This document shows positions 1-64,000 of a stretch of 64,000 nt of DNA, one piece after another. The position numbers and the translations under genes are program-made. The DNA comes from Bacteroidales bacterium (lineage in GTDB: Bacteria; Bacteroidota; Bacteroidia; Bacteroidales; JAAYJT01): assembly GCA_049654165.1 (NCBI GenBank), contig JBASHR010000037.1, positions 16,780 to 80,779 of the forward strand, in the 5' to 3' direction. The notes below the pieces were generated by a model. It made no database searches. It was given only the letters and a program-made list of their open reading frames with translations, and was not told where the DNA came from. Positions within the stretch are counted from its first letter, which is position 1. Each line of letters starts with the position of its first letter.

Positions 1-255
1 TACTCCAACAAAAGCATTGATAAATCCTACCCAGAGACCGGAATATCCAAAATTCCAACCTATTGACCCGGCAAATCCAATGAATAATACAGCCGAAAAA
101 TATGCTGTACCATAAGTGAAAGCAGTCATCCAGGGACCCACATTACCTCCGCCAAGAAAATAATCGCTGAAAGATTTGGTTTTTCGCAATCCGATTATTC
201 CTACAACAATGATCATGATTGCATACAGAACAACAATAGTAATTTTTAGAATCAT
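1..255 (-). CDS. sodium:solute symporter family protein, N-terminal fragment (gene runs off the window start)
   Basis: The reverse complement of 1-255 reads MILKITIVVLYAIMIIVVGIIGLRKTKSFSDYFLGGGNVGPWMTAFTYGTAYFSAVLFIGFAGSIGWNFGYSGLWVGFINAFVGV, with the ATG at 253-255. This is a typical SSF TM1-TM2 region. It is absent from the ORF track because no stop lies inside the window. Confidence 0.7.
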   Translation of the reverse strand, partial: MILKITIVVLYAIMIIVVGIIGLRKTKSFSDYFLGGGNVGPWMTAFTYGTAYFSAVLFIGFAGSIGWNFGYSGLWVGFINAFVGV

Positions 256-461
256 AAATAGTGAAAATTAATTGATGGGAAATTATTCAGACTGCAAATG
301 TAAAAGAAATGTGCTTCAATACTTAAGCAGATGAAGTTTTGAAGCATTTAATACGATTTGTGTTACAATCGTCAATGCTGATTAAATGTCCAATTGAGAA
401 AATATAATGGGTTCGAAGCATCACAGAGGTTATGGTTTATGAATAGTTCAAAGGTTTTGCA

Positions 462-469
462 TATTTTTG
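462..469 (+). promoter_or_regulatory. Bacteroidota -7 promoter element TAnnTTTG upstream of the HAD gene
   Basis: TATTTTTG. ATG 474 lies only 5 nt downstream, so ATG 486 may be the real start. Confidence 0.4.
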
Positions 470-473
470 CTGA

Positions 474-1148
474 ATGCAAAATGAAATGAAATTTGATTTA
501 TCCTCTGTTAAAGCTATTGTATGGGATTGGAACGGAACCCTTCTTGACGATGTTAATATTTGTGTTGATTCGATCAATGAAATGCTTATCCCCCGCAATA
601 TTCCACCCTTAAATTATGACTCATACCGAAGGATCTTTGGGTTCCCGGTAAAAGATTATTATGCAGAAGCCGGCTTTGATTTCAACAGCGAGCCTTTTGA
701 TGTTGTTGCAATCCAGTTTATTGACATATATCGTAACCATCTGCCCTCGTGCAACTTATTCTCTGACGTTGTTAGTATTCTGGATTATTTCTCAAAAAAG
801 AAAATTCCGCAGTTTATTTTATCGGCGATGGAACAGGATATGCTTGAACATTCGTTGAAGGAAAAAGGTATTTACGGATATTTCAGGTTCGTGTCCGGAA
901 CCACTGACCATTATGCAAACAACAAGCTGGATGCTGCAAACCGTTTACAACAGATCATTGGCGTTGCACCTGAAAATATCCTGATGATTGGCGACACCAT
1001 ACATGACCATGAGGTTGCCGGCGTAATGAACTGGAAGAACCTGCTAATTGCAAGTGGTCATCAATCGTTGCAAAGACTATTGCCAACAGGCCGTATGGTG
1101 TTCGAGAACTTAGCTTCGTTTATGAAATATCTGAATGGTAATACTTAA
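474..1148 (+). CDS. HAD-superfamily hydrolase (phosphatase-like)
   Basis: 224-aa ORF. Motif I-like VWDWNGTLLDD near the N-terminus, and a C-terminal IGDTIHDHEVA resembling HAD motif IV (GDxxxD). The start could be ATG 486 instead, because a -7 box ends at 469. Confidence 0.75.
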   Translation: MQNEMKFDLSSVKAIVWDWNGTLLDDVNICVDSINEMLIPRNIPPLNYDSYRRIFGFPVKDYYAEAGFDFNSEPFDVVAIQFIDIYRNHLPSCNLFSDVVSILDYFSKKKIPQFILSAMEQDMLEHSLKEKGIYGYFRFVSGTTDHYANNKLDAANRLQQIIGVAPENILMIGDTIHDHEVAGVMNWKNLLIASGHQSLQRLLPTGRMVFENLASFMKYLNGNT

Positions 1149-1165
1149 TTTGGAATTGCTGAATA

Positions 1166-3064
1166 TCAGTCGAAAAACATCCAGTTTACACCGAATTTAA
1201 AAGCTCTGTCAGCCATAGGATATGTGGGTATCATGTAATATCTGTAGCCTGTTAATCCGGAATTAGCATGTTGCAGAAGTAGGAAGATCCGGGCACGTTT
1301 TATTCTCAGATTCAAAAAAACATCCACGAAAGGGTAATTGCCGGTTTTTGTCTGATCCTGCAGGTAAAAACTTCGTGATGCTGGCATATAAGCCTGAGCA
1401 TACCAGGCAGTATTGTAAAAAACCTCAATGCCTGTCAAAGCATATATGGCTCCTTTGAATAAGGAACCTTCATACGAAATTGTTGCATTTGCCAAAAGTG
1501 AAGGTAATTTCAGAGCTTCGTCCTTTGAAATATGCTGATACATCAAAGAATAATCAAGAGAGAGATTTCCTAACTTCAAACGGCTTTCCGCATAAGGGGC
1601 AATGATATTGAATTTCTCGCCGAACCAGGCAGGATGTGCCAAAGAATCGAGATAAGCAAAACCACTGATAGCATTAAATTTAACACCTGCCTTATGTTTT
1701 TTCCATGAGGCGTTGAGTTGCAGCTCGTTGATATTTTGTTTGTCAAAAGTATTATCCCATTTAAAATGGTTGGATTCAAACAAATGAAAAAATAATGGCG
1801 GAGTAACCAGAGATTTTTTTACTGACACCTCCAGAGCCAGCGGATGATTTTTACCGAAACGATAAATACCGCCAAGAGACAAAATTTGATCATTATCACG
1901 ATAACCACCTTTAACGATTTGATAATCAGCGTTTATATCAATACTATTACCAATTGATAAGCCGGATTTGAGCAAAGGCATCAACTGAGTATATTTTTTA
2001 TTGATGGTGTGCATACGGTAATGTATAAATTCATAACCGGCGCCGGCAGCAATATTGAATTTTATCCTGTCATTTTCGATCAAAGGAATGATGCATCGAA
2101 TATCGTTTAAAACAGTATGAATTACCAGTGAATCATAAGTCTGTGAGGAATCAATAAATATATCGGGATAAAAATCTGAGCCGGGGCTTTTATCGCTGTA
2201 TACCATTGCCAAACGTTGATAATTAAAGCTATGCATGAAGGCAGCAGGCTTCTTTGATTTTATGCTGTCTGAACTTTCTTTTCGTGCAGATGGTATCCTG
2301 AAATTAAAATATTGCCTGAAATTCACATTTGATTCCCTCCAGCGGTTTTCAGCATTGTTCAGCTTCACCGATATACGGTCGCGGGTGGGTTCCTGATTTT
2401 CTTCAAACATCGGAGCATTTGCAATACCGCCATTTTCCTGATGTATGAAACGATTATTTATGAAACTGCCAGTTATTCCGTATCTCTGGTTACGGGTTTT
2501 GTAATGGGTTTGAAATGCAACTGAAGCATTATCAGATTTTTGCCTGATGTAAGCTCCGTTTGATTTTATCAGATTAAAATTAACTCCAAGTCCTAAATTT
2601 CGATGCACTTGTTGATAATGTCTGCCATTGAAAAACTGCTCCCGGTTGCTTCCAATGGTATAAGCAAGGGCAGTAAAGGGAGTGTTTAATTTGTAATAAG
2701 GTATGTTTGAGGGGGTTAATCGGTATAAATCGTAAGCAGAAATACCATAATGTGAGCTAATTATATTCGCCGGCTCCCAATACATACCTGTATATACTAA
2801 TCCGGTATTCCCAAGCCAGGCATTCTTGCGACCATTGCCGAGCAATGGATGATAATGATGAAAATTATTCAGTAAAGTATCAATGGCAATATAACGAGGA
2901 GACATAATCTGTTCGGCACTGTCGAAATAATAAAAAACTTTCACACTGTCCGAAACATCTTTCCTGTGTTCTATTATTCCGGGTCTAACTTCCTGATCCT
3001 GAGCATATATTATCAGGGTGCAAAAAGTCAGGATCAAAAATGAAAGCTTTTTTAATTTATGCAT
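1166..3064 (-). CDS. outer-membrane beta-barrel protein (Bacteroidota putative-porin type)
   Basis: 632 aa. Signal peptide MHKLKKLSFLILTFCTLIIYAQ, alternating aromatic/Gly-rich strands, and an aromatic C-terminus FGVNWMFFD. The family assignment is from memory only. Confidence 0.55.
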   Translation of the reverse strand: MHKLKKLSFLILTFCTLIIYAQDQEVRPGIIEHRKDVSDSVKVFYYFDSAEQIMSPRYIAIDTLLNNFHHYHPLLGNGRKNAWLGNTGLVYTGMYWEPANIISSHYGISAYDLYRLTPSNIPYYKLNTPFTALAYTIGSNREQFFNGRHYQQVHRNLGLGVNFNLIKSNGAYIRQKSDNASVAFQTHYKTRNQRYGITGSFINNRFIHQENGGIANAPMFEENQEPTRDRISVKLNNAENRWRESNVNFRQYFNFRIPSARKESSDSIKSKKPAAFMHSFNYQRLAMVYSDKSPGSDFYPDIFIDSSQTYDSLVIHTVLNDIRCIIPLIENDRIKFNIAAGAGYEFIHYRMHTINKKYTQLMPLLKSGLSIGNSIDINADYQIVKGGYRDNDQILSLGGIYRFGKNHPLALEVSVKKSLVTPPLFFHLFESNHFKWDNTFDKQNINELQLNASWKKHKAGVKFNAISGFAYLDSLAHPAWFGEKFNIIAPYAESRLKLGNLSLDYSLMYQHISKDEALKLPSLLANATISYEGSLFKGAIYALTGIEVFYNTAWYAQAYMPASRSFYLQDQTKTGNYPFVDVFLNLRIKRARIFLLLQHANSGLTGYRYYMIPTYPMADRAFKFGVNWMFFD

Positions 3065-3321
3065 ATCGCTTATGACGTGCTGATAATTTTAGCCAAAAGT
3101 ATTAATAAATTGATTTAACGATAATATTGATTCAAACAGTATATTTTATATAATTGAAAATCAGATCAATCTGATTCTCAGAACGGAGTTCATATCATAA
3201 ACCCCTGCTGTAAAGGCAGTTTATACACAAAATCTTGTTTGTTTTACCCCAAAATCATATCAGATAAATTATTTGTTTTTGAAGTGTTAAGTTTTATAGC
3301 TCATAGTATTTAAAATAAATT

Positions 3322-3329
3322 TACTTTTG
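3322..3329 (+). promoter_or_regulatory. -7 element TAnnTTTG upstream of the symporter gene
   Basis: TACTTTTG, 40 nt upstream of ATG 3369. Confidence 0.45.
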
Positions 3330-3368
3330 GCTCATTAAAAAAGCATTGCTCTCAAATTAACTAAACTA

Positions 3369-5219
3369 TTGATAATTATGGTATTACAGACAATTGACTG
3401 GATTTTTGTTGCGCTGTTTTTTCTTGTTTTACTCACAATAGGATTATTGGCAGCACGTGATGCAGGTAAAAATACTGCCAGTTTTTTCCTTTCAGGACGT
3501 AATATGCCATGGTGGCTGCTAGGTGTTTCCATGGTAGCCACTACCTTCTCGGCTGACACGCCTAATTTGGTTACTGATATGGTGCGAACCGGCGGAGTAG
3601 CGGCAAACTGGCTGTGGTGGGCTTTTTTGCTTACAGGTATGCTCACTGTATTTGTTTATGCCAAACTCTGGAATCGTTCAAGAGTAATGACTGACCTCGA
3701 GTTTTATGAGTTGCGTTACAGTGGAAAAATGGCTGCTTTCCTCCGTGGGTTCAGAGCAATTTACTTAGGTTTCTTTTTCAATGTCATGGTTATTGCAAGT
3801 GTTTCTCTTGCATTCATTAAAATAGCCGGCGTTATGCTTGGCCTGCAGCCTGCACCGGCACTTATCATAGCTGCTGTTGTGGTTGTGATATATAGTGGCC
3901 TGGGAGGTCTGAAGTCAATTTTATGGACTGATTTGTTTCAGTTTAGCTTTGCAATGGCCGGTGCTATCATAGCCGCCGTTTTTGTAGCTCGTTCACCACA
4001 GGTAGGCGGATTGACAGCCTTGTTTTCAAATCCTGCTGTTGCCGGTAAACTCAGATTAATACCAGAAATATCAAATCCGGAACTGTTCTTAAGCATATTT
4101 CTGATCCCTATAGCTGTTCAGTGGTGGGCAGCATGGTATCCGGGAGCCGAACCCGGTGGTGGCGGATATATTGCCCAGCGTATGCTGTCAGCAAAGAATG
4201 AAAGTCATGCTGTAGGAGCTACCTTGCTTTTCAATTTCTTTCATTATGCCTTACGCCCCTGGCCCTGGATTATTGTTGGTTTGGGTTCGCTCATTGTTTT
4301 CCCCGATATCCAGTCAATGGTAACTGCTTTTCCTGATGTAGCCGAGCAGTATATTAAAAATGACTTTGCTTATCCTGCCATGCTACGCGAGTTTCTCCCT
4401 GCAGGAATACTTGGGCTGGTAGTAGCTTCGCTGATAGCAGCATTTATGTCAACGGTGGCATCGCAGTTAAACTGGGGCTCTTCATATCTGGTCAACGATT
4501 TTTACAGCAGGTTTTATAATCCCAAAGCCACTGAAAAACAAAAGGTTGCATTTGGCAGAATAAGCACAATCACATTAATGGTTTTTTCTGTGCTGCTGGC
4601 ATTGGTTTTACAAAACGCCCTTCAGGCTTTTCAGTATTTATTGATGATTGGTGCGGGTACAGGCCTTATTTACATTCTCAGATGGTTCTGGTGGCGTGTA
4701 AATTCATATTCTGAACTGTCAGCAATGATAGCTGCCGGATTTTTCTCGCTTGTTTTCATTCTTATTGAGAATTTTGCCATGGTTCAGTTACCTGATGAAA
4801 AGGTTGAAGTACTCGGGATTCTGACTACTGCCAAATACTGGGGAATGATCAAATTTGTGGGAGTAGTTATTTTAACCAGTGTTTCATGGTTGCTGGTTAC
4901 TTTTCTTACCCGTCCTGAAAACGATGAAACATTAAGAAGCTTTTACCGTAAGATCAGACCCGGAGGCCCTGGCTGGGAAGCTGTTGTTACGAAAGCACGA
5001 TCAGAAGGAGTTGAGTTAATTAAGGATAAAGACCTTCGCTGGGACGTTCCTACAGGGATTGTTTGTATGATACTTGGCTGCATTATGATTTACAGCACAT
5101 TGTTTGCAATTGGAAATTTCCTGTATTCAAACAATACTCTTGCATTCATTCTTGTTGGATTAGCTGTCGTTTCAGGATTCTTGCTGACAAGGTTCTGGAA
5201 AAAACTGAGAATGGCATAA
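3369..5219 (+). CDS. sodium:solute symporter family transporter
   Basis: 616 aa and highly hydrophobic with multiple TM segments. SSF-like N-terminus (FFLSGRNMPWWLLGVSMVATTFSADTP) and GGGYIAQRMLSAK. Confidence 0.85.
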   Translation: MIIMVLQTIDWIFVALFFLVLLTIGLLAARDAGKNTASFFLSGRNMPWWLLGVSMVATTFSADTPNLVTDMVRTGGVAANWLWWAFLLTGMLTVFVYAKLWNRSRVMTDLEFYELRYSGKMAAFLRGFRAIYLGFFFNVMVIASVSLAFIKIAGVMLGLQPAPALIIAAVVVVIYSGLGGLKSILWTDLFQFSFAMAGAIIAAVFVARSPQVGGLTALFSNPAVAGKLRLIPEISNPELFLSIFLIPIAVQWWAAWYPGAEPGGGGYIAQRMLSAKNESHAVGATLLFNFFHYALRPWPWIIVGLGSLIVFPDIQSMVTAFPDVAEQYIKNDFAYPAMLREFLPAGILGLVVASLIAAFMSTVASQLNWGSSYLVNDFYSRFYNPKATEKQKVAFGRISTITLMVFSVLLALVLQNALQAFQYLLMIGAGTGLIYILRWFWWRVNSYSELSAMIAAGFFSLVFILIENFAMVQLPDEKVEVLGILTTAKYWGMIKFVGVVILTSVSWLLVTFLTRPENDETLRSFYRKIRPGGPGWEAVVTKARSEGVELIKDKDLRWDVPTGIVCMILGCIMIYSTLFAIGNFLYSNNTLAFILVGLAVVSGFLLTRFWKKLRMA

Positions 5220-5343
5220 AATTTATTTAGGTTTCATAATTATTTCTGTGATCCGAACCATAAACTATTATGGACCTGATGGTTCAGAGTATTAGTAGTT
5301 AAGTGAGGAAATAAATAACGGATTGCAGAAAATGATAACTCAT

Positions 5344-5351
5344 TATCTTTG
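5344..5351 (+). promoter_or_regulatory. -7 element TAnnTTTG upstream of the DUF4293-like gene
   Basis: TATCTTTG followed by cacc, 29 nt upstream of ATG 5380. Confidence 0.5.
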
Positions 5352-5379
5352 CACCCCGATCACAGTAAAATTTAAGTTT

Positions 5380-5826
5380 ATGATACAGCGAATTCAGTCC
5401 GTTTATTTATTTCTGGCAGCCATCGCCATTGCGGTGATGTTTTTCTTTCCGATCGCTTATAGCGACACCCTTGATTTCTATTTTGGTTTACGTGGTATTT
5501 CTGATGATACTTTTTTAAATGTAAACACTAAACCTCTGATTATAATTGCTGTTGTATTGATCCTGCTGGCAGTATTCAGCATTTTTATGTATAAGAACCG
5601 ACTGCTGCAAATGAGGGTTATACGGTTTGGAGTTTTGCTCGATCTTGCTTTTATTATCGTTATTTATTTCGGTTATATTGATTCTATTTCTCAGAAGGCA
5701 AATGTAGAAGTGCAATATAAAACAGGGATTTATTTTCCTCTTATAATGCTGGTATTCTTGATTCTGGCCATACGGGCAATTATGGCTGATGAAAAGAAAG
5801 TTCGTGCTGCCGACCGCTTAAGATAG
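5380..5826 (+). CDS. DUF4293-like small membrane protein
   Basis: The start is taken at MIQRIQSVYLFLAAIAI (ATG 5380), 29 nt after a TAtcTTTG box. The protein has 4 predicted TM helices. Confidence 0.55.
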   Translation: MIQRIQSVYLFLAAIAIAVMFFFPIAYSDTLDFYFGLRGISDDTFLNVNTKPLIIIAVVLILLAVFSIFMYKNRLLQMRVIRFGVLLDLAFIIVIYFGYIDSISQKANVEVQYKTGIYFPLIMLVFLILAIRAIMADEKKVRAADRLR

Positions 5827-5827
5827 G

Positions 5828-6334
5828 CTATTGGCCTTGCTTCCATCGTGGCTTATCAAAAACTTCCAGATTGCCTGCTCTGGCATTCTCAACAGTAAAC
5901 CTTATCATGGTTATCTGCCTGTGAAGTCCGAAATTTCCTGCAGCTCCCGGATTAATGTGCAGAAGATTATGTTTATCGTCATACATGACCTTAAGAATAT
6001 GGGAATGACCGCAAACAAATAATCCAGGCTTATGCCTCAGTATCAGCGATCTGGCTTTTGGGTCATATTTATTTGGATAACCACCTATATGTATCAGTAA
6101 CACCTTCAAACTTTCGCAATCAAACAACTGATATTCCGGAAATAAGTTTCTGATATGTTGTTCATCAATATTACCGTAAACAGCTTTTAATGGCTTGAAT
6201 GCTTCAAGCCGTTCAACGACCTCAATACTACCAATATCGCCTGCATGCCATATTTCATCTACATCTTTGAAAAAACTTTCAAATTCAGAAGGCAATGAGC
6301 TATGAGTATCGGATAAGATTCCAATTCTTTTCAT
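5828..6334 (-). CDS. YfcE/MJ0936-family metallophosphoesterase
   Basis: 168 aa with the motifs ILSDTHS, HAGDIGS, GNID and CGHSH. Confidence 0.8.
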   Translation of the reverse strand: MKRIGILSDTHSSLPSEFESFFKDVDEIWHAGDIGSIEVVERLEAFKPLKAVYGNIDEQHIRNLFPEYQLFDCESLKVLLIHIGGYPNKYDPKARSLILRHKPGLFVCGHSHILKVMYDDKHNLLHINPGAAGNFGLHRQITMIRFTVENARAGNLEVFDKPRWKQGQ

Positions 6335-6500
6335 GAGAACTTCTGTAAAATCAGTTGCTTTTTAAATAACAGCATTGAGCCTCCAATGTTTCAATAACTA
6401 TACCAGCCTATTGGATGAAATAATCCATTTAGGCGATATTTTTACAAATATAATTGATATAGCTTAGGGGTTGGTTTTTATAAAAAATCATTTGGTCATC

Positions 6501-6524
6501 AATTGCTGCCGGCTTAAGCCAAAA
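6501..6524 (+). repeat. short repeat module aattgcNNcNggcttaagccaaaa, copy 1
   Basis: aattgctgccggcttaagccaaaa contains the perfect palindrome ggcttaagcc. It matches 12537-12560 at 21 of 24 positions in the same orientation. Confidence 0.7.
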
Positions 6525-6800
6525 TAATCCAAAAGTTCATAACATACTGATATCCTGGCTTTGCATATTAAACATGTAAAAGGATGATATTCAATGAATT
6601 ATGATTCAAGCTGATGTTTATTAAGAAATCTATCTGATAAATGATATAAAGGTTAATTTTTTCTAAAAAATCAAAAAACTATTGCACTGCCATTATAAAT
6701 GTATTAATTTTACAGCTGAAAATTTTACAGTCTTGCACACTGCTTCATTTGTCCCTTTCCATATATAACTTATTGTATTCTTGAATTTTAACTAGTCACA

Positions 6801-6877
6801 ATCAATTTGTGATTATTGAATCAATATTTTATGAAAAACCTGTTCTCAAAGTTCTTAGCTATGGTCTGATTTTTTTT
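6801..6877 (+). repeat. degenerate copy of the leader plus signal-peptide segment found at 8990-9070
   Basis: atcaatttgtgattattgaatcaatattttATGaaaaacctgttctcaaagttcttagctatggtctgatt. Compared with copy B, one A is missing after the ATG. The frame therefore shifts and reads MKNLFSKFLAMV followed by a stop. Confidence 0.75.
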
Positions 6878-7030
6878 GAATTGCAAGTAAAATTCATTGA
6901 GTTTCAATAATATAACAAAATAAATATATTGTCTTTAACCTCATTTCCAATTATTTATCGGGCTTTCGAAAGTCAATTCCATTATAAAATCTCATTCATG
7001 AAAACAGTAACCCATAAAAAAATTAGAAAG

Positions 7031-8425
7031 ATGAAACACTTCTTATTTTTCTTAGTATTGCTTGCTATTATATTAGCAGGATGTAAAAAATCGGACAACC
7101 CGATTAACAATGGTAAGATGGATTGGAACGCTCCTTCCCACCCATATATGGCTCCAAATGGAAAAAGCAATATCCATAACGATGCGTATATGACAGATGT
7201 ATACACAATCAAAGGCCCTGAGAATGGAGACCTTAATGTCGCTATGTCAGATATTGATAAATTAGGCGGCACAATTGCATTTAACGGCGAAAATAAAATC
7301 ATAACTCTCGGAATCTGGGCAGATGGTTCAAGAGCATTATATATCATTGAACCGACAAATCTTGAGGTTATAGACAAATATGACCTTCCGTCAGGAACCT
7401 TAGGTGTTGCAGGTGGTGGATATTTTTATTTAGATCAGAATTACAAAGCTGTTGTCCCAACCATTGACAAAAGAATATTAATAATTAGCACGACAGGAAA
7501 TCCAGCGAAGCTTACTTTAGAAAAAGAATATAGCCTATCGAGCCTGCCGGATCCTTGCATTGTCGCATCGGTGTTGCCAGATTGGAATGGAAATCTATGG
7601 TTCGTAACGGCAGAAGGAATAGTTGGGATTATAGGCGATAACACACTGAATACCATTCAGTTATCTCACTTTGATTCATTAACAAATACCGAAGTGAAAG
7701 AACCAATAGCGAATTCGTTTGCAATAGATGAATCAGGAGGCGTTTTTGTCGTATCTGATTATGCTTTATACAGATTAGAACTTAATGGCGGCAGCCCTGT
7801 AATAAGCTGGAGAGAAGAATACGACAGAGGAACTATGAAAAAGCCGGGACAGCTATCTTTTGGCTCAGGTACAACTCCTACCCTTATTTCAAATGATTAC
7901 GTTGCTATAACTGATAATGCGGAGCCACGGATGAACGTTCTGGTATACAAAAGGGCTAAGAATATCAGTTCGAACCGGCTTTTATGCAAAGTTCCGGTAT
8001 TCACAAGCGGTGCATCTTCAAATGAAAATTCGCTTATTGCTTTTAACAATTCAATTATTGTTGAGAATAATTATGGATATTCAAACCTTTTTAATTTTGT
8101 CGGGCATCTTTCCGAGCCAGGTTTAAGCCGGATTGATTTTAATGCAGATGGCAGTTACAAAATAGCCTGGACTTCAAATCTGATTATTCCATCAGTGGTT
8201 TCAAAGTACTCTTCTGTAACCAATTTAATTTATACTTATACTAAAGATGCTGAAGGTTGGTATTTTACAGCGGTTAATGCCAACTCGGGACAGGTCGTTT
8301 TTCAAAAGAAAGTTGGACCGGATGAGATTATATACAATAATCATTATTCAGGTATAGTAATTGCACCGGATGGTTCAGCATATGTAGGTGTTCCTAAGGG
8401 AGTTATGAAATTTTCAAAAAAATAA
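7031..8425 (+). CDS. hypothetical lipoprotein (possible beta-propeller)
   Basis: ORF 6929-8425. The best start is ATG 7031, giving MKHFLFFLVLLAIILAGC, a lipoprotein signal with a lipobox Cys. I recognise no family. Confidence 0.55.
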   Translation: MKHFLFFLVLLAIILAGCKKSDNPINNGKMDWNAPSHPYMAPNGKSNIHNDAYMTDVYTIKGPENGDLNVAMSDIDKLGGTIAFNGENKIITLGIWADGSRALYIIEPTNLEVIDKYDLPSGTLGVAGGGYFYLDQNYKAVVPTIDKRILIISTTGNPAKLTLEKEYSLSSLPDPCIVASVLPDWNGNLWFVTAEGIVGIIGDNTLNTIQLSHFDSLTNTEVKEPIANSFAIDESGGVFVVSDYALYRLELNGGSPVISWREEYDRGTMKKPGQLSFGSGTTPTLISNDYVAITDNAEPRMNVLVYKRAKNISSNRLLCKVPVFTSGASSNENSLIAFNNSIIVENNYGYSNLFNFVGHLSEPGLSRIDFNADGSYKIAWTSNLIIPSVVSKYSSVTNLIYTYTKDAEGWYFTAVNANSGQVVFQKKVGPDEIIYNNHYSGIVIAPDGSAYVGVPKGVMKFSKK

Positions 8426-8989
8426 GGATTCAATTTTGAAGTGGCCTAAGTCCTTTATTTAATATTTCACACATATGTAACTGATATTGTTTATACCATG
8501 AGAATTAAAAGGTGATTTATAACCTCCCTGGTTTATTGATAACTCACATTGCCTTCTTATCAACCTTATTTGAAGGAACAGTCTCTAATGAGGAATAAAT
8601 ATGTTTCTGACAAATTTTATCGGAATTTGACACCAAAAGCCTTTACTTATATTTTTATGATACAGAAAATTCAGAGCAAATATATTTCTGTTAAGTTTCA
8701 TTAACTCAGCTAATTATCCCTAGATCTTGAATTAGCTAATCAGTAATAATATTAAACTAGTCCTGACTCGAATATCAGGGCGCTTCCCCTTTCTGTTTCC
8801 GGAATTACAAAATACGCTATCCATGAAATAATGGATATAGGGAGTATTTCTACTCTGTTTATTCTGATCTTATTGTAGCTTTCATGAAGACACTTTAAAA
8901 TTTGGCTTTTTATTAACATTTGCAGCTAAATAACAAAGAAACAATAGCTATACTATGCTTGTTTTATTCTACAAGCTTTACCACCTAAA

Positions 8990-9070
8990 ATCAATATTTT
9001 AATCATTAAATCAATTTTTTATGAAAAAACCTGTTCTCAAAATTCTCAGTTATGGTCTGATTATTTATTT
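8990..9070 (+). repeat. leader plus signal-peptide segment of the LRR gene, paralogous to 6801-6877
   Basis: atcaatattttaatcattaaatcaattttttATGaaaaaacctgttctcaaaattctcagttatggtctgatt. The region from the ATG onward is about 90 percent identical to the other copy by hand alignment. Confidence 0.75.
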
Positions 9071-9110
9071 GGCCATTTTAAGTTATGCAGTAAACGCGCA
9101 AAATCCTTAA
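9021..9110 (+). other. orphan Sec signal-peptide mini-ORF, in frame with the downstream LRR gene and ended by TAA 9108-9110
   Basis: ATG 9021 gives MKKPVLKILSYGLIIYLAILSYAVNAQNP followed by a stop. Codon-by-codon counting shows 9021 and 9168 are in the same frame, and 9111-9167 is open (NSNVISRKEEKLQQRLDEK). Confidence 0.75.
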
Positions 9111-9167
9111 AACAGCAATGTCATTTCCCGTAAAGAGGAGAAACTACAGCAGCGACTTGATGAAAAG

Positions 9168-12100
9168 ATGAAGAAATATCAGGCTCGTCTGCAGAATATG
9201 GATAAACATGAATTAGAGCTTTTTCGTGAGCAGCAGACTCTTTTTCTTAAAAACGAATTGAAAGAATCTGTAAGACGCTCTGCTGATTACATTAAAAACA
9301 GGTTGGATACTTCTGGGAAAAAGCCTAAAGAACTTAACAACAACGCTATTGCTCCTACTCCAAAGCAGGGTTATGCAAAACCTACTTACTATGCATTAAT
9401 CACTTCCACGCCAGAATCTGATTCACTTGCACTGGTTGCCCTATATGAAGCTACTGACGGAGATAACTGGGTTGACAATACAAACTGGCTTATAGAGCCT
9501 GTAAGCTCATGGTATGGTATAGAAACCGATCCTGGCAATGGATCAGTAACACATATTGATCTCAATAATAATAATCTTGTAGGTGAAATTCCTCATGAAA
9601 TTGGCAGCCTAAGCTCACTTCAATATTTGAATTTAAGCTGGAATGAGCTTGAAGGAGAGCTTCCTGACGAGCTATTCAATTTAACTGGTTTACAACAACT
9701 TGATCTTTATATAAATAATTTAACCGGTATAATACCACCTGAAATAGGAAATTTAACTTCACTTTTGTCTTTAGATTTTGCTGTGAATGACTTTGAAGGG
9801 GGTCTTCCTTCTGAATTATTCAATTTAAATAATTTATGGTTTCTTAATCTTAGTATAAACTATTTTACTGGTACCATACCATCAGAGATTGGCAATTTGA
9901 ATATGCTTCAGTATTTATTTTTATACTGGAATGATTTTGAAGGAACATTGCCATATGAATTATCTAATCTAAATTTAAGCTGGCTGTTTATTGAAAATAA
10001 TGAATTTGAGGGCGAGATTCCCTACGACCTATGCTGGGCAGTTAGTGAAGAATTCCATTTTGATGGTAATTATTTTGATTTAGCAAACTGTGATGTTATC
10101 ACTTGTTTACTTGACAATGGAGTTACTATTCCGTCAGGCTGGCAGAAAAATGGATATAATCTGCTTGAAGATTGTAATTCTTTCTACATTAATATAATAC
10201 CGGAAGAAGGTTATATATGTTCAGAACCTTATTCATATTATTTTGGTGAGGTTATTGCACTGAATTATGATAATTTAATCTGGCACACAGATGGAGATGG
10301 ATATTTTGATGATGACCATTCTGAAAACCCTACCTATTACCCTGGTGTACAGGATATTATAGATGGAAATGTATCAATAGTAGTTGAAGCCTATGATGTT
10401 TGGCAGAATTATAGCAGCGATTATTTTGAGTTGTATATTTCAGAGACCAGTGCAGGTACTGATCTTAACATTCAGGTTGGAGAATCATGTTACTTAGGAA
10501 ATGCTTTTACTAATAATACTGACAGTTTTTTCTGGGAATCAACAGGTACCGGTTATTTTGATAATAATCTACTGATTGATCCAACTTATTATCCAGGTGT
10601 TGATGATATAAATGCCGGCAGTGTAACGTTGATCCTAACGTCTTATACCGGTGATTGTGTGGCAAGTGACAGTCTTGTATTATCATTTGACTATACCGGA
10701 GAACCTGATATAGAAGTTAATACACAGGATATTTATCCTGTAGTTGCACCAGAAGATTCAGGGAGTTTTTATGTTGAAATAAATAATCTGGGAACAGGAC
10801 CTTTAGTTTACGAGATTAATGTGAGCGAAGATGAATCCCGTGCTGCCAGCATTCAAAAAAGTGTAGAAGAAATCCTGATAAATAATCAGGTACGGCGCAC
10901 CAATGACTTTTCTCAATCCTCGGGTGTAAACTCATCAAAAATAAACAACCAGACACCTTCATTCCTAAGTGTCGAAGAGATCATGAAAAGGCGAAAAAAT
11001 GCCGCTTCTTACGTAGTGCCAGCTAAGATAATATGCGTTGTTGACAGTTATGGCTCTAATTTCACTTCATGGTTTTGGGACGAGCTTAATGCAACATACG
11101 GAGATATAATCATTGACTATGCAACTTTGTCAAAACCTGATATTTCCTATAACGATTTGGTAAATTCCGGTGCCGAAGTACTCATCATTGATAACGCATG
11201 GAATGCCGCACAAGTATATGGTGAATTAACAACCGATGAGATCAGCGCAATAGCAAAATATGTTGATGAAGGGAAGGGTTTAGTTGTTACAGCCGGTACA
11301 TTAAATAGTTATCTTGTTCCTAATCATAATCAGCTAGCTCCATTGCTTGGTTTGATCCCTAATGCGTTTTATGAATGGAACGATGGAGTTGAGTATGTTG
11401 GCGGAGAATATATCGATATTGAACTTCAGAACCCGGTTCATCCTGTTTTTAAGAAAATCTATAACCCATTTGTTCCGGGATATGCATCCAGTGCTATTCC
11501 ATATACAAAAGACTGGCATGATGCCATTGATGACGCAGAAATACTGGCTATTTCATCAGGAAATGAAGCTGTGATAACTGCTTACAGAAATCGAATCTAT
11601 TTGCCGCATTTACTTACTCTTGAGGTATCAGCCAATGATTATAAGTTAATGTATAATTCTATAATCTTTTGTGCAACTCATCCATCATGGCTTGACGTGA
11701 GCCCTTTAAGAGGAGAAATAGAATCTAATATGATGGATCAAATGGAGTTAAATATTAATTCGTATAACCTGCCTGCAGGGTTTTATTATGCTACAATAAG
11801 CATAAACAGTAATGACCCGGATGAATCCCCGCTTGATATATCTGTAACTCTGGAGATAACTGAAGGTGGAATAGAAGATTATTCATACCTTGACAACAGG
11901 ACTATTTCATTTGATACTTGCTATGCAGCTAATATAACCATATATGTGGGAGGAAACTGGTATACTGTTGAAGAAAATGCTATTGTGAATTTTGAAGCAG
12001 GTCAGAATATCATTATATTACCCGGCACACATTTTAAAGAAGGCTCAATGGTACATGCCAGAATAGTAACTGATGGGATATATTGTGCTTTGCCCATGAT

Positions 12101-12422
12101 GGCTGCGGTTAACACACAACCTGTTGAACCTTCGCCTAAGAGTATGATAGATTTTCCGGAAAACAAAGATGTTCCTTCTGATGCATTTAATGTTTTGGTT
12201 TATCCCAACCCAACCAATGCGCGTGTAATGCTTGAATTCTCAGAACCTGCATCAAACGCTATGATTGAAGTTTATGGGCTTATAGGCGAACGTGTATTAA
12301 CAAAAGAAATAAACGGAAGCAGTCTGTACGAACTTGATCTGTCATCTCAGCCACAGGGTATTTATCTGGTGAAGGTTTCAAACGGTAACTCAGTGGTTCT
12401 GAAAAAGATAATCAAGAAATAA
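9168..12422 (+). CDS. leucine-rich-repeat multidomain protein with T9SS C-terminal sorting domain (probably the body of a gene starting at 9021 and interrupted by a nonsense codon)
   Basis: 1084 aa. It has an LRR cap (LVALYEATDGDNWVDNTNW) followed by repeats of the NLxGxIPxEIGNLxxL type. Two internal repeats follow (W.TDGDGYFDD...PTYYPGVQDI and W.STGTGYFDN...PTYYPGVDDI). The C-terminus (VYPNPTNARVMLEF...GIYLVKVSNGNSVVLKKIIK) is typical of a T9SS type A CTD. The ORF as called has no signal peptide. Confidence 0.75.
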   Translation: MKKYQARLQNMDKHELELFREQQTLFLKNELKESVRRSADYIKNRLDTSGKKPKELNNNAIAPTPKQGYAKPTYYALITSTPESDSLALVALYEATDGDNWVDNTNWLIEPVSSWYGIETDPGNGSVTHIDLNNNNLVGEIPHEIGSLSSLQYLNLSWNELEGELPDELFNLTGLQQLDLYINNLTGIIPPEIGNLTSLLSLDFAVNDFEGGLPSELFNLNNLWFLNLSINYFTGTIPSEIGNLNMLQYLFLYWNDFEGTLPYELSNLNLSWLFIENNEFEGEIPYDLCWAVSEEFHFDGNYFDLANCDVITCLLDNGVTIPSGWQKNGYNLLEDCNSFYINIIPEEGYICSEPYSYYFGEVIALNYDNLIWHTDGDGYFDDDHSENPTYYPGVQDIIDGNVSIVVEAYDVWQNYSSDYFELYISETSAGTDLNIQVGESCYLGNAFTNNTDSFFWESTGTGYFDNNLLIDPTYYPGVDDINAGSVTLILTSYTGDCVASDSLVLSFDYTGEPDIEVNTQDIYPVVAPEDSGSFYVEINNLGTGPLVYEINVSEDESRAASIQKSVEEILINNQVRRTNDFSQSSGVNSSKINNQTPSFLSVEEIMKRRKNAASYVVPAKIICVVDSYGSNFTSWFWDELNATYGDIIIDYATLSKPDISYNDLVNSGAEVLIIDNAWNAAQVYGELTTDEISAIAKYVDEGKGLVVTAGTLNSYLVPNHNQLAPLLGLIPNAFYEWNDGVEYVGGEYIDIELQNPVHPVFKKIYNPFVPGYASSAIPYTKDWHDAIDDAEILAISSGNEAVITAYRNRIYLPHLLTLEVSANDYKLMYNSIIFCATHPSWLDVSPLRGEIESNMMDQMELNINSYNLPAGFYYATISINSNDPDESPLDISVTLEITEGGIEDYSYLDNRTISFDTCYAANITIYVGGNWYTVEENAIVNFEAGQNIIILPGTHFKEGSMVHARIVTDGIYCALPMMAAVNTQPVEPSPKSMIDFPENKDVPSDAFNVLVYPNPTNARVMLEFSEPASNAMIEVYGLIGERVLTKEINGSSLYELDLSSQPQGIYLVKVSNGNSVVLKKIIKK

Positions 12423-12452
12423 GTAGTTGGAAGAATAGGTTCATAATCCACA

Positions 12453-12515
12453 GAAATTGGCTAAAGCCGGTGATACAGAATACTTATATCTGGTAGCCGG
12501 GCTTTAGCCAATTTC
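12453..12515. repeat. inverted pair of ttggctaaagcc modules forming an 18-bp stem (1-nt bulge) with a 26-nt loop; candidate bidirectional terminator between the convergent LRR gene and moxR
   Basis: The left arm gaaattggctaaagccgg (12453-12470) pairs with the right arm ccgggctttagccaatttc (12497-12515). The element starts 31 nt after the LRR gene stop. Confidence 0.65.
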
Positions 12516-12536
12516 TTATTATAATAACTGGTTAAA

Positions 12537-12560
12537 AATTGCGACAGGCTTAAGCCAAAA
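12537..12560 (+). repeat. short repeat module aattgcNNcNggcttaagccaaaa, copy 2
   Basis: aattgcgacaggcttaagccaaaa is in direct orientation relative to 6501-6524. Confidence 0.7.
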
Positions 12561-12574
12561 ACTCAGATTCCGGT

Positions 12575-13540
12575 CTATTTCAGAAGTCCTTCAATAATGG
12601 CTTCTATGCTTACTCCATCAGCTTCAGCTTTATAGTTTCTTACAATTCTGTGCCTGAGCACATCTGCTGCAACAGCCTGCACGTCTTCAATGTCAGGAGA
12701 GTATTTTCCGTTCAGTACGCCATGGCATTTTGCTCCTATTATCAGATACTGGGATGCTCGTGGTCCGGCTCCCCAGGTAATATAATTATTGATATCAGCA
12801 GTAGCTTCCGGAGTTCCGGGACGGGTTTTAGCAGCTAATCTTACAGAATATTCATATACATTATCGGCAACCGGTATACGTCTGATCAGGTTTTGAAAAT
12901 ATACAATCTCCTCTCCGGTTAACACAATATTTGGCTGATATGAAGTGCCGAGGGTAGTCCGCTTCACAATATCCACTTCCTCTTTAAATGAAGGATAGTC
13001 CAGCCAGATATTAAACATGAACCTGTCGAGCTGAGCTTCAGGCAGAGGATAGGTTCCTTCCTGTTCAATAGGGTTTTGGGTTGCAAGAACAAAGAAAGGT
13101 TCAGCAAGCTTATGACTTTCTCCCGATACTGTTACTGAAAGTTCCTGCATGGCTTCAAGCAATGCCGATTGTGTTTTAGGAGGAGTACGGTTAATTTCGT
13201 CAGCAAGTATAATGTTGGCAAACACAGGTCCGCGAACAAATCTGAAATGACGGTTTTCATCCAGTATTTCGGTTCCTGTAATGTCAGAAGGCATTAAGTC
13301 AGGTGTGAACTGAATACGTGAATACGTCAATCCAAGGGATTTTGAAATAGTATTTACCATCAGTGTTTTTGCAAGTCCCGGCACACCGACAAGCAAAGCA
13401 TGCCCTTTACTGAAGATTGAAATTAAAACCTTTTTTACCACCTCATCCTGCCCGACAATTACTTTTGCAATTTCTGATTTAAGCTCTTTGTATTTTATTG
13501 ATAAAGCATCCAGTGCCTCAACATCCGTTTTATATTGCAT
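12575..13540 (-). CDS. MoxR-family AAA+ ATPase
   Basis: 321 aa with Walker A GVPGLAKT, Walker B ILADEINR, and ATQNPIEQEGTYPLPEAQLDRF. Confidence 0.9.
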   Translation of the reverse strand: MQYKTDVEALDALSIKYKELKSEIAKVIVGQDEVVKKVLISIFSKGHALLVGVPGLAKTLMVNTISKSLGLTYSRIQFTPDLMPSDITGTEILDENRHFRFVRGPVFANIILADEINRTPPKTQSALLEAMQELSVTVSGESHKLAEPFFVLATQNPIEQEGTYPLPEAQLDRFMFNIWLDYPSFKEEVDIVKRTTLGTSYQPNIVLTGEEIVYFQNLIRRIPVADNVYEYSVRLAAKTRPGTPEATADINNYITWGAGPRASQYLIIGAKCHGVLNGKYSPDIEDVQAVAADVLRHRIVRNYKAEADGVSIEAIIEGLLK

Positions 13541-13585
13541 AGTGTAGTTTAATTTAGTTATTGAAATGAGCCGTTAATACTCATT

Positions 13586-14926
13586 TTAAAAAATCCATTT
13601 TGTTTTGAAATCACAATCCCTATAAGCCTCAATTATATTGATATAGGTTTTTTTGTTTTTTTCCTTAACCCAATCAACAATGGCATTATGCTGTTTGTTT
13701 TCAAGAGCCCAGTTTTTTATACGATCATAATCGTCGTTAAGGTTTGCCTTATGGGGCGTAGTTTTATCTTTCAGATAAAGCAGACGATAAGCGTTATAAC
13801 CTTCTTCATCAAGAAAAGGGACAGCATTTGATATTTCACCAATTTTCATTTTATCAGCAACAAAATATACAGAAGGTTCAAGATGTTCACTTTCAAACCT
13901 GGGAGTACCTGTATATGGGTTTATCATCAGGCCTCCGTGCATTTTTCCCGGATCATCGGAATATTCAAGAGCCTGTTCATAAGTAATATTTCCGGCTCTG
14001 ATCTCACCGGCAAGGCTATCGAGAAAATTCCTGGCTTCTTCAAGCTCAACAGGAGAAGGCTTTGGACGAAGTAAAATATGACGTACATTTATGGTTTCAC
14101 CACGGCGCTCAAGCATTTGTATTATATGGTAACCTGCCTTGGTTTTTACTATATCTGAAATTTCACCTTTTTCAAGCCTGAATGCTACTGCTTCGAATTC
14201 AGGATATAACTCACCACGGCGGTAAAAGCCAAGTTCGCCGCCGCGACTGGCCGAACCCGGGTCTTCAGAATATAATGCAGCAAATGTTTCAAATCTTTCC
14301 CCCGCAAGGATCCGGTTACGATAAGTTTTTAGCTGGTTTCGAACTGCGTTGAGCTCGGCAGTGCTTACAGGAGGTTTTTTTATGATCTGCCCTATTTCAA
14401 ATTCTGTAGGAATAGTATAAATACTATCAGCAGGTATGCTTTTATAAAACGCACGTATTTCGGAAGGTGTAACTTTAATATCTTCAATAACTTGTTGCTG
14501 GGCTTCTTCTGCCATCATTTGCTCTTTAATAAGATCGCGAAACTCGTTTTTGATCTCCATAATGCTTTTCCCATAGAAATTTTCTAATTTCTCCTGCGAT
14601 CCAAACTGAGATGTAAAATATCTGATGCGCTGATTAAGGGCGTTTTCTAATTGATTGTCAGTGATCTCAATACTGTCAGCCTCCGCCTGGTTCACAAATA
14701 GTTTCTGTATCATCAGATCTTCAAGTATTTCACATTTCATGGTTTTTTTACCGCTTGTCAAACCTTTTGTCTGATGTTGAAGCAACTGGGTTTCAAGGTC
14801 TGATTCAAGAATTATCCGGTTCCCGACTACAGCTACCACTTCGTCAATAAGCACTTCAGTTTGCTGGGAAAACAACTGGAGTTGCATAAAAATCAATGAA
14901 ACAGAAATAACAATCAGCTTTTTCAT
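13586..14926 (-). CDS. SurA-like peptidyl-prolyl isomerase/chaperone
   Basis: Start taken at MKKLIVISVSLIF (ATG complement 14924-14926). Parvulin-type segments are present (GGELGFYRRGELYPEFEAVAF...GYHIIQ). Confidence 0.8.
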   Translation of the reverse strand: MKKLIVISVSLIFMQLQLFSQQTEVLIDEVVAVVGNRIILESDLETQLLQHQTKGLTSGKKTMKCEILEDLMIQKLFVNQAEADSIEITDNQLENALNQRIRYFTSQFGSQEKLENFYGKSIMEIKNEFRDLIKEQMMAEEAQQQVIEDIKVTPSEIRAFYKSIPADSIYTIPTEFEIGQIIKKPPVSTAELNAVRNQLKTYRNRILAGERFETFAALYSEDPGSASRGGELGFYRRGELYPEFEAVAFRLEKGEISDIVKTKAGYHIIQMLERRGETINVRHILLRPKPSPVELEEARNFLDSLAGEIRAGNITYEQALEYSDDPGKMHGGLMINPYTGTPRFESEHLEPSVYFVADKMKIGEISNAVPFLDEEGYNAYRLLYLKDKTTPHKANLNDDYDRIKNWALENKQHNAIVDWVKEKNKKTYINIIEAYRDCDFKTKWIF

Positions 14927-14945
14927 CAAAATATCGTTCGGGTTT

Positions 14946-15800
14946 TTAATAAATCTCAAAATAATTGTTTGTCAGCGCATTTTCATATATCTCGTTCTGA
15001 AGATTTTGCAACAGTTCGAGTTTACGACGGTTTACAATTATTTGTCTTATATTGTTTTCGTGCATGCTTAACGGAGCAATGCTTTCTTTTATTTTAAAAT
15101 CTTTGATTTCAACCATATAAACATACAGCGAATCCTTTACTTCTATATTTCTGTTATACCGGATAAAATTTTCCTGATTATAAGTGTTTATAGGTATAAT
15201 ATTAAGCAGATCAGAGAAATAAATCCATGAGTCATCAAAAAGCGAGTAATTCAATCCGTTTTGAATGCAATATTTTTCCAGCTCCGTTTTACTTCTTATA
15301 TCATGGTTCTGCCATAGTTTCTTCAAGTGTGGTAATTGTTTCTTATCGTCAATTAACTGGACATAATCAGCTTTTATAATATTTTCCTTCAATTCAAAAT
15401 TCTGCATATTCTGATCGTAGTATGTCTGAATTTCTTTTTGGCTAACCACCGTATCCAGCTTTTGCCTTATTATACTTGATTCGAACTCATATATTACCAG
15501 GCTGTTACGATATTCTTCAAGCTGTCTGCTGAAATCTTTCTCATCAGGTGTAAGTGTCTTCTCTGCCTGATCGAGCAATAACTGTTTTCTTACCCAACTG
15601 TTTACCACATTCTGAACTATAGTAAGGCTGTCCTGAGATGATAATCCCTTTCCGGCAATCATGTCCTGAATATCTGAGTAACTGAGATATTTGTTGTGAA
15701 CTCTTGCCAATACTATTTCGTTACTGGTAGCAGTGGATAAATATTGACATCCGCCCAGCAGTACAACAACTGTCAGGAAAAGCAGTATCAGCCTGTTCAT
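14946..15800 (-). CDS. hypothetical lipoprotein, SurA-N-like chaperone without an obvious PPIase domain
   Basis: 284 aa. Signal and lipobox MNRLILLFLTVVVLLGGC. It sits between two PPIase genes on the same strand. Confidence 0.5.
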   Translation of the reverse strand: MNRLILLFLTVVVLLGGCQYLSTATSNEIVLARVHNKYLSYSDIQDMIAGKGLSSQDSLTIVQNVVNSWVRKQLLLDQAEKTLTPDEKDFSRQLEEYRNSLVIYEFESSIIRQKLDTVVSQKEIQTYYDQNMQNFELKENIIKADYVQLIDDKKQLPHLKKLWQNHDIRSKTELEKYCIQNGLNYSLFDDSWIYFSDLLNIIPINTYNQENFIRYNRNIEVKDSLYVYMVEIKDFKIKESIAPLSMHENNIRQIIVNRRKLELLQNLQNEIYENALTNNYFEIY

Positions 15801-15811
15801 GTTTCGGAAAC

Positions 15812-17827
15812 TTATTTTATTTGCGAAAGTAATTCGTTATTTACTTTAACCGGAAATTTCGCCCTAAGCTCCTGTATCCATTCTTTTTCCAAATAATTTT
15901 GATAATCAGCAGTTACCAGCCCTCTGACTTCATTAAGCTTTTTGGGTGCAGGTTCAAGCACATTATGAATAAAGACCAGAACTGTCTGATCGTCCTTTTC
16001 AATTTTGTTTATGGTTCCTTTCTCCCAGCTTGTAGCGTCCACGTCTTCATTTTCACCTTTCTGGAATAAACTGTGTTTTATAGTAAGACCCTGTGATTCA
16101 ATATTTATAGTGTCAAGTATTTCGTTGTTTGGAACCTTATTGGCAATCATTTGTAGTACCAGATCAATTTTACTGTTGTCTGTGTCGGTTAAGGTATAAA
16201 CGGAGGCATCGGCACGTTCGCCCCACATATAATCATTTTCGTGTTGTTTATGAAATTCGGCCAGCCCAATTGTATCCTGCACTGCCCTTGACCAGATTTT
16301 TTTATCAGTAAGTTCGAACAGCAAAATACCATCCCTGTACTCATTTACAAGTGCCTTAAACTCAGGATATTTGTTTTCCAGTTGTTTATCTTCATAAGCA
16401 AGTAAAACCTTTTCAACGAACTTCTTATAGGCTTCATCCACATAAAACCGGATGTTTTCCTTAGCACCTCTGCGTTGATTTTTCACGATATAATCGGCAA
16501 ATTCCTGCTGCAATACACTTTGCTGACCTATACTAAATAGTTCTTTCTTAAGGCTCATTTTACGGGGTATGCTCCACGAACCTGAAAATACGGAATCAGT
16601 TACATTCTGATAGAATGTTTCAAGAGATTTGGGATTTTCCTTGAAGCCGTATTCATTTTTAATCCTTTTTAAAAGCGATTGTTTTATTACTACTGAACGT
16701 TCATTCTTTTGCACTTTGTCTTTGATTTCAGCATATGAATCTTCAAAAGAGCCCGGTTTTTTCTGTTCCAGCAGCTTGATAATATGCCATCCTATATGCG
16801 AATGAAAAGGTTTTGAGAATTCGCCCGGTTCTTTCAGTAATGATATTTGATAGATAAAATCCGGTATCATACGGTTCGAACCAAACCATTGCAGAACGCC
16901 GCCTTTATCGGCAGTTGAGCGATCATCACTATAGGTACGTGCCACATCTTCAAAGGGTTCGCCTGCAAGAAGCTTGTTGTAGGCTTCGTTGATTTTTTCT
17001 TTCTGAGCAACACTGTCTTTAGCTTTGTCTTCTGAAGGGTTAAGAAGCAGGATATGTGCTATAAGTGCTTGACCCATAGCAGGTTTTCTGTCTGTAATAT
17101 AAATAAGATGATAACCGTATTCGCTTCTTACCGGCATTGAAACTTCCCCTTTCTTAAGCGCATAAGCTCCTGATTCAAAAGCATATATCATATCAAAAGC
17201 GCTGAAATATCCTAAATCGCCTTTGTTACCTTTCATGATCCTGCCGGCGGTTTCACGATCACGAACCGACTGATCTTCTGAGAACTCAAGCGCAAGATCT
17301 TCAAATTTTTCTCCAGCTTTTACACGTTTGTAAAGGTCCATGGTCTTGTTCCATGCTCTCAGTGTATCTTCAGGTGAAGCCTGTTTTTCAACTCTGATAA
17401 GCAAATGGCTGGCACGAATATCTTCCAGCGACCTGTCGTAAGCTTCCTTTATCAGTCTTTCAGTAGCTTCTTCATCAACAAGGTAAGGTTTGGCAAGTTG
17501 TTCACGGTATCCCTGTAATTCGTCCTTGAACGACTGCTCATTTTGTAATCCGGCATCTTCAGCTTCTAAAACCTTCAGTCTGAAATTGATATATAAATCA
17601 AGATATTCCTGTAGCGATTTTGTATCAAGCTTATCGGCCTGTGCATTGTTTTTACGATAAACCTTTAAAAAATCTTCCACAGTAATTTTTTCATTGCCTA
17701 TTTCAGCAAGAATCTGTTTACTAATGTCTTGTGCTGCAACATTTCCTAAAATAAAAAACAGTGCTGCTGTAAACGCTGCTATTTTCCTTAAAACTGTTGC
17801 CTTTCTGACGATTAATTTAGTTGTCAT
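15812..17827 (-). CDS. PpiC/parvulin-type peptidyl-prolyl isomerase (PpiD/SurA-like)
   Basis: Start taken at MTTKLIV (complement 17825-17827). Two parvulin-like blocks are present (ASHLLIRV...GDLGYFSAFDMIYAFE...GYHLIY and AHILL...GGVLQWF...GWHIIK). Confidence 0.8.
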   Translation of the reverse strand: MTTKLIVRKATVLRKIAAFTAALFFILGNVAAQDISKQILAEIGNEKITVEDFLKVYRKNNAQADKLDTKSLQEYLDLYINFRLKVLEAEDAGLQNEQSFKDELQGYREQLAKPYLVDEEATERLIKEAYDRSLEDIRASHLLIRVEKQASPEDTLRAWNKTMDLYKRVKAGEKFEDLALEFSEDQSVRDRETAGRIMKGNKGDLGYFSAFDMIYAFESGAYALKKGEVSMPVRSEYGYHLIYITDRKPAMGQALIAHILLLNPSEDKAKDSVAQKEKINEAYNKLLAGEPFEDVARTYSDDRSTADKGGVLQWFGSNRMIPDFIYQISLLKEPGEFSKPFHSHIGWHIIKLLEQKKPGSFEDSYAEIKDKVQKNERSVVIKQSLLKRIKNEYGFKENPKSLETFYQNVTDSVFSGSWSIPRKMSLKKELFSIGQQSVLQQEFADYIVKNQRRGAKENIRFYVDEAYKKFVEKVLLAYEDKQLENKYPEFKALVNEYRDGILLFELTDKKIWSRAVQDTIGLAEFHKQHENDYMWGERADASVYTLTDTDNSKIDLVLQMIANKVPNNEILDTINIESQGLTIKHSLFQKGENEDVDATSWEKGTINKIEKDDQTVLVFIHNVLEPAPKKLNEVRGLVTADYQNYLEKEWIQELRAKFPVKVNNELLSQIK

Positions 17828-17920
17828 GGATAAGTATTTTAATTCAGATTTAGATTTCTTTTGGCGAAAATAAAACAAATTAAAAACATGATGCCCGTTG
17901 GCATTAAAAATATTCTGTTT

Positions 17921-28206: not shown

Positions 28207-28317
28207 ACCAAAACTATATTATGATAAACGGATATTGGTGATTCAGTAGTACGTGTGAAAGTATCGGTCAAAAAAAAAGCCCCTGAGTTGGAGCTTTTAT
28301 AATTTTTAAGCCGGAGA

Positions 28318-28671
28318 CTAATATTTTTTTTCTTTGATACGGGCTTTCTTGCCTTTGATTTTTCGCAAATAAAAAATACGTGCCCTGCGAACCACACCGC
28401 GTTTATTAACTTCGATCTTACTAATAAACGGTGAATGAACGGGAATAATCCTTTCAACGCCAACGCTTCCTGAAACCTTACGAATGGTAAATGTTTCAGT
28501 GCTTCCACTGCCGGAACGCTGTAAAACTACGCCCTGAAATTGCTGGATACGTTCTTTATCTCCTTCCCTGATCTTATAATGTACCGTAATAGTATCGCCA
28601 GCCTTAAATTCCGGAAGTTCGTTCCTGGATACTATGGTATCAACAAAATTCATTATTTCTCTCGTATTCAT
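28318..28671 (-). CDS. rplS: 50S ribosomal protein L19
   Basis: 117 aa with [29 protein letters not shown]...FTIRK...[11 protein letters not shown]. Confidence 0.95.
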
Positions 28672-28711
28672 TGCAGTAAGTATTAGAAATAGGTAATCTT
28701 CAAAAAGGGTG

Positions 28712-28719
28712 CAAATATA
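28712..28719 (-). promoter_or_regulatory. -7 element TAnnTTTG upstream of rplS
   Basis: The minus strand reads TATATTTG followed by cacc, about 40 nt upstream of the rplS start. Confidence 0.5.
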
Positions 28720-28804
28720 CGCCTATTTTCTTTTCAAAAACAAAACACCTTAAAAATCTGAATAATAATTTTATTTTTTTAATGCACGAAAAACTCAAAA
28801 ATCA

Positions 28805-29383
28805 TTATATCTGTCTCTCTCCCAGTCGTTTAACCTTTTTAAGCCATTTTTCTCTTTTCTTTTCATTTGATCCTTTAATGGGACCAATTGTTGAAATCTT
28901 TACCGGATTGACCCCACAAAACTGTAAAAATGCTTTTTTCATGGCATGATGTCCGGGTCTGCCAAGTACCCACCTGTAATAAAAAGGCGAGTTGTCCATG
29001 GTAACAAAGAGTCTGGCGGTTTTCCCCACCAACAGTTTATCATGTGCACGTCCTTTTCCTCTGTATCTGAACGCAAAGCCAGGCAGGAAAGTCCGGTCAA
29101 TGAAGCCTTTTAGCAGTGCGGGGAATGTTGCCCACCAGTTTGGATAAAAGAAAACCAGATGGTCAGCCCACGTTATCAGTTCCTGAGCCATTACCAGATC
29201 GGGTTCAAGCTCCTGATTGCCTCTGTAGCCACTGCTGAAATTGATATCAAACTTCAACTGGCTTAATTTCAGGCTCTTTATTTCGGCTTTCGAGCTTAAA
29301 GCCCCTTCAATATATGCTGTAGTTAATTTATCGCTAAAGGTATCCTTTACAGGATGACCCAGTATTATCAGAATTTTTTTCAT
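28805..29383 (-). CDS. flavodoxin-like fold NAD(P)H-dependent oxidoreductase (quinone reductase family)
   Basis: 192 aa with MKKILIILGHP and WADHLVFFYPNWWATFPALLKGFIDR. Confidence 0.75.
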   Translation of the reverse strand: MKKILIILGHPVKDTFSDKLTTAYIEGALSSKAEIKSLKLSQLKFDINFSSGYRGNQELEPDLVMAQELITWADHLVFFYPNWWATFPALLKGFIDRTFLPGFAFRYRGKGRAHDKLLVGKTARLFVTMDNSPFYYRWVLGRPGHHAMKKAFLQFCGVNPVKISTIGPIKGSNEKKREKWLKKVKRLGERQI

Positions 29384-29404
29384 AGTCAGACTGAGCTTTT
29401 TTCA

Positions 29405-31867
29405 TTAATCCCTGTTTAAATCAATAGGATTGTCAGCTCGTTGGTCGAGAAGGGCAAAATCAATTACGTCAATCATATTGTCAACGTAATGAAAATTCAG
29501 TCCTTCAATATATCTTGATGGGATTTCGGCAATATCCTTACGGTTCTCACCCGGAAGGATTATATCATTTATATTGGCACGTTTTGCCGCAAGTATTTTT
29601 TCCTTTATCCCTCCAACCGGTAAAACCTTACCTCTGAGGGTTATCTCTCCGGTCATTGCAATGCGGGGTTTTATCAAACGCTGGGTAAAGGCAGAAGCCA
29701 GAGCAGTGAATATTGTGATACCTGCTGAAGGGCCATCTTTTGGAGTAGCACCTTCAGGGATATGGATATGCACATTCCATTTCTCAAAAGCCCTGTCGTC
29801 AAGTCCAAGTTGTGCGGCATGAGCTTTAAGATACTCATAAGCTAAGGTTGCAGATTCCTTCATCACATCGCCAAGGCTACCGGTAAGTGTGAGATTACCT
29901 TTACCACGGCTAAGGCTTACTTCCACAAACAGTATCTGCCCGCCAACTGAAGTCCATGCCAGACCGGTTGCAACCCCCACATTATTATTAATGAGGTCTT
30001 TTTCAATATGATATTGTTCGGGACCCAAGATCTCACGCAAGTCCTCAATAGTTAACTTAACATTGTATGGCTCGTTGGAAATAATATATTTAGCACGGTT
30101 CCGAATTATCTTGGCTATAAGCCTTTCCAGATTCCTTACTCCTGCTTCCCTGCTGTAATCTTCAATGATTTTACGGACTATGGGTTTTGTGAACTTCAGC
30201 TTATCCTTTTCCAGACCATGCTCACGTAACTGCTTTGGTATCAGATGCCTGAAAGCTATTTCAACCTTTTCTTCCATCAGATAGCCGCTCAGCTCAATAA
30301 CCTCCATTCTGTCGCGCAGTGCGGGATGTATGGTGCTAAGAGTGTTGGCTGTGGCCAGGAACATCACCCTTGACAGGTCATAATCAATATCGAGATAGTT
30401 ATCATGAAAAGCCTGATTCTGTTCGGGGTCAAGTACTTCAAGAAGGGCAGCGGCGGGATCTCCGTTTATATTCAACCCCATGACTTTATCAACTTCGTCG
30501 AGTACGAACACAGGATTGGAACTTTTAACCTTTTTAAGACTCTGGATCACCCTGCCCGGCATAGCACCTATATATGTTTTACGATGCCCGCGTATTTCGG
30601 CCTCATCACGTAAACCACCCAATGACATTCTGACATATTTTCTTGAAACGGCTCTTGCAATAGATTTTCCGAGTGAAGTTTTACCAACTCCGGGAGGTCC
30701 AACAAGGCAAAGTATCGGAGATTTCATGTCACCTTTCAGCTTCAGTACTGCCAGATATTCAATGATACGTTCCTTTACTTTTTCAAGTCCGTAGTGGTCC
30801 TCATCCAAAACTTTCTGTGCATGTTTAAGATCAAAATTATCCGTTGTACACTCATCCCAGGGTAGATCAACAAGCACTTCAATATAATTCATCTGCATGG
30901 AATATTCCATAGCAGCCGGGTTCATACGCTGAAGCTTGGCTATTTCCTTTTCAAAAGTATCGGCAGCATTTTTTGGCCATTTCTTTGCCGCAGCCTTATC
31001 CTTCAATTCAGCGATCTCCTGTTGATTAGGAGCGCCGCCAAGCTCTTCCTGAATGGTCTTCAACTGCTGGTGTAGCAGATAATCGCGCTGTTGCTTATCA
31101 ATTTCGGTTTTAACCCTGCTTTCAATCTGATTTTTCAATTCAAGTTCCTGAAATACTCTCTTCAGCATTGCAAGTATCCAACTCACACGATCATCAAAAT
31201 CAAGTGATTCGAGTATTGATTGTTTCTCAAGCACTTCAATATCCAGGTTCGAAGAAATGAAATTAACAAGGAAAATAGGGCTTTCTATGTTGCGAATGGC
31301 AAAAGCAGCATCTGAAGGGATATTGGGTGATTGCTTTATTATCTGGATTGAAAGATCTTTCAGCGATGACATCAGAGCTTTTGTCTTCCTGTTCATCCTG
31401 AATTTCTCCATTGATTCGTATTCAACCACCTGCGCAATGATGTATGGTTCTTCCTGAACAAGCATTGTCATTCGGAAACGCTTACGTCCCTGTATTATGG
31501 CTGTTGTACTCCCGTCAGGCATCTGCAGCAGCTTGATTATATAAGCCATAGTACCTATTTCATACAGATCATCAAAAACAGGATCTTCAACTGCTGCATC
31601 TTTCTGAGCAACTACTCCGATAATACGGCTTCCGCGATAGAAATCCTTGATCAGCTTCACCGATTTGTCGCGTCCTACGGTAAGTGGAATTACCACCCCG
31701 GGAAAAAGTACGGTATTCCGTAAAGGCAGTATTGGTAGAGTTTCGGGCAAAGCTTCTGCCCTCATCTGTTCTTCATCCTCTGCCGAGAGCAAAGGGATAA
31801 AATCGGCTCCTTCAGTAGCCAATTTTGAAATAAATGAAATTTTCGGATTTATCTTTGGATCAAACAT
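29405..31867 (-). CDS. lon: ATP-dependent Lon protease
   Basis: 820 aa with Walker [10 protein letters not shown], Walker B FVLDEVDK, and the protease Ser motif PKDGPSAGITI. Confidence 0.95.
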   Translation of the reverse strand: MFDPKINPKISFISKLATEGADFIPLLSAEDEEQMRAEALPETLPILPLRNTVLFPGVVIPLTVGRDKSVKLIKDFYRGSRIIGVVAQKDAAVEDPVFDDLYEIGTMAYIIKLLQMPDGSTTAIIQGRKRFRMTMLVQEEPYIIAQVVEYESMEKFRMNRKTKALMSSLKDLSIQIIKQSPNIPSDAAFAIRNIESPIFLVNFISSNLDIEVLEKQSILESLDFDDRVSWILAMLKRVFQELELKNQIESRVKTEIDKQQRDYLLHQQLKTIQEELGGAPNQQEIAELKDKAAAKKWPKNAADTFEKEIAKLQRMNPAAMEYSMQMNYIEVLVDLPWDECTTDNFDLKHAQKVLDEDHYGLEKVKERIIEYLAVLKLKGDMKSPILCLVGPPGVGKTSLGKSIARAVSRKYVRMSLGGLRDEAEIRGHRKTYIGAMPGRVIQSLKKVKSSNPVFVLDEVDKVMGLNINGDPAAALLEVLDPEQNQAFHDNYLDIDYDLSRVMFLATANTLSTIHPALRDRMEVIELSGYLMEEKVEIAFRHLIPKQLREHGLEKDKLKFTKPIVRKIIEDYSREAGVRNLERLIAKIIRNRAKYIISNEPYNVKLTIEDLREILGPEQYHIEKDLINNNVGVATGLAWTSVGGQILFVEVSLSRGKGNLTLTGSLGDVMKESATLAYEYLKAHAAQLGLDDRAFEKWNVHIHIPEGATPKDGPSAGITIFTALASAFTQRLIKPRIAMTGEITLRGKVLPVGGIKEKILAAKRANINDIILPGENRKDIAEIPSRYIEGLNFHYVDNMIDVIDFALLDQRADNPIDLNRD

Positions 31868-31988
31868 AGTATAATCTTATTACAATTATTCGGCCATAAA
31901 ACATTTTTATGTCATAAACAGCCAAATAAACAAATAATCTGACCTCTTGTCGGTAAATGTCAGTTTTTATAACAACAGTATGGCAGAA

Positions 31989-33179
31989 TTAAAGTTTGCG
32001 GTATTCGAAAGTAATATTGAAAACATGTTTCATAATATCCTTGTCAATATCGGAAAATTCAATATTACGCCGCTTATAAACAGCTTCGGCAACCTTTATT
32101 GCTTTGTTTATATTATAGGTAGTAAAACCGGTGTAGCCTCCCCAGGCAAAGGAAGAGATGAAATTGCGCTGGAAATTTCCGCCAAAAATATTGGAACTTA
32201 CCCCAACAACAGTACCGGTATTAAACATGGTGTTTATCCCCGATTTTGAATGGTCACCCATAATCAGACCACAAAACTGCAAGCCGGTGTCAATAAAAGA
32301 TTGTTCGGGGTAATTCCACAAACGAACATTCTCGTATGTGTTTTTCAGGTTCGAAGTATTGGTGTCGGCACCCAGATTGCACCATTCGCCCAATACCGAA
32401 TTGCCAAGATAACCATCATGGGCTTTGTTAGAATATCCCAAAATAACTGAGTTGCTCACTTCGCCGCCAACTTTTGAATGCGGTCCTACGGTTGTGCCTC
32501 CATAGATTTTCGCACCCATCTTAACCATTGAGTGCTCACATAAAGCAAAGCTACCCCTTATCATACTACCTTCCATGACTTCAGCCTTATTGCCAATGTA
32601 CACAGGACCATCGCTGGCATTCAGGACTACGCCATAACCTATCCTTGCATCATCTTCGATAAAGATATTTTCAGGGTTCACCAGATGGGCAAACTTTGAA
32701 ACATCCTGCGATTTTCTTCCCCTGGTTATAAGAGCAAAATCATCCTTTATCGCCTGATCATTTAATGCAAAGATATCCCAGAGATTGCATAACTCGGTAA
32801 CAGGGGCTTTTGTGAGGATCTCATCAGTGTTTTCTGTACTTTTTGATCCGGTACCTTCCAGATCTTCGTAAGTTACATGCATTGCTATAACAGTATCGTT
32901 TCTTATAAGAGCCTGATTAGCTTTAAGATTGTTGATCTCGCTTATCAACTCCTTATTTGGGAAAACAGCACCATTGATAAGGATGTTATCCGATTCCTTA
33001 ACGATAGGGAATTTTCTCTCAAGGTATTTCTCGGTAAGGGAAGAGGTTTTAACCCCCAGATATTTTTCCCATTTTTCTCTTATTGTCAGAATACCGACCC
33101 TGATATCGGCAACAGGTCTGGTAAAGGTCATTGGCAGCAGGTTACCGCGCCTTGCATCATCAAAAAGTATATAATTCAT
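31989..33179 (-). CDS. GlmU-like putative sugar-phosphate nucleotidyltransferase with left-handed beta-helix repeats
   Basis: Start taken at MNYILFDDARRGNLLPMTFTRPVADIRVG (complement 33177-33179). The C-terminal half has hexapeptide-like repeats. Confidence 0.65.
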   Translation of the reverse strand: MNYILFDDARRGNLLPMTFTRPVADIRVGILTIREKWEKYLGVKTSSLTEKYLERKFPIVKESDNILINGAVFPNKELISEINNLKANQALIRNDTVIAMHVTYEDLEGTGSKSTENTDEILTKAPVTELCNLWDIFALNDQAIKDDFALITRGRKSQDVSKFAHLVNPENIFIEDDARIGYGVVLNASDGPVYIGNKAEVMEGSMIRGSFALCEHSMVKMGAKIYGGTTVGPHSKVGGEVSNSVILGYSNKAHDGYLGNSVLGEWCNLGADTNTSNLKNTYENVRLWNYPEQSFIDTGLQFCGLIMGDHSKSGINTMFNTGTVVGVSSNIFGGNFQRNFISSFAWGGYTGFTTYNINKAIKVAEAVYKRRNIEFSDIDKDIMKHVFNITFEYRKL

Positions 33180-33222
33180 AAAAACATGGTTTTTGGTGCG
33201 CCAAAAATACAAAAGGTTGTAC

Positions 33223-33255
33223 AAAAAAAGCCCTCTCTCTGAAGGGCTTTTTTAT
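33223..33255 (-). terminator. rho-independent terminator downstream of rpmE2 (A-run/T-run flanks, potentially bidirectional)
   Basis: aagccct (33228-33234) pairs with agggctt (33243-33249) around an 8-nt loop. On the minus strand the stem is followed by a run of T. The element lies 23 nt after the rpmE2 stop. Confidence 0.6.
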
Positions 33256-33277
33256 AAACAGTTATGAACATTTGATT

Positions 33278-33553
33278 TTACTTGTTCTGCATGTTCCGGT
33301 TTTCCAGATGTTTTTCATATCTTGCCTTGAATTTATCAAGACGACCGGCTGTGTCAACAAGTTTCATCTTTCCAGTATAAAAAGGATGAGAAGTATGAGA
33401 AATCTCTAATTTAACAAGAGGATATTCCTTGCCATCTTCCCAAACAATAGTTTCTTTAGTGTTAGCTGTTGATCTGCTTAAAAAAGCGTAATCGTTTGAC
33501 ATATCTTTAAAAACAACCAGTCTGTATTCCTTTGGATGAATGTCTTTCTTCAT
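33278..33553 (-). CDS. rpmE2: 50S ribosomal protein L31, type B (no CxxC zinc motif)
   Basis: Start taken at [10 protein letters not shown] (complement 33551-33553), followed by ...[29 protein letters not shown]. Confidence 0.9.
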
Positions 33554-33737
33554 AATAAATATTACTATCTGATTTTGAGGGTGCAAAATTACACTTTTTT
33601 TTAATACGGCAAACTTAATGACAAAAAATCTTTTTTCAGCAGTGTTTTTTTGATTACAATCCTTTGATCCAACAATACAGGAATTATAATATTAAGGAAA
33701 TCAGGGAATTATAATTCAAACAGTGGATTGAATTTTA

Positions 33738-33785
33738 TAAACGGGCTAAAGTCCGTTACTATTCACAATGATATAATCACAACCC
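33738..33785. repeat. solo copy of the hairpin module (aacgggctaaagtccgtt + attcacaatgatataatca) in the rpmE2/rho intergenic region
   Basis: It matches the array module gaacgggctaaagcccgtt / ccggctaaagccggtggcaattcataatcata, with one stem position changed (a G-T pair). Confidence 0.6.
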
Positions 33786-33894
33786 TCAGATATTCAACTG
33801 TTTACAAAGCAATCCCTATTTATCTGAACCATTATCTTTCTGAAAAATAAAAATGCATTTGATATCAAAATATTTGTGATTCAAAAAATGTTTT

Positions 33895-33902
33895 TATCTT
33901 TG
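33895..33902 (+). promoter_or_regulatory. -7 element TAnnTTTG upstream of rho (implies a 5' UTR of about 115 nt)
   Basis: TATCTTTG followed by cacc. Confidence 0.5.
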
Positions 33903-34024
33903 CACCGCCATTTCAGGTTCAATCTTGATTTTTTCCTTAAAATTATAATCAAAGACATTTTCTGACAGATAACCGTTAAGCAGGATATTTCCTTAATGGT
34001 TAATTCTCCAAACACATTTTTAAT

Positions 34025-35995
34025 ATGTATGATATTCTTGAGCTAAACAGCAAATTAGTAGCTGAATTAAAAGAAATTGCCAAAAGTCTTAAAATTCCTA
34101 AGTACGATAAACTCAACAAACAGGATCTTATCTATACTATCCTGGACCATCAGGCAATAAATCCCACCCCCGATATCCTTAAAAAAGAAAAGAAAGAAGA
34201 GCAACGCGCTAAGAATCAGCGGAAAAGAATCGTTGTAATCAGCGATGTAAAGGCTGTGGCTGAAAAAAGACAAAGCCAGGAAAAGCTTGCTGAGGAGAAA
34301 AGCGCTGAAAAGCCAAAAACTCAAACCCAGGCTCCGGCTGCACCATCAAAACCAGAAACAAAACTTTCGGTAAAACAAGCTGATAAAACTTCTGAGAATT
34401 CAAAAGAAGCATCCACAGCACAACCACGGAAAAGAAAAAGAATAACAAGACCAACGGTTGAGAACAAAGCAAAAGAATCAGAAGTAGCAAAAGCCGGGAA
34501 CAAAAGTTTTGATATTCAAAAACCGGAAGCCATAGATAAGGATAATAAGCAACATTTAAGGCAGCTTCAGGAGAAACCGGTGCATTTCTCAAGACCTGAT
34601 GATGAAGAGATCAACCCGGTAATTGAAGAGCTTAAAATCCTTGAAGGTGATAATGACGATCTTTTCATCACACCTGAATTACTGGAGATACCTGAGCAGG
34701 ATATTACTGCAGAAATCCCTGTTCAGACTGCTGATACACAGGTTCAGGATCAGATTGTTGTGCCTCCGGCGGAAGCACCTGTTGAAACAGAACGTCCTCA
34801 ACGCGAGCAACAACAGAAGGATCACAAACAACGTTATCACGACAAACGTAGGGAGAGAGACGAGAACTTTGCTGAATTTGAAGGCATAGTCTCCAGTGAA
34901 GGGGTTCTTGAAGTGATCAGTGACGGATACGGGTTTTTACGTTCATCGGATTATAACTATCTGAATTCTCCGGATGATATTTATGTATCGCAATCGCAAA
35001 TAAAACTTTTTGGACTTAAAACCGGAGATACTATCCGTGGTAGCATCAGACCTCCACGCGATGGTGAAAAATACTTTCCGCTGGTAAAAATTGAAGCAAT
35101 AAACGGACGTACTGTTGACGAAATCCGCGATCGTATTCCTTTTGACTTCCTCACACCATTGTTCCCGGAAAAGAAATTCAAAATTACCGGTCATGCTCAG
35201 GAAAGCATTTCAACACGCATCATTGACATGTTCACTCCCATTGGTAAAGGTCAGCGTGGTTTGATAGTAGCCCAGCCTAAAACCGGAAAGACCATTCTGC
35301 TGCAGGAAATAGCAAATGCCATTGCAGCCAATCATCCTGAGGTTTATATGATAGTTCTCCTTATTGACGAACGACCTGAGGAAGTAACCGATATGGCACG
35401 CCATGTAAAAGCGGAAGTGATATCTTCAACTTTTGATGAACCTGCGGAAAAACATGTCCGTATAGCCAATATAGTTCTTGAAAAGGCTAAAAGGATGGTA
35501 GAATGTGGTCATGATGTTGTGATACTGCTTGATTCCATAACACGTCTTGCACGTGCCTACAACACGGTGTCTCCTGCATCCGGCAAAGTGCTTTCAGGAG
35601 GTGTGGAAGCCAACGCCCTTCAGAAACCTAAACGATTTTTTGGTGCAGCCAGACAAATTGAAAACGGTGGTTCGCTCACCATACTTGCAACAGCGCTTAT
35701 TGACACAGGTTCAAAGATGGATGAGGTCATTTTTGAGGAATTTAAAGGAACCGGCAATATGGAATTGCAACTCGACCGCAAACTTGCCAATAAACGTATC
35801 TGGCCTGCTATTGATATTGTTGCTTCAAGTACACGAAGGGAAGAATTGCTGGTAAGAAAGGAATTTCTCCAGCGTCTGTGGATACTCAGAAACCATCTTG
35901 CTGATATGAACCCTATAGAAGCAATGGAATTTCTGAAGGATAAAATGAAATTTACTCAGTCGAACGAAGAATTTCTGATATCAATGAACAGCTAA
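34025..35995 (+). CDS. rho: transcription termination factor Rho with a long low-complexity N-terminal insertion
   Basis: 656 aa. N-terminal Rho_N helix bundle, a K/E/Q/P-rich insertion of about 240 aa, an RNA-binding segment ([15 protein letters not shown]), Walker A PKTGKT, and LIDERPEEV. Confidence 0.95.
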
Positions 35996-36095
35996 TTCGG
36001 GAATTAAAGGCATATAAACCTGTTGCACCAATAAAAACAGGCACTTGCTGTTATTTATATTTCTCTGAAACCAACAAGGTCCGGTTTCATCATAT

Positions 36096-37013
36096 ATGCT
36101 AATCAATAAAATTATGTTATCAGTATTACAGAATTTCCGAAATTCATTAAAGAAGATCCTGAGCCTGGGATTAGTGGCAGCAATCGCCGTAGCCTGTGTT
36201 CCTGTTTTTGTTAAAGAAAAACCGGTAATATCAGTAAGCATATTGCCCTATAAATATTTTGTTGAGCGTATTGCAGGAGATAATTTTGAAATCCAGGTCA
36301 TTACGCCTCCGGGAGTAAGCCCCGAAACTTACGAACCAACTCCAAAACAAATAAAGGATCTGAGCAATTCTGTTATTTTCTTTGTTAACGGTAATCTGAT
36401 ATTTGAAGATCATATTATTGACAAATCAGAGAAAAGCTCCGAAACACTCACGGTTGACCTTAGCAAAGATATTGACCTGATTGCTGGAGAAGTAGCTCAC
36501 CACGGCGACCATGTGCACCTTCACGGTATTGACCCTCACCACTGGCTATCGCCGGCAGAAGTAAGAATACAAATCAATACCATTCTGAAAACACTACTTG
36601 AATTTGACCCGGACAACAAGGAAATGTATATGGCTAATTATGAGGATTTCACAAAGGATATTGATAAACTTGATAATCATATTAAAGGGCTTATAGCTGA
36701 TTCCCCGATCAAAACATTTCTGATATATCATCCGGCTTTTGCATATTTTGCAAGAGCTTACGGACTGGAACAAATTGCATTGGAATCAGACGGCAAGGAG
36801 CCTATCGGTTCGCATATTAAAAATATAATTGATGTTGCCCGTAAGCTGGATATCCACACCATACTTGTTCAAAGTCAGTTCAATACTGTTTCGGCTGAGG
36901 TTGTGGCTGCTGAAATATCCGGAAAAATTGAGATCCTCAACCCTCTTGAAGAAGACTGGCTTGCAGGTATGTATGCCATTTCTCATACAATGCAGAAAGC
37001 TTTGAACCCATAG
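36096..37013 (+). CDS. znuA: metal (zinc-type) ABC transporter substrate-binding lipoprotein
   Basis: 305 aa. Lipobox AVAC, a His-rich loop (VAHHGDHVHLHGIDPHHW), and ZnuA/TroA-like flanks. The gene symbol is by analogy only. Confidence 0.8.
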   Translation: MLINKIMLSVLQNFRNSLKKILSLGLVAAIAVACVPVFVKEKPVISVSILPYKYFVERIAGDNFEIQVITPPGVSPETYEPTPKQIKDLSNSVIFFVNGNLIFEDHIIDKSEKSSETLTVDLSKDIDLIAGEVAHHGDHVHLHGIDPHHWLSPAEVRIQINTILKTLLEFDPDNKEMYMANYEDFTKDIDKLDNHIKGLIADSPIKTFLIYHPAFAYFARAYGLEQIALESDGKEPIGSHIKNIIDVARKLDIHTILVQSQFNTVSAEVVAAEISGKIEILNPLEEDWLAGMYAISHTMQKALNP

Positions 37014-37104
37014 AAACGATGATTTAAAAGCTGATTTTTGCATTGAGCCGGTAAAAATTACGATCAGGTCATTGTATTTTTTTTTAGAACCCGGAATAAA
37101 GAAT

Positions 37105-37112
37105 TACTTTTG
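37105..37112 (+). promoter_or_regulatory. -7 element TAnnTTTG in the znuA-znuC gap
   Basis: TACTTTTG, 25 nt upstream of ATG 37137. Confidence 0.4.
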
Positions 37113-37136
37113 CATTTAAAGAAATCTGGTAACTCT

Positions 37137-37892
37137 ATGGGCAAGATCATTGAATTGATTGACATTTCGGCTACTTATGGTGAAGAGATAGTTCTTAAAG
37201 ATGTGAATCTCACCATAAATTCAAATGACTTTGTTGGAATAATTGGTCCGAACGGAGGAGGGAAAACCACTCTGGTAAAGCTGATGGTTGGTTTGCTCAA
37301 ACCTGTTAAAGGTCAGATTATTATGCACAAGGCTAATGGCAGGGATATAAAGAACCAGATAGGATATTTACCTCAGATAAGCCGTTTCGACAAGCGATTT
37401 CCGATTTCCGTAATTGATGTTGTGCTTTCAGGGCTGGTTTCTGATAAAGCTGTTTTTAAAAGATATACCCGGACTGATAAGGATAAAGCCGTTGAACTGC
37501 TTGCCAGGATGGGAATCAGCGATCTTTACTCAAGGCCTATCGGGGAACTGTCGGGTGGGCAGATGCAGAGGGTTTTTCTCTGTCGTGCTATCATTACATC
37601 CCCTTCCCTGCTTATCCTTGATGAACCCAATACATTTGTTGACAGTAAATTTGAAGCCGAGCTTTATGATATTTTGCTGGAGCTTAACAAAACCATGGCT
37701 ATCATTGTTGTTACCCACGATATAGGTACCATTTCATATTATGTAAAAACCATAGCCTGTGTAAATAAATACCTGAATTACCATCCGTCGAACATCATCA
37801 CTGAGCAACAGCTTGCTGCCTACGGCTGCCCTATCCAGATTATTACTCACGGCGATATTCCTCATACTGTACTTAAAAAACACAATCACTGA
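37137..37892 (+). CDS. znuC: metal ABC transporter ATP-binding protein
   Basis: Start at MGKIIEL (ATG 37137), 25 nt after a TActTTTG box. Walker A GPNGGGKTT, signature LSGGQMQR, Walker B LLILDEP. Confidence 0.85.
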   Translation: MGKIIELIDISATYGEEIVLKDVNLTINSNDFVGIIGPNGGGKTTLVKLMVGLLKPVKGQIIMHKANGRDIKNQIGYLPQISRFDKRFPISVIDVVLSGLVSDKAVFKRYTRTDKDKAVELLARMGISDLYSRPIGELSGGQMQRVFLCRAIITSPSLLILDEPNTFVDSKFEAELYDILLELNKTMAIIVVTHDIGTISYYVKTIACVNKYLNYHPSNIITEQQLAAYGCPIQIITHGDIPHTVLKKHNH

Positions 37893-37893
37893 T

Positions 37894-38733
37894 ATGGCTG
37901 AACTTGTTGAACTCATCAGCTATTCTTTTTTCAGCAAAGCCCTGCTGGCTGCCTTACTGGCAAGTATTTCATGTGGTATTGCCGGAACCTATATAGTTGC
38001 ACGGCGCAAAGTGTTCATTGCAGGAGGGATAACCCATGCATCGTTTGGCGGGATTGGTATGGGTTATTTTTTTGGTATAAATCCAATGCTTGGAGGTGCT
38101 GCATTCGGGCTGCTATCGGCACTGGGCATAGAGTTCATATCAAAAAAGACTGAGATCCGCGAAGATTCTGCCATTGGAATAATCTGGTCGTTTGGGATGG
38201 CACTGGGTATCATTTTCATTTTCCTTACCCCCGGATATGCTCCCAATCTTATGACCTACCTTTTCGGGAATATTCTTACCGTAAGCGATGCCGATATTAA
38301 TTTCATGATAATCCTTTGCTCATTACTCATACTGTTCTTTATTCTGTTCTACCGCATCATTCTGTTTACCTCTTTCGATGAAGAATACGCCCAAAGCCAT
38401 AAACTACCGGTAAACACCTTCAATTACATATTGATCGCTCTTGTTGCCTTAGTTATTGTACTTAATATCAGAGTCATAGGCATTATCCTTGTGATCTCAT
38501 ATCTTACATTACCACAATCGGCTGCCAACCTGCTTACCCGAAATTTCAAACACATAATCATTTATTCCGTTATTTTCGGGGTACTGGGCAGTATAACAGG
38601 GCTTTACATTTCATATTTAGCAGATCTGCCCTCAGGAGCCATCATCATCTTTGTTTTTGTAGTTCTATACCTTGCCATTTGGCTGCTTAAATATTTCCAT
38701 CAAAAACACAGATTGCACAGGCAGTTAAAGTAA
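37894..38733 (+). CDS. znuB: metal ABC transporter permease
   Basis: Start at MAELVELISY (ATG 37894), directly after the znuC stop. ABC-3 type polytopic membrane protein. Confidence 0.85.
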   Translation: MAELVELISYSFFSKALLAALLASISCGIAGTYIVARRKVFIAGGITHASFGGIGMGYFFGINPMLGGAAFGLLSALGIEFISKKTEIREDSAIGIIWSFGMALGIIFIFLTPGYAPNLMTYLFGNILTVSDADINFMIILCSLLILFFILFYRIILFTSFDEEYAQSHKLPVNTFNYILIALVALVIVLNIRVIGIILVISYLTLPQSAANLLTRNFKHIIIYSVIFGVLGSITGLYISYLADLPSGAIIIFVFVVLYLAIWLLKYFHQKHRLHRQLK

Positions 38734-38766
38734 ACTGTTGAATTTCGGTCTTATCAGTTCTTTTTT
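38733..38766 (+). terminator. weak hairpin plus T-run after znuB
   Basis: aactg (38733-38737) pairs with cagtt (38755-38759), followed by cttttttc. The stem is short, so confidence is low. Confidence 0.3.
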
Positions 38767-38804
38767 CGAACACAATAAACACAACTACTTTTCTTCACTC
38801 TCTG

Positions 38805-39345
38805 AAATCCCGTAGAGCAGCAATATTCCAGCGCTTCGGGAACCTCAGCATCCGGAACTACAAATCCCGCAGGTTATTTAATCCCGTAGTGTCGCAGATA
38901 CTTACGGGATGGTATGATTATAACGCCTGTGGAACTCTAAACCACATACAAACCCTGAAGGGGTGAAATATTCCGGCGCTTCGGGAACCTCAGCGCACGG
39001 AGTTAATAGCCCTGTAAGGGCTATATTTTGGTAGAAAATCATAAAAATTCAATCTCTAAGCCCCGTAGGGGCGGCATGTCAATAACACGTGTGGTACTCT
39101 ATGCCTCTCACAAACCCTGGAGGGGTTTAATAACAAATGATCGATGAATAATGAATAGGAACGGGCTTTAGCCCGTTCATTAAATAAATTCCCTCTTCCC
39201 TCTGGGCTTTAGCCCAAATCTACTGGATGTTAAAATCTAATTACATTTTTAAACTGGTTTGGCTAAAGCCAATATTGTGTTGTTACCCCTTTTTTACCAC
39301 CGGCTAAAGCCGGTGGCAATTCATGATCATACCATTATGAATAAA
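38805..39345. repeat. mosaic array 2 of the same hairpin-module family
   Basis: It contains ggcgct-N11-agcgc (38975-38996), atcccgtagtgtc/gatacttacgggat (38881-38910), ccccgtagggg (39061-39071), acgggc-ttta-gcccgt (39161-39176) and ccaccggc-taaa-gccggtgg (39297-39316). By eye, 39110-39340 is homologous to 25008-25230 at roughly 80 percent identity. Confidence 0.85.
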
Positions 39346-39414
39346 ATGCCCGGGCTTTAATATTGTCCTCCTCTATATTACCCTAATAATAATTCATTCA
39401 GCATAAACTTTTTG

Positions 39415-39422
39415 TATTTTTG
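39415..39422 (+). promoter_or_regulatory. -7 element TAnnTTTG overlapping the first possible (TTG) start of the TPR/LuxR ORF
   Basis: TATTTTTG at 39415-39422, while the ORF track opens at 39420. Confidence 0.4.
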
Positions 39423-39440
39423 CTGAAATCAGAAACGCTA

Positions 39441-41120
39441 TTGTTGAAAAGAATTTCAAATAAAACATTCATTATTATTTCAATTCTGATTTGGGTTTGT
39501 TCGCACACAGCAGCAAACAATCAAAGCAGGCTGGATTCGCTGTATCATCTGCTCGAAACCACCAGGCACGACACTTCAAAAGTCAACATACTTGTTGAAA
39601 TATCAAGGATACACGAAAAAAGTGATCTGTCACTTTCATTGCAATACTCGCAGCAAGCCCTTGAAATTGCTGAAAAAACAGGGAACAAGGGATCGGTTGC
39701 CTATGCTTTGTTCAACCTGGGTAATGTTTCGTTTGCGCAAGGACTATTCCCTATTGCAGTGAACTATTTTGAGAAATATATCGAGCTGCAGCATGGGATT
39801 GAAAATGCAATCCCTATTGCGTTCGCACAGATAAATCTTGGAGCTATAAATATAAAGCTCAATCAATTTGAGCAGGCAGAAAAATATTTTCTCGGCGCTC
39901 TTGAATCCTTCCGTCAGGCTGAATCAGCAGACCCTTCAAAATCGTTCGACAAAGAGTCAATAAATATTTATAATAATCTCGGAATTATCTATCAGCGCGA
40001 AAAAGATGTAAACAAAGCCATTGAATACTATAACAAAGGGATAGAACTTGCTGAAAAGACTTCGGAAGAGAGCGGGATACATGCAATGCTGTTTAATAAT
40101 CTGAGTTCGGTGTTGCTGGATATGAATAAAACGGAAGAAGCTCTGGTTCCTATGGAAAAAGCTCTGGAAATAAGGCTGAAAAACAACGACCGCGCCGGCG
40201 AAGCTTCATCGTATAAAATGATAGCCCGTTATCATTCCATTCTTAACAATAAACAGAAAACCAGGGAATATCTGAACAAAGCATTTTCAATTGCTGAGGA
40301 AACGGGCAACAATTCGCTTAAAGCCGAAATCTGCAATGATATCTTCAACTATTATCAGCTTAATAATCAAAGCGATTCAGCTTTGAAGTATCATATTCTT
40401 CTGAAGGAATTAAATGATATCATGAACAAGGATGAGGCTCTGAAAGAACTTACCCGCATAGAGCTTACCGCTCAGTTTGAACAGCAGGACCTGATAAGGC
40501 AGGCTGAACAGAAGCGCAAGGAGCTTAAATATCTGATTATAGGTCTTGTATTGTTCCTCAGTGTGGTAATTCTGACCCTTCTGTATTTCTTGCTCTGGAG
40601 TCGTATGAAAAGGCTGAGGCTGGAAAAAGAAAACGTACAACTGGTTTCAAAAAATCTTGAACTCGAAAAGACCACCCTTGGGCAGGAACTGGAAATACGG
40701 AATAAAGAGCTGACTACCAATGTAATGCATCAGATCCAAAGAAATGAACTTGTGAATGAGGTTGTGCAAAAGCTTCAGGATTTTGGTAAAACACTGCGCA
40801 AGGAAGACCAGCATCTTATCCTTGGTTTTGTGTCGGGCTTAAAAAAATCGCAGAACACTGCCGTATGGAATGAGTTTGAGGTAAGGTTTCAGCAGGTTCA
40901 TAATGAATATTACGATAAACTCAACCTTATAAATCCCGATCTTACGCCAAACGACCGCAGGCTTTGTGCTTTTTTACGTCTTAATATGAACACCAAGGAA
41001 ATTGCATCAATTACCGGACAATCAATCAGAAGTATTGAAGTTGCCCGTACCCGCCTGAGGCGCAAACTTAATCTCACAAATTCCGATACCGGACTTGTTG
41101 AATTCTTGTCGCAATTGTGA
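39441..41120 (+). CDS. TPR-repeat protein with a transmembrane segment and a C-terminal LuxR-type HTH domain
   Basis: The ORF is open from 39420 but has no ATG until deep inside. Probable TTG starts are at 39441 or 39444. TPR-like repeats are followed by a TM helix (LIIGLVLFLSVVILTLLYFLLW), a coiled coil, and the C-terminal LTPNDRRLCAFLRLNMNTKEIASITGQSIRSIEVARTRLRRKL. Confidence 0.7.
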   Translation: MLKRISNKTFIIISILIWVCSHTAANNQSRLDSLYHLLETTRHDTSKVNILVEISRIHEKSDLSLSLQYSQQALEIAEKTGNKGSVAYALFNLGNVSFAQGLFPIAVNYFEKYIELQHGIENAIPIAFAQINLGAINIKLNQFEQAEKYFLGALESFRQAESADPSKSFDKESINIYNNLGIIYQREKDVNKAIEYYNKGIELAEKTSEESGIHAMLFNNLSSVLLDMNKTEEALVPMEKALEIRLKNNDRAGEASSYKMIARYHSILNNKQKTREYLNKAFSIAEETGNNSLKAEICNDIFNYYQLNNQSDSALKYHILLKELNDIMNKDEALKELTRIELTAQFEQQDLIRQAEQKRKELKYLIIGLVLFLSVVILTLLYFLLWSRMKRLRLEKENVQLVSKNLELEKTTLGQELEIRNKELTTNVMHQIQRNELVNEVVQKLQDFGKTLRKEDQHLILGFVSGLKKSQNTAVWNEFEVRFQQVHNEYYDKLNLINPDLTPNDRRLCAFLRLNMNTKEIASITGQSIRSIEVARTRLRRKLNLTNSDTGLVEFLSQL

Positions 41121-41130
41121 GCAGTTGATT

Positions 41131-41138
41131 TATTTTTG
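41131..41138 (+). promoter_or_regulatory. -7 element TAnnTTTG upstream of ispG
   Basis: TATTTTTG, 24 nt upstream of ATG 41162. Confidence 0.45.
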
Positions 41139-41161
41139 CTGAAAAATTCAGAACACCATAA

Positions 41162-42925
41162 ATGAATTCATTTGATCAAAATTCATCCCTTATCTGGAAC
41201 CCCCGACCGGTAAAAATCGGGAATGTAGTCATTGGAGGTAGCGAACCTGTAAGTGTTCAGTCAATGACCAATACCTCAACATCTGATATCAGGGCTACTG
41301 CAGAGCAATGCAAAAGGCTGGCTGAAGCGGGATGCGCTCTTGTAAGAATAACTGCCCGCAACCATAGAGAAGCTGAGAACCTTGCTGATATAAAAAAAGA
41401 ACTTCGCGATGCCGGTATCAATATCCCACTGATAGCCGATGTACATTTTAGTCCTTCAGTTGCTGAAATTGCTGCCGGACTGGTGGAGAAAGTGAGGATA
41501 AATCCCGGGAATTTCGTTGACAAGCGTCAGGCTAAGTTCCAATACTCTGAATCTGAATATAATGCTGAGTTATCAAGAATTTATGAACGGTTAAAACCCC
41601 TGCTTGATATTTGCCGGCAAAACAGCACAGCCATACGTATAGGGGTCAATCACGGGTCATTATCAGGAAGGATAATGCAACGCTACGGTGATACTCCTGC
41701 AGGCATGGCTGAATCGGCAATGGAGTTCGTAAGGATGTGTCATAATGCAGGATTTCATCAGCTTGTACTCTCAATGAAAGCAAGCAATGTAAGAGTAATG
41801 GTAGCAGCCACACGACTTCTGGTTCAGAAAATGATAGCAGAGCAGATGCAGTATCCTATACATCTTGGTGTTACTGAGGCAGGGAACGGACTGGAAGGAC
41901 GAATTAAATCGGCGGCAGGCATTGGAACTTTACTTGCCGATGGTATTGGCAACACCATAAGAGTTTCGCTCACTGAGGCTCCCGAAAATGAAATTCCTGT
42001 TGCCAGGGAAATAATATCATTTTTCGAAGAGGCAAAAACCAGTAACAGCAGTATAATATTTAACACAGATGTTTTCACTGATGCCTCGCTGATTGACTAC
42101 CGGCGCCGTCACAGCAGGGCTATCGGCAGCATAGGGGGAGGCAATGTGCCGGTTGTGCTTTGGGGTAAAACAGAGGTTTGCACCATAAACGAAGACCTGG
42201 TTCCGGAAGGCAATGAAGGGAAGATCATAACAGGCGAAAAAGCTGATCACAGTCAGCAGGGTATCAGCTATATGCTTCTCGATCCTTTAGTACCGGAAGT
42301 AATGGATTTCCTAAAAACTCAGGAAACAAACAGCGGCAAGTTTATTCCGGTTTTCACGATAAGTAATTTAGCATCAATACATAAAACCCGCGAAATAATC
42401 AATTCCATGGGCAGAACCAATTCTGAACTGCCTGTATTACTGTCTTTTACTGAAGATGACAAGGATATTTACCGGTTTGCAATCCGTTCAGCCATAAGGC
42501 TGGCTCCTTTGCTGAATGATGGTTTATGTGATGGTATCTATCTGAGGAACAATAAAACAGACGAGCAGACATTGGCAAAAATTGCGTTTGGAATTTTACA
42601 GGCTACCCGTAGCCGTATCACACAAACTGAATATATAGCCTGTCCGGGTTGTGGCAGAACACAATACGACCTTGAAACAGCTCTTGAAAGGGTAAAACGG
42701 GCAACTTCGCATCTTAAAGGACTAAAAATTGCAGTAATGGGATGTATTGTCAACGGACCCGGCGAAATGGCAGATGCGGATTTTGGTTATGTAGGTGAAG
42801 GAAACGGACGTGTCGCCCTGTACAAAGGGCATACATTGGTGAAGAAAAATATTGCCGAACAGGATGCAGTAGATGAACTAATTAACTTGCTGAAGTCTGA
42901 GAATCAGTGGAAGGAAGCGTTGTAA
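41162..42925 (+). CDS. ispG: 4-hydroxy-3-methylbut-2-en-1-yl diphosphate synthase (long form with insertion domain)
   Basis: 587 aa with VQSMTNT, RINPGN, and the C-terminal Fe-S Cys motif (YIACPGCGRT...MGCIVNGPGE). Confidence 0.95.
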   Translation: MNSFDQNSSLIWNPRPVKIGNVVIGGSEPVSVQSMTNTSTSDIRATAEQCKRLAEAGCALVRITARNHREAENLADIKKELRDAGINIPLIADVHFSPSVAEIAAGLVEKVRINPGNFVDKRQAKFQYSESEYNAELSRIYERLKPLLDICRQNSTAIRIGVNHGSLSGRIMQRYGDTPAGMAESAMEFVRMCHNAGFHQLVLSMKASNVRVMVAATRLLVQKMIAEQMQYPIHLGVTEAGNGLEGRIKSAAGIGTLLADGIGNTIRVSLTEAPENEIPVAREIISFFEEAKTSNSSIIFNTDVFTDASLIDYRRRHSRAIGSIGGGNVPVVLWGKTEVCTINEDLVPEGNEGKIITGEKADHSQQGISYMLLDPLVPEVMDFLKTQETNSGKFIPVFTISNLASIHKTREIINSMGRTNSELPVLLSFTEDDKDIYRFAIRSAIRLAPLLNDGLCDGIYLRNNKTDEQTLAKIAFGILQATRSRITQTEYIACPGCGRTQYDLETALERVKRATSHLKGLKIAVMGCIVNGPGEMADADFGYVGEGNGRVALYKGHTLVKKNIAEQDAVDELINLLKSENQWKEAL

Positions 42926-43877
42926 CCGGCATTTCCTTACCTATAATCACTTTAAGGCTCTGGGGTACTATCCCGAATTTAAAAGGGCTATGTCCAAGCG
43001 ATTCGCCATCAGCTTCCATAAAAACTTCAGGTTTTGAATTTATCAGGATTGATCTTCCCTGGAACATTTTTACCTGAGGCATGCGAGTGAAAGAACCATC
43101 ATACAATTTAGATACGGCACTTACCACCTTGAAACGGCTTAACTTTTTAATAACCGTCATATCAAGGATGCCGTCGTCAGCAACAGCATTTGGCAACTGC
43201 ATCATGCCTCCGCCATTGAATTTACAGATACCAACGTTCATGGTAAAAACCGGAGCTTTCAGAACATCCTCACCATCAACTGATATTTCAATCATAGTCT
43301 CTTTAAAAGAAAACAAGCTTGTAAAAATATTCAGCATATATGACAACGGACCGCCTTTGCCCTGATCTTTCTGCTTATTGGTTTTTTCAGCAACCACAGC
43401 ATCGTATCCCATGCCTGCCATATTGACAAAATAACGGTTCTTCTCTTTTCCTTCCTGCTGGAATTTCACCCAGCCCACATCCTGCATAAAGGTTTCTCCT
43501 TTGAGTATCACATCAATAGCGCCTTTATAATCGTAAGGTATCCCAAACATACGGCACCAGTCGTTACCGGTTCCTACTGGTATCAAACCTACTGTAATGC
43601 TTTTGGTAGCTTTTTTTGACTGCGTGAAAATGCCATTTACCACTTCATTCATCGTGCCGTCGCCGCCAACCACAATAATATTCCGGTAGCCACTTTCAAC
43701 ATATCTCCTCGCCATGCGAATAGCATGGATACGGTGTTGTGTGAACACGCTTTTGTAGCGTATATTAGCTATGCCAAGAAGTCTGGCAATTTCAGGCCAG
43801 TCTTTTTCCCCTTTGCGCCTGCCGGCATTGGGATTCACAATTACAAACCACTCAATATTTTGACTTTCGCTCGGCAT
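42882..43877 (-). CDS. diacylglycerol/lipid kinase family protein (YegS-like)
   Basis: 331 aa with VVGGDGTMNEVVNG and IPVGTGNDW. Its 3' end overlaps the ispG 3' end by 44 nt. Confidence 0.85.
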   Translation of the reverse strand: MPSESQNIEWFVIVNPNAGRRKGEKDWPEIARLLGIANIRYKSVFTQHRIHAIRMARRYVESGYRNIIVVGGDGTMNEVVNGIFTQSKKATKSITVGLIPVGTGNDWCRMFGIPYDYKGAIDVILKGETFMQDVGWVKFQQEGKEKNRYFVNMAGMGYDAVVAEKTNKQKDQGKGGPLSYMLNIFTSLFSFKETMIEISVDGEDVLKAPVFTMNVGICKFNGGGMMQLPNAVADDGILDMTVIKKLSRFKVVSAVSKLYDGSFTRMPQVKMFQGRSILINSKPEVFMEADGESLGHSPFKFGIVPQSLKVIIGKEMPVTTLPSTDSQTSAS

Positions 43878-44047
43878 AGTTGAGTTTTACACAATACTCA
43901 TTTTGTACTGTTTATTATTCAGCTATTGGTATTTCAAAAAAAGAATTCCAGTAAAAGCATCAAAAATACACTTAAATATTTTATCAACAACAATCACATT
44001 TTGTCAATTTTACATAATATGCTGTATGTTAGCAATTTGACATTTTC

Positions 44048-45718
44048 TTAATAATCATCGAAATAAGCAAAACAAAAATAGAAGCAGGTAAAAAATGTAA
44101 TTCCTGCCTGAGTATTTAAAGTATCGTCGAAAAACATTGAGATCCCCACAATAGCGATAAGAACCCACAGAAAATAATTGTTTTGTTTTTCTAACATAAA
44201 TACCGGCAGAACCAAAGCAATAATATACCATGCAAGACCTATCAATCCAAATCCAATGGCTATTGTAAAATACTGATTATGAGGGTTCATCCTCCATCTG
44301 CTTTCAAGATTTGAATTTAATTCATCATAGGCATTTCTTATGGCACGGTCAACGTCGCCTGTACCCACCCCAAACAAAGGATGCTGCCTGATAACATGTA
44401 TTGAAGCCCTCCAGTGTTCAATCCTCTGAGTAAAAGTATTGGAATTCGGATCGCCATGCAGCTTTAGTCTCTGATACCCCATTACTGCTTCAAATATTTT
44501 GCTTTTTATATTTAGGCGGTTTAGATAAATTATGTTGGCAACACCATTTTCAACATTTGCAATATCCTTTTCAGAAAGCTGCCTGACGCCTGAAGCATCT
44601 TTTCTCAGATCCTTTGAATTCAGATAGCGTATGAGGGTGTATGCAATCTTGTTACCTCTTTTGTCCAAACCATTGAAATCAGTTTCACTTACCTTGTTCC
44701 ATGCTTCTTCAAGTTCATCCCAACTCACATACAAGCCGATATAGCGTCCGTTTTCAATTCCAAGGCTCACAGTATCATGCTGATACGGGTTGCCCATTTC
44801 GGTATGAGTGCTAAGGGTATCAGCAAGCAAAGGTTCAGGAGTAATATAATTCTTCACAACTGAAAAAACATAGGCAATTATCAGTAAGGGGATTGCAAAA
44901 ACAACAGAAAACAACACATGCTTCATCCGTACCTGCCTGATCTCACGTATCTTAACAACAGTAAGAATAAAAGCTACAACGATAAAAACAACAATCCCGC
45001 TCAAAGATTTAAGCATAAACAGGAAAATAACGAACCATGCAATAAGAAGAATCAGAACTGTTCTGGGAATATTGAACAGGGTTCCGGGTTTGAAAACAAA
45101 ATAAATCAGAATGAAAACAGCAAGGCATATATTCAGGCTAAAGCGTATATGGGAAATAAACAGCGAGATATCTCTTGTATCAACAACATTGGTTTTAAAC
45201 AATACCCAGGTGCTTATAAGGGTATTTACAAATATCGCACTGATATAAATTATCAATAGAAAATGGAACTGTTTTCTGTTCAAAGGCGTCATTGTGCTGA
45301 TGATCAGCGGCAAAACAAGTAAAGGTAATTTTATGCGAAGGTCACCCAAGCCGTTAAGAAAATCGCCGGTCCATAACATTCCTGCAATATGCATGAAATA
45401 GGCAGATATGAATATTAGAGCCGGCTTATTTGATATGAATTGTCTTATTCGGATTATCAGGTTTTTATACATCCGAACCAAACATGAACCAATGAAAGCA
45501 AAAGTATTTTTCAGAACCCCTGAAGTCGTTTTTTTATTATGAACATCAAGGCTTATATCTACTATGTCGCACAACCAGAAAAACACCATCATGAATTGTG
45601 CAACACTCATGAAATATGGCGACAGGGTCAACGAAACCATTAACAAAGCCATAGATCCAATCATAAAATACTGTGTATTGAATGTTCTGACTTTATTCTG
45701 CGAATTGACCTCAGTCAT
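44048..45718 (-). CDS. O-antigen ligase (Wzy_C)-like polytopic membrane protein
   Basis: 556 aa and highly hydrophobic, with a large loop in the C-terminal third (HNQYFTIAIGFGLIGL). The family call is by resemblance. Confidence 0.6.
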   Translation of the reverse strand: MTEVNSQNKVRTFNTQYFMIGSMALLMVSLTLSPYFMSVAQFMMVFFWLCDIVDISLDVHNKKTTSGVLKNTFAFIGSCLVRMYKNLIIRIRQFISNKPALIFISAYFMHIAGMLWTGDFLNGLGDLRIKLPLLVLPLIISTMTPLNRKQFHFLLIIYISAIFVNTLISTWVLFKTNVVDTRDISLFISHIRFSLNICLAVFILIYFVFKPGTLFNIPRTVLILLIAWFVIFLFMLKSLSGIVVFIVVAFILTVVKIREIRQVRMKHVLFSVVFAIPLLIIAYVFSVVKNYITPEPLLADTLSTHTEMGNPYQHDTVSLGIENGRYIGLYVSWDELEEAWNKVSETDFNGLDKRGNKIAYTLIRYLNSKDLRKDASGVRQLSEKDIANVENGVANIIYLNRLNIKSKIFEAVMGYQRLKLHGDPNSNTFTQRIEHWRASIHVIRQHPLFGVGTGDVDRAIRNAYDELNSNLESRWRMNPHNQYFTIAIGFGLIGLAWYIIALVLPVFMLEKQNNYFLWVLIAIVGISMFFDDTLNTQAGITFFTCFYFCFAYFDDY

Positions 45719-45847
45719 GATAGTTACCTGTTAGTTGCAAAAGCAAAAATATTCCTTTTCTTATTTACTCCGGCTTCCTCTTGGTTTTATTATCCGCAAT
45801 ATCAGCATAGTCATCTGACAATTGAGCTATTATATTTCCCCAAACCT

Positions 45848-47179
45848 TTATATAACTTTGAGTTCCCATCTTCTGGATTTCATATAATAATACGAGATAA
45901 GCCCTAAAGCTATATAGTAGAAATATTCACAAAACCAGACAAAAGTAATTGGCTGCTGAAGTTTTATACCTATCAGCCATGCAACAACCAGATATCCCAC
46001 CAGTGTCAGACTCTCGATCAGCAAGGCATCGCGGGTATTGCCGGTTCCTGAAATACCGCTGAACATATTTTGTATTAGGGCAAAAATGGCTGTCGCGCCC
46101 AGTATCACAAATACCGAAGGAGTACTGTCAGCTATAAGTGAAGCATCTGGAGTATAAACCCTGATAAACAATCCGGGCATTATCAGCAGCGGTATTAACA
46201 TAAGAAACACACTGAACAGCGTTATTCTGGTAACCTTACGGATGATAGGAATGACCATTTCGCTGAACCCCTCCCCTATTATATTGCTTACCAGAGTATT
46301 TGTTGTTGAGCTGAACGCCCACACTGGTATCATCAGCACCATATAAAGACTACGGATGATATTGGCGATGGCAAGCGAACGCTCACCCATTTTTTCAATT
46401 ATCATGAAAAACACAAACCATACGGCTAAAGAGAAAAAATGCTGCAGCATTACAAATAATGAGACATCAAATATCTTCCGAACCGTTGAGAAGTTTATCC
46501 CCGGGAAGCGGAATAGCTGATATTTAAACCTGTCGTTCGTGGTAAGAAAATAGATCAGGAAGAACAAAGCCGAACTTCCTTCAGCAATAGCCGATGCCAG
46601 TGCTGCACCTCCAATGCCCATTTCAGGAAAGCCCCAATGTCCGAATATCAAAACATAATCAAGTAACACATTAACGCTTGCCATTATGATACTGCTTACG
46701 GTGAGCATTCTGGTTTTAGTTACTGCAACAAAGAAAGCCCTTGACAGTACATTGAAGAATGCAAAAAATATCCCATATATCCTGTATTGGAGATAAGTAA
46801 CCGAAGCATTGAAGATATCGTCAGAAGCAATAAACGGGCGGAGCAGATCGGCGGAGAAAAGTCGTAAAGTGATGAACAGGAAAATGCCAATTACAAGCAT
46901 GACATATATGCTGTGATCCATAATATTCCCAACATCCTTCAGTTTTCCCTCTCCATTACGCCGTGCCATAAGTATCTGAGAACCTATGCTAAAACCGAAG
47001 CCAAGCATGTAAAGCACAACATAAAAAATGCCGGCAATAGCAGCAGCCCCAAGCTCTACTTCGCCCACCCTGCCCATAAAGGCAGTATCTGTCACATTTA
47101 TAACATTCTGAGCTAAGAGGCTGAGTATTAATGGGTAAGAGATCCGCCAGATTTGTCTGTATGATGGAAGTTGTTTCAA
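45848..47179 (-). CDS. MATE-family efflux transporter
   Basis: 443 aa with 12 predicted TM segments. N-terminal IWRISYPLILSLLAQNVINVTDTAFMGRVG is typical of MATE. Confidence 0.85.
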   Translation of the reverse strand: MKQLPSYRQIWRISYPLILSLLAQNVINVTDTAFMGRVGEVELGAAAIAGIFYVVLYMLGFGFSIGSQILMARRNGEGKLKDVGNIMDHSIYVMLVIGIFLFITLRLFSADLLRPFIASDDIFNASVTYLQYRIYGIFFAFFNVLSRAFFVAVTKTRMLTVSSIIMASVNVLLDYVLIFGHWGFPEMGIGGAALASAIAEGSSALFFLIYFLTTNDRFKYQLFRFPGINFSTVRKIFDVSLFVMLQHFFSLAVWFVFFMIIEKMGERSLAIANIIRSLYMVLMIPVWAFSSTTNTLVSNIIGEGFSEMVIPIIRKVTRITLFSVFLMLIPLLIMPGLFIRVYTPDASLIADSTPSVFVILGATAIFALIQNMFSGISGTGNTRDALLIESLTLVGYLVVAWLIGIKLQQPITFVWFCEYFYYIALGLISYYYMKSRRWELKVI

Positions 47180-47328
47180 ATAGTCAAAGTTGATAGTAAT
47201 TCAAAAAAATATTGAACGGATAATACATATTTACCCTGGTCTCATGTTTTGAACCAATTAGAAGTTATTTTGTTTACGATTTTAGAATTCTGAATATTTT
47301 GCAAAATTAATCCAAAAATCACGCGAGA

Positions 47329-48171
47329 ATGAAAACAGTTCTTACTTTCCTTGCTTCATTTATCTTTCTTACTACTTCAGCACAGTCAAACTTTCCATTT
47401 CCCGCTAACAATGCAAACTGGCATGAGATTTTAGAATTCCCTACCGGTTCGTTTCCAAATTTCGGATATGGATATGCTACATTTCAGTACCAGTATCACG
47501 GCGAAAAACCAATGAACGGATACATATACGGACAGTTGTATTCAACTGAAAGCCCTGTGTTCATACCTGACTCACCGGGTAATACATTACGCGGATATAT
47601 AAGGGAAGAAAATGGTGTGGTGATGCTGCTCCGTCCTGATCAGCCCCGCGAAGACACTCTCTATAATTTCAATATACAGCCGGGCGACACTGCAACTTTC
47701 TACAGATGGAGCTGTACCAATATTCATCCCATGGTCGTAAATACTGTTGACAGTATCATGATAAACAATGAATATCGCCGCAGGATCATTTTCGATACCA
47801 TTGTTACTTCAAATATGGGTTTAATAGAAATATGGATTGAAGGTATAGGAAGTATTCATGGTCCTTTGTTTCCTTCAATTACCAGATTACAGACCAATGA
47901 TGTGCCCGATGGAAGTCATCTCTCATGTTTTTTTCAGGACGGTGAGCTTGTTTATCACAACGAAAATTACGATAAGTGCTATAAAAGTACTTCAAAAGGT
48001 GATGCAAACTGCGATGAAGTCATAAATGTGCTGGATGTGGTCATTATTGTCAACAATATTCTTGGTGCAAATCCGCAGCCATTCTGTTTTGATTTCGCCG
48101 ATGTAAACGGAGACAGCATAATAAATGTGCTTGATGCTGTACTCACCCTGGAACTTATTCTTTCAAAGTAG
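47329..48171 (+). CDS. secreted protein with C-terminal dockerin-like (type I, duplicated Ca-binding loop) module
   Basis: Signal peptide MKTVLTFLASFIFLTTSAQS. C-terminal GDANCDEVINVLDVVIIVNNILG...DVNGDSIINVLDAVLTLELI. Confidence 0.65.
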   Translation: MKTVLTFLASFIFLTTSAQSNFPFPANNANWHEILEFPTGSFPNFGYGYATFQYQYHGEKPMNGYIYGQLYSTESPVFIPDSPGNTLRGYIREENGVVMLLRPDQPREDTLYNFNIQPGDTATFYRWSCTNIHPMVVNTVDSIMINNEYRRRIIFDTIVTSNMGLIEIWIEGIGSIHGPLFPSITRLQTNDVPDGSHLSCFFQDGELVYHNENYDKCYKSTSKGDANCDEVINVLDVVIIVNNILGANPQPFCFDFADVNGDSIINVLDAVLTLELILSK

Positions 48172-48264
48172 GTTTTACAGGTAATTCAGAGGCTCACTGA
48201 GTGCTTGAATTTTTAACTGGTTGATAGGAGGAAGAAGCAAATAATTATTTAGCTGCTATAAGCT

Positions 48265-48897
48265 TTATTGTTCAAGCCTATTTATTTCTGAACGAATGTC
48301 TTCTATTACTTCAGGATTCATTATTACTTTTTTTCCATTTGCTTTAGAGGAAAAAACGTAAAACACCTTGCCGCCGAAATCTTTTTCAAATTTCTCATGC
48401 GTTTTTTGTTGTAATCTTTTTTCTTTGAAGATTTGGGATAACTGAATTCCCTGATTTACTGGCTAAATTTGTATCCCAATAAATTTTTCTTTGATTTTAA
48501 TAAAGAAGTCAACATTATAGAGCCTGTCCCATATGTCTGGTGCTGGTTCAATTTTATATCCAATTTCTCGTTCAAGCTGGCCATAAATTGTTTTTATTTC
48601 AGTTAAATAGCCATCAAATGTTCTGTCAATTACAAGCTGAATCATATAATCAATGCAATCTTGTTCTGTAATATTCTCAACTTCCGCAGAAATAACTTCT
48701 GTAATTTTTATGTAAAGTATTCTTCCAAGGGCGATAATATGCTCTTTTGACCTAACATTTAAAAAATAGTATTCTCTCCATTCTTCCAATGTTTTTGGTT
48801 CACATTGTCTTATACTTTCTGATGTCGCCCCAACATTTCTTTTAAAGTTCAATTGGAAACGATTCATAGCACTATTTAAAATCCATTCTTTTGCCAT
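48265..48897 (-). pseudogene. type II restriction endonuclease (MjaI-like by resemblance) interrupted by one in-frame TAG
   Basis: The 144-aa ORF (48463-48897) ends ...FIGIQI at a TAG (complement of 48463-48465). The same frame stays open for another 65 codons (PVNQGIQLSQIFKEK...EDIRSEINRLEQ) to a TAA at 48265-48267, giving about 210 aa if read through. It lies directly downstream of the methyltransferase on the same strand. Confidence 0.55.
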
Positions 48898-49106
48898 TAT
48901 CTTAGATTTACTTCGATCTTATTTGTCTTATCATGCAAATATTAATATATTTTCTAAAAACACAGAACACTTTGTTTTTTCAAGATTGATTTCCTTATTC
49001 TATCCTGACAATTCAGCCTCAGGCTCTTTATTAAAAAAAGCTCTATATCATATACATTAATGCTTGGATTCTCTTTATCATTTGTTTTACAACTATATTA
49101 TTTCTT

Positions 49107-50441
49107 TCATTTTGAATGTTCGCCATTTGAGTATAATAAGAATTTGTCTTTATATTTAAAATCAATTTGTGTATCGGGTTCTGCAAATCCTTCCTTTATT
49201 AAGTGTGCATTTAAAAATGTTTTATTCTTTAAATACAAATAGCATAATAGATTATTTTGTTCATCATATTTCTGATGGTCAAACCTCATAAAAACCTTCT
49301 GCCCTTTTGTCTTATCATAAAGAAACTTTTTTGCAAAACCACTAGCAGGCTTCTTTTCTTTAACTCCAATAAGCCTGACAACAAGGTCATTGTTGAGTTT
49401 AACCAACTCTGTGCTAATAATTTCTTTAACAGTGTAATAATCTTCGCGTTGACCACTGTTTTTGTCAATTTTTGAACCAAATTGAAGCTTCTTTGGATCA
49501 ATCTTTTTATCAAGATTTTGAAAATCAACGAAACGATAAGGTAAATTCTCAAATTCCTTTTCTATATCAATATTTATTTCGTCTTTATGGAACTCATATG
49601 TTGCACCAAAGATACTAGTTTGATTTATGCTTAATTTATCTTTTGCAATTTCAATAAATTCAGGATTTATTTCATATCCAATAGAGTTTCTTTCCAAATT
49701 CCTTGCAGCCAAAGGTGTTGTACCACTACCCATAAACGGATCTAAAACAGTTTCGCCTTTAAAAGAAAACATTTTAATAAGCCTTTTGGGCAATTCTTCG
49801 GGAAACATTGCAATATGGCCGTCTTGCCTTACTCCACCAAAATTCCAATGACCAGCAAAATATTCTTTCCATTCTTCTGTGGTCATTTTAGATTGTTCTT
49901 TAATCTCTTTACTTACCTTCGATTTAGAAACACCTAATTTTTTAAAAATTAAAATGAACTCATAGTCAATTGAAAGAATACCATTCCTTGGTGTTGGGAA
50001 ACTTCCCATTAGAGATGCTCCACCTGTTGTATTAGTAGTAGTTTGCTTTTGCCATATAATAGCTCCCATATAATCAAACCCTATACTTTCACAGAATTTA
50101 ATTATTTCTGTTCGAATTGGGATTACTTTGTAACGTCCATAATAAACAGCCCTGGCAAATTGATCACCAATATTCACACATAACCTGCAACCATTGTCAA
50201 GAACTCTATAACATTCCTTCCAAACAAGATTAAGGTTGTTTATGTATGTTTCATAGTCTTCGTGAAATCCTATTTGATTTTCAGTTCCATAATCTTTTAA
50301 CTGCCAATAAGGTGGAGAGGTAATAATTAAATGAATCGACCTGTCAGAAATAAGATTCATTTGCCGGCTGTCACCGTTTATTATTTTATGTATCGTTTCC
50401 ACTTTAATTTCTTTTAACTTGTTGTCTGCAAAGGTAAGCAT
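49107..50441 (-). CDS. beta-class N4-cytosine/N6-adenine DNA methyltransferase with a C-terminal degenerate SNase-like domain
   Basis: 444 aa. Motif IV IITSPPYW (aa 40-47) lies upstream of motif I DPFMGSGTT (aa 234-242), which is the beta-class order. The C-terminal ~100 aa align by eye to staphylococcal nuclease (VRLIGV..., LLCYLYL...LNAHLIKEGFA). Confidence 0.85.
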   Translation of the reverse strand: MLTFADNKLKEIKVETIHKIINGDSRQMNLISDRSIHLIITSPPYWQLKDYGTENQIGFHEDYETYINNLNLVWKECYRVLDNGCRLCVNIGDQFARAVYYGRYKVIPIRTEIIKFCESIGFDYMGAIIWQKQTTTNTTGGASLMGSFPTPRNGILSIDYEFILIFKKLGVSKSKVSKEIKEQSKMTTEEWKEYFAGHWNFGGVRQDGHIAMFPEELPKRLIKMFSFKGETVLDPFMGSGTTPLAARNLERNSIGYEINPEFIEIAKDKLSINQTSIFGATYEFHKDEINIDIEKEFENLPYRFVDFQNLDKKIDPKKLQFGSKIDKNSGQREDYYTVKEIISTELVKLNNDLVVRLIGVKEKKPASGFAKKFLYDKTKGQKVFMRFDHQKYDEQNNLLCYLYLKNKTFLNAHLIKEGFAEPDTQIDFKYKDKFLLYSNGEHSK

Positions 50442-50492
50442 AATATAATGTTTTCGGTATATTTCTCAAGTTTCTTAACTTTGCATACAACA

Positions 50493-53312
50493 TCAGTAAA
50501 TCAGCACTTTTCTGCTTTGAGAACCTTCTGCTGAATTAAGTTGAACAATATAAACACCAGGAATTATTCCATCAGCATGAAGCTTAAATTCATGAACACC
50601 TGTCCCAAATTCACCCTCTGCAATTGGCTTAACAACTCTGCCTGAAAGGTCAAGTAAGTGGATAGTCATAATACCGGGTGAATTCTTTTTCACCAGAATA
50701 TGATAACTACCATTCTCTCTTTCGAAAAGCAACTGTATCTGAGGAGTATTACCGGGTTTACCTGGTTCAAATATGCCTGTTCCTATCTGAGGAGTTGCAA
50801 GGCGTTTATCGGTAAACATGCAGTATTCACCAGGTCCCATAGAAATACTCATATTTATGTCCGATACATTTATTGAATCTCCTTTAAAATGATCATACCA
50901 CCATCCGGTATGTTGAAATTCCGTAGCAACTTCATTGGGTTGCACCGAGAAATTACCTACAATAACCACATTCATGGTTTCATGATTTAACTGAATACTT
51001 TTTCCTGAACCTGAAAAATTCAATACAAAATCGGCAGTACTAAATGCCGGCTCCTCTTTTTTAAGTCGGATAAGCTCAGAGCTAAAGTCATAAAGGTATT
51101 TTCTCCTATAATCGCTGTAATATTCCCATTTCACAGGCTTAGCTCCAACCCTGCCGTTATAGTTTATACTAACATCATAGCCCAGTTCACCAAACTGCCA
51201 TAGCATTTTGGGTCCTGGTACCGGATAAAAGAACATAGCCGCAAGCTCCATACGTTTAAGCGCCACTGACAAAGTGCGTATATTATGCTCTGGATTGTTT
51301 TTGTTACCGTTTTGCAGATTCTCATACATCTGGCGCTCTTCATCATGACTTTCCATATAACCTATTAAATGCGGGACACTCCAGTTCCTGGCTTTATAAG
51401 AAACCCAGTTGAAATTTGAATACGGATTGGTGCCTCTGATAGCATCGCGGTACGAACCATGCATATTTCCCCATATCATCATACCATATTCTGCAAGTTC
51501 CTTTTCCTCAGCATTATCAGTGAAATGTTCCAGAATAATATATGCATCAGGGTTTACTTCCCGGATTTTATCAGCCATTCGCTTTAGAATGCTTATTCTA
51601 ACAGCATCATAATTCCAGCCCTGTCCACCGGTCTGCACATTTGTAAACCCTTTTGTAAAATCGAATCTGAAACCATCGGCTTTAAACTCGGTGAGCCAGA
51701 AAGCATTAGCACGATCAATAAAATTCTGTGTATGAACGCTGAGGTGGTTAAAATCGTAACCCCAGCACCAGGGCTCATGAGGGCAAATCTGGTTATACCA
51801 GGGATTGCTTGCTGAAGGCTGGCCATACTGGCCTGCATAAGGGTCGAAGTACATCTGAACAAGCGGCGATTGTCCGTAGGAATGATTAAAAACCATATCA
51901 AGAATCACTGCAATGCCACGTTTGTGACATTCATCAATGAATTTCTGATAATCCTGTTTTCTGCCGTAAGCCTTATCAGTTGCAAAATAAAACGAAGGAT
52001 TATAACCCCACGAATCGTTTCCTTCAAACTCGTTGACAGGCATTAATTCAATAGCGTTCACACCCAGGTTCTGAAGATAATCAAGTGTGTCAGTAAGAAC
52101 CTTTACATCGCGGGCAGCCAGAAAATCACGGATATGGAGTTCGTAAATGATCAGATTATCCTTTGGCGGCGGTGTAAAATGCTGAACTTCCCAATCGTAG
52201 GGGGTTTGTGCTGTCTGTAAAACCGAGGCAATACCTGTGGTTTTTCCTGTCGGGTAAGGAATCAGATCGGGAAAAATATAACCGGGTATCCACTTATCGT
52301 TCCACGGATCGCTTATTTTTTCGCAATATGGATCTGCCAGCCGCAATTCTCCATCTATATAATATTGATAGATATATTCCTGCCCGGGTTGCAAATCACT
52401 GATAGTGAGCCAGAAATGTTGCCCGTCAGGGGTACGGTTCATATAAAAATCATCGTGAACCATCCAATTATTGAAATCACCAATCACAAAGGCATATTGT
52501 TTTAGTGCAGGTGGATCATGCAGCACAAGGGTTACTGTACTTTCATCCAGATAATTGATGCCATTAACGACTCCGGCAGGAAGAGGAGCCACCGGCACTT
52601 CTCCTCTTACAAAGAAATAAACCGAATCAGAAACAATATCATCTTCATTTTTTGCCATCACTTTTATCCATTGAGTTCCGGGATTAGAAGCAATTACACT
52701 GTAACTGATATTATTTCCGGCTTCCAGCTTCACAAGTTCTGAATTCATATAAAGGAACATGCTATCAGCCATATTTGACACAGCTTGTATATCCACCGTT
52801 TGCCCCAGCTCATATATCGCTCCGTTCACAGGCGACTGAATATTAACATTTAAACCCGGAGGGTAAATATCATGAAAGATATCGCTTCCATCGCTTTCGC
52901 GCCCTGTTCTTGAGCCATCAGAATTTCTGAACACGAACGCAATCCTGAGTATGGTCTCACTTTCCGGAACATTATAAAAACCACGTACAGTAGGCTTTAA
53001 CACTAGCTGATACAGATTGTTGCCGAGAGGCGTCATCAGGGCTTTGTCAGTATTGGTTGACCAGCCGGCAATTACATATTTCCAGTCGGTAGGACTGGTA
53101 CTCATATTAGTAATTACACCAGTGTGAGCATAAATCGGAGGTGCTACATTAGCCAGACCGCCATCGCCTTTGGTGGCATCAAAGATTACAATAACCGAAT
53201 CCTGGTCAGCAGTTGGGAACTCCGGTATGGTTGTAACTACCTGGGTTATAGCGTTTTTTAGAATCAATGAAAATATCAGAAAAACGATCAGACGAAAACT
53301 CCTTGTCATCAT
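50493..53312 (-). CDS. GH13 alpha-amylase-family glycoside hydrolase with T9SS C-terminal sorting domain
   Basis: 939 aa with a signal peptide. GH13 regions are present (VILDMVFNHS, GFRFDFTKG, ILEHF, YMESHDE). C-terminal GVYIVQLNSAEGSQSRKVLIY. Confidence 0.85.
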   Translation of the reverse strand: MMTRSFRLIVFLIFSLILKNAITQVVTTIPEFPTADQDSVIVIFDATKGDGGLANVAPPIYAHTGVITNMSTSPTDWKYVIAGWSTNTDKALMTPLGNNLYQLVLKPTVRGFYNVPESETILRIAFVFRNSDGSRTGRESDGSDIFHDIYPPGLNVNIQSPVNGAIYELGQTVDIQAVSNMADSMFLYMNSELVKLEAGNNISYSVIASNPGTQWIKVMAKNEDDIVSDSVYFFVRGEVPVAPLPAGVVNGINYLDESTVTLVLHDPPALKQYAFVIGDFNNWMVHDDFYMNRTPDGQHFWLTISDLQPGQEYIYQYYIDGELRLADPYCEKISDPWNDKWIPGYIFPDLIPYPTGKTTGIASVLQTAQTPYDWEVQHFTPPPKDNLIIYELHIRDFLAARDVKVLTDTLDYLQNLGVNAIELMPVNEFEGNDSWGYNPSFYFATDKAYGRKQDYQKFIDECHKRGIAVILDMVFNHSYGQSPLVQMYFDPYAGQYGQPSASNPWYNQICPHEPWCWGYDFNHLSVHTQNFIDRANAFWLTEFKADGFRFDFTKGFTNVQTGGQGWNYDAVRISILKRMADKIREVNPDAYIILEHFTDNAEEKELAEYGMMIWGNMHGSYRDAIRGTNPYSNFNWVSYKARNWSVPHLIGYMESHDEERQMYENLQNGNKNNPEHNIRTLSVALKRMELAAMFFYPVPGPKMLWQFGELGYDVSINYNGRVGAKPVKWEYYSDYRRKYLYDFSSELIRLKKEEPAFSTADFVLNFSGSGKSIQLNHETMNVVIVGNFSVQPNEVATEFQHTGWWYDHFKGDSINVSDINMSISMGPGEYCMFTDKRLATPQIGTGIFEPGKPGNTPQIQLLFERENGSYHILVKKNSPGIMTIHLLDLSGRVVKPIAEGEFGTGVHEFKLHADGIIPGVYIVQLNSAEGSQSRKVLIY

Positions 53313-53416
53313 AGGTTTTAATTTTTATTTGCGAAGATAAGCAACTTTGAAAAGAAACATTCTTTTTCAACACTGCTGTGACAACTTTCATAAAAAGTAG
53401 TAATTTGGCAGGCAAT

Positions 53417-54697
53417 ATGAAAAACGTAACTACCATTCCGCTTGCCGAGCAATTAAGGCCTGATTCGCTGGACGGATTTATAGGTCAGGAGCATCTTGTC
53501 GGCTCCGGCGCCATACTCCGCAAAGCTATTGATTCGGGTACTATTCCTTCAATGATACTATGGGGTCCACCCGGAGTTGGAAAAACCACTCTGGCTTATA
53601 TTATTTCAAAACAACTGAATAAACCGTTTTTCACGCTTAGTGCCATTAGTTCGGGTGTAAAAGAAGTAAGGGAAGTTATCTCCACTGCGAAAGAAAATCA
53701 TGGAAATGCTATTTTATTTATTGATGAGATCCATCGTTTCAGCAAATCGCAGCAGGATTCATTATTAGGAGCTGTAGAAAAAGGAATTATAACCCTTATA
53801 GGTGCCACCACCGAAAATCCGTCTTTCGAGGTCATTTCCCCGCTTTTATCACGATGTCAGGTGTATATTCTTAAATCTTTGAACAAGGCTAATCTGATGA
53901 AACTGATAGAACTAGCAATTGAACATTTGAGCATTACCACGGGAAAAGTCATTGAAATCAAAGAAAATGAAGCACTGCTAAGAATTTCGGGAGGCGATGC
54001 CCGTAAGCTTTTCAATGCTATTGATCTTATTGTTGCGTCAGAACCTAAAGATGCAGTGAATATTGTAATCAACAACCAAAAGGTTCAGTTTGTCATTCAG
54101 CAAAACCTTGCTATTTACGACAAAGGCGGTGAAATGCATTACGATGTTATATCAGCTTTCATTAAATCCATACGTGGTTCTGACCCCAATGCAGCGGTGT
54201 ACTGGCTTGCCCGTATGATAATAGCCGGCGAAGATCCTCTGTTCATCGCCCGGCGCATGCTTATCCTTGCTTCAGAGGATATAGGTAATGCTAACCCCAA
54301 TGCCCTTCTGCTTGCAAATAATTGTTATCAGGCTGTTCATTCAACGGGCTATCCTGAGTGTCGTCTGATCCTCTCACAAACAGCAATTTATCTTGCATGT
54401 TCACCTAAAAGCAATGCTTCGTATATGGCTATAAACAGAGCTATGAAAGCTGTTGAAAGATCAGGCGATCTGGCTGTTCCGTTGCATTTGCGTAATGCGC
54501 CCACGCAGCTTATGGAAGAAATTGGCTACGGTAAGGGTTATAAATATTCGCACGATTTCGACATGAATTTTTATCCTCAGGAGTATCTGCCCGAAGGACT
54601 TGAAGGGATGAAATTTTACGACCCTCAGCATAATGCCCGAGAAGAAGAGCTAAGAAAAAGATTACAGACACTATGGAATAAAAAATACAATTATTAA
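53417..54697 (+). CDS. rarA: replication-associated recombination protein A
   Basis: Start taken at [15 protein letters not shown] (ATG 53417). Walker [10 protein letters not shown], Walker [10 protein letters not shown], and the MgsA C-terminal domain ([26 protein letters not shown]). Confidence 0.9.
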
Positions 54698-54861
54698 CAC
54701 ATCGCTAAGACAGTAATGTCCTTCCAGCGCATAAAACGTATATTTTTTTAACAATAATTATTGTCATTAAAAAACAAGTGCCTGTCAGAAACCCTGCATT
54801 TTGAATGAAACAATGTTTAAAACACCTTTTGCCAGGCTCGTAAATCCCATAGCCTTTTTAA

Positions 54862-54869
54862 TATCTTTG
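54862..54869 (+). promoter_or_regulatory. -7 element TAnnTTTG upstream of the flippase-like gene
   Basis: TATCTTTG, 18 nt upstream of ATG 54887. Confidence 0.45.
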
Positions 54870-54886
54870 CCCTTTATTTTCAGCAA

Positions 54887-56383
54887 ATGAGTTTTATAAA
54901 ACGCGACAGTTTAATAATCACCATAATAGCCTACCTTGGTGCTATAATAGGATACGTGAATAAGGTATTTCTGTTCACCAACTTCCTCGAAACCGATCAG
55001 GTAGGGCTTTCTAACCTGCTGATTACCATTGCCACCATTTATGTTCAGTTTGCTTCTTTGGGTTCGCCCAATATTATTTATAAGTTTTTTCCTTTTTTTA
55101 ATGACCGTGAGAAGCATCACAACGGTTTTCTGTTTGGAATTTCAGCAATTGCTTTTGCAGGTTTCATTTTAAGCACACTTATTGCACTTTTATTAAAAAA
55201 GCCATTTCATCATTTTTATTCTGAAAGCAGCCCCCTGCTTGTTGAATATTCGTTCTATATTTTCCCGCTGGCACTTGCAACCCTTTATTATCAGATATTT
55301 GACTCTTACCTGCGGAGTCTGTATAAAAACATAGTCCCTTCATTTCTTTACGAAATCGGGTTAAGACTGTTTGTAACAATTTCTATCTCGGTTTATGCTC
55401 TCGGATGGATTGATTTCCAGCAATTTGTAGCTGTTTATGTCATAGCCAACTGTTTGCCTACAGTTCTGGTTATTCTGTACACCTGGCTTATTGGTCAGAT
55501 GCAGTTCAAACTGTCGTTCTCGCCATTATGGCGGCGATTGATTAAAATAATAATGGTTTACGGATTATATACCGTACTTAACAACTTCAGCTATCTCATC
55601 CTGTTAAGCATTGATTCGCTGATGGTAGCGCAGATGATTGATTTAAATTCAGCCGGTATTTACACTACAATGATCTTTGTTACCAGTATTTTACTTATCC
55701 CATACCGGTCAATCATAAAAGTTACCACTCCCGTTGTGGCAAACTACTGGAAGAAACGTGCTTTAAATGAAATGGAGGGTTTATACAAAAGCACTACCGG
55801 AAGCAATCTGGTTATTGGCGGTGCCTTGTTTTTACTGATCTGGGTGAATATTGATTTTCTGTTTTATTTTATGCCTGCTGATTATGCTGCCGGTAAATAT
55901 GTTTTTCTCTTTCTTGGCATAGGCAGACTTTTTGATATGGCTTCAGGTATTAACGGGATCATCCTGCTTACCTCAAACAAATACAGATACGACCTTTTCT
56001 TTACCATTGGATTGCTGATTCTGGCCATAATCACAAATTATATTTTCATACCCCTTTTAGGCATGAATGGCGCTGCTATTGCAAGTATGATATGCCTAAT
56101 AATTTTCAACATATTACGGATAATATTCATAAAAATACATTTCGGGATACAGCCATTCCATCTGAGGCAGTTATGGTTTCCATTCATTATTCTCGCTGTA
56201 ATGCTGATATCAGCTTCAGTACACCAGATAATGAATGTATATGTGGATGTTCTTATACGCAGTATTTTGACTGGTACAATTTTTATAGTTCTGGTTTATT
56301 ATTTTAAAATTTCGGAAGAAGCCAACCAGTTGATTATTAATTATCTGATGAAAGTCAGGAGCTTCCTGGTTCACAAGAAATGA
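54887..56383 (+). CDS. polysaccharide biosynthesis/flippase (MOP superfamily, Wzx-like) membrane protein
   Basis: 498 aa with about 12-14 TM segments. The call is based on overall resemblance. Confidence 0.65.
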   Translation: MSFIKRDSLIITIIAYLGAIIGYVNKVFLFTNFLETDQVGLSNLLITIATIYVQFASLGSPNIIYKFFPFFNDREKHHNGFLFGISAIAFAGFILSTLIALLLKKPFHHFYSESSPLLVEYSFYIFPLALATLYYQIFDSYLRSLYKNIVPSFLYEIGLRLFVTISISVYALGWIDFQQFVAVYVIANCLPTVLVILYTWLIGQMQFKLSFSPLWRRLIKIIMVYGLYTVLNNFSYLILLSIDSLMVAQMIDLNSAGIYTTMIFVTSILLIPYRSIIKVTTPVVANYWKKRALNEMEGLYKSTTGSNLVIGGALFLLIWVNIDFLFYFMPADYAAGKYVFLFLGIGRLFDMASGINGIILLTSNKYRYDLFFTIGLLILAIITNYIFIPLLGMNGAAIASMICLIIFNILRIIFIKIHFGIQPFHLRQLWFPFIILAVMLISASVHQIMNVYVDVLIRSILTGTIFIVLVYYFKISEEANQLIINYLMKVRSFLVHKK

Positions 56384-56389
56384 TAAAGA

Positions 56390-57367
56390 TCAGTCCTTAA
56401 GGATATTGTTAACAAATAGGGTGAGATTATAAGGTTCTGAGAATATTTTCAGCAACTCCCTGAATATAGGAACTTTATCAAGACTTTCATTTTTATCAGT
56501 AATTTCCTTGCCAATAATACGAATTGCCATTTTACCTTCCAGAACCACTTTATCTGAAATTGATTCAGTGAAGAACCCTTTACCTATCAACAACCCCAGG
56601 GTTCTGTTCCGGCTCAGGTCGTTAAGGGCTGTTAATCCGAAATCACCTATACCACAATAGCGATACATGGTTTCTTCCTGTCCGCCAAGGATTTTCATCA
56701 ACAGCCGTATCTCGTTGAATGCTCTTGTAAGCACCATAAAACGAAGATTAGGCGAATCGAAATGGGCATCAACTATACCCATTGCAATGGCATAAATATT
56801 CTTTAAAATACTTATAAGCTCCACGCCACGCAGATCGCCCGAAAAATCAAGATGAATAGTTGTACCCGGCACTATATCCCTAAAAAAATCAAAGGCGCCA
56901 CCATTACTGCTTCCCACGGTAAAACCGGTCGGAGAATTGTTTATCAGTTCACGGGCAAATGCGGGTCCTTTAAAACTGGCTACCGGATTTGAGAATGATG
57001 AATTAAGGATCTCTGCAACTGTTTTCGAACCATTACCATAGCCTTTTGCCAGATTAACAAGTAAAGCATCCGGATGCATGTAATCTTTAAGGTCGTCGGC
57101 TACCTCTTTAACAGCAACTGAAGGTACAGCAAAGAAAACAGCCTGTGCTTCCGATACTTCTGCTTTATCTTCAATGGCTTTTAGTCCCGGATGCAGTTTA
57201 ATACCCGGGAAATACCGGCTGTTAACGCCATTATTATTTATGGACTCAACCACATCAGGTTCAATTGACAATAGGCTGATATCAAGGTCAGAGCGTACTG
57301 CAAGTACATTGCCAAGGGCTGTGCCAATAGAGCCGGCACCGGCTATGATTATTTTGCCTTGCTTCAT
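56390..57367 (-). CDS. NAD(P)H-dependent glycerol-3-phosphate dehydrogenase-like oxidoreductase
   Basis: 325 aa. Rossmann motif IIIAGAGSIGTALG, and a GpsA-like C-terminal half (LKNIYAIAMGI, GDFGLT, SRNR..G). It diverges from canonical GpsA. Confidence 0.7.
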   Translation of the reverse strand: MKQGKIIIAGAGSIGTALGNVLAVRSDLDISLLSIEPDVVESINNNGVNSRYFPGIKLHPGLKAIEDKAEVSEAQAVFFAVPSVAVKEVADDLKDYMHPDALLVNLAKGYGNGSKTVAEILNSSFSNPVASFKGPAFARELINNSPTGFTVGSSNGGAFDFFRDIVPGTTIHLDFSGDLRGVELISILKNIYAIAMGIVDAHFDSPNLRFMVLTRAFNEIRLLMKILGGQEETMYRYCGIGDFGLTALNDLSRNRTLGLLIGKGFFTESISDKVVLEGKMAIRIIGKEITDKNESLDKVPIFRELLKIFSEPYNLTLFVNNILKD

Positions 57368-57419
57368 AATACTAAAATCAGTGGTTTAAAAAAGCTGCGA
57401 AATTACACAATACAATTGA

Positions 57420-58391
57420 TTATGGTTTCGGGCTTACTCCATTATTATCTCCATTATTGGAATTCCTTACACGCTTCACCTCTGAAATACTTGCATTTAA
57501 CTCAAAACCAATGAGTAAGATAATTGAATTAAAATATATCCAAAGCAAAAAAACAAGTAAGGTACCTATTGAACCATATAAAGTATTGTAGCGGCTAAAA
57601 TTATTTACATAATAGTTAAATCCGATACTGGTAAGTATAGTGCTTAAAGAAGCAAAAGTAGAGCCCGCCGAGATAAACCGGAAATCTCTTTTTCGTGCCG
57701 GTGCCATATAATAGAGGAATGAATACATCATTAAAAACATGAGAATAATAATCAGCCATTTGGTAGCCACTATTATCTCGTATGTAAATCGTCCTTTGAG
57801 GAAACCTTTGGCATCCAGCCAGTTTATAACTATAGGACCTATGGTGATAAACGCAATGGCAATGATTAAAATAGTTGACAGAATGAATAAAAGCATCAGG
57901 GAAACCAGTTGTTGCCTTAAAAATGATCTGGTTTCAATTGTATGATAGGTCTGGTTAAAAGCTTCAATTATACTGTTCACGCCATTTGTGGAGAAATAAA
58001 GTGTGAGCAGGAATCCTACTGAAAGCAGACCACCTCGCGGACGATTCACAATATCGAGCAATGTATCTTCCACTGTACCAAATATTTGCTGAGGGATCAG
58101 TTCTTTCATCAGTTCAATTAACGAATCCTGAAAACCTGTTATGGGAACATAGGGAATAAGAGTAAACAGTACAAGAATAGCAGGAAACAGCGCCATAAAA
58201 AAGCTGAACGATACCGATGATGCCCTTGCCGGCACTGAACCTTTGATAGCACCTTTTATGAAAAACTTCATTACATCATAAAACGGCATACCGTCAAAAC
58301 CCGGAATGACTATTTTACGCAGATAGCGAATCAATAAACGTCTTTGCGGACTATCGAGGAATTTATTGTACAGCCGCACAAAATAATTCAT
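57420..58391 (-). CDS. YihY/BrkB family membrane protein
   Basis: 323 aa with six TM segments and the characteristic LYGSIGTLLVFLLWIYFNSIILLIGFELN. Confidence 0.85.
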   Translation of the reverse strand: MNYFVRLYNKFLDSPQRRLLIRYLRKIVIPGFDGMPFYDVMKFFIKGAIKGSVPARASSVSFSFFMALFPAILVLFTLIPYVPITGFQDSLIELMKELIPQQIFGTVEDTLLDIVNRPRGGLLSVGFLLTLYFSTNGVNSIIEAFNQTYHTIETRSFLRQQLVSLMLLFILSTILIIAIAFITIGPIVINWLDAKGFLKGRFTYEIIVATKWLIIILMFLMMYSFLYYMAPARKRDFRFISAGSTFASLSTILTSIGFNYYVNNFSRYNTLYGSIGTLLVFLLWIYFNSIILLIGFELNASISEVKRVRNSNNGDNNGVSPKP

Positions 58392-58417
58392 GACAATAAT
58401 TATGTGAAAAGGTTTTC

Positions 58418-58831
58418 TTAGTTATCTTCCTCAAAACGAAGCTGATGTATAAGTTTTTGATCGTTGATCTTTTTTACAAGGAAATAAGTCCTGAAAGTTT
58501 TTTTGCCCGATTTATAATCTCCTATATAATATTCCGAACCGTCAGCCGATGAACCCTGATGATTGATATTAAACGATTTAGGAGGGTAATTGTTGAAAAA
58601 ATCCTTGATGATAAATTCAGCCTGAACACGACTGTAACGACCTTCATCACCCGGAAGGACCAACTGAATTGTAGAATTAAAATATTGGGCTAATTCTTTT
58701 GTGTTCGATTTATTTATAAGATTTGAGATCTTAACCCCGTAATCTTCGTCCTGAGCAGTAATCACAGGTACGGAAAACAAGAAAAAAACCAAAGATATTG
58801 TAAGGAGTCTGCTGAAATTCATAATCTGCAC
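58418..58831 (-). CDS. DUF4783-like secreted protein
   Basis: 137 aa with a signal peptide and YSRVQAEFIIKDFFNNYPPKSFNINHQGSS. The DUF assignment is from memory. Confidence 0.55.
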   Translation of the reverse strand: MQIMNFSRLLTISLVFFLFSVPVITAQDEDYGVKISNLINKSNTKELAQYFNSTIQLVLPGDEGRYSRVQAEFIIKDFFNNYPPKSFNINHQGSSADGSEYYIGDYKSGKKTFRTYFLVKKINDQKLIHQLRFEEDN

Positions 58832-58911
58832 GATTAATTATATTCCTGTTCTTATTATCAAAAAACACACCAATATCAAACTATCAACCTGTTTTAATCA
58901 AAAAAGATTTG

Positions 58912-58919
58912 CAAATATA
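58912..58919 (-). promoter_or_regulatory. -7 element TAnnTTTG upstream of the DUF4783-like gene
   Basis: The minus strand reads TATATTTG, about 80 nt upstream of the start at 58831. Confidence 0.4.
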
Positions 58920-59139
58920 CTATATTAGTGTTGTATACCAACTAAATCCATACCGGTGAATTTTACTTACCCCCGTATAATTCCAACAACGAAAGCTAAA
59001 TTTCTTATCTGTTAACGATCATTATAACAGCCTGATATATTGCCTTGAAAAAAGACAACACCTTAGAATTAACACGAGATTTCAGTATTTTTTGTTCAAT
59101 AAATAAATATTAAAGAAGATAATAAACCAATAATATTTT

Positions 59140-59147
59140 TATTTTTG
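59140..59147 (+). promoter_or_regulatory. -7 element TAnnTTTG upstream of the PUR-like gene
   Basis: TATTTTTG, 40 nt upstream of ATG 59187. Confidence 0.45.
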
Positions 59148-59186
59148 CGGTTTGGATTTGATTTTTGTTAACTAAATTGTTGAAAA

Positions 59187-59546
59187 ATGGAAGAGAAGGA
59201 AGTAAATGAACGTAACGAAAGAAGAGAAGAAGTATTTTCATTGGCAATTCGCGCCGGCAAAAGAACTTATTTCTTTGATGTAAAAGAAACCCGTAACGAA
59301 GAAAAGTATCTTACTATAACCGAAAGCAAAAGGCGGTTCAGTAATGAACAGGGTAAGTTTTACTATGAAAAACATAAGATTTTTCTTTACAAGGAGGACT
59401 TTCGCAAGTTCATTGAAGGACTACAGGGTGTAATTGAGTTTATTGAAACAGGTAAAGTGCCTGAAATTGCTGAAGATTCAGAAGGTCATCATGAGGATAA
59501 CAAATCAGAAGTTGACTTCGAAGATATGGGAAAAGATGAAGAATAA
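59187..59546 (+). CDS. PUR-alpha-like (DUF3276) nucleic-acid-binding protein
   Basis: 119 aa with RAGKRTYFFDVKETRNEEKYLTITESKRR and HKIFLYKEDFRKFIEGL. Confidence 0.6.
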   Translation: MEEKEVNERNERREEVFSLAIRAGKRTYFFDVKETRNEEKYLTITESKRRFSNEQGKFYYEKHKIFLYKEDFRKFIEGLQGVIEFIETGKVPEIAEDSEGHHEDNKSEVDFEDMGKDEE

Positions 59547-59652
59547 TTTCATTGTTCCTCAGTATCCTTTCGTAGCAGGCATTTGAATATTCTACAGCCT
59601 AAAAACTTATTAACAAAAACAGAACCTTTTCCCAAGGCTCATATTATTATTG

Positions 59653-59660
59653 TATTTTTG
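59653..59660 (+). promoter_or_regulatory. -7 element TAnnTTTG upstream of parA
   Basis: TATTTTTG, 78 nt upstream of ATG 59738. Confidence 0.4.
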
Positions 59661-59737
59661 TCGCTAAGCTTTTCTGAAAAAAGCATGATGACATACAATT
59701 GTTTACATTTCACATAAAAAAGTAACCTGCTGTAAAG

Positions 59738-60553
59738 ATGGGTAAAGTAATCACCATAGCCAATCAAAAAGGAGGTGTAGGTAAAACTACAACAGCCATT
59801 AATCTCGGTGCAGGTTTTGCAATACTCGAATATAAAACCCTGCTTATTGATGCTGACCCTCAGGCTAATTCAACTTCAGGGGTAGGATTTGATCCCAAAA
59901 ATATCAAAACCAGTATCTATGAATGTATTATTGATGGGGTTGACCCTAAAAATATAATTTTAAATACCAAAACACCCAATCTTGATCTGATACCTGCACA
60001 TATTGATCTGGTAGGTGCTGAAATAGAAATGATCAATATTCCGAACCGTGAAAAGATGATGAAAAAGCTGACTGACAACCTTCGTGAAGATTATGATTTC
60101 ATTATAATTGACTGTGGTCCTTCCTTGGGTTTAATAACAGTTAACGCTTTAGCAGCAGCCGATTCAGTGATCATTCCCGTTCAGTGCGAGTATTTTGCAC
60201 TTGAAGGATTAGGTAAACTGCTTAATACAATTAAGATCGTACAGTCGAGGCTAAACCCCTCGCTTGATATTGAGGGCATATTGCTTACTATGTACGACTC
60301 ACGTTTACGTCTTTCAAATCAGGTGGTTGAAGAAGTAAAAGCACATTTTCAGCAAATGGTTTTTAACACTATCATAAATCGAAATATACGTTTAAGCGAA
60401 GCACCAAGTTTTGGAGAATCCATAATGATGCACGATGTAAACAGTACCGGTGCCATCAATTACCTTAATCTGGCCAGAGAGATACTTCAGAAGAATGATC
60501 TCACCATGATAAAAAATGCCGATAAAAAAATCCATATCGAAGATGAATTCTAA
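59738..60553 (+). CDS. parA: chromosome partitioning ATPase ParA/Soj
   Basis: 271 aa with the deviant Walker A NQKGGVGKTTT, plus IIIDCGPSLG. Confidence 0.9.
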   Translation: MGKVITIANQKGGVGKTTTAINLGAGFAILEYKTLLIDADPQANSTSGVGFDPKNIKTSIYECIIDGVDPKNIILNTKTPNLDLIPAHIDLVGAEIEMINIPNREKMMKKLTDNLREDYDFIIIDCGPSLGLITVNALAAADSVIIPVQCEYFALEGLGKLLNTIKIVQSRLNPSLDIEGILLTMYDSRLRLSNQVVEEVKAHFQQMVFNTIINRNIRLSEAPSFGESIMMHDVNSTGAINYLNLAREILQKNDLTMIKNADKKIHIEDEF

Positions 60554-61430
60554 AAAGCGTGTCCTTGGGCGTGGATTAAGCGCCATACTTTCAAGTCCTG
60601 AAACTGATATAACATCAAAAGATATATCAGGCGATTTTGTAGCCGGCGCAATTGCCGAGATCAATATTGAACGTATTGATGCCAATCCGTTTCAGCCCCG
60701 CGACATATTTGAAGAAGAAGCTTTAAAAGAACTTGCTGACAGTATTGCCGAACAAGGTATCATACAGCCTGTAACAGTTAGAAAACTTGGCTACGACCGC
60801 TATCAGCTCATTACAGGAGAACGCAGGCTGCGCGCTGCCATTATGGCGGGTCTTGAAAAAGTTCCGGCATATATCAGAGTGGCAAACGATCAGCAAATGC
60901 TTGAACTCGCACTGGTAGAAAATATCCAGCGTCAGGATCTGAACCCATTGGCAGTTGCAATAAGTTTTCAGCGCCTGATTGAAGAATGTAAACTTACCCA
61001 GGAACAACTCAGTGACAGGGTTGGTAAAAGCCGCAGCAATATTGCAAACCATATCCGTTTGCTGAAACTTCCTGTAGAAATACAGATTGCATTGCGCGAC
61101 AACAAGATAAGCATGGGGCACGCCCGGGCAATGATCAATATCAGCGAGCCACAAATTCAGATTGACATTCTTAATAAAATTCTTGCCGAGGGGTTGTCAG
61201 TACGGCAGGTTGAAGAAATTGTAAGAAAACTATCGGATAAAACACCAAATCCGGTAAAACCATCAAAACAGGTTCAGCCCGAAAAGTTAATTAATCTTAA
61301 AAACACTCTTTTACAGAGACTTAGCACGCCTGTTAAGATAAAAATGAATAATAAGGGTAAAGGTCAGATCGTTATTGAATTTAACGATGAGCAGGAATTA
61401 GAGCGAATAGCCGGATTACTCAATAAATAA
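60543..61430 (+). CDS. parB: chromosome partitioning protein ParB/Spo0J
   Basis: Start taken at MNSKKRVLGRGLSAIL (ATG 60543, overlapping the parA end). ParB box IQPVTVRK...YQLITGERRLRAA and an HTH region. Confidence 0.9.
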   Translation: MNSKKRVLGRGLSAILSSPETDITSKDISGDFVAGAIAEINIERIDANPFQPRDIFEEEALKELADSIAEQGIIQPVTVRKLGYDRYQLITGERRLRAAIMAGLEKVPAYIRVANDQQMLELALVENIQRQDLNPLAVAISFQRLIEECKLTQEQLSDRVGKSRSNIANHIRLLKLPVEIQIALRDNKISMGHARAMINISEPQIQIDILNKILAEGLSVRQVEEIVRKLSDKTPNPVKPSKQVQPEKLINLKNTLLQRLSTPVKIKMNNKGKGQIVIEFNDEQELERIAGLLNK

Positions 61431-61442
61431 TCTATCTGTTTT

Positions 61443-62102
61443 ATGTGCCAGAACCTGTCCCTGAAGATGCATGAAATAATACGGGCATCTGGTTTTACGG
61501 GATTAAATACCGGGAAGACTCATTCCTGTTATTTTCTGTGCAAATTCACGACATCATTGAAGATACTGATACTTGTACTGATAACCGCAGGTATCGCAAA
61601 CCCTTTGCAAGCCCAGACAGCAACAGGAACAACAATAGACAAGGAGTCTCATTCTCCAAAAAAGGCTTCAATATATTCAGCAGTTTTGCCCGGACTTGGT
61701 CAGGCTTACAATAAAAAATACTGGAAAATACCTATAATTTATGCCGGTTTTGGAACCATTTATTATATAACCCGGGCAAATACCCTGGAATACCGTAAAT
61801 TTCTTGAAGCCTACCAATATGTGGCAAACAAGGATACTGTCCCGATAAATAATGAATACGTTCATCGTTATTCACAGCAACAGTTAATGCTTGGCAAAAA
61901 TCACTACCGGCGTAATCTGGAGATAGGCTATATTGTTGGCGGTGCTTTTTATATTCTCAATATTATTGATGCAGCAGTTGACGCTCATTTATTTAATTAT
62001 GATGTCAGCGATAATTTAAGTCTGAACATTGAGCCCATTATGCTCCGCGATCCCATAGCTAACAAGCATGTTACAGGCTTGGGTCTTACCTTTAAGTTTT
62101 GA
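61443..62102 (+). CDS. DUF5683-like membrane protein
   Basis: It contains SAVLPGLGQAYNKKYWKIPIIYAGFG. The start is uncertain: a TTG at 61557 would give MKILILVLITAGIANPLQAQ. Confidence 0.55.
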   Translation: MCQNLSLKMHEIIRASGFTGLNTGKTHSCYFLCKFTTSLKILILVLITAGIANPLQAQTATGTTIDKESHSPKKASIYSAVLPGLGQAYNKKYWKIPIIYAGFGTIYYITRANTLEYRKFLEAYQYVANKDTVPINNEYVHRYSQQQLMLGKNHYRRNLEIGYIVGGAFYILNIIDAAVDAHLFNYDVSDNLSLNIEPIMLRDPIANKHVTGLGLTFKF

Positions 62103-62150
62103 TTTACATTTAATTAACTAGAATAAACTGAAAGAAAAATCTTACAAAAC

Positions 62151-62879
62151 ATGAATATAGCGATCATTGGATATGGCAAAATGGGCAAAGAAATTGAGAT
62201 AGTTGCCCGCGAAAAGAAACATCAGATAGTTGCAATAATTGATAATCCAAATGATTGGGAATTGCAGGGCAAGAACCTGACTAATGCTGATATTGCCTTT
62301 GAATTCAGTATCCCGCAAAATGCTGCATCCAATATTTTAAAATGTTTTGAGATGAACCTTCCGGTTGTTTGTGGTACTACAGGATGGCTGGCTCAATATG
62401 AAGAAGTCAGGCAGGTTTGTATTTCAAAAGGTCAGTCATTTTTTTACGCTCCTAATTTCAGCATAGGCGTTAATATTTTCTTTGAAATAAATAAAAAGCT
62501 GGCGCGCCTGATGAAGCCATTTACGGGATATGAAATATCAATTGAAGAGACTCACCACAGCATGAAAGCCGATTCTCCCAGCGGTACTGCCATCCGCCTT
62601 GCCGATGATATAGTTGAAGAAATTGAACATAAAAAAGCCTGGTCGAAAGCTGAAAATCCTGATCCGGATCAGATTGGAATAACATCAATCCGCGAAGGCA
62701 ACATTCCCGGAATACATACTGTTGTTTATGAATCGTCGTTTGATAAAATTGAGATCACTCACAGCGCAAAAAGCCGGAGAGGTTTTGCAATGGGTGCCCT
62801 TATGGCAGGCGAGTGGCTTATTGGCAAAAAAGGAATATTCAGCATGAAAGACCTTCTGGAGATCAATGATAAAAAATAA
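62151..62879 (+). CDS. dapB: 4-hydroxy-tetrahydrodipicolinate reductase
   Basis: 242 aa with MNIAIIGYGKMGK, IEETHHSMKADSPSGTA and HSAKSRRGFAMGAL. Confidence 0.9.
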   Translation: MNIAIIGYGKMGKEIEIVAREKKHQIVAIIDNPNDWELQGKNLTNADIAFEFSIPQNAASNILKCFEMNLPVVCGTTGWLAQYEEVRQVCISKGQSFFYAPNFSIGVNIFFEINKKLARLMKPFTGYEISIEETHHSMKADSPSGTAIRLADDIVEEIEHKKAWSKAENPDPDQIGITSIREGNIPGIHTVVYESSFDKIEITHSAKSRRGFAMGALMAGEWLIGKKGIFSMKDLLEINDKK

Positions 62880-62908
62880 TATTACCATACGATTAAAATA
62901 TTACTGAT

Positions 62909-64000
62909 ATGAACACACTTATAATCCTGATCCTGACTTTTATCTTTTTCCCTGTTCTTCTTTGGAACACTTTTGAAAAAGCCGGTTATAAAGGATTTTA
63001 TTCTGTAATCCCTTTTCTGAATTATTACTACTGGCTCAAAATCATTGATAAACCGATGTGGTGGTATATTTTTCTGCTTATACCATTCATAAATGCTTTT
63101 ATGGTCATGCTTATGATAGTTGAGCTGCTGAAATCGTACAATATGCGTGGCTTACATCAGCAGGCGGCAGCAGTGATATTACCGGTTGTTGTGTTGCCCT
63201 GGCTGGGAATGAAAGATAAAACCTATGTGCACCCTTCGAAATTACCGGTGTACAAGAAATCAGCGTTACGCGAATGGGTTGATGCAATTCTGTTTGCCGT
63301 TATTGCTGCTACTATTATCCGCATGTTCTGGTTTGAAGCCTATACCATACCAACATCATCAATGGAGAAATCATTGCTGGTAGGCGATTTTCTTTTTGTT
63401 TCGAAGATAAGTTACGGTCCGAAAATACCAAATACCCCTATAGCATTTCCTTTTGTGCATCATACAATGCCTCTTTCCAAAACCAGAAAGTCGTATCTTG
63501 AATGGATAAAGCTGCCTTATTATCGTTTCCCGGGACTATCGAAGGTGAAACACGGAGATGCTGTGGTTTTTAACTATCCCGATGGCGACACCGTTGCATT
63601 AAAGGTTCAGAACCAGAGTTATTACGCACTTATCAGGGATTACGGACGACAAAGGGTCTGGAATGATAAAATGACTTTTGGCGAAATAGTGGCACGTCCG
63701 GTTGACAAGCGGGAAAATTACATAAAACGCTGTATTGCAATTCCCGGTGATACATTGCAGATAATCAATCAGGAAGTGTTCATAAATGGTAAAAAACAGG
63801 AACTCCCGCCTTTGGCTCAATCAAAATATTATGTACGAACAAATGGTGCAAGACTGAGCAACCGCCTGCTCAATAAACTCGACATAACCGAAGATGTAAT
63901 GATGTCAGCTCCCGGTGAGTATCATCTTACGCTTACTCAGGCAGCAGCCAAAGAACTGGAAACTAACAGTGAAGTGCTGGAAGTAAAAAACATTGTTTAT
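62909..64000 (+). CDS. lepB: signal peptidase I with N-terminal membrane extension, partial (runs off the window end)
   Basis: ATG 62909. I translated the frame to 64000 and found no stop (364 codons). S26 catalytic Ser box IPTSSMEKSLLVGDFLFVSK and VDKRENYIKRCIAIPGD. Confidence 0.85.
   Translation, partial: MNTLIILILTFIFFPVLLWNTFEKAGYKGFYSVIPFLNYYYWLKIIDKPMWWYIFLLIPFINAFMVMLMIVELLKSYNMRGLHQQAAAVILPVVVLPWLGMKDKTYVHPSKLPVYKKSALREWVDAILFAVIAATIIRMFWFEAYTIPTSSMEKSLLVGDFLFVSKISYGPKIPNTPIAFPFVHHTMPLSKTRKSYLEWIKLPYYRFPGLSKVKHGDAVVFNYPDGDTVALKVQNQSYYALIRDYGRQRVWNDKMTFGEIVARPVDKRENYIKRCIAIPGDTLQIINQEVFINGKKQELPPLAQSKYYVRTNGARLSNRLLNKLDITEDVMMSAPGEYHLTLTQAAAKELETNSEVLEVKNIVY

Follow-up and report, generated by a model that had tools for sequence, protein, structure and literature searches.

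Structure of the locus

The window, the whole stretch of 64 kb analysed here, is part of a MAG from an uncultured Bacteroidales bacterium. It is densely coding, and its larger gaps hold small genes (e.g. L19, L31) or non-coding repeats. On the plus strand an ORF of 29 codons starts at ATG 9021 and is terminated by TAA at 9108-9110; its translation is MKKPVLKILSYGLIIYLAILSYAVNAQNP. Behind this stop codon the frame is free of stops from 9111 through ATG 9168 to TAA 12420-12422, and reading from 9168 yields a protein of 1084 amino acids. An in-frame ATG, GTG or TTG was not present between 9111 and 9167. The initial annotation had described a signal peptide cut off by a TAA and a frame that stays open into a long downstream ORF; coordinates and translations of both parts proved to be exact. 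The product of the 9168 ORF begins with a charged linker, which is followed by plant-type LRRs, a central region that is uncharacterised and finally a T9SS type A sorting domain (CTD). The features of the locus are compiled in Table 1.

Table 1. Positions of the features of the LRR-T9SS gene and its upstream region in the window
Feature	Position	Strand	Basis
Approximate site of the additional ~3.3 kb with LRR-T9SS paralogue A in relatives	6488..6524	.	L008 758-4033 without window counterpart
Decayed relic of the 5' module; 464-aa lipoprotein gene downstream	6769..6880	+	79% identity to 8958-9066
First 29 codons of the ancestral gene: Sec/SPI signal peptide MKKPVLKILSYGLIIYLAILSYAVNA and the first three mature residues QNP	9021..9107	+	Sequence, hydropathy
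Tract closer to the relatives' paralogue A than to the syntenic orthologue B; 3' limit approximate	9104..9700	+	Sliding identity, informative sites
Premature TAA stop; AAA (Lys) in the five closest relatives	9108..9110	+	Alignment; same TAA in L020
19 in-frame sense codons NSNVISRKEEKLQQRLDEK, now untranslated; in the orthologues the homologous codons encode the mature N-terminal linker	9111..9167	+	Translation, alignment
ORF annotated by NCBI (MGB4204602.1, 1084 aa); its start was an internal Met codon in the ancestral gene	9168..12422	+	Annotation, alignment

Signal peptide and encoded protein

The peptide encoded from 9021 has the anatomy of a signal peptide, i.e. a basic n-region MKK, then PVLKILSYGLIIYLAILSY and AVNA, followed by QNP with cleavage between A and Q. 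V-N-A occupy positions -3 to -1 and Q is at +1; in a heuristic test all features of the Q-rule for SPI signal peptides of Bacteroidetes (PMC5837995, PMC10653852) were present in the 29 residues. The hydrophobic core reached a maximal Kyte-Doolittle mean of +2.1 over 15 residues. At the DNA level the segment coding for the peptide and the 5' end of the syntenic L001 orthologue share 92-95% identity, which shows that this upstream ORF did not arise by chance. The first 70 amino acids of the 9168 product are highly charged with a Kyte-Doolittle maximum of -0.58, and hydropathy analysis of these residues detected neither a signal peptide nor a hydrophobic N-terminus.

A profile search placed the T9SS type A sorting domain at amino acids 1011-1084 of the 9168 ORF (nt 12198-12419). 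It matched PF18962 with an E-value of 5e-15 and 56 bits (cut-off 27), and TIGR04183 with 6.5e-15 and 54.9 bits (cut-off 23). Both results bear out the view of the initial annotation that the 9168 ORF carries a T9SS CTD and has no signal peptide of its own. The plant-type LRRs extend from about amino acid 85 to 345 (about nt 9420-10200) with profile scores of 49 bits for LRR_14 (cut-off 40), 38 bits for LRR_8 (cut-off 27) and 52 bits for LRR_1 (cut-off 20.6). The best sequence matches of the LRRs in the PDB were FLS2 (E 4e-135) and GSO1 (1.5e-117), E-values that are inflated by the repeats; the likeness is one of repeat class only and not of orthology. No Pfam match was obtained for the central ~590 amino acids of the protein, nor for the upstream 464-aa lipoprotein.

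Cargo of the T9SS first crosses the inner membrane via Sec, and its signal peptide is cleaved off in the periplasm; the folded CTD then acts from the periplasm and directs the cargo to the T9SS translocon (PMC11285876). Signal peptide and body reside on the same polypeptide in 7 of 7 relatives. In the window this arrangement is disrupted, with the TAA at 9108-9110 separating the Sec signal peptide (9021-9098) from the body.

The stop position in relatives

Relatives were searched with the reconstructed protein of 1133 residues as the query. The search returned the window's own product (P0001, MGB4204602.1, 'MAG: T9SS type A sorting domain-containing protein [Bacteroidales bacterium]'), a full-length relative of 1181 amino acids with 74% identity (P0002), two relatives with 45-47% identity (P0003 and P0004) and a shorter paralogue type of 688 amino acids (P0005). 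In all seven relatives recovered the signal peptide is directly continuous with linker and LRRs. Their start codons correspond to 9021 and not to 9168, and the frame passes through the site of the stop without interruption. The methionine codon at 9168 aligns with an internal methionine (…DDKMKKY…) of close relatives that is not conserved in distant ones.

Alignments of DNA and protein showed that the five closest relatives, which belong to two paralogous lineages, have AAA (Lys) at the position of the TAA of the window. The sequence context is CCT TAA AAC in the window, CAG AAA GAT in L001 and L007, and CCA AAA AAC in L002-L004, L008 and L009. The distant relatives P0003 and P0004 have Ala or Asn at this position, and none of the relatives has a stop there. 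The initial annotation had asked whether orthologues have a sense codon at this site, and the lysine codon is the answer. From the AAA of the closest relatives we concluded that AAA has mutated to the nonsense codon TAA and that the site is not one of conserved recoding. Judged by the alignment, the TAA is explained by a single A to T change at 9108 of a lysine codon.

Scans of genomes and metagenomes with the N-terminal peptide recovered only relatives from other species (L007-L009) and no conspecific. A protein search with the N-terminal 132 amino acids gave 3 word candidates, none of them significant, within the limits that the word index sets to such a search. A conspecific sequence with an intact codon was not found in these scans.

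Paralogues and mosaic structure

In relatives the gene order is metallophosphoesterase (minus strand), LRR-T9SS paralogue A, a 464-aa lipoprotein-like gene, LRR-T9SS paralogue B, moxR (minus strand) and surA (minus strand). The window gene is syntenic with paralogue B. L001 and L007 represent the orthologous locus by synteny, with the order 464-aa gene, LRR gene, moxR and surA. Paralogue A is absent from the window: positions 758-4033 of L008 have no counterpart, and the flanks join near 6488-6524. The same arrangement without paralogue A is seen in L020, a contig of the same strain (see below). The relic at 6769-6880 consists of the upstream region, an ATG, about 17 signal-peptide codons and a 1-nt deletion, and it occurs in the window as well as in relatives. 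The locus has gone through duplication and decay in the past.

The window gene has a mosaic structure. Up to 9098 it resembles B (92-95% identity), between 9106 and about 9400-9700 it resembles A, and from ~9730 on it is B-like again. Nucleotide identity in the A-like tract is 82-88% to A versus 43-75% to B. The 5' switch is located between 9098 and 9106, at the TAA, and bases unique to the window are clustered at 9104, 9107 and 9108. A gene-conversion tract may have its edge at the switch point near the TAA. Another possibility is that the B copy of the relatives changed its linker; to judge from their sequences, P0003 and P0004 look more A-like in this region.

A sister lineage carries a different lesion in paralogue B. 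A 1-nt deletion just before the CTD changes AAAGAAGGCTC into AAAGAAGCTC (core GAAGGCTC into GAAGCTC) and splits the gene into a body of 1062 amino acids and a CTD of 124 amino acids. The deletion was seen on 11 contigs, which stem from at least 7 samples and from different assemblers; the intact form of 1181 amino acids persists on other contigs. In L014 and L015 the deletion is found in paralogue A, too, together with B-type flanking variants, and this indicates conversion between the paralogue copies. Inactivating alleles of this LRR-T9SS gene family circulate in nature, which raises the prior that the stop in the window is a genuine mutation. Loss of function is common in the family, counting the missing paralogue A of the window, and this setting speaks for a real loss in the window gene. 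The coincidence of the stop with the boundary of the paralogue tract and the independent inactivating lesions in sister populations leave a little room for on/off variation driven by conversion (see Discussion).

Authenticity of the stop codon

The same strain was recovered by exact look-ups of neighbouring proteins in SRR28062291, SRR33456736 and ERZ22666087. A Logan contig from SRR28062291 (L020, contig 22282) is 100% identical to the window from 3031 to 11931 (8.9 kb) and has the same TAA, and its gene calls are the same 29-aa ORF and truncated ORF. Two further contigs are 100% identical to the window as well, from 11903 to 19540 (L018, SRR28062291) and from 11133 to 17751 (L019, SRR33456736). 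Among the same-strain contigs only the one from SRR28062291 reaches the 5' end of the gene, i.e. the 5' end is represented by one sample, and SRR28062291 may be the source data of the MAG, in which case the second assembly would not be independent at the level of the reads. Because a second pipeline (Logan) reproduced the identical sequence including the TAA, an error specific to one assembler is unlikely; the match of L020 does not bear on an error at the read level. Across the 64 kb no other gene looked interrupted, which speaks against an assembly full of errors.

A sequencing or assembly artefact was one of three explanations offered by the initial annotation. The TAA would then be a consensus error or the product of a chimeric join of two paralogues, and the real gene would be intact with AAA. 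The source is indeed a MAG, and no more than about 8 nt separate the TAA from the switch between B-like and A-like sequence, where the three window-unique bases are clustered. A chimeric join is conceivable in principle, since the stop coincides exactly with a switch between paralogue-like tracts. Furthermore, the same strain's Logan contigs are interrupted at 11903-11931, where a block common to the paralogues starts, and therefore repeats do trouble the assembly of the LRR gene. On the other hand, the 8.9-kb Logan contig runs unbroken and 100% identical through the site. De Bruijn chimeras join existing k-mers and create no new bases, the frame is perfectly kept on both sides, and broken genes are lacking elsewhere in the window. 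The identical sequence from the second pipeline thus weakens the case for an artefact, which we regard as unlikely.

Tests for recoding or switching

The initial annotation had also considered read-through of the stop codon or phase variation. TAA is the commonest terminator in the window and ends 28 of 48 long ORFs, including the present gene; codon reassignment was rejected on these grounds. Neither a tRNA, including a suppressor tRNA, nor a member of an Rfam family was detected in the window. The RNA fold around the stop was not unusual (z = -1.1) and lent no support to a read-through structure. At the stop codon there was no simple-sequence repeat except for an A4 run after the T. No invertible element or promoter was found around the 5' region, where the lone inverted repeat of 24 nt was 71% complementary, i.e. 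at chance level. A scan for sigma-70 promoters and terminators likewise gave chance-level results, a scan that is not informative for Bacteroidota, and a strict search for TAnnTTTG upstream of the gene yielded nothing.

If the stop were a regulatory device, either a programmed or leaky UAA read-through or a phase-variable switch, some full-length protein would be exported. The fully intact downstream ORF would fit such a device, and surface LRR proteins are among the typical targets of on/off variation. Gene conversion between the paralogues is evidently active, as seen from the deletion in both copies in L014 and L015, and could in principle restore the codon. Yet, the stop is conserved in no relative, UAA is the least leaky stop codon as well as the standard terminator in the window, and no donor copy that covers the site exists in the window. 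Taking together the unconserved stop and the absence of a tRNA, Rfam element, unusual fold, repeat tract and flanking inverted repeats, no read-through or phase device is indicated, and we consider this explanation very improbable.

The possibility that the database annotation is right, with a protein that starts at 9168 and works in the cytoplasm or uses another export route while the 29-codon ORF is an unrelated leader peptide, draws on the NCBI entry of a 1084-aa protein from 9168 and on ATG 9168 being the first start codon past the stop, but it is extremely improbable, as no relative starts there, Met 9168 is an internal Met in close relatives, the 19 codons between stop and 9168 are homologous coding sequence, and a T9SS CTD does its work from the periplasm once the protein has been exported by Sec (PMC11285876).

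Age of the lesion and selection

In comparison with the syntenic orthologue (L001) dN/dS was 0.26 overall and 0.21 for codons 241-1133 at a dS of about 0.5. This indicates that purifying selection acted on the gene during almost the entire period of divergence. In the remaining 3252 nt there is no further stop or frameshift. About 5.1% of the possible single substitutions in this 3252-nt ORF would create a stop; by this measure the neutral divergence since inactivation would roughly be under about 1.8% (95% limit, ignoring indels). Because a second lesion is lacking and dN/dS is about 0.2, any inactivation is recent. The lesion, if real, is very recent.

Discussion

Of the three explanations in the initial annotation, a very recent nonsense pseudogene is best supported, as shown by the AAA codon of the orthologues. 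We favor the view that the window gene is an ordinary and very young nonsense allele or pseudogene that is carried by the population sampled, is null for surface display and has a mis-called start in the database, and we consider this probable. Until recently, one gene of 1133 codons would have encoded a Sec-exported and T9SS-secreted LRR surface protein. An A to T transversion at 9108 would have converted the Lys codon 30 (AAA) into TAA at the fourth residue past the signal-peptidase site. Ribosomes that start at 9021 would release a peptide of 29 residues consisting of the signal peptide and QNP. Initiation at the internal ATG 9168, if it occurs at all, would lead to a product without a signal peptide that stays in the cytoplasm. 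Such a product could not reach the T9SS, and its sorting domain would be useless. What is known of the secretion pathway thus predicts a loss of export and of function.

A different view is that loss of function in the LRR pair is recurrently selected, e.g. by escape from a phage, a predator or a host factor that recognises the protein. The lesions in question would be the nonsense mutation and the loss of a paralogue in the window, and in the sister lineage the frameshift that removes the CTD and spreads between the paralogues. Conversion would both spread and repair such lesions, which would amount to a system of on/off and antigenic variation of T9SS cargo. The TAA at the edge of the converted tract would then be a by-product or a component of that variation system. 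We assign a low probability to this scenario.

The phenomenon is well known. On the favored view the gene is a nonsense pseudogene of the conventional kind and of young age, or else a loss-of-function allele that segregates, and its start was re-called at the next in-frame ATG. With other young nonsense pseudogenes that were miscalled as intact it shares one early stop, an intact remainder, a sense codon in orthologues and a restart at the next ATG. There is no difference of substance; the only oddity is the position of the stop at the boundary of a paralogue-derived tract. Programmed read-through systems and contingency loci resemble the window gene in having an early in-frame stop in an otherwise intact surface-protein gene, but conservation of the stop, a stimulatory element, a simple-sequence repeat and an invertible segment are all lacking here.

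The reconstructed gene is like those of T9SS type A cargo, e.g. RgpB of P. gingivalis, in that it combines an SPI signal peptide with Q at +1 and a Por_Secre_tail/TIGR04183 CTD. In the window, by contrast, the two signals are on separate ORFs and the annotated product cannot enter the pathway. Furthermore, the passenger is a plant-type LRR array with an uncharacterised region of about 650 amino acids instead of the protease of RgpB. With the plant PS-class LRR ectodomains of FLS2, GSO1 and TDR the protein has in common the 24-residue LxxLxLxxNxLxGxIP repeats with an N-cap. In contrast to these, it is bacterial, has neither a kinase nor a transmembrane segment and is joined to a T9SS CTD. The protein is an uncharacterised member of a common class in Bacteroidota that combines LRRs with a T9SS CTD.

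The main value of the finding concerns annotation hygiene. MGB4204602.1 merits a flag as a pseudogene that contains an internal stop, or annotation as a gene of 1133 codons with a premature stop; counting it as intact T9SS cargo would inflate inferred secretomes. The stop codon and the missing paralogue A in the window, together with the frameshift allele in relatives, suggest that some populations of these uncultured Bacteroidales can do without LRR surface proteins of this family or are under selection against them.

Paralogues at the LRR-T9SS locus

The public record for the interrupted LRR-T9SS gene, NCBI MGB4204602.1 (window 9168-12422), lists an intact 1084-aa T9SS protein that starts at an internal methionine, and it carries no pseudogene flag. 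In the relatives a second LRR-T9SS gene, paralogue A, which resembles that of the shorter protein P0005 (688 aa), is located between the metallophosphoesterase gene and the gene of a 464-aa protein. Paralogue A was absent from the window when positions 6334-6998 were compared with 758-4033 of L008, a relative's locus, and the Logan contig of the window's strain likewise lacked it. Direct repeats of approximately 400 bp with about 72% identity flank the additional paralogue-A segment in the relatives (L008 880-1283 and 4034-4432).

The 464-aa protein is 92% identical in the relatives, where its gene always lies between both LRR-T9SS genes; no family was found for it in Pfam or NCBIfam. A relic of the LRR gene's 5' module precedes this gene and is kept in the relatives.

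Features of the window outside the interrupted LRR-T9SS gene
Feature	Position (window)	Characteristics
Degenerate duplicate of the 5' module from the LRR gene	6769-6880	Comprises the start codon (ATG), about 17 codons of the signal peptide and the region upstream; 1-nt deletion
464-aa protein gene	7031-8425	Upstream of the interrupted LRR-T9SS gene; lipoprotein signal (MKHFLFFLVLLAIILAGC)
Non-coding repeat array	24420-25560	Units of ~430-440 nt, about 2.6 copies, 85-94% identical
Piece of the repeat element	33728-33768	Intergenic
Piece of the repeat element	39058-39234	Intergenic

The repeat array is dotted with short GC-rich hairpins, e.g. GGGCTAAAGCCC, CCCCGAAGGGG and CCCCTACGGGG, and a piece of the element was also present in intergenic DNA of a relative (L008 769-845). 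By its appearance it is a dispersed element of the REP or MITE type; no Rfam family was found for it.

Possible sequence exchange between the copies

The termini of L018 and L020, two Logan contigs of the window's strain, meet at window 11903-11931 with an overlap of 29 nt. This break coincides exactly with the start of the 3' block common to paralogues A and B of the relatives (window 11901-12465), which suggests that a further sequence sharing this block is present in the sample: a paralogue in another part of the genome, or DNA of a relative living alongside.

The orthologue of the sister lineage carries a 1-nt deletion (GAAGGCTC to GAAGCTC; loci L010-L017, e.g. L010 9151-9190), seen in at least seven samples, which splits a 1062-aa body from the 124-aa T9SS C-terminal sorting domain. 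At the matching site of the window (about 12065-12075) the GG is intact. In L014 and L015 paralogue A has the identical deletion, too. The shared allele suggests gene conversion between the paralogue copies.

Follow-up and report, generated by a model that had tools for sequence, protein, structure and literature searches.

The znuB gene ends at position 38733 of the 64-kb window (the whole stretch of DNA analysed here). The gap that separates it from the next gene, encoding a TPR/LuxR regulator, measures 686 nt (38734–39419) up to the mechanical TTG start at 39420; taking instead the start at 39444, to which the 558 aa of NCBI protein P0001 point, gives 710 nt. From 38805 to 39392 this gap is occupied by an array of hairpin modules (array 2), crossed, like a further array at 24535–25564 (array 1), only by short, non-conserved ORFs; the hairpin modules are common to both arrays and their orientation is identical. 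Each module combines a GC-rich hairpin with an AT-rich tail, the stems being 4–13 bp long and the loops either GNA triloops with a closing C-G pair (GAA, GTA, GCA) or tetraloops of the pattern T(A/T)(A/T)A (TAAA/TTTA), and the GC fraction oscillates in a wave between about 0.1 and 0.7 along both arrays. The features are listed below.

38805–38818, plus strand: partial B-type module (aaatcccgtagagc), with which recognisable modules begin after the znuB stop.
38822–38855, plus strand: module A copy 1 (aatattccagcgCTTCGGGAACCTCAGcatccgg), a degenerate hairpin of repeat family D1.
38880–38910, plus strand: module B, a 12–13 bp hairpin aatcccgtagtgtc-gca-gatacttacgggat with a GCA triloop, of repeat family D4 (DNA fold −7.8 kcal/mol, z −4.0).
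38950–38964, plus strand: C/E-type hairpin aaaccctgaaggggt, where homology with the array of relatives L122 and L123 reaches its left limit (about 38947–38960).
38967–39000, plus strand: module A copy 2, from its repeat match to array 1 and its fold.
39006–39024, plus strand: module X hairpin atagccct-gta-agggctat, from the hairpin listing and fold.
39025–39057, plus strand: AT-rich tail (attttggtagaaaatcataaaaattcaatctct), kin of the tail that follows C/B hairpins in array 1 (D2, D6).
39060–39072, plus strand: module D hairpin gcccc-gta-ggggc, from the hairpin listing.
39112–39128, plus strand: module E hairpin aaaccc-tggag-gggttt; a B-type hairpin stands at the equal position of the L122 ortholog.
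39144–39346, plus strand: composite unit of four hairpins, about 185–200 nt, the block common with array 1, from alignment and fold.
39159–39178 (F), 39203–39216 (G1), 39259–39272 (G2) and 39297–39316 (H), plus strand: hairpins of the composite unit.
39319–39342, plus strand: AT hairpin ATTCAT..ATGAAT of the composite unit.
39347–39392, plus strand: remnant of the H-to-A linker at the right array edge, including a truncated A start (gggctttAATATT) at 39352–39364.
39393–39443, plus strand: core promoter region of the TPR/LuxR gene, which relatives share whether or not they have the array; it extends to the likely start codon (39444).
24535–25564, plus strand: array 1, about 2.6 copies of a 431–443 nt super-unit (A-B-C-tail-D/E-...-H-linker), with the full block at 25034–25234.
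24743–24761 and 25511–25529, plus strand: F/H hybrid hairpins (deletion products) of array 1, beside one full unit.
23960–24534, plus strand: window-specific DNA at the left edge of array 1, with the DsrE gene (24057–24419) and its flanks.
12455–12515: two GGCTAAAGCC-type hairpins standing alone as an inverted, REPIN-like pair, with convergent genes on either side.
33740–33757, plus strand: solitary F-like hairpin aacgggctaaagtccgtt.

Folded as DNA, single modules reach −3 to −13 kcal/mol, and array 2 as a whole folds better than its shuffles whichever strand is taken (z = −5.8 for plus, −4.2 for minus). GNA triloops closed by C-G are a hyperstable type of single-stranded DNA hairpin. In the composite unit, F and G1 carry TTTA loops and G2 and H carry TAAA loops, and the unit is therefore a loose large palindrome, within which G1 can pair with H over 10 bp.

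A repeat search and blastn-short over the whole 64 kb showed that all module families tie the znuB–TPR/LuxR gap to 24420–25564, always in +/+ orientation, the array proper (38805–39346) being tied to 24529–25564. The two arrays, in gaps 14 kb apart, are alike in modules, order and orientation and largely collinear, and outside them the window gives only short solitary modules, those at 12455–12515 and 33740–33757. The initial annotation had described a collinear block of about 230 bp at about 80% identity; formal alignment of the shared block (39144–39346 against 25034–25234) bears out this identity and, to within a few bases, the coordinates given for the block, with 78.5% identity over 205 aligned nt (39144–39342 against 25034–25230, E=2e-38), and just upstream, beyond an indel of 7–10 nt, 39112–39133 matches 25009–25030 at 95%. 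Nor is the similarity one of short GC stems without collinear flanks, as had been considered at the outset, since the AT-rich spacers of the block align collinearly and as well as the stems. The second copy of module A extends the resemblance, being identical at 30 of 30 positions between 38967–38996 and 25278–25307.

For an empty-site comparison we used a graded series of orthologues of the TPR/LuxR protein. Synteny downstream of the site (TPR, GcpE, DAGK, Wzy, MatE) is kept in all orthologue loci, and the upstream side varies. In four relatives with 88–93% protein identity (L119, L120, L121 and L124) array 2 is absent, a long ORF lies upstream of TPR/LuxR and homology with the window starts at 39393; the ORF is cas9, followed by cas1 and cas2, in L119 and L124, and a truncated, unannotated ORF (938 aa and 223 aa) in L120 and L121. 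Two others (L122 and L123, 92% protein identity), which have a Big_2 protein and small ORFs upstream, do carry array 2, from about 38947 up to the gene. The outgroup (L125, 69%) has a Peptidase_C14 gene about 860 nt upstream and no module matches at the site. Within the shared arrays of L122 and L123 two hairpins are exchanged while their flanks are conserved, the window hairpin of E or C type (AAACCCTGRAGGGGT) being a B-type hairpin in L122; with homology starting at about 38947–38960, its left limit lies inside the array.

Strain-specific DNA adjoins the left edge of both arrays, znuACB in the case of array 2 and DsrE in that of array 1. No close orthologue of znuB occurs in the near relatives (best non-self match 77%) and the outgroup has its znuACB elsewhere, followed by a 54-nt gap; it follows that znuB and the regulator gene were brought together in the lineage of the window, at a junction occupied by the array. 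We also considered that the left part of array 2 might have arrived with the znu operon, and rejected this because the downstream gaps of the nearest znuB homologues (75–76% identity), at 54–58 nt, are too short for an array. A comparison of the window with L122 gives 90% identity for the unit, its differences spread evenly across hairpins and spacers, and 92% for the 97 nt nearest the promoter, whereas the adjacent genes reach only 70–78% at third-codon positions. This contrast, which comes from one genome pair, points away from pure neutrality and could be due to constraint, to gene conversion or to a recent exchange.

The array 1 site tells a similar story of length variation. The gap between czcD and rfbC is 411, 437, 621 or 652 nt in relatives whose RfbC is 96–97% identical, against 1617 nt in the window, a figure that includes DsrE and a 1145-nt array; the outgroup has a 64-nt gap and no array there. 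In the alignment of the relatives, indels fall exactly at module boundaries: L128 has an extra 26-nt TCCCGAATGACTCGGGA unit, and L132 carries a further unit, A plus B plus tail, of about 149 nt. Some relatives keep the full F-G1-G2-H unit and others have a G1/H hybrid (L126), which lacks about 82 nt that elsewhere separate two hairpin cores; this hybrid, like the F/H hybrids of array 1, marks a deletion between GGCTAAAGCC cores. In the full unit of array 1 F has a TAAA loop, so that its core and that of H are direct repeats, the substrate expected for a deletion that forms such hybrids. By BLAST, the 575 nt containing DsrE (23960–24534) are absent from L126, L129 and L132 and end at the first A module, and in none of the close relatives was a DsrE gene called at the czcD–rfbC site. 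Every indel examined lies between homologous modules and is explained by their homology; a clean filled/empty pair, a target-site duplication or a long terminal inverted repeat was seen at none of the sites compared. The possibility raised beforehand, that relatives would carry the same arrays at both loci with no polymorphism, is thus contradicted, both sites being polymorphic.

The window belongs to the metagenome-assembled genome (MAG) of an uncultured Bacteroidales bacterium, as the labels of the NCBI entries P0001 and P0241 state. Its closest genomes are MAGs from anaerobic digesters (LSQX01, JAAYJT01, CAZJZG01), and in related MAGs the same module set is found at other loci (L008, L037, L060, L085 and L101, the last with 1.3 kb of array flanked by divergent genes). 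Scanning metagenomes for the H hairpin yielded 74 loci, 14 of them from low-GC relatives; these and the earlier related loci supplied 30 distinct full-length copies of the roughly 185-nt unit, which we aligned. The unit occurs singly or head-to-tail: exact H-hairpin matches recur four to five times at a spacing of about 185 nt in L160 (four matches) and L183, the satellite of L183 comprising 7.1 copies at 92% identity. This presence at other, non-orthologous loci of related genomes and as tandem satellites supports the early view that the two window copies do not reflect a local tandem duplication. Copies at different loci are 67–80% identical, tandem copies in L101 98% and the orthologous pair of window and L122 90%, from which it follows that dispersal is old and local amplification ongoing. 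Across the 30 copies, hairpin cores are nearly invariant and spacers divergent, a pattern that would fit a sequence-specific function as well as homogenisation. Covariation is negligible (92% of cells are paired, two-sided change is seen in only 3 of 960, and the RNAalifold covariation term is −0.17 kcal/mol), and TAAA/TTTA loops have flipped in independent copies, namely in F of array 1 and in H of two L160 copies. Orientation to the flanking genes is not fixed either; among the arrays sampled three lie between convergent genes, three between divergent genes and the rest are tandem or undetermined.

In behaviour, the closest systems are the neisserial NIME arrays (PMC1797815), with the BIMEs and clustered REPs of E. 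coli also close (PMC3733652, PMC6006769). NIME arrays, stated not to have been observed beyond Neisseria, have dRS3 inverted repeats flanking RS units, a GC wave, and variable syntenic arrays at recombination endpoints (PMC1797815). Common to both systems are long intergenic arrays in which short GC-rich inverted repeats alternate with AT-richer units in a GC wave, syntenic arrays that differ in unit number and length between strains, a coincidence with recombination endpoints and variable neighbour genes, and the mixing of several repeat families per array. The Bacteroidales arrays differ in having at least eight hairpin types where NIME has one, and in containing no dRS3 (ATTCCC-N8-GGGAAT), whose single match in the 64 kb, with one mismatch, lies at 32993, outside the arrays, and is at chance level. 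We know of no phage recombinase that targets the Bacteroidales modules and, to our knowledge, natural transformation has not been reported for the host, an uncultured member of the Bacteroidales.

With REP, BIME and REPIN elements the arrays share short imperfect palindromes (20–40 nt) that are extragenic, present in many copies and found singly or in mosaics, as well as the inverted doublets of REP and REPIN (12455–12515), and REP clusters are likewise reiterated in tandem together with flanking DNA (PMC3733652). The tag by which REPs are recognised is GTAG or CGTC at the foot of the hairpin (PMC3733652); here GTAG is at the hairpin foot in module B only and in the loop of module D, is absent from A, C, E, F, G and H, and CGTC is found in no module. 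REPs also have a cognate single-copy RAYT (Y1 HUH) gene flanked by the repeats, and a crude regular expression found no such gene in the window and the loci searched. The arrays depart from REP/RAYT systems in their much shorter stems (4–8 bp for most) and in the many unrelated hairpin types per array. The pneumococcal BOX element (boxA-boxB(n)-boxC) and the Correia element of Neisseria provide a different parallel, being composite units of 100–200 nt with sub-modules of variable number, intergenic, often near promoters and with no coding capacity. Unlike MITEs, BOX and Correia, however, the unit of about 185 nt has only a 6–8 nt inverted end (ATGAAT..ATTCAT) and no target-site duplication, and it amplifies head-to-tail as a satellite, which BOX and Correia typically do not. 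Judged by their sequence, the arrays belong in none of NIME, BIME and REP and are a previously undescribed family of hairpin-repeat arrays.

We consider it probable that array 2 belongs to a family of intergenic, non-coding arrays found throughout the lineage, BIME- or NIME-like mosaics of REP/MITE-like hairpin repeats that evolve by slippage and by unequal and ectopic recombination. The arrays grow, shrink and reshuffle at the DNA level: whole modules are gained and lost in tandem, deletions between the 10-nt hairpin cores leave hybrid hairpins, and the points at which close relatives begin to differ in gene content fall at array edges or inside arrays. The processes at work are likely to be slippage during replication or unequal crossing-over, ectopic recombination or gene conversion between dispersed arrays, and template switching in palindromes. 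TAAA and TTTA are each other's reverse complement, so a flip is the expected product of template switching within a palindrome, as in quasi-palindrome mutagenesis. By analogy with REP/RAYT or dRS3/NIME, a trans-acting, hairpin-recognising enzyme was probably required when the repeats were first dispersed among many intergenic sites.

A larger share for transposition is possible, although we think it unlikely. The modules, or the unit of about 185 nt, would then be non-autonomous mobile elements (REP/REPIN- or MITE-like) moved by a hairpin-specific enzyme (a RAYT-type Y1 HUH or a dRS3-type recombinase), and transposition would be the main source of the mosaic. Copies do lie at many non-orthologous intergenic sites, GNA triloops closed by C-G are present, hairpins are swapped within conserved flanks, the inner module-B hairpin has GTAG at its 5' foot, with a strand bias (13 GTAG against 3 CTAC in the two arrays), and one GC-rich genome (Ga0316208) has the same H hairpin within a true MITE of 245 nt, bounded by terminal inverted repeats of 19 nt. 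The Bacteroidetes, moreover, have TnpA-Y1 subclasses 2.4 and 2.6, which are linked to atypical structures (PMC6006769). Against this, most hairpins have neither a GTAG nor a CGTC foot, a crude HUH...Y motif expression found no Y1-like ORF in the window and the loci searched, the copies are old (paralogues at 67–80%, the ortholog at 90%), and instead of a target-site duplication or a precise insertion/excision pair we saw indels that, in every case examined, are explained by the homology of neighbouring modules. The initial annotation had proposed a "mobile or recombining composite unit". Recombination is borne out by the indels at module boundaries, the hybrid hairpins at deletion junctions and the breakpoints inside or at the edge of the arrays; mobility in the sense of transposition is not, as no target-site duplication, clean filled/empty pair or transposase was found. 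Hairpins of this kind accompany small GIY-YIG nuclease genes, a link that we dropped on finding no GIY-YIG-like ORF in the window or in 118 loci, and clustering of the ORFs within 1.5 kb of module-A hairpins at 114 loci gave no recurrent family. The modules had no matches in plasmids, phages or viral contigs.

An RNA function of the arrays seems to us improbable, whether as genes for small RNAs or as a structured RNA acting in cis, for instance a minus-strand RNA of about 60 nt from the TAnnTTTG box beside G1 to the F hairpin, or as a structured leader or upstream RNA of TPR/LuxR. Folding is strong on both strands and the ortholog is more conserved than synonymous sites, yet window and L122 differ evenly over hairpins and spacers, and the stems are invariant rather than compensated, with covariation essentially absent. 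A minus-strand TAnnTTTG box is found next to G1 in 19 of the 30 copies, followed by F and a U-rich tail, and the C-module tails in array 1 have a perfect TATGTTTG; these boxes and TATGTTTG tails are leads for an RNA, not evidence for one. TAnnTTTG shows only about a twofold excess in the arrays (4 where 2.1 would be expected). Array orientation also has no fixed relation to neighbouring genes and module number varies freely between near-identical strains. No Rfam family speaks for an RNA: Rfam 15 gave no matches in the window at the gathering threshold, and permissive E-values over both arrays and the foreign loci gave only generic sub-threshold hairpin matches, such as that of psRNA14, whose positions 14–33 correspond to the H hairpin. 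Full-text searches of the literature with the module sequences and with peptide strings of spurious ORFs (FDKLRANG etc.) returned nothing relevant, and the same was true of psRNA14. Hammerhead and other small ribozymes, a sarcin-ricin-like GAGA loop and, for the loop of module A, a 16S rRNA mimic were rejected on inspection, their core positions not fitting. Slightly less credible still is that the hairpins are kept between operons as working terminators, insulators or mRNA-stabilising 3' structures. Array 2 does follow znuB, array 1 and the solitary pair at 12455–12515 both lie between convergent genes, and 38000–40000 holds four terminator-like sites where shuffling predicts 1.8; three of the four are inside array 2, two of them on the plus strand (X and G2), the only ones to face away from znuB. 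In Crocinitomicaceae, too, hairpins that lie between an A-tract and a T-tract have the module-A core (as a 24-mer) at their apex. But most hairpins have no T-run, arrays are also found between divergent genes (L101, L149), one terminator would suffice where there are 10–13 hairpins, and relatives do without an array at the same gene. To chance or low-complexity similarity, a degenerate CRISPR array or an integron attC array we attach next to no weight. The repeats are hairpin-rich and some relatives have a CRISPR-Cas9 locus at the equivalent position, but an E value of 2e-38 for the block argues against chance, and neither array has an RYYYAAC/GTTRRRY pair on either strand, as attC would. As for CRISPR, the modules are heterogeneous in sequence and length and TRF found no regular repeat-spacer period in the window; it found nothing in the window arrays because their copies are too diverged.

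Two of the window hairpin cores, A and H, match repeats of unrelated phyla base for base. A genome scan with the module-A core (GGCGCTTCGAGAGCCTCAGCGACC) recovered at least 114 stretches; the core is multi-copy in Microbacteriaceae, Crocinitomicaceae and another Bacteroidales MAG, with isolated matches in Treponema and Neomarinimicrobiota. Among the matches listed, the multi-copy genomes are the Bacteroidales MAG OY781463, Fluviicola, Crocinitomix, Gulosibacter, Leifsonia and Lacisediminihabitans, and 43 of the 125 matches listed to a 19-nt pattern have the exact CGACC continuation. The H hairpin (CCACCGGCTAAAGCCGGTGGCAA) was found in 60 GC-rich metagenome loci, mostly with a GGCT(G/A)AAGCC hairpin about 24 nt upstream. 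In the loci compared, the A and H families do not co-occur outside this Bacteroidales lineage, and no protein, Rfam family, plasmid or phage was linked to either core across phyla. It is a doubtful idea that A and H are cross-phylum hairpin elements, spread horizontally or kept constant by a conserved machinery that binds ssDNA or RNA, with the Bacteroidales arrays as sites of their accumulation.

Mosaic arrays have been well characterised only in enterobacteria (BIME) and Neisseria (NIME), and those of Neisseria are thought to promote recombination and gene exchange at nearby loci. That digester Bacteroidales have arrays of like behaviour, i.e. variable at syntenic sites, with gene-content breakpoints at their edges and amplification as satellites, suggests that this kind of organisation for genome plasticity is more widespread than described.

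At the regulator gene itself, the sequence TAttTTTG at 39415–39422 matches TAnnTTTG, which we take to be the consensus of the Bacteroidetes −7 box. The box, together with the 20 nt or so preceding it, is conserved in the window, L122, L119 and L124, the four sequences aligned, whether an array is present or not; transcription is predicted to start 6–8 nt after 39422. That the array abuts the promoter of the regulator, as first suggested, is confirmed by the homology with array-less relatives, which begins 22 nt before the conserved −7 box, at 39393. The array supplies all sequence beyond about −30 of the predicted TPR/LuxR promoter and, by thus taking over the region upstream of the core promoter, may alter the control of the regulator between strains. 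In practical terms, the arrays break short-read assemblies of these MAGs and offer markers for strain typing; short-read contigs of the same strain (L001 and L003) end at both arrays, as assemblies do at dispersed repeats.

The gene neighbourhood of array 2, the mosaic hairpin-repeat array that precedes the TPR/LuxR gene, differs between the window and some of its close relatives. The features that define this difference, together with a segment bordering array 1 (the related array between the DsrE gene and rfbC), are the following:

36096-38733, znuACB operon
about 36000-39392, region orthologous to a type II-C cas9-cas1-cas2 locus in two close relatives (L119, 888-5874; L124, 794-5769)
23960-24534, 575-nt segment with a DsrE-family gene (24057-24419)

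Immediately upstream of the TPR/LuxR gene, L119 and L124 carry cas9-cas1-cas2, whereas in the window znuACB and array 2 stand in its place. No close orthologue of the znuACB operon was found in the nearest relatives, the top non-self ZnuB match having 77% identity, and in an outgroup MAG (GCA_964419945) the operon has another setting, adjoining an Exo_endo_phos gene and a Fer4_5-type gene. Taken together, these two observations indicate a rearrangement in the window lineage, with array 2 as its junction. In L209, a locus similar to that of the outgroup, FtsK follows the Exo_endo_phos and Fer4_5-type genes. At array 1, comparison with three close relatives (L126, L129, L132) showed that all of them lack the DsrE segment at the czcD-rfbC site; its right end coincides exactly with the first A module of the array.

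Several hairpin modules and boxes within the arrays could be placed as follows:

38822-38855, 38967-39000, 24836-24869 and 25278-25310, copies of the module A core, GGCGCTTCGAGAGCCTCAGCGACC
39297-39319, H hairpin with 3' CAA, CCACCGGCTAAAGCCGGTGGCAA
39222-39229, minus strand, TAnnTTTG box directly adjoining the G1 hairpin
24975-24982 and 25406-25413, rightward toward the D/E hairpin, perfect Bacteroidetes -7 box

Among the matches listed for the module A core (L005-L118) were unrelated phyla (Microbacteriaceae, Crocinitomicaceae, a second Bacteroidales MAG, Treponema and Neomarinimicrobiota), frequently with several copies per genome. In these genomes the core is arranged in inverted pairs or tandem arrays, or forms the tip of a terminator-like hairpin; 43 of the 125 pattern matches listed had the exact CGACC continuation. 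None of the known families compared with this core fits. A related array, L101, contains tandem 20-nt repeats, TTTCGACAAGCTCAATAACA (4196-4250 and 4886-4970), whose core TTCGACAAGCTCA is similar to the module A loop and also to hairpins yielding spurious 'FDKLRANG'-type ORFs in many phyla.

The H hairpin with its 3' CAA was present in 60 GC-rich (54–68%) metagenome loci among L135-L208, most of them with a GGCT(G/A)AAGCC hairpin about 24 nt before it. In metagenome Ga0316208 it lies inside a 245-nt MITE with terminal inverted repeat GGCAACGCCGTTAAcGATT, and the H hairpin itself equals positions 14-33 of Rfam psRNA14, a sub-threshold, hairpin-level match.

The minus-strand box at G1 recurs at the equivalent position in 19 of the 30 copies of the 185-nt F-G1-G2-H unit, with the F hairpin and then a U-rich tail coming after it; judging from this layout, a putative minus-strand transcript of about 60 nt could start there. 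In array 1, the perfect boxes sit in gaTATGTTTGtagaaaat, the conserved tail 3' of the C hairpins.

Elsewhere in the window, GGCTAAAGCC-type hairpins form a REPIN-like inverted pair of about 60 nt (12455-12515) with an additional ggcttaagcc hairpin nearby (12540-12560), both between two convergent genes. A 42-nt direct repeat (6834-6875 and 9025-9066; 90% identity), starting with ATGAAAAA, is unrelated to the arrays; each copy lies about 55–100 nt upstream of an ORF, and copy 2 contains a 29-aa signal-peptide-like ORF that is frame-shifted in copy 1.
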